From positions 3,270,001 to 3,302,000 of the forward strand of contig CP001848.1 in NCBI GenBank assembly GCA_000025185.1: 32,000 nt of DNA. The letters run 5' to 3'. Shown here piece after piece: positions 1-32,000 of this stretch. Positions within the stretch are counted from its first letter, which is position 1, and each line of letters starts with the position of its first letter. This stretch comes from Pirellula staleyi DSM 6068. Lineage in GTDB: Bacteria > Planctomycetota > Planctomycetia > Pirellulales > Pirellulaceae. The notes under the pieces were generated by a model, which did no database searches, had not been told where the DNA came from, and saw only the letters and a program-made list of their open reading frames with translations. The position numbers and the translations under genes are program-made.

Positions 1-922
1 CCTCGGCGATTTGCAAAGCAAAGCCTTCGAGCCCGGGAGTGCCGCAACCAGTGGCGACCACGAACTTGGCATTCGGGGCATCGAAGTCCTTCCGCAGCGT
101 CTTGATCAGATGGACGAGGTTTTGCTCGTAGCGCCCAGCGTGCGCGGCGTTTTGATCTTTGTGACCTTGCCACCAGACGAAGCCAGCGACCTCATATCCC
201 TGACCCTTGTAGCCGGGATAGTATTTTTCCAGGTTCTTCAGAACTGCTTTGGCGTGCGCGGTGTCGGCGTCGTACTGACGGCCGGCATACCACGAAACCG
301 GTTTGGGCTCGGTCCCCTTTTCCCAGAAGTTGCTTACATCTTTGTAGCCGGCGTAGATCTTCCCTTCGTGTTCGAATCGCTCGCTGCCAGGGGGGAGCAA
401 GTCCCAGCCAAGGCTGCGGTTGCCGATGCACGCTTTCAGCAGCAGCACTGGTTCTTCGTGGAAAGTTCCCAGCACATGTCCAAACCCGAGTTCGGGTCCG
501 AACGATTTGTTGGGGGTGAGCCATTCGTTGCGGACATCGCCAAACTTTTCCATGTCCTTGTAGTCGACGCCGCGCTGATCCATCACATGAACGTAGCGCA
601 CATCTTGCCGCGTGGTCCAGGCTCCAGCGTCGTCGATGAGGTAGGGATACTTCCCTTTTTCCTTCACCATGTACTCGAGGGTGCCGTTGAGCTCTTTGGG
701 ACCGACCCGACCAAACCCGAGCATGTTCGATTGCCCGAGCATGATGTAGACCTTAATCGGCTTGGTGAGATCGGCCGGCTTTCCATCGGGGCGCGGCAGT
801 TGATGCTGGGCCGTGGTGTCGGGCGAGGGGGGCGCAGCGGGAGCTTGGGCTGGCTCCGCAGCGTGCATCAGGCTGGCGGCTGTGAGTAGGATGAAACAGG
901 CAAACGTGGCGCAGGACTTCAT
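1..922 (-). CDS. Secreted carbohydrate esterase, sialate O-acetylesterase-like (SASA/DUF303 family); C-terminal part lies outside the window
   Basis: Absent from the ORF track because it is open at the window edge. My translation of the minus strand from ATG 922-920 gives MKSCATFACFILLTAASLMHA (signal-peptide-like), then KVYIMLGQSNMLGFG and AGFVWWQGHKDQN. The GQSNM and W-QG motifs are typical of this esterase family. Plus-strand ORF 11..889 is its shadow. Confidence 0.75.
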   Translation of the reverse strand, partial: MKSCATFACFILLTAASLMHAAEPAQAPAAPPSPDTTAQHQLPRPDGKPADLTKPIKVYIMLGQSNMLGFGRVGPKELNGTLEYMVKEKGKYPYLIDDAGAWTTRQDVRYVHVMDQRGVDYKDMEKFGDVRNEWLTPNKSFGPELGFGHVLGTFHEEPVLLLKACIGNRSLGWDLLPPGSERFEHEGKIYAGYKDVSNFWEKGTEPKPVSWYAGRQYDADTAHAKAVLKNLEKYYPGYKGQGYEVAGFVWWQGHKDQNAAHAGRYEQNLVHLIKTLRKDFDAPNAKFVVATGCGTPGLEGFALQIAE

Positions 923-952
923 GGGATGTCGTTCCTCTGTTAGTTTCAGCGA

Positions 953-1765
953 GTGCATGCATGCAATTTTAGTCGCAGCGATTTCCTCTCTCTTGGCCCA
1001 AAATCGCATCCAGCCGTGAATCCGCGCATAGAACATCTCGTTTCATCCCTTTCGCAGCCTGTGTCGCAGGTGGAAATCGGCCTGCTAGAACGGCTGTTCG
1101 ACCGTGCGCCGGATGTCGCGTTCTTTGTGAAGGACGCAGCGGGACGCTACGTCGCGGTGAACGAGTCGCTCGTGGCTCGGCACGGGCTCAAAAGCAAGTC
1201 GCAAGTGATTGGCAAATGCCCGCGCGATATTTGCCTCGGCGATTTAGGGCGGATCCCGACCGAGCAGGACGAAAAGGTGCTCCGAACAGGGCGTCCGCTG
1301 ATCGACCACCTCGAAATGCAGTGGCACCGTCCGCACGATCCGGTCTGGTGCCTGACGACAAAGCTTCCCATGTTTGCTCCCGACGGCGGCGTGGTGGGGC
1401 TGATCGGATTTTCTCGCGACATTCGGGTCCAGGTCCCATCGCACGAAATTCCGAGCGGTTTTGCCAGCGCTCTCGAGCAGTTCGAACAGAGCCTCTCGCC
1501 CGAGGTGACCCCCGCCTGGCTTGCCAGTCGCTCGCAGCTGTCGCCACAGCGGCTCGCGCGGCTGACCAAGCGGCTGTTTGGGCTGACCCCCAACCAGTTC
1601 ATCACCAAGTCGCGCATCGCAGCTGCCTCCCGGATGCTGCGTGATTCGGGAGATTCGGTCGCGGAGATCGCCCACGCCTGCGGCTTTTACGACCACAGCG
1701 CCTTCACCCGCGCGTTTCGCTCCGCCACCGGCCTCACCCCCACCGAATTCCGCGCCAGGCCCTAA
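953..1765 (+). CDS. AraC-family transcriptional regulator with N-terminal PAS-like sensor domain
   Basis: PAS-like segment VAFFVKDAAGRYVAVNESLVARHGLKSKSQVIGKCPRD. C-terminal AraC HTH: LARLTKRLFGLTPNQFITKSRIAAASRMLRDSGDSVAEIAHACGFYDHSAFTRAFRSATGLTPTEFR. The start is uncertain: 953 is a GTG only 30 bp from the divergent esterase start, and the in-frame GTG at 1016 is an alternative. Confidence 0.85.
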   Translation: MHACNFSRSDFLSLGPKSHPAVNPRIEHLVSSLSQPVSQVEIGLLERLFDRAPDVAFFVKDAAGRYVAVNESLVARHGLKSKSQVIGKCPRDICLGDLGRIPTEQDEKVLRTGRPLIDHLEMQWHRPHDPVWCLTTKLPMFAPDGGVVGLIGFSRDIRVQVPSHEIPSGFASALEQFEQSLSPEVTPAWLASRSQLSPQRLARLTKRLFGLTPNQFITKSRIAAASRMLRDSGDSVAEIAHACGFYDHSAFTRAFRSATGLTPTEFRARP

Positions 1766-1932
1766 GCTATTACCAGATAAATGCTTGCCGCTTGCCGCAC
1801 AGTAAAAACGAAGGTCCGTTTTACACGATCAACAGGGGATTTTGGTTTCCACTCGGAAAACCGGGCTTCGGAGAGAGACTCCAAGCCACCAAAGAGAATG
1901 GGAGAGCCCTAAGCCCCCGCCACAAAAGAAAG

Positions 1933-2006
<74 letters not shown>

Positions 2007-2161
2007 ATGCTGTAAGTTGCTGACGGGGCTTGGTTTAGGCCAAGTCCTTGGCAACGCGGAAGGGGCGTGCAGAGGCACGACTTCCAGTAGCAAGACAACC
2101 AAGTTTACAAGAAAGTTCGCCAGCCGCAAGTGAGGATGGCAAGTTCGATGCCTGGAAGCTG

Positions 2162-2650
2162 TTAGGTCGGTTTGGGCGGCTTCTCGCCTGCTTTGAGCGA
2201 GCGTTTGAGCATCGGCTGGAGCTCGTCGACAAAGTCGCGCACATCCTTGAACTCGCGATAGACGCTGGCGAAACGGACGTAAGCCACCTGGTCGGTTTGG
2301 GCCAGCCGCGTCATCAGCATGCCGCCCAAAATGTGGCTGTCGACCTCGGTTTCGTAGTTGGCGTAAACCTCGCTCTCGATGGAGGCGACGATGGCGTCGA
2401 TTTGCTCGTCGCTGATCGGTCGTTTCCAACACGCTTTGGCGAGCCCTTCGCGAATTTTCTCGCGATTGAACGGCTCACGGACCCCGTTTTTCTTGACTAC
2501 CTTCACGCCCATTTCTTCGAGGCGTTCGTAGGTGGTGAAGCGGCGTTTGCAATTCAAGCATTCACGCCGACGCCGAATCGCGAAACCATCTTGGCTCGCG
2601 CGACTGTCGATGACGCGATCGTTATCGACTCGGCAGAACGGACAACGCAT
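2162..2650 (-). CDS. nrdR: Transcriptional repressor NrdR (Zn-ribbon + ATP-cone)
   Basis: MRCPFCRVDNDRVIDSR...CLNCKRRFTTYE zinc ribbon followed by an ATP-cone (VKKNGVREPFNREKIREGL...VAYVRFASVYREF). I moved the start from the ORF-track 2683 to ATG 2650, which gives the canonical MRCPFC N-terminus. Confidence 0.95.
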   Translation of the reverse strand: MRCPFCRVDNDRVIDSRASQDGFAIRRRRECLNCKRRFTTYERLEEMGVKVVKKNGVREPFNREKIREGLAKACWKRPISDEQIDAIVASIESEVYANYETEVDSHILGGMLMTRLAQTDQVAYVRFASVYREFKDVRDFVDELQPMLKRSLKAGEKPPKPT

Positions 2651-2962
2651 GGGATACCTGAGAACGAGAGGGGGCCACGCCATCTTCCACGTCGTGCGAA
2701 GATTGCCCTAGGGCGTGACGACCGCAAAAGCACTATACCCTGTGCCTGCTTGGTTAGGGAGGAGCGCTTTGAATTTCAGCTCGCGGCGAGGGACTGCGGC
2801 TGGCGAAAGTGGCCGTTTTTTCGCATTCCTTCGTTCTGCTCGCGCGACTCGCGTATAATTCGTGCAATCTGCAGTGCTCGAGGACGAACAACACCATAAA
2901 CCTTCCTCCATCGAACCTTCCCTGTCTTGCGATCGAGCGATGCACCACCGGAGCCACCTAGG

Positions 2963-3589
2963 ATGAAGTGCCCCAATTGTACGGCTGAAGTTTCAGAGAC
3001 GGCTGCCTTTTGTCAGAACTGCGGGTTCGCCCTGAAGGGGAAAGAACCGATGACGCCGGCCGACGAGTTTCGTCAGAAAGCGCAGCAGCGTAGTGCAGCG
3101 GAAGGGGATACCGAAAAAGATCTCTGGAACGGCAGCTTCTCCCCCAAGGCGATGTATGGCTACTGGCTGCTCGCCACCGTCATCACCGTGGCCAGCCTCG
3201 TGGTCTGCGTCCTCTTTCCACTTCCGCCGCTGATTTTCTTCATCGTGGTGGTCGACTTTGCGATTTGGCTCGGCATGGGTGCCTACTTGCTCTACCAGCG
3301 CATGGGAGTGGCCTATCACCTCACATCGCAGCGGCTGATTCACCATGTCGGCATCTTGCGTCGCGTGACGAACCGAATCGAGATGATCGACATCAACGAC
3401 GTTTCGTTCGAGCAAGGGCTCATCGAGCGGATGCTGGGGGTCGGGACGATCAAGATTCTCTCGAGCGACACTTCGCACCCGAGTTTGGTGATGCCGGGTA
3501 TCGACGACGTGAAGAAGATCGCCGCCATGATCGACGACGTGCGACGGGAAGAACGCCGCCGCCGCGGCATGTTCATCGAATCGATTTAG
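2963..3589 (+). CDS. Membrane protein with N-terminal zinc ribbon and bacterial PH-like (bPH_2/YdbT-like, DUF304) domain
   Basis: MKCPNCTAEVSETAAFCQNCGF zinc ribbon, then two hydrophobic helices (YWLLATVITVASLVVCVLF, FFIVVVDFAIWLGMGAYLL). These are followed by YHLTSQRLIHHVGILRRVTNRIEMIDINDVSFEQGLIERMLGVGTIKI, typical of bPH_2. A GGAG lies 9 nt upstream of ATG 2963. The ORF track extends to 2927. Confidence 0.75.
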   Translation: MKCPNCTAEVSETAAFCQNCGFALKGKEPMTPADEFRQKAQQRSAAEGDTEKDLWNGSFSPKAMYGYWLLATVITVASLVVCVLFPLPPLIFFIVVVDFAIWLGMGAYLLYQRMGVAYHLTSQRLIHHVGILRRVTNRIEMIDINDVSFEQGLIERMLGVGTIKILSSDTSHPSLVMPGIDDVKKIAAMIDDVRREERRRRGMFIESI

Positions 3590-3656
3590 TGGCGTGTTTC
3601 GCGCGGCCTCGTGCTGCGGAGCTACTGGCCAGTGCTGGCGACGACTGTCGCGGACT

Positions 3657-3685
3657 GAGTACCTCCGGTAGCTCGGCTACCGGTG
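3657..3685. repeat. REP-like palindromic element, copy 1 (perfect 8-bp stem CCGGTAGC-TCG-GCTACCGG with GAGTACCT flank)
   Basis: Its reverse complement aligns with 10381..10410 at 25 of 29 positions by my hand alignment. It lies between convergent genes (bPH protein and rpoN). A partial third match, GCGGAGCTAC, lies at 3616-3625. Confidence 0.6.
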
Positions 3686-3766
3686 TGACCCATGGATTTA
3701 GTATCGTGCGAGTGAGCGTGCCTGACGACTTCGTCTATCGATCCAAAGTCAGGTGTTTTTGGGTGG

Positions 3767-3789
3767 CACTGCTGGCTTGTCCAGCAGTG
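3767..3789. terminator. Stable hairpin 42 nt downstream of the rpoN stop (possible U-tract-less terminator or RNA stability element)
   Basis: CACTGCTGG-CTTGT-CCAGCAGTG, a perfect 9-bp stem with a 5-nt loop. On the plus strand a T5 run precedes it, so an A-run follows it on the minus strand. It is therefore not a canonical intrinsic terminator in either direction. Confidence 0.35.
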
Positions 3790-3830
3790 TGAATCGCAGC
3801 TGAGAATGACGTTAATCGCTAGACGGAGTA

Positions 3831-5315
3831 CTACGTCTTGCTCCAGTCGCGGCGCTGGCGACTGCTGGGAATTCCCATCTTTTGGCGATACTTGGTGACG
3901 GTTCGCCGGGCGACATTCAGCCCTTGCTTTTTCAGCTCTTCCACCAAGTCGTCGTCGCTCAGCGGCGCTTGCTTATTCTCTTTGTCGACGATCTCTTGCA
4001 AGCGAATGCGAATGATGTCCCAGGCGACATCGTCCCCCTCGGCCGTTTGCGTACCACCGACGAAGAACCGCTTGAGGGGAAAAATGCCGCGTGGTGTTTG
4101 AATGAATTTGTCGTCGACCGCGCGGCTGACCGTGGTGACGTGCACTCCCACTTTGTCGGCGATCTGCTGCATCTTCAAGGGCTCGATATGCTCGGGCCCT
4201 TCGTCGAGAAATTTCGTTTGGTGATCGACGATCGCTTGCGACACTTTCGTGAGTGTGCTGCGACGCTGTTCAATCGACTCAATCAGCCACTGCGCGGCGT
4301 TGATCTTGCGCTTGATGTACTCGCGCTCTTCCGGAGTCGCTGTGCCGCTGGCGAGTCGTTCGCGATAGTACTTGCTGATGTGCAGCGTGGGAGTGCGCGA
4401 CTCGTCGACTTGCACCAGGTACTGACCATCTTCGCCGCGCACCACCGCCACATCGGGAGTGACGTTGGGGACAAACGCTTCGGAGAAACCAGAGGCCGGT
4501 TTGGGATTGAGTTTGCGCAGCTCGCTCCACGCTTTTTGTATTCGATCGATCGAATAGCCGGTCGATTTTTGAATCAGCGGAAGTCGGTTATCGCGCAGGT
4601 CTTCGAGGTGGCTGGTGATGAGCGTTTTCAGCTCTTCGTACATGAACATGGTCGGCGTCAGCTGCAGCAGTAAGCACTCGCGCAGATCGCGGGCACCGAT
4701 GCCGGGGGGATCGAGCTGCTGAATGAGCGCGAGGGCTCGTTCGGCCAAAGCGATCTGTTCTTTGGTGGCATCGATCGGCAGCAGATCGCGCAGGCTGCTG
4801 CGGAAATAGCCTCCGTCGAGCGGATCGAGTGTGCTGATGATGCGTTCGGCCATCTGCATCAATTCGAGCGACAGATCCATCTCTCCCAGTTGATGCAGCA
4901 GATGATCTTGCAGCGACTCGGGGCGGTCGGCGACGTTCGAGATCACATCGTGAGCCCGGTCGGAATCTTCTTCCATCCGGTTCGACGAGCGGCGTGATTC
5001 GTCGAAGTAGTCGGGAACTTCGCGGTCGAGATTCAGCAGACGTTCGAAGTCGTCGGCGTTGTTATGCGCTTCGTCAACGACAATCGGTTTGTCGTCGACA
5101 TCTTTCTCGTTGGGCAGCTCGCGTTCGACTTGCTCGTCGGGGAGCGAAGGGTCGCGGTCGAGCATTTCCAGGAGCGGGTTTTCGGCCAGTTCCTGCTCGA
5201 TACGTTCCTGAAGCTCTTGCAGCGGAAGCTGCAGAATCTCCATCGACTGAATCATCCGGGGCGCAAGTTTTTGCACCTGGACTTGTCGAGCTTCGAGACC
5301 AAAAGAAAGACGCAT
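3831..5315 (-). CDS. rpoN: RNA polymerase sigma-54 factor RpoN
   Basis: N-terminal region I (QVQVQKLAPRMIQSMEILQLPLQELQERIEQELAENPLLE) and a C-terminal HTH plus RpoN box (ARRTVTKYRQKMGIPSSRQRR). Confidence 0.95.
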   Translation of the reverse strand: MRLSFGLEARQVQVQKLAPRMIQSMEILQLPLQELQERIEQELAENPLLEMLDRDPSLPDEQVERELPNEKDVDDKPIVVDEAHNNADDFERLLNLDREVPDYFDESRRSSNRMEEDSDRAHDVISNVADRPESLQDHLLHQLGEMDLSLELMQMAERIISTLDPLDGGYFRSSLRDLLPIDATKEQIALAERALALIQQLDPPGIGARDLRECLLLQLTPTMFMYEELKTLITSHLEDLRDNRLPLIQKSTGYSIDRIQKAWSELRKLNPKPASGFSEAFVPNVTPDVAVVRGEDGQYLVQVDESRTPTLHISKYYRERLASGTATPEEREYIKRKINAAQWLIESIEQRRSTLTKVSQAIVDHQTKFLDEGPEHIEPLKMQQIADKVGVHVTTVSRAVDDKFIQTPRGIFPLKRFFVGGTQTAEGDDVAWDIIRIRLQEIVDKENKQAPLSDDDLVEELKKQGLNVARRTVTKYRQKMGIPSSRQRRDWSKT

Positions 5316-5656
5316 GAGTGATGCCTACAGAAATTCCTTCTGAAGCCGCCTGAACATAATTTTGCGATACCAAAACTTCGGCCCGGTGGTGATCGACCAG
5401 CCGCGAGACCCATTTAGTCGCGAGGCTCAATCAGCCGGAGACCTTATCACTTGCGAGACCTTGCGTGCCTGGAGTGTGCCAGGCTCGAAAGTGCACTCAA
5501 CTGTAGGTCGCCATTGGACGCCTGTTGCCCGGTCGCAGGCATCCCCAGGGGTGCTGCGAGACAAGCGTCAAAGCCGTTACAACCGCTGCCAAAGTTCGTG
5601 TGTCGTTGCTGGTGTTTGCCACTGTTCTCGGAGCCTGCGGCCAACTGCGGCGCGAC

Positions 5657-6256
5657 TCAAAACTTCTGCCTCAGCGACAAGGCGTCGGCGAGAATTTCTT
5701 TGTTCGTATATTCCAAAATGCTGCCGGTCGTGATGCCGCGCGCAAGCCGCGTGATCTGGACCGGATACTCTGCCAAAAGGTTCGAAATGTAGAGCGCAGT
5801 CCCATCCCCTTCGACCGTGGGGTTTGTCGCCATGATGATTTCGCGGAACGTACCAGACCGCACGCGCTCGACCAAGGGATCAATCGTGAGCTGATCGGGA
5901 CCGACACCATCGAGGGGAGCGATTCGTCCGAGCAGTACGTGATACAGACCTTTGAAAATGCCGGCCTGTTCGAGGGCCATCAGGTCGCGCGGCTGTTCGA
6001 CGATGCAGAGGAGCGTTTTGTCGCGGCGATCGTCGCTGCAGATGGTGCAGGTGGGCCCTTCGGCCAGGTTGTAGCAAGTCGAGCAATACTGCACGCTTTC
6101 GCGGACGGCACGAATGGCATCGGCCAAGGCGAGGGCTTCGGATTTGTGGACCCGCAGAATGTGATACGCCAGACGCTCGGCCGATTTACGACCGATTCCG
6201 GGGAGTTTTGAGAACTCCTCGATCACCGTTGCGAGGGACTGCGTGACCTGGGCCAT
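5657..6256 (-). CDS. recR: Recombination protein RecR
   Basis: HhH motif LPGIGRKSAERLAYHIL, Cys4 zinc finger CSTCYNLAEGPTCTIC, and a Toprim segment LCIVEQPRDLMALEQAGIFKGLYHVLLG...IIMATNPTVEGDGTALY. I set the start to ATG 6256 (MAQVTQSL...) rather than the ORF-track 6325. Confidence 0.95.
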   Translation of the reverse strand: MAQVTQSLATVIEEFSKLPGIGRKSAERLAYHILRVHKSEALALADAIRAVRESVQYCSTCYNLAEGPTCTICSDDRRDKTLLCIVEQPRDLMALEQAGIFKGLYHVLLGRIAPLDGVGPDQLTIDPLVERVRSGTFREIIMATNPTVEGDGTALYISNLLAEYPVQITRLARGITTGSILEYTNKEILADALSLRQKF

Positions 6257-6361
6257 CTGCGACGATAACTCCTGCTTGCGTAGAGGGTTACGCACTCCGT
6301 AGAAGCACGCACCGAAACGGGGCAAGAGTATGGCGACAGACTTCGCTTACACAGGCTTCGC

Positions 6362-8509
<2,148 letters not shown>

Positions 8510-8608
8510 GACGAGGAGCAAGTTCCATTAGAAACGCGGAATTGAAGCCGCCACATGCCATCCTGTCACACGGTCACGGCTGTGCGCGTGACCGGAAATT
8601 CGTCGACG

Positions 8609-8730
8609 GTTCGGCCAACTGCGAAGAAGAGGCCCCCGCACAAGAGTACCTCGCTTATGGCTGCTCCTGTTACGGCCTGACCAGGTTCACGGCTCCCCCT
8701 CGCGAGGGCCCCTACTTCGCAGGTCCGAAC
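8609..8730 (-). ncRNA. ffs: Signal recognition particle RNA (small bacterial 4.5S type)
   Basis: The minus strand contains CCUGGUCAGGCC-GUAACA-GGAGCAGCCA, which matches the conserved helix-8 blocks GGUCAGG and AGCAGCC of E. coli 4.5S RNA. Long closing helices support the fold: GUUCGG/CCGAAC, CUGCGAAG/CUUCGCAG and GGGGCC/GGCCUC. It sits immediately upstream of dnaX, a common synteny. The ends are approximate. Confidence 0.75.
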
Positions 8731-8836
8731 TAGTCGAGTCCTGCAATGTACGATAGCCCCGCCTGCCCGTCAAACCGGGGGCCGGCAATTGCGGGGAGGC
8801 TCTCCCAACCGACAGCGGCGCCCAAAATCCCCAGCA

Positions 8837-9439
8837 CTAGCCGAGCTGACCATCCACCGCCAGTTGGTGGAAATAATGCGTCACTTTGTTCTGGTTTTCG
8901 AGCAGCCAGTCGATCGTCGGTTCGCAGTGCATCGCTTTGTGAATCGCTTTGGCGGTCGCTTCGCGGTTCACTTGCAGCAGCAGTTCGTAGTCGACATCGG
9001 TGGCGTCGACGATGCTCGGATCGAGCCAGACCGAAACGATGATGCCGAGATCGTTGGCTTTATGCTTTGGAATATCGCCGGCGCGAACCGCGTCGAGCAC
9101 ACCGTGGGCAATGCCTGCCTGCACGCTCCCCATCAGGATGTTGGTGTATTTGCTGCGCTTCACGGTCACTTTGCTGACCATCAGCGTGGCCGGTTTCACT
9201 TGCACGTCGCTGTTGAGGATCGCAAACACGCGCGAGTGCCCTTTGGCCTGATTGCCGAGCAGGTTGGCCATCGCAAACCCCACCGGGCCGTCGAGTTCGC
9301 CGATGATCACTTCAGGCTCGGCAGCCGACCAAGCGGGCTCCCCTTCGACGAGTGCCTCGCCGGTGCGCAGAATGATGCGCTCGCTAGCCAGGGGCTTGGT
9401 TTTCGACGACTTCTTGGCCGATTTCTTTTTCTTCGCCAT
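8837..9439 (-). CDS. fae: Formaldehyde-activating enzyme (Fae) family protein with Lys-rich N-terminal tail
   Basis: Blocks RTGEALVEGE, VIIGELDGPVG, KPATLMVSKVTV, GSVQAGIAHGVLDAVRAGDIP and DLGIIVSVW align by eye with Methylobacterium Fae ([60 protein letters not shown]). The ATG at 9439 is the only plausible start. Confidence 0.75.
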   Translation of the reverse strand: MAKKKKSAKKSSKTKPLASERIILRTGEALVEGEPAWSAAEPEVIIGELDGPVGFAMANLLGNQAKGHSRVFAILNSDVQVKPATLMVSKVTVKRSKYTNILMGSVQAGIAHGVLDAVRAGDIPKHKANDLGIIVSVWLDPSIVDATDVDYELLLQVNREATAKAIHKAMHCEPTIDWLLENQNKVTHYFHQLAVDGQLG

Positions 9440-9669
9440 GAGGATGCTCGATCGGTGAATGATTACGTGGAATTGGGTCGCGCGAGTTTGTCGATGGGCT
9501 CTTGCTCATCAGCGGCGCATCAAAACACAATCACTAGGTCGTCGCAAGTGGCTTAAGCTGGGCCACGAGCGGCGGCTCGGCGCGGCAGCTGATGCCGGCG
9601 CATCTCCACGACTCTCTCCACCTTGCTGATGGCTGGCGGCTATCGGCACTTGCCATAGGCCTCCTACTC

Positions 9670-10332
9670 ATGCTCCCCGAAAAGATCCTTCAATCTGCAG
9701 CCGATTTTGTACGCGAGCGATTTGCGCACGACAGCAGTGGTCACGATTGGCAGCACATCAGTCGCGTGCGGCAAATGGCGGTGAAACTCGCGGCGGAAGA
9801 AGGGGCCGATCTGTACGTGACCGAACTCGCGGCGCTGATGCACGACGTCGACGACTGGAAGCTCACCCCCGGCGCGTCGGCTGAGCATGCCGATAAAACC
9901 CCCGAAACTCGCCGGTTTTTGCAGTCGATTGCAGTCCCGCAGCCGGTGATCGATCAGGTGTGCGACATCATCACTCGGCTGAGCTTCAAGGGTGCTGGTG
10001 TTGCAACGCCGATGCATTCGCTCGAAGGGCAGTGCGTTCAGGATGCCGACCGGCTCGATGCGATTGGAGCGATCGGCATCGCTCGCGCGTTTGCTTATGG
10101 CGGCGCGAAAGGGAGGCAGATGATCGACGACACCGTCGAGCCCGAGATGCACGGCTCCTTTGAGTCGTATAAGAAAAACAAAGGCCCGACGGTGAACCAT
10201 TTCTACGAGAAGCTGCTGCTGCTCAAGGACCGGATCAACACCGAGTCGGCCAAGCGCATCGCCAATGAGCGGCACGAGTTCATGCAACTGTTCTTGCAGC
10301 AGCTGAGCGCCGAGTGTCGTGGCATTCACTAG
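9670..10332 (+). CDS. HD-domain metal-dependent phosphohydrolase (YedJ-like)
   Basis: Motifs HDWQHISRV...LAALMHDVDDWK...QDADRLDAIGAIGIARAF, which form an H..HD..D pattern. I set the start to ATG 9670 (MLPEKILQSAADFV); the ORF track extends to 9592. Confidence 0.85.
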   Translation: MLPEKILQSAADFVRERFAHDSSGHDWQHISRVRQMAVKLAAEEGADLYVTELAALMHDVDDWKLTPGASAEHADKTPETRRFLQSIAVPQPVIDQVCDIITRLSFKGAGVATPMHSLEGQCVQDADRLDAIGAIGIARAFAYGGAKGRQMIDDTVEPEMHGSFESYKKNKGPTVNHFYEKLLLLKDRINTESAKRIANERHEFMQLFLQQLSAECRGIH

Positions 10333-10380
10333 CGGGTGGTAAGAGGCGGAGCTTTTGAGCAGGCTCTTGCGGCTGCGCTG

Positions 10381-10410
10381 CCCCGGTAGCGGAGCTACCA
10401 GGGGTACTCC
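10381..10410. repeat. REP-like palindromic element, copy 2 (CCCCGGTAGC-GGA-GCTACCAGGGG + GTACTCC flank)
   Basis: An inverted-orientation copy of 3657..3685. The stem is 6 bp, one mismatch, then 3 bp. It again lies between convergent genes (HD hydrolase and the ABC-2/CPBP permease). Confidence 0.6.
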
Positions 10411-10482
10411 AAGCGATGAGTGCAATTCTTCGAGTGCTGCTGACGAATTTTCAGGAACAAGCGGATCAGCCCCGAGAATTGT

Positions 10483-12807
10483 TTAGGTGCTGAGTTTGGC
10501 GGTGCTGTACGAGGTTTGATCGGCCAGTGCCTCTTGCAGCAGTTCTTCGTCGAGGCGGTGATAGGGAAGTCGCTTCAGCCAAATCGCAAGTGCAATGGCA
10601 ATCACGAGTCCGGCGAATGTGACCGCCAGCGTGTAGCCAAATTCTTCCCCTTCATGGTTGTAGATCATCGCCAGGGGACCTTGTTTCGCGCTGCCTGTCA
10701 TGGCGACTCGTCCCAGCGTCAAACTGAGGGCGTTGTGTGTCAGGTGATAGAGGACGCCGGTCCAGAGGCTTCCCGATTTCACGGCGACATAACCAATCAC
10801 ACAGCCGACCACCACAGCGGCGAGCGATTGCTGCAGCACACCGTGGGCGAGGCCGAAAAAGATGCTCGAAATCACAATTGCGGGCCATTTGTGCCCGGTG
10901 GTGCGAAGTCCCGAAAGGATGAAACCACGGAACGCCAGTTCCTCGCAAATCGCGGGGGTCACGGCGATCAGCAGCATCGCTTGCCAGAGCGGCGCGCTCA
11001 TGATGAGCGTTTCAAACGGGGCGAGCTGAGCGCGAGTCTCGTCGCTCAGCGGATAGAGGATGCCGATCTGCGTCGAGATCCAAATCATGGTGGGATGCAG
11101 TGTCGCGGCGAGCAGTACGGCGGCTGGGAGCGTGAGCCAGTAGCTCGGTCGTCGTAGCATCAAGGTTTCGAGGGGGCGACGTGTCAGCATGATCGCCATC
11201 AAGCATGCCGGGGCGGCGATGAGTGCGATTTGCAGCACAGCGGTGCTGTTCACAAAATCTTGCCACGAGGCAGGCATCGGAATCACGAAGCTGACGAAGA
11301 ACCGAATCACCAAGAGGAGCACGCCGCAGAGCATCGCCTCGCCAGCGGTGGGCAGATCTTGACGATCGCGGACGAGATGTCGGAGCCAAAGTCCCAGCCC
11401 AAAGCGTTCGCTTTCGCGGAACAACACCGATTCGTTACTGAACTGTTCGACCGCCCAGCGGATCGACAGGATGCAGCAGACAGCGGTGACACCGATGACG
11501 ATGGGACTATAGCGCAGGGCCTCGAAATATTCCCCTTCGATGAGGGTCCTGAGCAGTAGCATCACGCCGGTGATCGGAATGAAGCTGAAGCCGAGATCGA
11601 GTTTTGCAGAAGGCAGCAGCGGCAGGGTCATCAGCGGGAGCGAGATCAGCAGCAGCGGCATCAGGTAGTACTGTCCCTCTTTCGAGCTGCGTGCAAACGC
11701 GGCGATGGCGAGCGACAAAGCGCTGAACAGCGCTGCGATTGGAATGAGGGCGACCAAGAGCCAGAGGGTTGCAAACAAAGGTGGCGGGCCGAGATCGATC
11801 GGCAGATTCACGCCACTCATCTGTTTCATTTGCGTGATGATGAAGGTGCCGGTTGCTCCCATGCTGGCCAGGTTTAGCACCGAGGTGCCGACGCTGAAGC
11901 TCATGACGGTGAGGAGTTTGCCGACCACGATTTCGCTTCGACCAGCGGGTGAGCTGAGGAGCGTTTCGAGCGTGCCACGTTCTTTTTCACCAGCGCAGAG
12001 ATCGATGGCGGGATAGAACGCGCCGGTGAGGGCCCAAACGAGCAGGACGAAGGGGAGGATCTTGCTCCAGATTGCTGCGCGGCGCGATTCGACTTCAGCG
12101 ATGTCGGTGCTGGTGAGTTCGAACGGCCGGACGGCCGAAAGAGGGACGTTGCTTTGTCGGAGGTTCTCTTGCACCACACGCTCGCGCCAGCGATGGAGCA
12201 CATCGTCGATGCGGTGCGAAGCGACCCGCGATTTGTCGCTCGCCGAGTTGCGAATCACCAGGGGTTCAGGAACATGCTCGGGCTTCACGGCATCGGCCGC
12301 ACTGTTTTCAGTGACGCTGTTGTCGGTGGCTGCAGGTGACGCGTCGCGATCAGCCGACTTTTGCGCGGCGCTATCGTACGAATCGCGCAGCGGCGAGCGC
12401 AGCTTTTCGATCCGCAGGCCGAAGTCGGGTGGGAAGAAAACGACGGCGTCGAAGTCTTTATCTTTGATCTGCTTTTGGGCATACTCGCGAATCGCTTCGT
12501 CGCTGGAACTCTGCGGCGCATCTTGCGCGAGTTCGAGGGCAATGAGCCGCTGTTCCGACTCGGGACAAACATCGAGCGCGAACTTATTGCCATCGAGCAG
12601 CACTGGATCGCTCGGCAGCGTATCGCCGCCGATAACGAGGACGCGCGAGGGACTTTCTCGCAAGAATTGCTGCACTTGCAGCACGGTCATCCCCATCAAG
12701 GGATAGAGCAGAATCGGCAGGATAGCTATCGTGAACAGGGTCCGTCGATCGCGCAATTGATCGCGCAGTTCGCGGAGAAAAATCAGCCTGACGTTGTTCC
12801 AGTTCAT
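10483..12807 (-). CDS. ABC-2 type (NatB-like) transporter permease fused to a C-terminal CPBP (CAAX/Abi) intramembrane glutamic protease domain
   Basis: N-terminal ~460 aa: TM1, a large extracytoplasmic loop, then a multi-TM ABC-2 core ([15 protein letters not shown] motif). C-terminal ~290 aa carries all three CPBP motifs: CEELAFRGF (EExxxR), FFGLAHG (FxxxH) and YHLTHNA (HxxxN). It is translationally coupled to the upstream ATPase through an ATGA overlap at 12804-12807. Confidence 0.85.
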
Positions 12808-13625
12808 GGCGAGTTACCTGCCTTCCGTGCCTCGGCTGTCGCGGCGCTCTTGCCCGTGCTTTCAGCAGCTTCTTCTCGCTTCGAGATGAGCTGAAAAAAG
12901 AGCTCTTCCAAATCGTTTTCGGCGTAGGTGGAGCGAAGTTCGTCGAGCGAACCTTCGGCCAAAATATGCCCGCGATGCATGATGGCGATGCGGTCGCAGA
13001 GTCGCTCGGCCTCGCGCATGATGTGGGTCGAGAAGATGACGCACTTACCGGCGTCGCGCAGCTGCGCCACTTCTTTCAGCAGAGCGCGAGCGACAAGCAC
13101 ATCGAGCCCAGCGGTCGCTTCGTCGAAAATCAGAACAGGTGGATCGTGCACGAGCGCGCGAGCGATCGATACTTTTTGTTTCATGCCGGTCGACATCTTC
13201 GCCCCGAGCACATCGCGAATTTCGTGCATCTGCAAGCGATCGAACAGTTCGTTCATGCGGGCTTCGAGTTGTTCTTTCGACAGTCCGTAGAGCTTGCCAA
13301 AATACTCGACCATCTCGAACGCAGTCATGCGATCGTAGACGGCGGTGTTGCACGACACAAAACCGATTTGATGACGCACGAGCGATGGTTGTGTGAGAAC
13401 GTCGTAGCCATTCACGCGAGCGCTGCCGCTGGTGGGGCGGAGCACGGTGCTGAGAATGCGCAGGGCACTCGTTTTGCCAGCGCCATTGGGTCCGAGCAGG
13501 CCGTAGATCTGTCCGGCGTGAGCGTCGAACGAGATGCCGGCTAAGGCGACGAACTTGCCGCGCCGAATATCGGCGTAGGACTTCGTGAGATCGCGTACGT
13601 GGATCATGCGTCCTGCTGCCGACAT
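12804..13625 (-). CDS. ABC transporter ATP-binding protein (NatA-like, ABC-2 subfamily)
   Basis: Walker [13 protein letters not shown], signature [15 protein letters not shown], Walker [13 protein letters not shown], and H-loop FSTHIM. Confidence 0.9.
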
Positions 13626-13760
13626 GGAGGGGATGAGAAGAACCAGCCGCGATCGAGGAACTGCGATGGTGCGCAGGGTCGCACTCTGCTGTTGTCACGC
13701 GAGCGCTTCGACGTAGCCACTGCCAAGTAGCGACGAAGCGGTGATCCGCGCGACAGATAT

Positions 13761-13789
13761 TTTCTTGAAGCTCTGTACCGCTCAAGAAA
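13761..13789. repeat. Inverted repeat TTTCTTGA-N13-TCAAGAAA in the divergent control region
   Basis: A perfect 8-bp inverted repeat, visible at 13761-13768 and 13782-13789. Its function is unknown. Confidence 0.3.
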
Positions 13790-13895
13790 AATGAGTCGAC
13801 CGCTGAACTCTACCACACCATTTGTGGTCGTCGCCGAAAAGCGCACTCACGAGCATCAGTTTCGGGGGAGTTTCTACGGGAGGGGCGCGCGTGAT

Positions 13896-13932
13896 GTTGC
13901 GCAAGTTGCGCTTTCGCGCGCTATTGTTGCGC
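13896..13932. repeat. Three direct copies of GTTGCGC (13896, 13905, 13926); the first overlaps the palindrome TTGCGCAA
   Basis: The sequence reads TGTTGCGCAAGTTGCGCTTTCGCGCGCTATTGTTGCGCG. It lies ~200 bp upstream of the AAA+ ATPase start and ~270 bp upstream of the ABC ATPase start. It may be an operator, which is untested. Confidence 0.3.
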
Positions 13933-14128
13933 GTTCAGCAGCGCGATTGTCGGCTTGTTAGCGGGTGTAGCAAATGTTCCGAAAATAGTGGTGACCAAAC
14001 GTGTCACACGGGTGTTTTACGATGGAATCGTAAGGGAGAGTCGTGAGCTACATTTTTGCGTTCCACCGAGATTGCCCCGCTTATTCGGCCTGTGCCAGTT
14101 GTCTGCCCCAATTGCGAGCGAGAGTTCC

Positions 14129-15457
14129 ATGACCGTGCTTCCGTACGCCGAAAAACCTGTCGATTTTGTGATCCCCGAACCCATCGTGGGGGAAGTGCTG
14201 GCGTTCACGCCGCCGGAACCGAAATCGCTCGAAGAAACGGGGCTCGCCGCGCAGGAGGTCGAGGCGCTGCTGCTGAAGCATCTGCTGACCGGCGGGTCAT
14301 CGACCGGCAGACGGATGGCCGACGTGCTGAAGCTGCCGTTTGGCATTGTGCACGAGCTGCTGCGAGGTGTGAAAGCGCAGCTGCTGGTGAACTACAAAAG
14401 CCAGGCGCAGATGGGGGACTTCGAGTATGAACTGACCCCTGAAGGTGAAGCTCGCGCACGCTATCACAGTGACCGCTGCACCTACTGCGGCGCAGCTCCT
14501 GTGACGCTCAGCGCTTACATCGATTCGGTGCTGAAGCAAAGTGTGCGACGCGTCCGTCCTAAGCTCTCGGATTTGTGCCAGGCGTTTAGCGATCTGTCGA
14601 TGGCACCGGCGATGATCAGCCAGATTGGTCAAGCGGTGCACGCCGGGCGCGGGATGTTCATTTATGGTTCGCCAGGGAACGGAAAAACGAGCATTGCCGA
14701 GCGTGTGATTCGCGCGGTGAGTCAGCATGTGTGGGTGCCGCGCACGATCACGGTGTCGGGCGAAATCATTCGGGTGTTTGATCCTGCGAATCACGAAGAA
14801 GCGCCGCTGGCAGCCGGAAGCGCGATCCTGAGCGACTCGAATTTCGATCGACGCTGGGTGCGCATTCGTCGTCCGTCGATCATCGTGGGTGGCGAACTGC
14901 GGATGGAACATTTGGAGCTGACGAGCAATCCCGCGACCGGCATCATCGAGGCACCGGTGCAGCTGAAGAGCAACTGTGGTGCGCTGGTGGTCGACGACTT
15001 TGGACGACAGCGGATGACAACCACCGAATTGCTGAATCGCTGGATTATTCCGCTCGAAAAAGGGTACGACTTTTTGAGCCTTCCGTCGGGACGCCAGATT
15101 CAAGTTCCCTTCGATCAGCTGATGGTTTTCTCGACGAATCTCGAGCCTCACAAGTTAGTGGACGAAGCTTTTTTACGGCGAATTCCGTACAAACTCGAGG
15201 TGAGCGATCCCACGCCTCGCGAGTTCAAAGAGCTGGTGAAGCAGTGGTGCGCGAAGCTGGGGCTCGAGTATTCCGAAGAAGCGCTGCAGCACTGGCTTGA
15301 AGAGCATTACAAAAAACCGGGCCGCGCGATGCGCTACTGTCATCCGCGCGATCTGGTGAATCAAGTGAAGACCTTTTGCGAATTTCACGATCTGCCGATG
15401 GTGCTGACATCTAAAGGAGTGGATGTCGCAGCACGAAACTATTTCGCGGGGCTGTAG
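14129..15457 (+). CDS. AAA+ family ATPase, uncharacterised, with ~200-aa N-terminal non-ATPase region
   Basis: Walker A GSPGNGKTS, Walker B ALVVDDFGRQ, sensor-1 VFSTNLEP, and Arg-finger region DEAFLRRIPYK. I set the start to ATG 14129 (MTVLPYAEKP); the ORF-track extension to 13955 is unlikely. Confidence 0.8.
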   Translation: MTVLPYAEKPVDFVIPEPIVGEVLAFTPPEPKSLEETGLAAQEVEALLLKHLLTGGSSTGRRMADVLKLPFGIVHELLRGVKAQLLVNYKSQAQMGDFEYELTPEGEARARYHSDRCTYCGAAPVTLSAYIDSVLKQSVRRVRPKLSDLCQAFSDLSMAPAMISQIGQAVHAGRGMFIYGSPGNGKTSIAERVIRAVSQHVWVPRTITVSGEIIRVFDPANHEEAPLAAGSAILSDSNFDRRWVRIRRPSIIVGGELRMEHLELTSNPATGIIEAPVQLKSNCGALVVDDFGRQRMTTTELLNRWIIPLEKGYDFLSLPSGRQIQVPFDQLMVFSTNLEPHKLVDEAFLRRIPYKLEVSDPTPREFKELVKQWCAKLGLEYSEEALQHWLEEHYKKPGRAMRYCHPRDLVNQVKTFCEFHDLPMVLTSKGVDVAARNYFAGL

Positions 15458-15693
15458 CAGCGGGCTGTGTGACGGTTGATGGCGAGTGGCTGGCTCGATT
15501 TTGATAGCGAGGTGCGAACCTGCGAAAGCGATGTGGCGTCGGTTGTCAATCTGCGCCAGTCCATTTTTCGTCGAGCCACAGTCGCTGGGAGTTGAGCCGA
15601 GCGGTTGACATCGCTACAACCACCCAGCAGCGCGGTTGCTCGCCACGCAGTAGATTGGCGACCAACATCACAGCTTCGCGGAGTTCCTTAGTC

Positions 15694-16167
15694 ATGAATG
15701 CTTACGCACCGTTGATCGATCGCTATGCTGCCGGCCCTGAGCGGCTGCGCGAGTTGGTGATTGATCTCACGCCCGATGAACTTCGCGCACGACCGATTGC
15801 TGGCAAATGGTCGACCCTCGAGGTAGTGGCACATATCGCCGACTTCGAACCGATTTTTCTCGACCGCATGAAGCGGGTGATCGCCGAAGAGGAATCGCCG
15901 ATTCGCAGTGGCGACGAGAACTTGTTTTTTCAGCGTCTGAAGTACGAGCATCGGCAGCTTGCGTGCGAGTTAGCGCTCATTGAAGCTTGTCGAGCGCATG
16001 CGGTCACTATCTTGCGTAACATCACTGATGCCGACTTTGCCCGCGAAGGAATTCACAGCGAACTAGGACGTGTGAGCCTCCAGGGTTTGCTGGAAAAAGT
16101 AACGGGGCACATCGAACATCACTTGCCTTTTATTGAAGAGAAGCGTCGAGCCCTGCGAGGGAGTTAG
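15694..16167 (+). CDS. DinB-family (DinB_2) four-helix-bundle protein
   Basis: LTPDELRARPIAGKWSTLEVVAHIADFEPIFLDRM ... GHIEHHLPFIEEKR shows the typical DinB His-triad pattern. The start is ATG 15694 (MNAYAPLIDRY). Confidence 0.8.
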   Translation: MNAYAPLIDRYAAGPERLRELVIDLTPDELRARPIAGKWSTLEVVAHIADFEPIFLDRMKRVIAEEESPIRSGDENLFFQRLKYEHRQLACELALIEACRAHAVTILRNITDADFAREGIHSELGRVSLQGLLEKVTGHIEHHLPFIEEKRRALRGS

Positions 16168-16412
16168 CCCCGGGATTTACTGCCAAGCACCCTTACGTAT
16201 CCGTCGTTTGAGCGAGACAATAGCTTCCTGCTGCGGTAAATTTAGAGTGCTGCAACGAAGCCTAATCGATTGCAGCAGCAAGGTTTAGGTGCGACAGAGG
16301 GTGATGCCCATAGTCGCTTTGGCTCACTACAAGGTATAATTTCGTTAGGTGTCGGGCGGGATTGCACAGCGTGTGTGTGCCGCCAGTCGCCGTGGCTACG
16401 ACGAACCATTTG

Positions 16413-17375
16413 ATGACTGAAGCAACCATCCCACTGACTCACCCGCAGCGTGTGCTGACGCTCTTCGGAGCCCGCGATCAGCATTTGCACGCGATCCGCG
16501 ACACGCTTGGTGTAGCAGTGGTTCATCGCGACGGTCATCTCCGTGTCACTGGCGAAGAGTCGGCTGTGGTACGCGCGACCCAAGTCCTCGAGCAAATGCA
16601 ATCGCATCTTGGCTCTAGCGACGATCTCAGCGGAGAAGTCGTGGCCGACTTCCTCGCGCGCGCTCAAGGAAAACGAACGCTTGTCGCCGGACCACCCATC
16701 GATGTGGTGAATGTTTCGAAGCGCATCAGCCCCCGAACGGCGGGGCAGGCTCGCTACGTTCAGGCCATTCGCGAGAGCGACATCACGTTTGCCATCGGAC
16801 CTGCCGGGACAGGCAAGACCTATCTTGCCGTCGCTGTTGCTGTCGAAGCATTGAAGCAGCATCAGATTCGGAAGATCGTGCTCGTACGTCCTGCTGTCGA
16901 TGCGGGAGAGAGTTTAGGCTTCCTGCCGGGCGACATGCACGCCAAAATTAACCCCTATCTCCGTCCGCTTCTCGATTCGCTCGCCGACATGGTCGACTAC
17001 GACTTGATGAAGCGATACATGGAGACCGATGTGGTGGAGATCGCTCCACTGGCCTACATGCGAGGACGTACGCTCAACGAAGCGTTCATCATTCTCGACG
17101 AAGCGCAAAACGCGACCGTCGCACAGATGAAAATGTTCCTCACCCGAATGGGCATCGGATCGAAGATCGTGATTTCGGGCGACACCACGCAGGTTGATCT
17201 TCCGCGTCCTAGTGCCAGCGGACTGACCGACGCCCTGGCTCGCCTCCGTGATATTCAAGGCATTAGTATCGTACAATTAACGAAGTCCGACATTGTCCGG
17301 CATCGCTTGGTGCAAGAGATCGTGCGGGCTTACGAAGAAGAACCCAAGGCAGCCATCGCGCGGCGAACTCGCTAA
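16413..17375 (+). CDS. phoH: PhoH-family ATPase (YbeZ-like)
   Basis: GPAGTGKTYLAVAVAVEAL, RPAVDAGESLGFLPGD, AYMRGRTLNEAFIILDEAQN and ISGDTTQVDLP. The start is ATG 16413. Confidence 0.9.
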   Translation: MTEATIPLTHPQRVLTLFGARDQHLHAIRDTLGVAVVHRDGHLRVTGEESAVVRATQVLEQMQSHLGSSDDLSGEVVADFLARAQGKRTLVAGPPIDVVNVSKRISPRTAGQARYVQAIRESDITFAIGPAGTGKTYLAVAVAVEALKQHQIRKIVLVRPAVDAGESLGFLPGDMHAKINPYLRPLLDSLADMVDYDLMKRYMETDVVEIAPLAYMRGRTLNEAFIILDEAQNATVAQMKMFLTRMGIGSKIVISGDTTQVDLPRPSASGLTDALARLRDIQGISIVQLTKSDIVRHRLVQEIVRAYEEEPKAAIARRTR

Positions 17376-17435
17376 AGAGCATCTTGGCGGAGAGCTCTCG
17401 AGCATTCGAGTGCGCGACAGCCGGTTGTCAAATTT

Positions 17436-19787
17436 ATGTCGTACGGACCAAATCGCCGCTACAAACCTGGACGCGGAGGCTCACTCGGGCTTTCACGCTC
17501 GTCCCTCTCCCGGCTCGTCGAAACCCTTTCGCGAACCGATGTGCTCGTTCGTTTGTGCCTCGCCTTTGCCGCCGCACTCATCCTCTGGGCGATCACGGGT
17601 GGCTGGGCTCCACCCAGTTCATTTCGCACGGGCTATGTCCCTCGACGCGACATCATTGCCCGCGTCGACTTTAGTGTCGACAACATCAAAAAGACCGACG
17701 AACTGAAGCGCCAAGCGCGGCAGCAAGCCGAATGGGTCTACGAAAACAACCTTCGTCCCCTCGAAGAAAAACGACAAGAACTTGCGAACAAAATGTCGCT
17801 CTTGTCGCAGTCGGAAACGATCGACATGGTCGATCCCACGGTCTGGCGCGAATTCAATCCACCACCACCTCCCGACACGCCGGCGACCGATGATGCGCCA
17901 AAATTGGCAGCCATCCGCGCCTTCTTTTCTTCAGGCATGGATAGTGGCAAGTTCGACGAAGCCCTCAAACGCGCGCTGCTGCCACTCGAACGCAGCGGTC
18001 TGCTGAACACACTGGCTCACACCAGCGATCAAGGGCCGCAAGGCTATATCTTGATTCGCCCCAGTGGCGAACCGAAGTGGAGCCATCGCGCTAGTATCGA
18101 CGAAGTGCAGATCAGCAAAGTGAAGCCAGGCCTGAAGCAACGCCTGCTCGACGAAATGCAATCGCAAGGTGGCATGAACACCAATAGCGAAATCGTCGCA
18201 CAACTCACCTACAACTGGCTCGAATCACGACTTCCCAGCACTCTCTCGCCCGATCCTATTGCTACCAACGACGAGCAAGTTCGCGCGGAAGCCGAAGTGG
18301 CGATGGTCAGCGACAGCTATCGCAAAGGGGAGTCGGAACTCGCCCCCGGCGGACTGCCACTCGGGCCAACGCAGATGGAACTTTTGCGTCACGAGTATGT
18401 CGCGTGGCTCCAAGAGATGAGCATCTCGCGACGCATCAGCCACAGCGCTTCGCTCTTCGGCATGTACACCGCACTCGCCGTGCTCTGCGGCTTCTACATC
18501 TACCATCGCAAGCGCCGTGTTCTCACCGATCTGCGCCAGTACATCACGCTCCTGGCATCGGTCATCACTACCGTTTGGCTCTGCTGGATTTGTGCCGCCG
18601 ATCAATGGCGTGTCGAGATCATTCCGCTATTACTCTTTGGCATGACAGCCGCCATTGCCTACGAAAAAGAACTCGCACTTCTGCTATCCGCATCGGTTTC
18701 ACTCATCGTTGCATTCTCGCTCGAGCAAGGGCTCGCCGAATTCGTGATCCTCGTAAGCAGCGTAGCTGCAGCGATCTTGCTACTTCGCCGAATTCGTTCG
18801 CGAACCAAGTTAATCTACGTCGGCGCGTTTACCGGTGCAGTGGTGATGCTCACCACGATTGGTGTCGGCACTCTCGCCGGACAAGCCTTCGGTGCTGCCA
18901 ACATCGCCATGGCCTTCTCCACTCCGGAAGCCGCTGATCTGGTCGGTAGCTCGCTGCTTCCATCACTGATGGTTGGTGCTGCTTGGTGTGGATTTTGTGC
19001 GTTGCTCGCCGGTCTGCTCATGACCGGTCTACTCCCATTCATCGAACGTTTGTTCGACGTGCAAGCCGACATCAGCCTGCTGGAACTCGGCGATGTGCAG
19101 CATCCACTGCTGCAAGAACTCGTGCGCCGGGCACCTGGCACTTATAACCATTCGATCAACGTCGCATCGATTGCCGAAACAGCAGCCGAAGCGATTCATG
19201 CCAATGGTCTGCTTGTTCGTGTGGGGGCTTACTTCCACGACATCGGGAAGATGCTGAAACCCTCGTATTTTGTGGAAAATCAGGGCTCCGAAGGAAATCG
19301 TCACGAATCGCTTCAGCCCGCTATGAGCACCCTCGTGATCATCGCCCACGTGAAGGATGGAGCCGACCTTGCACGTCAGCATCACCTGCCGCAATCGATC
19401 ATCGATTTTATCGAACAGCATCACGGCACCACGCTGGTCGAATACTTCTTCCGCCGCGAAGCCAAACGACTCGAGTCCGATCCCGATGGTGGTGAACTGG
19501 ACGAAAGCACCTTCCGCTATCCTGGTCCGAAGCCGCAAACCAAAGAGGCGGCTGTTCTCATGATTTCGGATGTGGTGGAAAGCGCGAGTCGCGCACTGAC
19601 CGATCCCACCCCGTCGCGTATTGAAAGTCTCGTGCACGATTTGGCGATGAAGCGTTTGCTCGACGGCCAGTTCGATGAATGTGGACTCACGCTGCAAGAG
19701 CTGCGCGTGCTCGAAGACAGCCTCGTCAAGTCGCTCACGGCAGTCTATCACGGCCGCGTGAAGTATCCTGAACATCAGACGGTCTAG
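17436..19787 (+). CDS. 7TM-receptor HD/HDIG hydrolase (YqfF/PgpH family; Listeria PgpH is a c-di-AMP phosphodiesterase)
   Basis: An extracellular N-terminal domain, a 7-TM block (aa ~330-560), and a C-terminal HD domain with HSINVASIAE...GAYFHDIGKM...HHGTTLVEYF. It sits between phoH and ybeY, as in Bacillus. Confidence 0.85.
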   Translation: MSYGPNRRYKPGRGGSLGLSRSSLSRLVETLSRTDVLVRLCLAFAAALILWAITGGWAPPSSFRTGYVPRRDIIARVDFSVDNIKKTDELKRQARQQAEWVYENNLRPLEEKRQELANKMSLLSQSETIDMVDPTVWREFNPPPPPDTPATDDAPKLAAIRAFFSSGMDSGKFDEALKRALLPLERSGLLNTLAHTSDQGPQGYILIRPSGEPKWSHRASIDEVQISKVKPGLKQRLLDEMQSQGGMNTNSEIVAQLTYNWLESRLPSTLSPDPIATNDEQVRAEAEVAMVSDSYRKGESELAPGGLPLGPTQMELLRHEYVAWLQEMSISRRISHSASLFGMYTALAVLCGFYIYHRKRRVLTDLRQYITLLASVITTVWLCWICAADQWRVEIIPLLLFGMTAAIAYEKELALLLSASVSLIVAFSLEQGLAEFVILVSSVAAAILLLRRIRSRTKLIYVGAFTGAVVMLTTIGVGTLAGQAFGAANIAMAFSTPEAADLVGSSLLPSLMVGAAWCGFCALLAGLLMTGLLPFIERLFDVQADISLLELGDVQHPLLQELVRRAPGTYNHSINVASIAETAAEAIHANGLLVRVGAYFHDIGKMLKPSYFVENQGSEGNRHESLQPAMSTLVIIAHVKDGADLARQHHLPQSIIDFIEQHHGTTLVEYFFRREAKRLESDPDGGELDESTFRYPGPKPQTKEAAVLMISDVVESASRALTDPTPSRIESLVHDLAMKRLLDGQFDECGLTLQELRVLEDSLVKSLTAVYHGRVKYPEHQTV

Positions 19788-19838
19788 CATCTTCTCTGGC
19801 ATGCCACCGGTACTGAACTTCCGATAAGGGCGACTCGT

Positions 19839-20270
19839 TTGATTGACGTGCAAGTGACGAATCGTCAAACGCGGCACAAAATCGATAAGAAGCTGCTATC
19901 TAGCGCCGTTCGCAAAGTGCTCGCACTCGGCGAGATTAAGTCTGCTGAAATCAGCGTCGCGGTGGTCGATGGCGACGAGATGCATCAGCTCAACCGTCAG
20001 TATCTGCAGCACGACTACACTACCGATTGCCTCAGCTTTGTGCTCGACTTCGAGGACGACCACCTCGAAGGGGAGGTGATCGTCTCGGCCGACTATGCGG
20101 CTCAAGAATCACTGCAGTATGGCTGGCGCATGGAAGATGAACTGCTCCTCTACGTCATCCATGCGTCGCTCCATCTCATCGGGCACGACGATCACGAAGA
20201 GTCCGATATTGCCAAGATGCGTGAAGCTGAAAAACAGATCCTGGCGCAGTTTGGCCTCGAGCGTCGCTAG
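19839..20270 (+). CDS. ybeY: rRNA maturation endoribonuclease YbeY
   Basis: The metal motif HASLHLIGHDDHEE (H-x3-H-x5-H) together with the family context. The start is a TTG at 19839, and the GTG at 19848 is an alternative. Confidence 0.9.
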   Translation: MIDVQVTNRQTRHKIDKKLLSSAVRKVLALGEIKSAEISVAVVDGDEMHQLNRQYLQHDYTTDCLSFVLDFEDDHLEGEVIVSADYAAQESLQYGWRMEDELLLYVIHASLHLIGHDDHEESDIAKMREAEKQILAQFGLERR

Positions 20271-20348
20271 TTTTTAAGCGAGTATTTCGCCTGCATTTTC
20301 CTCTCCAAGCTTCTGGAGCCTGTCGCTCGGCAAGCGTATAACGTGGGG

Positions 20349-20669
20349 ATGGAAGATCGCGACGAAAACCCTCTGAAGATTCCCAAAAAACCTTCCCCGG
20401 CGACGATCACGCAACTGGGATGCGGCCATCTCGTGATTTCCATAGCGGTGGCTTGTGCACTGCTCCTCTTCAACGGCCTCACGGTCAGCAGTGTCTACTC
20501 CGGATGGGCCTCGCGACTCTCCGATTTCTGGCGCGAGCCCCGCATCGCCCAATCGATTCTGTTTCTCGGTCCGATTCTGCTGCTGGTGTTTCAGTGGTGG
20601 ATCTACGATCTGTTTCTCGATCGTTTTTGGCCCGCTCGTAAACGTGTGCAGTTCTCTTCGCGAAAGTAA
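20349..20669 (+). CDS. Hypothetical small membrane protein (two predicted TM helices)
   Basis: Hydrophobic helices LVISIAVACALLLFNGLTV and ILFLGPILLLVFQWWIY. It ends 47 bp before the large cytochrome gene. I recognise no family. Confidence 0.45.
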   Translation: MEDRDENPLKIPKKPSPATITQLGCGHLVISIAVACALLLFNGLTVSSVYSGWASRLSDFWREPRIAQSILFLGPILLLVFQWWIYDLFLDRFWPARKRVQFSSRK

Positions 20670-20715
20670 TGCACGCCACGCATCCCCCGCACCACTTGCT
20701 CACGAGACCAATTTC

Positions 20716-23700
20716 ATGCCTCGCTTCGAGCTTTCCGTTTCGCGCTATTGGTGGATGCTGCTCGCGCTCGTGGGGTTCGTAGCACTCGCTTGCTCCGCGA
20801 GCACTGCGTCGGCTCAAGACGAGGACGACGAGACTCTCGATCCATGGCTCCCCGGGCTACTCGCTAAATACAGTGTCGATGCGAAGTCGGCGGTCCGAGT
20901 GGAGTCGAATCTCTCGCTCGTATGGCCCGAGAAACGAGTCGACGCGCGATTGCCTGCAGCTGATTTCACCGCGATCTATTCCGGTCATCTCCTTGCGCAA
21001 GGCAACGGCAACTATCAGTTCGAGGCCTATGTTCGTGGCGATGTAAAAATCATCGTGGCTGGCAAAACGGTGCTAGAAGGTTTAAGCCCGAAACCGGCCT
21101 GGATCGCGGGACAGCCGATCGAACTGTCTTTTGATCATCATCCAATCACCATCGAGTATCGATCATCCGGTGAGAATCCGGAACTGAGACTTTTTTGGCG
21201 TGGTCCTCAGTTTGCACTCGAGCCAATTCCACCCCGGTTTCTCTTTCACGATCGAACGCAGCATCCTCCGCTCGAACTCAAGCGTGGCGAGTCGCTGGCG
21301 CACGCGCTGCGCTGTGGTGCATGTCATCGCGATGAGCTGGCAACTGCAGATGCATCGATTCCCGCTCCTTCACTTAAGGAGCAGCTGGCATGGCTCCAGG
21401 CCGACTGGATCGTCCAGCATTTGTTGCAAAAACCCGCACGCGATTCTCAGCTCGAATCGCGTCGTATGCCGCAGTTTGCAATCTCCGAAAAGGAAGCAAA
21501 CTTGCTGGCTCGTTGGCTAACGAATGTCGAAAGCTCGGATGAGAAAGCAGAGGTCGAAACGCCACCGCCGAGTAATCCTCAACCATCAACAACCCAAGAA
21601 ACTCCCGCCAAACCTAGGCCGAGCAAAGAGCAAGGGGAACTGCTGATCGCATCGCTCGGTTGCTTAGCATGTCATCATCGTGGCGAACTTGGTCAGGCTG
21701 GTATTTGGGGCGGAACATCGCTCGACGATGTTGCCAAAAAACGTCCCGCAAACTTCGTCGCTACTTGGCTCTCCGATCCATCGAAGGTCAATCGAAATCA
21801 TCGCATGCCAGTGTTCGATCTATCGTCCGACGAGATCAGCTCGATCAGTAAGGCGCTTAGTAAATCGCCTGTAGCAGAGCCGAAATCATTACCGCTCGAC
21901 GACAAACAGAAGGCAGAAGCAATTGCACTAGCGACCAAGTATCGCTGCCACCTTTGTCACGAATTGCCAAGCACTCCGGCACCTTTCGATGCACAAGCGG
22001 TGAAGCCGCTTTCCAAGACGACCGACTGGAAGCGCAGCTGCGCTAGTCTTCCAGATAGCTCGGGCGACAAGCCTGCCTATGGAGTGGCTCGCGAGGATGC
22101 GGAGGCTATAGCCGCCTGGTATTCATCGCGCGATCCGTCGTTCGCGATGTCGATAACAACGGGGGAACTCCTCCTCCAGCGCAGCAATTGTTTGGCCTGT
22201 CACCAGCGCGAAGGGATCGACCGAAGTAGCTGGCAGCTGACGCATTCCTTGGCCGAGAAACTATCCGCGATCACCGAAGCGTATGCCCAGTTGCCAGCGA
22301 TTCCGATACTAACGCCCCCGGCACTCAACAGCGTGGGTGATAAGTTTCACGAACAAGCACTCACTGCTGTGATCCGTCGACAAGATCGGCCGCATCGCCC
22401 CTATTTAGCAGTGCGCATGCCACGTTTTCCACTCGCCGCCAGCGAGCTTACGCATTTGACGGCGCACCTCATCTCGGCCGATCGAATTCCAGATCGTGCG
22501 AGCGAGTATCTCATCGAGCAGCATTCGCCGAGCACGGTGAAAGTTGCTGGCAGTCGGCTCGTCACCACCGATGGGTTTGGTTGTACCAGTTGCCATCAAG
22601 TCGGATCGGTGCTCCCTGCCAATGCGCCAGCCAATGCCCGCGGCCCCAGTCTTTCGATGCTGGATTCCCGAATTCGTCGTGATTGGTTTGATCGCTGGGT
22701 CCGAAATCCGCAACGGATTGTTCCGCGCATGGAGATGCCTTCAGTCCAGCTGGCGGTGAAGGGGGTGCTCAACGATCACTTGCCTTCGCAACTCGACGCA
22801 GTCTGGAAAGCCCTCAATCAAGAGGGTTTTGAGCCACCACTTCCCAACCCGGTGCGCACGCTCCGTTTGAGTGGCACCACGACGGAAAAACCGCTCGTAC
22901 TCACGGATGTAATCGAGCTCGATAAATCGTTTGGCCGCGATAAGCCGCTAGTTCGTCCGTTCGCTGTTGGGTTTTCGAACCGGCACAACTTAGTTTTCGA
23001 TCTTGCAGCAGGCTCTCTACTCGATTGGCGAAGTGGCGATCTCGCGCGACAACGAACACGCGGTAAAACGTGGTACTGGGAACTCGCTGGAGCCAGCCTC
23101 GTGAAACCACGACTTTCTGGAAGTGAGTTTGCACTGCTGATTGACGGAAAAAAACTCCTTCCGTCACAGCAGTCCGATGGTGTGATGCGGCTTGAGTCGT
23201 GGGAGATGCGCGATGAAGGAACACTCTCGCTCAGCACCACACTCTTGTGGGAACCAGATCCCCTCGAGGGCTCTCCAAAAGATCTGCGAAACTTTGTCCC
23301 CCTCGCTCAGTATTTCGAGCCTCGCCCCGCGCTCCAGGGAACAACCGGTATTCGTCGCACGCTTCATGCAGCAGGAATTCCTGATTGGGCTGAACTAGTG
23401 ATGCAGCTGATCGATCCAGCGATCGCAGCAAAAGCGAAGTTCGATCCCGATCATGGTCGTTTAGCACTTCCCGAAAGCGAATGCTATTTGGAAATTGTGC
23501 AGCAGCGTGAGGGACGAAGTCGTGCCGAGTATCGCGCCGATGGTGCGCTAGTCGTGAAGCCTGTCGATGGTATCGTTGATGTTACCATCGATTATGTGAC
23601 GACCACGGCAATCGATCTTTATCCCGGCGCAGGCAGCGAGAGCTTTCCGGTCGAGGCTGCCCAGGTGGAAGTCGCAACCGGTTTGCAGGCAGAGCGTTTG

Positions 23701-25059
23701 CCTTTGTGGGGCGATATCATGCCGACCGCGATCGCTTACGACGAAGCTGGACGCATGCACTTCGCGTCGCTCAAAGGACAGGTCTTCGCAGCTGTCGACA
23801 ACGACGGCAATGGAAGTGAAGACACACTCGAGCTACTGGCCGACGGACTTCCCGCTCCTTACGGAATTGCAGTCGAGCCCAGCCGCGTGCTGGTGCTTGC
23901 GAAGTATGGTCTCGTGGCATTGCATCACCGGGTATCGAGGGAGCGCTTGTCGAAGTTCAGCATTGCCGCTTCGGGCTGGGGCTATACGGCCGACTATCAC
24001 GACTGGGCTGTGGGACTTCCGAGCAACGGTCGTGGTGGCTATTTCGTGGCAATTCCTTGTCAGCAAGATAAGCGTTCTGCCAGTGAAGCTCGCTTGCGTG
24101 GCAAGTTCCTCGAACTATTGCCGCGTGATCCCACGGAAGATGACCCTTCTCGATTTGCGATTCGTGTGATGAGTGCTGGGCACCGATTTCCGATGGGCCT
24201 CGCGCGGTCGTCGCAGGGAGAGATCTTCGTTACTGATAACCAAGGGAACTACAACCCGTTCAACGAGCTGAATCATGTGGAGCAAGGTTCGCACTTTGGC
24301 TTTGTGAACTCGCTCGAGAAAGAAGCCAAAACGCCAGTTCCACTCCTGAAGGCTCCTGCCATCGACATTCCTCATCCGTGGACCCGAAGTGTCAACGGTA
24401 TTACATTTCTCGAAACGCCCGCCAAGCTCAAGGCCGAGAAGGGGAGCCTGTTTGGTCCATGGGAAGGGCATCTCGTCGGCTGTGAGTACGACACGCGACG
24501 ACTGATTCGGATGTCGCTCGAGAAGATCGATGGTGTGTTTCAAGGAGCCGCTTATCCCCTTAGCGGCGTGGCAGGAGAAAACGGCTTGTTGGGTCCTGTC
24601 GTTGCGACAATCAGTCCCGCTGGAGAACTGGTGGTGGGCAACTTGCGCGATAGTGGGTGGGGCGCCGGGAATAACATCGGCGACATCACGAAAATCAAGA
24701 TCGATCCCAATCAGCTCCCCGCAGGTGTCGCTGAAGTAACGATTGACTCGCAAGGTTTTCGTATCGCTTTTACGAAACCGGTGGATGCCGCTAAAGCGAC
24801 CGACGTGAAGTCCTACACCATCAGCCACTATCGACGCGTCAGTACACCGGCCTATGGCGGCGCTGATATCGATCGTCGTGATGTTACGCCGCTCTCGGCG
24901 ACACTTAGCGACGATCGTCGTAGTGTGCTGCTGCAGCTTTCGAAGTTAGAAACCGGTGTGGTGTACGAGATTCAGCTGAAGAATCTCACCACCAGTGGGA
25001 AGGACGAATTCTTTCCCGCCGAGGCCCACTATACCGTTCGCAAATTACCGCCCAAGTAG
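20716..25059 (+). CDS. Secreted PA14 domain / pentahaem c-type cytochrome / dehydrogenase-like beta-propeller protein (Pirellula-Verrucomicrobium type)
   Basis: The start is ATG 20716, giving MPRFELSVSRYWWMLLALVGFVALACSASTASA (signal peptide). A PA14-like segment follows (YSGHLLAQGNGNYQFEAYVRGDVKIIVAGK...ELRLFWRGPQF). There are five CxxCH sites: 21313, 21661, 21946, 22189 and 22582. Four are followed by an RMP-like distal Met motif (RRMPQF, HRMPVF, VRMPRF, PRMEMP). The C-terminus contains propeller-like blocks (DNDGNGSEDT, FVTDNQGNYNPFNELNHVEQGSHFGF) and a terminal beta-sandwich-like segment. Confidence 0.85.
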   Translation: MPRFELSVSRYWWMLLALVGFVALACSASTASAQDEDDETLDPWLPGLLAKYSVDAKSAVRVESNLSLVWPEKRVDARLPAADFTAIYSGHLLAQGNGNYQFEAYVRGDVKIIVAGKTVLEGLSPKPAWIAGQPIELSFDHHPITIEYRSSGENPELRLFWRGPQFALEPIPPRFLFHDRTQHPPLELKRGESLAHALRCGACHRDELATADASIPAPSLKEQLAWLQADWIVQHLLQKPARDSQLESRRMPQFAISEKEANLLARWLTNVESSDEKAEVETPPPSNPQPSTTQETPAKPRPSKEQGELLIASLGCLACHHRGELGQAGIWGGTSLDDVAKKRPANFVATWLSDPSKVNRNHRMPVFDLSSDEISSISKALSKSPVAEPKSLPLDDKQKAEAIALATKYRCHLCHELPSTPAPFDAQAVKPLSKTTDWKRSCASLPDSSGDKPAYGVAREDAEAIAAWYSSRDPSFAMSITTGELLLQRSNCLACHQREGIDRSSWQLTHSLAEKLSAITEAYAQLPAIPILTPPALNSVGDKFHEQALTAVIRRQDRPHRPYLAVRMPRFPLAASELTHLTAHLISADRIPDRASEYLIEQHSPSTVKVAGSRLVTTDGFGCTSCHQVGSVLPANAPANARGPSLSMLDSRIRRDWFDRWVRNPQRIVPRMEMPSVQLAVKGVLNDHLPSQLDAVWKALNQEGFEPPLPNPVRTLRLSGTTTEKPLVLTDVIELDKSFGRDKPLVRPFAVGFSNRHNLVFDLAAGSLLDWRSGDLARQRTRGKTWYWELAGASLVKPRLSGSEFALLIDGKKLLPSQQSDGVMRLESWEMRDEGTLSLSTTLLWEPDPLEGSPKDLRNFVPLAQYFEPRPALQGTTGIRRTLHAAGIPDWAELVMQLIDPAIAAKAKFDPDHGRLALPESECYLEIVQQREGRSRAEYRADGALVVKPVDGIVDVTIDYVTTTAIDLYPGAGSESFPVEAAQVEVATGLQAERLPLWGDIMPTAIAYDEAGRMHFASLKGQVFAAVDNDGNGSEDTLELLADGLPAPYGIAVEPSRVLVLAKYGLVALHHRVSRERLSKFSIAASGWGYTADYHDWAVGLPSNGRGGYFVAIPCQQDKRSASEARLRGKFLELLPRDPTEDDPSRFAIRVMSAGHRFPMGLARSSQGEIFVTDNQGNYNPFNELNHVEQGSHFGFVNSLEKEAKTPVPLLKAPAIDIPHPWTRSVNGITFLETPAKLKAEKGSLFGPWEGHLVGCEYDTRRLIRMSLEKIDGVFQGAAYPLSGVAGENGLLGPVVATISPAGELVVGNLRDSGWGAGNNIGDITKIKIDPNQLPAGVAEVTIDSQGFRIAFTKPVDAAKATDVKSYTISHYRRVSTPAYGGADIDRRDVTPLSATLSDDRRSVLLQLSKLETGVVYEIQLKNLTTSGKDEFFPAEAHYTVRKLPPK

Positions 25060-25068
25060 CCAGCGCTC

Positions 25069-25548
25069 TTAAGTCTGTTCGAGCGAGAAGGTGCTGAAGG
25101 CAACATCCTTGAGCAATCGTTTTTGCAGCACGCGATTGATCGAGAGGACCATTTCGCTCTTCAAAAAGGCCAGGCTCGGGTCTGCGAGTTGCTCGGTCTC
25201 GACGCGCTGAACCAGTCCGATCACCGAGTCGCGAATTCGTTTTTCGTAAGCTGGCAGCGAGGCTGTAATCTCTTCCTGTGAATCTTCGGGGAGCACTCCG
25301 TAGAGCTCGAACGAAACCATCAGCACCCCGTCGGGCGTGGCGTGACTGACCCGAAATTTGCCGAGCGATAGTTCGACGTAGTGCTTCGGGTCATGACGCC
25401 GCTGCTGTTCTTCCAGTAGATCGAGCAACTCTGCAGGAGCCATCGCTGGTTGAGCAGGGGCCGATGAACCGCAGCCAGCTAGGCCTACAACGCTTGTCGC
25501 GAGCAGCAGTGTCCAGCTGATGTTTCGAAGATTGAAAAAAGTGAGCAT
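25069..25548 (-). CDS. Lipoprotein with FliL-like (flagellar basal-body-associated FliL family) domain
   Basis: Lipobox LLLATSVVGLAGC. The mature part, HYVELSLGKFRVS...LMVSFELYGVLPEDSQEEI...YEKRIRDSVIGLV...EQLADPSLAFLKSEMVLSINRVL...LKDVAFSTFSLEQ, follows the FliL pattern. That pattern is y-v-l-f-v-N, an alternating strand, e-l-p-iRd, eL-G-LK-ei-in, and dV-ft-F. The family call is by eye only. Confidence 0.65.
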   Translation of the reverse strand: MLTFFNLRNISWTLLLATSVVGLAGCGSSAPAQPAMAPAELLDLLEEQQRRHDPKHYVELSLGKFRVSHATPDGVLMVSFELYGVLPEDSQEEITASLPAYEKRIRDSVIGLVQRVETEQLADPSLAFLKSEMVLSINRVLQKRLLKDVAFSTFSLEQT

Positions 25549-25594
25549 GGTGACAGATCTTGATCGTTCGCGAAAACGGCTTGATATTCGTCCT

Positions 25595-25631
25595 TAAAAA
25601 TCTAGCTCGCCCCTTAGGAGAAGCTATCGAT
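25595..25631 (-). terminator. Weak candidate intrinsic terminator downstream of paralogue B
   Basis: The minus strand reads ATC(GA)TAGCT-N14-AGCTAGAT followed by TTTTTAAGG. The stem is A/T-rich and bulged, so support is low. Confidence 0.3.
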
Positions 25632-25728
25632 CTAGCGATGCCGTTGGTGCGGAGCGTAGCGATTATTCAGGCAAATATTTGATGGAGCTGGCAGGACGAA
25701 AGGAAGGAGGTAATTCAGCGACCAACGC

Positions 25729-27339
25729 TTACTCGGGAGATGCAGCCGCACGAACGTCGTAAAGTGGTTGATGCCGGTAGTAAACCTCGAGGATCATGGT
25801 GGCGAGTGCTGTATCGCAAAGACGTCCACCAGCTGTCGTGTGGGGGTCGGCAAAGTACCAACTTCCTAGCTCGTGTCCATCGCTTGCTTGCGACTGCGTT
25901 AAGTGATCGCGCAGCGTGTTGTTCCAGTCGCTCCACTTCTCGTGGTGCAAGTGATGTAGCACTTGTGTGGCATAGTAGTTGAAGTACATGTCGTCGCGCG
26001 AAGGACCTAGCGACACTAGCATCTTGGCACCACGCTGCAGCCGCTCGTCATCGCGTCGCCAACCTTCGTACATGCGGCAGAGGAGCCCAACCGCCGTGCA
26101 GGTGGGATGAGGCTCGCGACCTTGATAGCCGAACTCGGCACCACCGCGTGAACTGCAGTGATCGAAAAAGCTGCTCGTGCGGACCAGCGTTGTTTCGGGA
26201 ATGGAGAGTCCGGCTAGTTCGCCACTACGTAGTGCCATCCGTTGCCAGCCGGTCACGAGCGTGTCCCCCGGTTGTCCGGGAAAATAACGCCAGCCGCCAC
26301 GAAAATGCTGGTTGCTGGTGATAAACCGAATCGATTGACTTGCGGGATCGAGCAGCTGGTCGTCGTGCGTCATCGCCAGAAGTTCGCACAGGACGATGGT
26401 CGCGAGACCATGACCGTACATCGTTCCCTCTTGCAGATCGAGTCCACGCGAAGTGAGCGATCCACGCTCGAGCAGGTAGGTAACGCCCCGAGTAACTTGC
26501 TCTTGATAGGGACCGCTTTGGTGCGTGTTTCCCGCCCCGAGAAATGGAAGTAGTGCCAGCGCAGTCGCTGCTGTTGTCGACCGGTCGGAGCCTTCATCGC
26601 GACATTGCCCACGGCACTCGCCTCGATGATGGTGAAAGTTCCAGCTTCCATCGCTCAGTTGATGCACGGCGAGCCAGGCAAGTGCTCGCTCGACAGCGCG
26701 TTCGCTTTGGGGTGTGCCGCCGAATCGATCGACCAGCGGCCCGCGCGCCGACTCCGTTCTCCCTGCGAGACCTCCGCCCGTGGGAAGGTTGGTAAGCTCT
26801 CCCAGCGACTCATGCGGCTGAAAGAGTGTGGCGTCGAGCGCCGCTGAGATCTCGGGGCGATACGACTCGGCTCCTGCAAGTACCGAAGGAATATCGAGTG
26901 GCAGCGTGGTGAGTGCAGGGCTCTCCAGGAGATCGGCCTCCAGTGGTAAGCCAGCGGGCGTGTCGAGTGGTGGTGGCTTGAGCGTGAATTCGATTGGTGG
27001 TTGCTCTTGCTCGACGACCATCGGCAGCGATCGCTCAAACTCAATTGCAATCGTGCGATCGCTTGGCGTCGGTGCGGTCGCTGCCAGATGCAAGCGAGCC
27101 CCTGTAATCACGATCGCCAGATGTGCGAAGCTGCTGAGCAAAATTGCCCACAGTCGGACTTGCGTTTGCCAAGTAGTGAGACGCGAATCGCCTGTTTTGC
27201 CACGCGCACGACCGACCGATAGCACAAACGAAGTGCGCTTGGCGGCTCGAGTTGGCGAAGTGACAGTCATGCGAATCGTCATGGTCGTAGTGATTGTCAG
27301 GTCTCTACGAGCAAGCGATGCGCGCAGGAGCTGGCGCAA
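25729..27339 (-). CDS. TM-anchored protein with C-terminal QW-repeat prenyltransferase/squalene-cyclase-like (alpha/alpha-toroid) domain, paralogue B
   Basis: One TM helix (LWAILLSSFAHLAIVITG), a Pro/acidic linker, then ALAWLAVHQLSDGSWNF, ALLPFLGAGNTH, MYGHGLATIVLCELLAMTHD, GGWRYFPGQPGDTLVTGWQRMAL, GLLCRMYEGW, MYFNYYATQV and ATMILEVYYRHQPLY. The start is uncertain: TTG 27339, ATG 27282 or ATG 27270. Confidence 0.85.
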   Translation of the reverse strand: MRQLLRASLARRDLTITTTMTIRMTVTSPTRAAKRTSFVLSVGRARGKTGDSRLTTWQTQVRLWAILLSSFAHLAIVITGARLHLAATAPTPSDRTIAIEFERSLPMVVEQEQPPIEFTLKPPPLDTPAGLPLEADLLESPALTTLPLDIPSVLAGAESYRPEISAALDATLFQPHESLGELTNLPTGGGLAGRTESARGPLVDRFGGTPQSERAVERALAWLAVHQLSDGSWNFHHHRGECRGQCRDEGSDRSTTAATALALLPFLGAGNTHQSGPYQEQVTRGVTYLLERGSLTSRGLDLQEGTMYGHGLATIVLCELLAMTHDDQLLDPASQSIRFITSNQHFRGGWRYFPGQPGDTLVTGWQRMALRSGELAGLSIPETTLVRTSSFFDHCSSRGGAEFGYQGREPHPTCTAVGLLCRMYEGWRRDDERLQRGAKMLVSLGPSRDDMYFNYYATQVLHHLHHEKWSDWNNTLRDHLTQSQASDGHELGSWYFADPHTTAGGRLCDTALATMILEVYYRHQPLYDVRAAASPE

Positions 27340-27394
27340 AAGTTTAGGTCAGAGAATGTGCGCGTCGCTCGAAGAAAGGCCTAGCTCGGCGCAT

Positions 27395-27430
27395 GAAAAA
27401 AGCCCTGCGAGGCATGGTGCATCGCAGGGC
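27395..27430 (-). terminator. Canonical rho-independent terminator between paralogue A and paralogue B
   Basis: The minus strand reads AGCCCTGCGA-TGCACCATGCC-TCGCAGGGCT followed by TTTTTC. The stem is a perfect GC-rich 10 bp with an 11-nt loop and a U-tract. It lies 52 nt after the stop of gene A. Confidence 0.75.
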
Positions 27431-27482
27431 TTGGTTTGATCGAATCTGTCGAAATCGCGGACTGAGTGTGCTGAGCCGTCGT

Positions 27483-29132
27483 TTAGAGTGGGAACTCTTC
27501 TTCAGCTGCAGCCTTGCCGTAAATCGGCATGTGGCGGTAGTACACTTCGAGAATCATCGTGGCCATGCTGGTGCAGTAGATACGACCACCAGCTTCCGAG
27601 CCGTGATCACCCTTCATGTACCAGCTTCCCTTTTGGTGACCGGTTTTGTCCTGGCCATTGACCAGCGAGTCACGCATTTCCTTGTTCCACTTGTCCCACA
27701 GTTCTGCACCTTCACCACCTTCACCGCCGTAGTGACGCATCACTTGGGTGGCGTAGTAGTTGAAGTACATGTTCCCCTTCGAAGGGCCAATCTTGCTGAT
27801 GAACTCAGCACCACGCTGAATGCCGGGGTGATCTTTCTTCCAGCCGAGATACATGCGGCAGAGGAGACCGCAAGCGGTGGTGGCTTGACCAGCACCTGGA
27901 CCAGTGTAGCCATACTTCGAGCCGCTGTCGGCTTGCACGCTGTCGAGGAACTTCACAGCACCTTGAATCGTGCCGGGAGGAACTTGGAGGTAGGCCATGT
28001 GACCGCTCTTGAGAGCCATCAACTGCCAACCCACAGCCGAAGTGTCGCCAGCTTGGCGTGGGGTGTAACGCCAGCCGCCACCGACAGGGTCTTGAGCGTA
28101 GACAATGTGGTTAAGCGACAGCTGAGCTGGGGTCATCAAGCCTTTGTCGTGGGTCATGGCGTAGGCTTCGCACAGCACGATCGAGGCGAGGCCGTGCGAG
28201 TACATGTTGCCGCCACCTTGGGCCAAATCGCCAGCGTTGTTCTTCACCTTCATTTGGCTGGTGAGGAAGTAGAGGCCAGCTTCGACGTTCTTCTTGTAGG
28301 TTCCAGCCTTGTGCGTCTGACCAGCACCCAGGAAGGGGAGCAAAGCCATGGCAGTGGCACCGGTGCGGCAATCGGTCATACGTCCACCATCGCTGCAGCG
28401 CCCTTGGCAGGGGCCGGTGCGGTGGTCGAAGTTCCAGCTTCCATCGGGATTTTGGTGAGCGGCGAACCACTGAAGTGCAGCGGCCACGGCAGCTTCACTG
28501 GCACTATTGCCACCAATCTTGGCGACCATTGCGCCACGGGCAGCTTCACCACGCCCTGAAACGCCACTGCCGGTCACCGAGCCGACGGCTTGCATCAGGT
28601 CGTTCTTGGGGGCGGTTTGTTCGCCGAAATCACTCAGTTCGACATGCACAGCAGCGGTGTCGACATCCATCGCCAAGGAGGGATCGACAGGTGTTTCAAC
28701 CACATCGCTTTGAATCTGCGCGACGACATCGGAGCGAGTGTCGGAGACATTGGTCTCGTCGACGTTGATTTCGATTTTGTCTTCGACGAAGTCTTCCACT
28801 TCCTCGAGTTCTTCGGTCTTGGTGGCAGTCACAGCCACTTGGTTTTGCTGCTTGGGTGGCTCGATCGTGATCACCGCCAGGATGATGAACGCGAAAAAGT
28901 GCACCACGGCCGAAACCATGTAGCTAGGCACGGCGTTAAAGAGGACGAACTTACCGCCACCGCCACTGGGGGCATCATCGGCCTCCTCCTCGGGAGCTGC
29001 TGCCGCTGGCTGCTGTGGCTTGGCAGGCTGAGAAGCCGCCGCAGCAGGAGCTGGCGCCTTGCGAGCTGGAGGTGGCGCAGGACGCGCACCCTGTGGCTGG
29101 CCAGGATTAGGAGGGGTGGGAGTGGTGCTCAT
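27483..29132 (-). CDS. TM-anchored protein with C-terminal QW-repeat prenyltransferase/squalene-cyclase-like (alpha/alpha-toroid) domain, paralogue A
   Basis: Pro/Ala-rich N-terminus, one TM helix (YMVSAVVHFFAFIILAVITI) and an acidic linker. Then ALQWFAAHQNPDGSWNF, ALLPFLGAGQTH, MYSHGLASIVLCEAYAMTHD, GGGWRYTPRQAGDTSAVGWQLMAL, GLLCRMYLGW, MYFNYYATQV and ATMILEVYYRHMPIY. A GGAG lies 9 nt upstream of ATG 29132. Confidence 0.9.
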   Translation of the reverse strand: MSTTPTPPNPGQPQGARPAPPPARKAPAPAAAASQPAKPQQPAAAAPEEEADDAPSGGGGKFVLFNAVPSYMVSAVVHFFAFIILAVITIEPPKQQNQVAVTATKTEELEEVEDFVEDKIEINVDETNVSDTRSDVVAQIQSDVVETPVDPSLAMDVDTAAVHVELSDFGEQTAPKNDLMQAVGSVTGSGVSGRGEAARGAMVAKIGGNSASEAAVAAALQWFAAHQNPDGSWNFDHRTGPCQGRCSDGGRMTDCRTGATAMALLPFLGAGQTHKAGTYKKNVEAGLYFLTSQMKVKNNAGDLAQGGGNMYSHGLASIVLCEAYAMTHDKGLMTPAQLSLNHIVYAQDPVGGGWRYTPRQAGDTSAVGWQLMALKSGHMAYLQVPPGTIQGAVKFLDSVQADSGSKYGYTGPGAGQATTACGLLCRMYLGWKKDHPGIQRGAEFISKIGPSKGNMYFNYYATQVMRHYGGEGGEGAELWDKWNKEMRDSLVNGQDKTGHQKGSWYMKGDHGSEAGGRIYCTSMATMILEVYYRHMPIYGKAAAEEEFPL

Positions 29133-29746
29133 GAAGAAAAGCTCCGCTCAAACTTCAAGACGAAGTAGATGGAAAAATATGGCGAAAAGTGAATATCTGA
29201 CGAGCAAAATCAAACCGGGCCCGTAACGACCCGCGATCGGTGAGCGATCTACTACTAGATGCTCAGCAAATCGGCAGCAAACAACTAACGAGGATCTAGC
29301 ATCACAAATCCAGCGAGACTCAGCAGTGCATCCCAGGATATGACCCCGCCGACTCGCTGCTTTCGCAAACGACAGGCGGGGCCAGATACCAATGCGTAAG
29401 TGCTGAATTCGTATCTCTTTAGACTACCCAATCCCAACCAGAACGCAAGCAACAAAACTGCTGGCAGAGCGAACAAAATCACACGAGATCCAGCTCGCAA
29501 TCAGACGGAAACTAACGAGGTTTCGCGTACGTAAAACAAGCGGTGGATGGTGTGTAAGTCGTTTCTGAGCATGCACTTGCGATGGAGTAGTCGATGCTGG
29601 TGAAGCGAGCAACTTTCCTAGCAAGAGCCAAACTGTGCTGCATGCCCCAAGCAAACTTGGATGTAGTTACAACGAATGATTCGCCTGGTGGGTGTCGGTT
29701 TATTCCCCACCCTTGTTCAAAAAACCGACGAATCTTCAAAAAGTAC

Positions 29747-31102
29747 TCAGACCCCCAGTGAATTCCCCGGCGATGCGGGAGAACGCTTCAGCCAGCGGCT
29801 CGACCTCAGGCGATCGAGCCCCACAGCGGCGAGAATCACAAGCCCCAGCATGATCCGCTGGGTTTCGGTGTTGAGTCCCAGCAGGTTCATTCCGTTGGCG
29901 ATCACTCCCAGGATCAAGCTTCCAATCAGGGTGCCGCGCAGGGTGCCTTCGCCTCCGGAGAGGGAAGTTCCGCCCACCACCACGGCGGCGATGGTTTGCA
30001 GTTCGTAATCCTGTCCGTAGGTCGCGGCCCCACTTCGCAGCTGCGAGGCGTAAACCACTCCTCCGAGTCCAGCGAGGGCTCCGCAAAGGGCATAGATCAC
30101 CACCAGCAGACGCTCGGTTCGTATGCCACATAGCACCGCCGCTCGTGGATTGCCACCGAGTGCATAGAGGTGCCGGCCGAACACCGAACGCTGCAGCAGA
30201 AGTTCGCAAACGCCAAACACAACACCCATTAGCACCACGCAATTGGGGATTCCCAGCAGCGTCGCGCCGTTGCCGAGCCACCCCAGCGAAGGTGGAACCT
30301 GGTTGATCGATTTGCTTTCGGAGATCAAAAACGAAAGCCCCCCGACGATCAGCATGGTTGCCAGCGTGACGATGAACGGCGGCATCTTCAGTAGCGCGAT
30401 GATCGTTCCGCTGGCTGCTCCAACGGCGGCACACACAAGTATCGCCGTGAGTCCGCACACAACCATGCCGATGGTGGAAGCTTGCTCGGCGCCAGCATAG
30501 TCGCGAATCAGTCGCGTCATCACCACGGCAGAGAGTGCCACTAGACTCCCCACCGATAAGTCGATCCCTCCACTGATGATCACGAGAGTCATACCAACCG
30601 CCAGAATCGAGATCACCGCGATTTGACTCGTGATGTTGATCAGGTTCTCGCTCTTGAGGAAAGCAGGCCAGTAGTAGCTCGTCGCGCTGACGACCGGAAT
30701 CGGCTGATCGACCCCCAGCAACTCATTCGCTTGAGAAACAGGAACCCACGCTGACGCCACGCGATGACAGACAATCGCATCGATCGACTTCTTCTCCTTC
30801 TTCAGCTCGCGGAGCATGTTGCCCACATCAATCGGGGTTCCTTCGACTTTGGCAACCACTTCGAGGCCACTCTCAACGAGCTGTTTTTCGCACGCTGCTG
30901 TGAAGGCCCGATCGCTTTCGGTTCCGCGAGCTACCACCAAAATTCGCTGGGCCTTTGGGTAACGCGCTACGAGCGATCTGGCTGCTTCGTTTCCCCCCGA
31001 GGCCCCTTCGGGAGATTGTTCGCGCCAGGTGAGGATGCTGAGCGTTAGCGCGAGCACCAGCAGTGCGACAATCAGTTCTGTACCTGGAGGAAATCGTCGC
31101 AT
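29747..31102 (-). CDS. Sugar ABC transporter permease (RbsC/AraH-like) with ~120-aa insertion after TM1
   Basis: Core motifs FLKSENLINITSQIAVISILAVGMTLVIISGGIDLSVGS and YALGGNPRAAVLCGI...GGTSLSGGEGTLRGTLIGSLILGVIANGMNLLG. The extra segment spans aa 27-146. Confidence 0.9.
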   Translation of the reverse strand: MRRFPPGTELIVALLVLALTLSILTWREQSPEGASGGNEAARSLVARYPKAQRILVVARGTESDRAFTAACEKQLVESGLEVVAKVEGTPIDVGNMLRELKKEKKSIDAIVCHRVASAWVPVSQANELLGVDQPIPVVSATSYYWPAFLKSENLINITSQIAVISILAVGMTLVIISGGIDLSVGSLVALSAVVMTRLIRDYAGAEQASTIGMVVCGLTAILVCAAVGAASGTIIALLKMPPFIVTLATMLIVGGLSFLISESKSINQVPPSLGWLGNGATLLGIPNCVVLMGVVFGVCELLLQRSVFGRHLYALGGNPRAAVLCGIRTERLLVVIYALCGALAGLGGVVYASQLRSGAATYGQDYELQTIAAVVVGGTSLSGGEGTLRGTLIGSLILGVIANGMNLLGLNTETQRIMLGLVILAAVGLDRLRSSRWLKRSPASPGNSLGV

Positions 31103-31169
31103 GGATCAACGGCGTTCTAAGGGGAGAGGCGTGAATCGAGGCTGCTAACTTAGCGTTAGTGCAATCACC

Positions 31170-32000
31170 CTACGGTGCTGATTTACCGCGATAAAGTCCC
31201 GTTGGAATCAGCTGTTCTTTCGGCACTTCTTCACCCCGAAAGTAGCTCACAATACTGGCGGCCACTCTTTTGCCGATCTGGTCGGGATGCTGAATCGGGT
31301 CGGCAAAAATCTTCCCTTCATCAATCGCTTGCATTCCATCGGGTTGACCATCGAAGCCAACGATTTTTACCTGATCGGCTTTGTTCGCTTTTTCGAGAGC
31401 CGCCCGAGCACCGAGGGCGCTTGGGTCGTTGATTGCGAAGATGCCAGCGAGATCGGGATGAGCTTGCAGAGCATCTTCTGCCGCCTTGTATGACTTGTCT
31501 TTCTGACCATCACCAGGAAGCTCCGACACGATTGTTATCGCGCTCGAGGGGTTCTCGCTGTTGTGCTTGTCGATCACTTCCTTGAATCCCTGCACGCGCA
31601 GAATGCACGACTCGGCTGCTTTGAAGTCGAGGATCACCACTTTGCCACCGGCGCTTCCAACCGCTTCAATCATCGCTTCGGCAGCTTGTTTGCCACCACC
31701 CAGATTGTCGGTGGCAATGTGCGAAACAACTTCTGCTCCCGGCGCGAGGCAGGCAATGTCGGCGGTGAAAACGGGAATCCCCGCCGCAGTAGCTTCCTGA
31801 ATAGCGGGGCCAATTCCACGACTATCGCAAGGACAGAGCACAATCGCCGCATGTCCCGCGACGATGAAATCCTTCACCTGATTCTTCTGCCGCGCAACAT
31901 CAAACTCGCCACTCACCACCTCGACGTCGTAGCCTTCCTTGACGAGTTCGGATTTGATGTTGTCGGCAATCACATTAAAAAACGGATTGGTGGTGGTCAG
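31170..32000 (-). CDS. Sugar ABC transporter periplasmic substrate-binding protein (RbsB-like, type I PBP); N-terminus outside the window
   Basis: The reading frame stays open to the window edge (LTTTNPFFNVIADNIKSEL...). Typical PBP1 blocks are present: AIVLCPCDSRGIGPAIQEATAAGIPVFTAD, FAINDPSALGARAAL and IVGFDGQPDG. Confidence 0.85.
   Translation of the reverse strand: MTTTNPFFNVIADNIKSELVKEGYDVEVVSGEFDVARQKNQVKDFIVAGHAAIVLCPCDSRGIGPAIQEATAAGIPVFTADIACLAPGAEVVSHIATDNLGGGKQAAEAMIEAVGSAGGKVVILDFKAAESCILRVQGFKEVIDKHNSENPSSAITIVSELPGDGQKDKSYKAAEDALQAHPDLAGIFAINDPSALGARAALEKANKADQVKIVGFDGQPDGMQAIDEGKIFADPIQHPDQIGKRVAASIVSYFRGEEVPKEQLIPTGLYRGKSAP

Follow-up and report, generated by a model that had tools for sequence, protein, structure and literature searches.

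Two toroid-domain membrane proteins of Pirellula staleyi share a TonB-like helix motif and are candidate clients of a proton motor

Two neighbouring paralogues of Pirellula staleyi each place a Ser and a His in their single membrane helix much as TonB does, and the question is whether these residues mark the two proteins as clients of a proton motor. Both lie on the minus strand of the window, i.e. the whole 32,000-nucleotide stretch that was analysed. Paralogue A (549 aa; 27483..29132) is an open reading frame with an identical gene call on four public contigs, and paralogue B (517 aa; 25729..27282) has an open reading frame reaching to 27339, with the gene callers starting at 27282. The preliminary description had claimed a Ser exactly four residues before a His near the start of each helix, and our reading of the codons finds them just where it had put them, namely Ser74 (TCG, 28911..28913) and His78 (CAC, 28899..28901) in A, and Ser50 (AGC, 27133..27135) and His54 (CAT, 27121..27123) in B. 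The Ser of each pair lies close to where the hydrophobic stretch borders the cytoplasm.

The register has been defined for TonB and TolA as Ser-x3-His-x6-Leu-x3-Ser (SHLS), and cryo-EM has shown that Ser16/His20 of TonB and Ser18/His22 of TolA touch ExbB or TolQ (PMC12215075). In this comparison TonB reads PWPTLLSVCIHGAVVAGLLYTS and TolA reads RAIIISAVLHVILFAALIWSS (PMC12215075), to which A adds PSYMVSAVVHFFAFIILAVITI. The minus strand encodes NAVPSYMVSAVVHFFAFIILAVITI across 28863..28937, and within it the helix of A covers residues 69-87 (PSYMVSAVVHFFAFIILAV; 28872..28928), as indicated by an AF2 helix with pLDDT ~90 and by a hydrophobicity scan. Ser74 opens the motif and His78 is the counterpart of TonB His20 and TolA His22; Leu85 takes the Leu position (His+7; 28878..28880) and Thr89 the last Ser position (His+11; 28866..28868), with Thr replacing Ser. 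Hence A shares with TonB and TolA one N-terminal helix with Ser-x3-His-x6-Leu-x3-Ser/Thr on a single face. The membrane-helix region of B (RLWAILLSSFAHLAIVITGAR; 27094..27156), read by codon position and compared with its relatives, keeps the Ser and His only, and has lost the Leu and last Ser positions (Gly61 at His+7).

The motif is kept in A across a large family, whose A-type proteins alone form more than 5,000 clusters at 90% identity as a lower bound. S-x3-H was found in 118 of the best 120 A homologues, the two exceptions having a divergent or truncated N-terminus. Among the 118 full-length orthologues counted, Ser and His are each kept in 117, the His+7 position is Leu or Met in 117 (92 and 25, respectively), and the His+11 position is Thr or Ser in 83 (74 and 9, respectively). 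Across 114 sequences of a mixed alignment, about 38-87% identical to A, conservation reaches at least 90% at S74 and H78, whereas most of the helix positions around them are variable. Conservation is weaker for B, S-x3-H being present in 89 of the 119 homologues. Among the orthologues nearest to B, many retain the His without the Ser (..ALHVNL..), and a few have neither (ITIPANLL). When the anchors are aligned by profile, A matches the general B-type with a probability of 97.5% and E = 7e-12, and the Ser and His of the two line up. The earlier proposal of a TonB-like motor-docking role for the two residues is thus supported by a complete and near-invariant SHLS register in A, and its expectation of conservation holds fully for A and in part for B.

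Behind this helix both proteins have the three-part architecture of TonB and TolA, in which a long linker, predicted to be flexible (AF2 pLDDT <50 over ~100 residues in A and B), leads to a globular C-terminal domain. In A, a Pro/Ala-rich disordered cytoplasmic tail of 68 residues precedes the helix, which is followed by an acidic linker predicted to be disordered (residues 91-190; 28563..28862; pLDDT <50 over most of 110-187) and by a C-terminal (alpha/alpha)6 toroid (residues 191-535; 27528..28562). The mean pLDDT of the AF2 model is 78.9, with values >90 in the toroid. B, which is 38% identical to A, is built alike, its AF2 model having a helix at 33-69, disorder at 75-161 and a toroid at about 170-510. 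The preliminary description had seen a Pro/Glu-rich spacer after the helix in both proteins. This is true of B (P 15%, E 11%), but the linker of A is acidic rather than Pro-rich (V16, E12 and D11 per 100 residues; Pro just 5%). The alternating hydrophobic stretch NQVAVTAT, 8-15 residues past the helix of A, may correspond to the 'motor box' strand of TonB and TolA, a concept taken from PMC12204202.

The two proteins are, however, not members of the TonB family proper, as they have no TonB C-terminal domain: no Pfam or NCBIfam TonB match was found in A or B at E <= 0.1. In TonB this domain (Pfam TonB_C) binds the TonB boxes by adding a strand. The C-terminal domain of TonB and TolA has ~90 residues, whereas that of A and B is a toroid of ~340 residues; the disordered cytoplasmic tail and the acidic linker also set A apart from TonB and TolA.

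The gene downstream of the pair (159 aa; 25069..25548, minus strand) encodes a FliL domain (PF03748, 28.1 bits, above the gathering cut-off of 24.6) behind a lipoprotein-like signal (LAGC), which takes the place of the membrane helix customary in FliL. It is possibly co-transcribed with the A/B pair. We rejected it as a conserved partner because it lies beside the pair only in contigs of Pirellula staleyi, even at E <= 10.

The genes for A and B, in contrast to the TonB/TolA-type arrangement, do not adjoin motor genes. The 32 kb window has no homologue of exbB, exbD, tolQ or motA, and no conserved motor gene was found near A/B in 12 public contigs and 80 genome loci. exbB/exbD lie within 10 kb of A-type genes in three of the 80 loci, two of which have a separate unit 8 kb off; this exbB-exbD-exbD unit (L024 and L026) was rejected as linkage, considering the distance and the unrelated genes between. 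The picture is different in subfamily C, a third paralogous subfamily for which phmmer gives 174 bits against A and B alike, and which has S-x3-H in 120 of 120 homologues. Its gene stands right after exbB-exbD, as genes of TonB/TolA-type transducers do. exbB is immediately upstream of C in all 31 distinct metagenome loci with enough upstream sequence, as well as in L082, and exbD was found in 27 of the 31; a TPR gene is often ahead of these units, and the order TPR-MotA_ExbB-ExbD-C is seen in L082 and L093-L096. The ExbB proteins of the C operons keep, in 33 of 37 cases each, the equivalents of Ser34 and Pro190, two residues of the network in contact with TonB Ser16/His20. The equivalent of ExbB Trp38 is unconserved in planctomycete motors. 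C differs from TonB and TolA in having an extra membrane helix ahead of the S-x3-H helix.

The net charge just ahead of the helix is +2.5 in the B family and +3.2 in the C family, which indicates an N-in, C-out orientation. The A family has no positive cluster directly before the helix (net -0.7), and hence its topology receives no independent support from the flanking charges; the C-terminal domain of A would be periplasmic by homology to B and C.

An SHLS helix joined to an end domain other than that of TonB has a precedent. Non-canonical transducers with an SHLS helix and a vWA domain were reported in 2025 for PVC bacteria, i.e. Planctomycetes, Verrucomicrobia and relatives, in a paper that is silent on toroid, cyclase and prenyltransferase domains (PMC12204202). 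Like A and B, they carry a non-TonB end domain behind the SHLS helix and a disordered linker, and their operons (TPR, tolQ-like and tolR-like genes, transducer) mirror the TPR-exbB-exbD-C order. The differences are that they end in vWA, of which neither A nor B has a Pfam match, while A and B end in the toroid, and that the C operons have one exbD in place of a heterologous pair. We also found an A-type anchor on a vWA protein (L039:7000-9141), encoded beside an A-type gene.

An alternative hypothesis, which we consider unlikely, is that the helices of A and B are ordinary signal anchors, with the Ser and His kept for another intramembrane contact, either within an A-B hetero-oligomer or with an unrelated partner, and that only C uses ExbBD. 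A and B are indeed unlinked to motor genes at nearly all loci, but so is tonB to exbBD in E. coli. The sole recurring neighbour of A-type genes is another gene of the family, which follows immediately downstream in 19 of the 63 loci with enough sequence, suggesting that the two proteins act jointly; yet many genomes encode A without B, e.g. Anatilimnocola aggregata (L005), and A still has the motif there. The anchor of C matches that of B weakly by profile (E = 1.6e-3, probability 16%) and that of A not at all, so that S-x3-H in C could be convergent rather than inherited, and we treat a common origin of the C and A/B anchors as tentative. The signal-anchor hypothesis has difficulty with the fit of A to all four SHLS positions, beyond the Ser and His, and with the existence of a vWA protein, of the transducer type already published, that has the same anchor.

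The toroid raises the possibility of an enzymatic role: A and B might be tethered to the membrane as terpenoid cyclase/prenyltransferase-like or as glycan-processing (alpha/alpha)6 enzymes, whose helix Ser and His would help to handle a lipid-linked substrate. The toroid shares its fold class and QW-like repeats (DGSW, GGWRY) with the squalene-hopene cyclase/prenyltransferase superfamily, and public records name its relatives 'terpene cyclase/mutase family protein'. It has weak Pfam and NCBIfam matches to the cyclase repeats (PF13243 and PF13249, with A scoring 21.1 against a Pfam cut-off of 26.1; TIGR01507, with 20-37 bits against a cut-off of 431), and many Trp, Tyr, Arg, Glu and Asp residues of the A toroid are invariant in the alignment columns, along with a CxxxC pair (C242, C246). 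Foldseek matches squalene-hopene-cyclase-like proteins, GH76 mannanases and sugar epimerases, but at 9-16% identity and a TM-score of ~0.6, and the family matches span only 50-90 residues of repeat; since the PDB searches gave generic toroids and repeat-level matches alone, no function can be assigned from them. Members of that superfamily, which also includes the C3/alpha2-macroglobulin thioester domains, differ from A and B, each of which has a single, membrane-tethered and predicted periplasmic toroid. We rejected a class II terpene cyclase because DxDD is absent from A and B (D.DD occurs in the toroid region of one of 114 aligned members), the toroid is single rather than a two-domain cyclase fold, and the scores are far under the family cut-off. 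An alpha2-macroglobulin/C3 thioester domain was likewise rejected, as A and B have no C.EQ (CGEQ-type) motif; C3b is a weak fold match in Foldseek. The ~100-residue disordered linker parts the helix from the toroid, and hence the helix residues cannot belong to an active site. We therefore regard the enzyme hypothesis as improbable, and even a toroid with enzymatic activity would still fit motor coupling.

Two proteins alone could share the Ser-His spacing by accident, at a background of five in 791 segments resembling membrane helices, taken from 1049 ORFs that lie in the same planctomycete loci but are unrelated (0.6% per helix), but, as the preliminary description had argued, chance has practically no standing and is already refuted by the conservation data, given the near-invariance of the pair in hundreds of orthologues with 40-88% identity and variable neighbouring helix positions, its recurrence in subfamily C and the absence of the full S-x3-H-x6-[LM]-x3-[ST] pattern from all 791 segments.

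The explanation that we favour, with a fair degree of confidence, is that A and B are inner-membrane-anchored, periplasmic, TonB/TolA-like proteins with a toroid end that dock on a proton motor; they are probably transducers working in conjunction with a motor, and their C-terminal domain would be of a new kind. From the sequences and the known systems we infer the following mechanism. A proton-driven motor of the ExbB5-ExbD2 (TolQR) type would be encoded at another place in the genome, and the Ser/His face of the helix would dock against the outer side of this motor, which would pull or rotate the membrane helix. The linker would pass the force on to the toroid, and the toroid might grip a target in the envelope, e.g. 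a glycan, peptidoglycan or an outer-membrane protein. A would be the likelier direct client of the motor since it keeps the full SHLS motif, and the role of B may be that of a second subunit or an accessory one, considering its degenerate motif and its frequent tandem with A.

To our knowledge, TonB and TolA were long held to be the sole clients of the ExbBD/TolQR motors. Our literature search found no description of a toroid-transducer family, and A and B are probably part of a large, hitherto undescribed class of force transducers coupled to motors. The toroid-domain family, comprising A, B and C, has thousands of members across Pirellulales and related orders. A 2012 genome survey, in a paper concerning Scalindua profunda, found canonical TonB in no more than four of the Planctomycetes genomes that it searched, and TonB had earlier been reported absent from R. 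baltica (PMC3422733). We put forward tentatively, as a possibility short of an even chance, that the toroid family provides the main planctomycete proton-motor trans-envelope force transducers, standing in for TonB and TolA, which are missing from most of the phylum.

If this is true, the toroid family would power an envelope process peculiar to planctomycetes, and its possible tasks include gripping and importing glycans or macromolecules, and forming a tether that crosses the enlarged periplasm to the outer membrane. The envelope biology of these bacteria is poorly understood, and His78 and Ser74, together with the conserved TPR-exbB-exbD-toroid operon, offer a mutable handle on their proton motors. 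More generally, our finding points to a further, very large class of clients of the ExbBD/TolQR motors with the toroid as the working end, and suggests that evolution has used the SHLS helix as a portable docking module, joining it to unrelated periplasmic domains.

The membrane helix of paralogue A (27483..29132, minus strand, 549 aa) at 28863..28937 reads NAVPSYMVSAVVHFFAFIILAVITI, with Ser74 at 28911..28913 and His78 at 28899..28901. That of paralogue B (25729..27282, minus strand, 517 aa according to the gene calls on public contigs, with the ORF extending to 27339) at 27094..27156 reads RLWAILLSSFAHLAIVITGAR, with Ser at 27133..27135 and His at 27121..27123. On re-reading, these sequences and coordinates match exactly those of the preliminary description, in which the S-x3-H spacing was taken as a TonB-like signature. 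The signature is right for A, yet it is only half of the motif: A fits the whole SHLS register, Ser-x3-His-x6-Leu-x3-Ser, at all four positions, with Thr replacing the last Ser. B has Gly at His+7. The register was defined by cryo-EM of the E. coli Ton/Tol motors (S16, H20, L27 and S31 in TonB) and is shared by TolA, and Ser16/His20 of TonB and Ser18/His22 of TolA touch Ser and Trp of ExbB/TolQ TM1 (PMC12215075). As a control set we took hydrophobic segments resembling membrane helices, 791 in all, from 1049 unrelated ORFs of the same planctomycete loci. Five of them (0.6%) have S-x3-H, and S-x3-H-x6-[L/M]-x3-[S/T] was found in none of the 791.

S-x3-H lies within the helix in 118 of the best 120 A homologues (58-88% identity), the two exceptions having a signal-peptide-like or truncated N-terminus. 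Conservation of both residues among orthologues, as the TonB-like reading would have it, holds for A, where Ser and His are each found in 117/118 with the register set on Ser. His+7 is Leu or Met in 117/118 and His+11 is Thr or Ser in 83/118; two further conserved residues are Pro at Ser-5 (116) and Ala at His+8 (114), and the remaining helix positions are mostly free to vary. Conservation is weaker for B (S-x3-H in 89/119 homologues), whose nearest orthologues often lose Ser, having ..ALHVNL.. (His alone) or ..ITIPANLL.. (neither residue). The distant, general B-type members keep the motif well (..SF[LV]VSLVVHxxLLLLLAL..). In a mixed alignment (n=114) S74 and H78 are each at least 90% conserved, and when the first 150 residues of A-type and general B-type proteins are compared as profiles, Ser aligns with Ser and His with His (probability 97.5%, E = 7e-12). 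Two longer relatives of A and B, P0002 (821 aa) and P0232 (809 aa), begin with a signal-peptide-like N-terminus in place of the S-x3-H anchor, and may represent forms of the C-terminal toroid that are secreted or tethered in another way.

A and B share one three-part layout in AlphaFold2 models using the homologue alignments. The model of A has a disordered tail (1-68), a helix (69-87, pLDDT ~90), a disordered linker (88-~190) and a compact all-helical domain (190-535, pLDDT >90), and that of B has a long helix including the membrane segment (33-69), a disordered stretch (75-161) and a domain at ~170-510. The Pro/Glu-rich spacer proposed to follow both helices is present in B (15 Pro and 11 Glu per 100) but not in A, whose linker is acidic and Val-rich with just 5% Pro. 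The net charge just before the helix is +2.5 in the B family and +3.2 in C, a third paralogous subfamily seen at other planctomycete loci, and this positive excess points to an N-terminus in the cytoplasm and a C-terminal domain in the periplasm for both. The A family lacks the excess (-0.7), and hence we infer the orientation of A from homology.

The C-terminal domain has weak and partial Pfam matches to squalene-hopene cyclase repeats (21.1 bits in A, below the cut-off of 26.1, and 32.9 in B), and a profile search against PDB sequences matches ~50-residue cyclase repeat units. Foldseek finds generic (alpha/alpha)6 toroids, with identities of 9-16% and target-normalised TM-scores of ~0.6, including single-domain cyclase-like proteins, GH76 mannanases, AprG, cellobiose 2-epimerases and complement C3b. 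A motif search found neither the DxDD cyclase motif nor the CxEQ thioester motif in A or B. Many Trp, Tyr, Arg, Glu, Asp and Gln of the toroid are invariant, as is a CxxxC pair in a toroid loop (minus strand; C242/C246 of A at 28395..28409, C223/C227 of B at 26602..26616) within the conserved stretch DGSWNFDH..GPCxGRC. The pair may form a disulfide in the periplasm or bind a metal, and these invariant residues are compatible with a putative ligand-binding pocket.

No ExbB/TolQ or ExbD/TolR homologue is encoded within the 32-kb window, and one lies within 10 kb in just 3 of the 80 A-type genome loci, so the gene-neighbourhood test of a motor link is negative for A and B. At two loci (L024 and L026) the motor genes form a separate unit 8 kb off. 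A divergent family member of 671 aa at locus L082 (phmmer 174 bits to A and to B alike) lies directly 3' of exbD in an operon TPR-MotA_ExbB-ExbD-toroid. It represents subfamily C, with over 1300 members and two membrane helices, the second being ..KCVVLSVLAHVWLLMYALG.., with S-x3-H in 120/120. Four more members on long contigs have the same operon, with MotA_ExbB and ExbD as database-assigned Pfam domains. A metagenome scan gave 31 distinct C-type genes preceded by 1.7 kb or more of sequence; exbB is immediately 5' in 31/31 and exbD was detected in 27/31, often with a leading TPR gene. In one C clade (L102, L103, L108-L116, L128) the motif Ser is replaced by Ala (..LAVVAHVWLL.., ..LAFLAHVWLL..) and His is always retained, pointing to His as the essential residue of the two. 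Compared with E. coli reference sequences (residue numbers of PMC12215075), the ExbB proteins of C operons have the Ser34 and Pro190 equivalents in 33/37 each and keep the pore threonines; the Trp38 equivalent is not conserved. Another recurrent toroid-motor association of different design is found in giants encoded directly 3' of exbB-exbD, L150:2216-6109 (+, 1297 aa), with TolB-like PD40 beta-propeller repeats and a toroid domain (Pfam), and L165:1104-6812 (+, 1902 aa), with a similar N-terminus and a toroid match. Both have a lone N-terminal helix without S-x3-H.

A, B and a FliL-domain gene are three minus-strand genes at the end of the window. The last (25069..25548, 159 aa, PF03748 28.1 bits, lipoprotein-type signal ..LAGCGS..) lies 180 nt 3' of B and adjoins the two putative motor clients only in contigs of Pirellula staleyi; the usual partners of FliL proteins are MotAB stators. 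On its 3' side it faces a converging gene at 20455..25059 (+), whose giant product of ~1450-1530 aa carries cytochrome c domains at the N-terminus and a GSDH/DUF7133-like region at the C-terminus. The C operon of L096 also has two such genes nearby, a smaller one for cytochrome c and GSDH and a large one for DUF7133, GSDH and cytochrome c, which may be coincidence. Genes for an ABC permease and a periplasmic binding protein lie 5' of A, with a gap of 614 nt. The permease (29747..31102, minus strand) has its BPD_transp_2 domain at residues 154-427, preceded by ~150 extra N-terminal residues that comprise a membrane helix and then a soluble segment, an arrangement unusual for its family. Public relatives of A and B are exclusively from Planctomycetota, mostly Pirellulaceae. 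Three contigs with A-type genes (L049, L056, L075) come from MAG records labelled Candidatus Nealsonbacteria or Candidatus Kuenenia, and the Nealsonbacteria label looks like a binning error.

We searched all ORFs of the fetched loci with HMMs of the A or B anchor and found one match to a protein of a different family, a 713-aa protein from a Thermoguttaceae MAG (L039:7000-9141, +), encoded directly 5' of an A-type toroid gene. It has a vWA domain and an A/B-type anchor ..LVSMVVHLTVLIVLAVL.., and vWA and toroid proteins appear to share the SHLS anchor as a module. The few other non-family matches comprised a truncated B-type N-terminus where a locus ends, plus weaker matches that appear spurious. 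A paper on vWA transducers makes no mention of toroid, cyclase or prenyltransferase domains (PMC12204202). The helix residues could instead serve a different intramembrane partner, or A and B could be tethered enzymes; both explanations fit the data less well. Against them stand the match at all four SHLS positions, the recurrence of this anchor on a vWA protein, the disordered stretch of ~100 residues that keeps helix and toroid apart, and the absence of the catalytic motifs.

The TonB-like reading of the helix is supported by indirect evidence. An older survey identified TonB in just four of the searched Planctomycetes genomes and cites an earlier report of R. baltica without TonB (PMC3422733). 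Our literature searches found nothing on a toroid transducer family, and a TonB/TolA-type force transducer with a toroid end appears to be undescribed in the literature searched. A and B would be of the same force-transducer type as TonB and TolA, but with a new C-terminal domain. Their genes would be apart from exbBD like that of E. coli TonB, which is unlinked to exbBD, and we infer that the motor is encoded in the P. staleyi genome. A is the stronger candidate for a motor client because of its complete motif. B may be an accessory or partner subunit, since it is often in tandem with A (19/63 loci) and its motif decays in the closest relatives. The evidence best supports placing A and B in a large planctomycete family of TonB/TolA-like transducers, where a flexible linker would connect a portable SHLS helix with an (alpha/alpha)6 toroid, with subfamily C hard-wired into the exbB-exbD operon at the tonB position and A and B presumably docking as unlinked clients of a motor.
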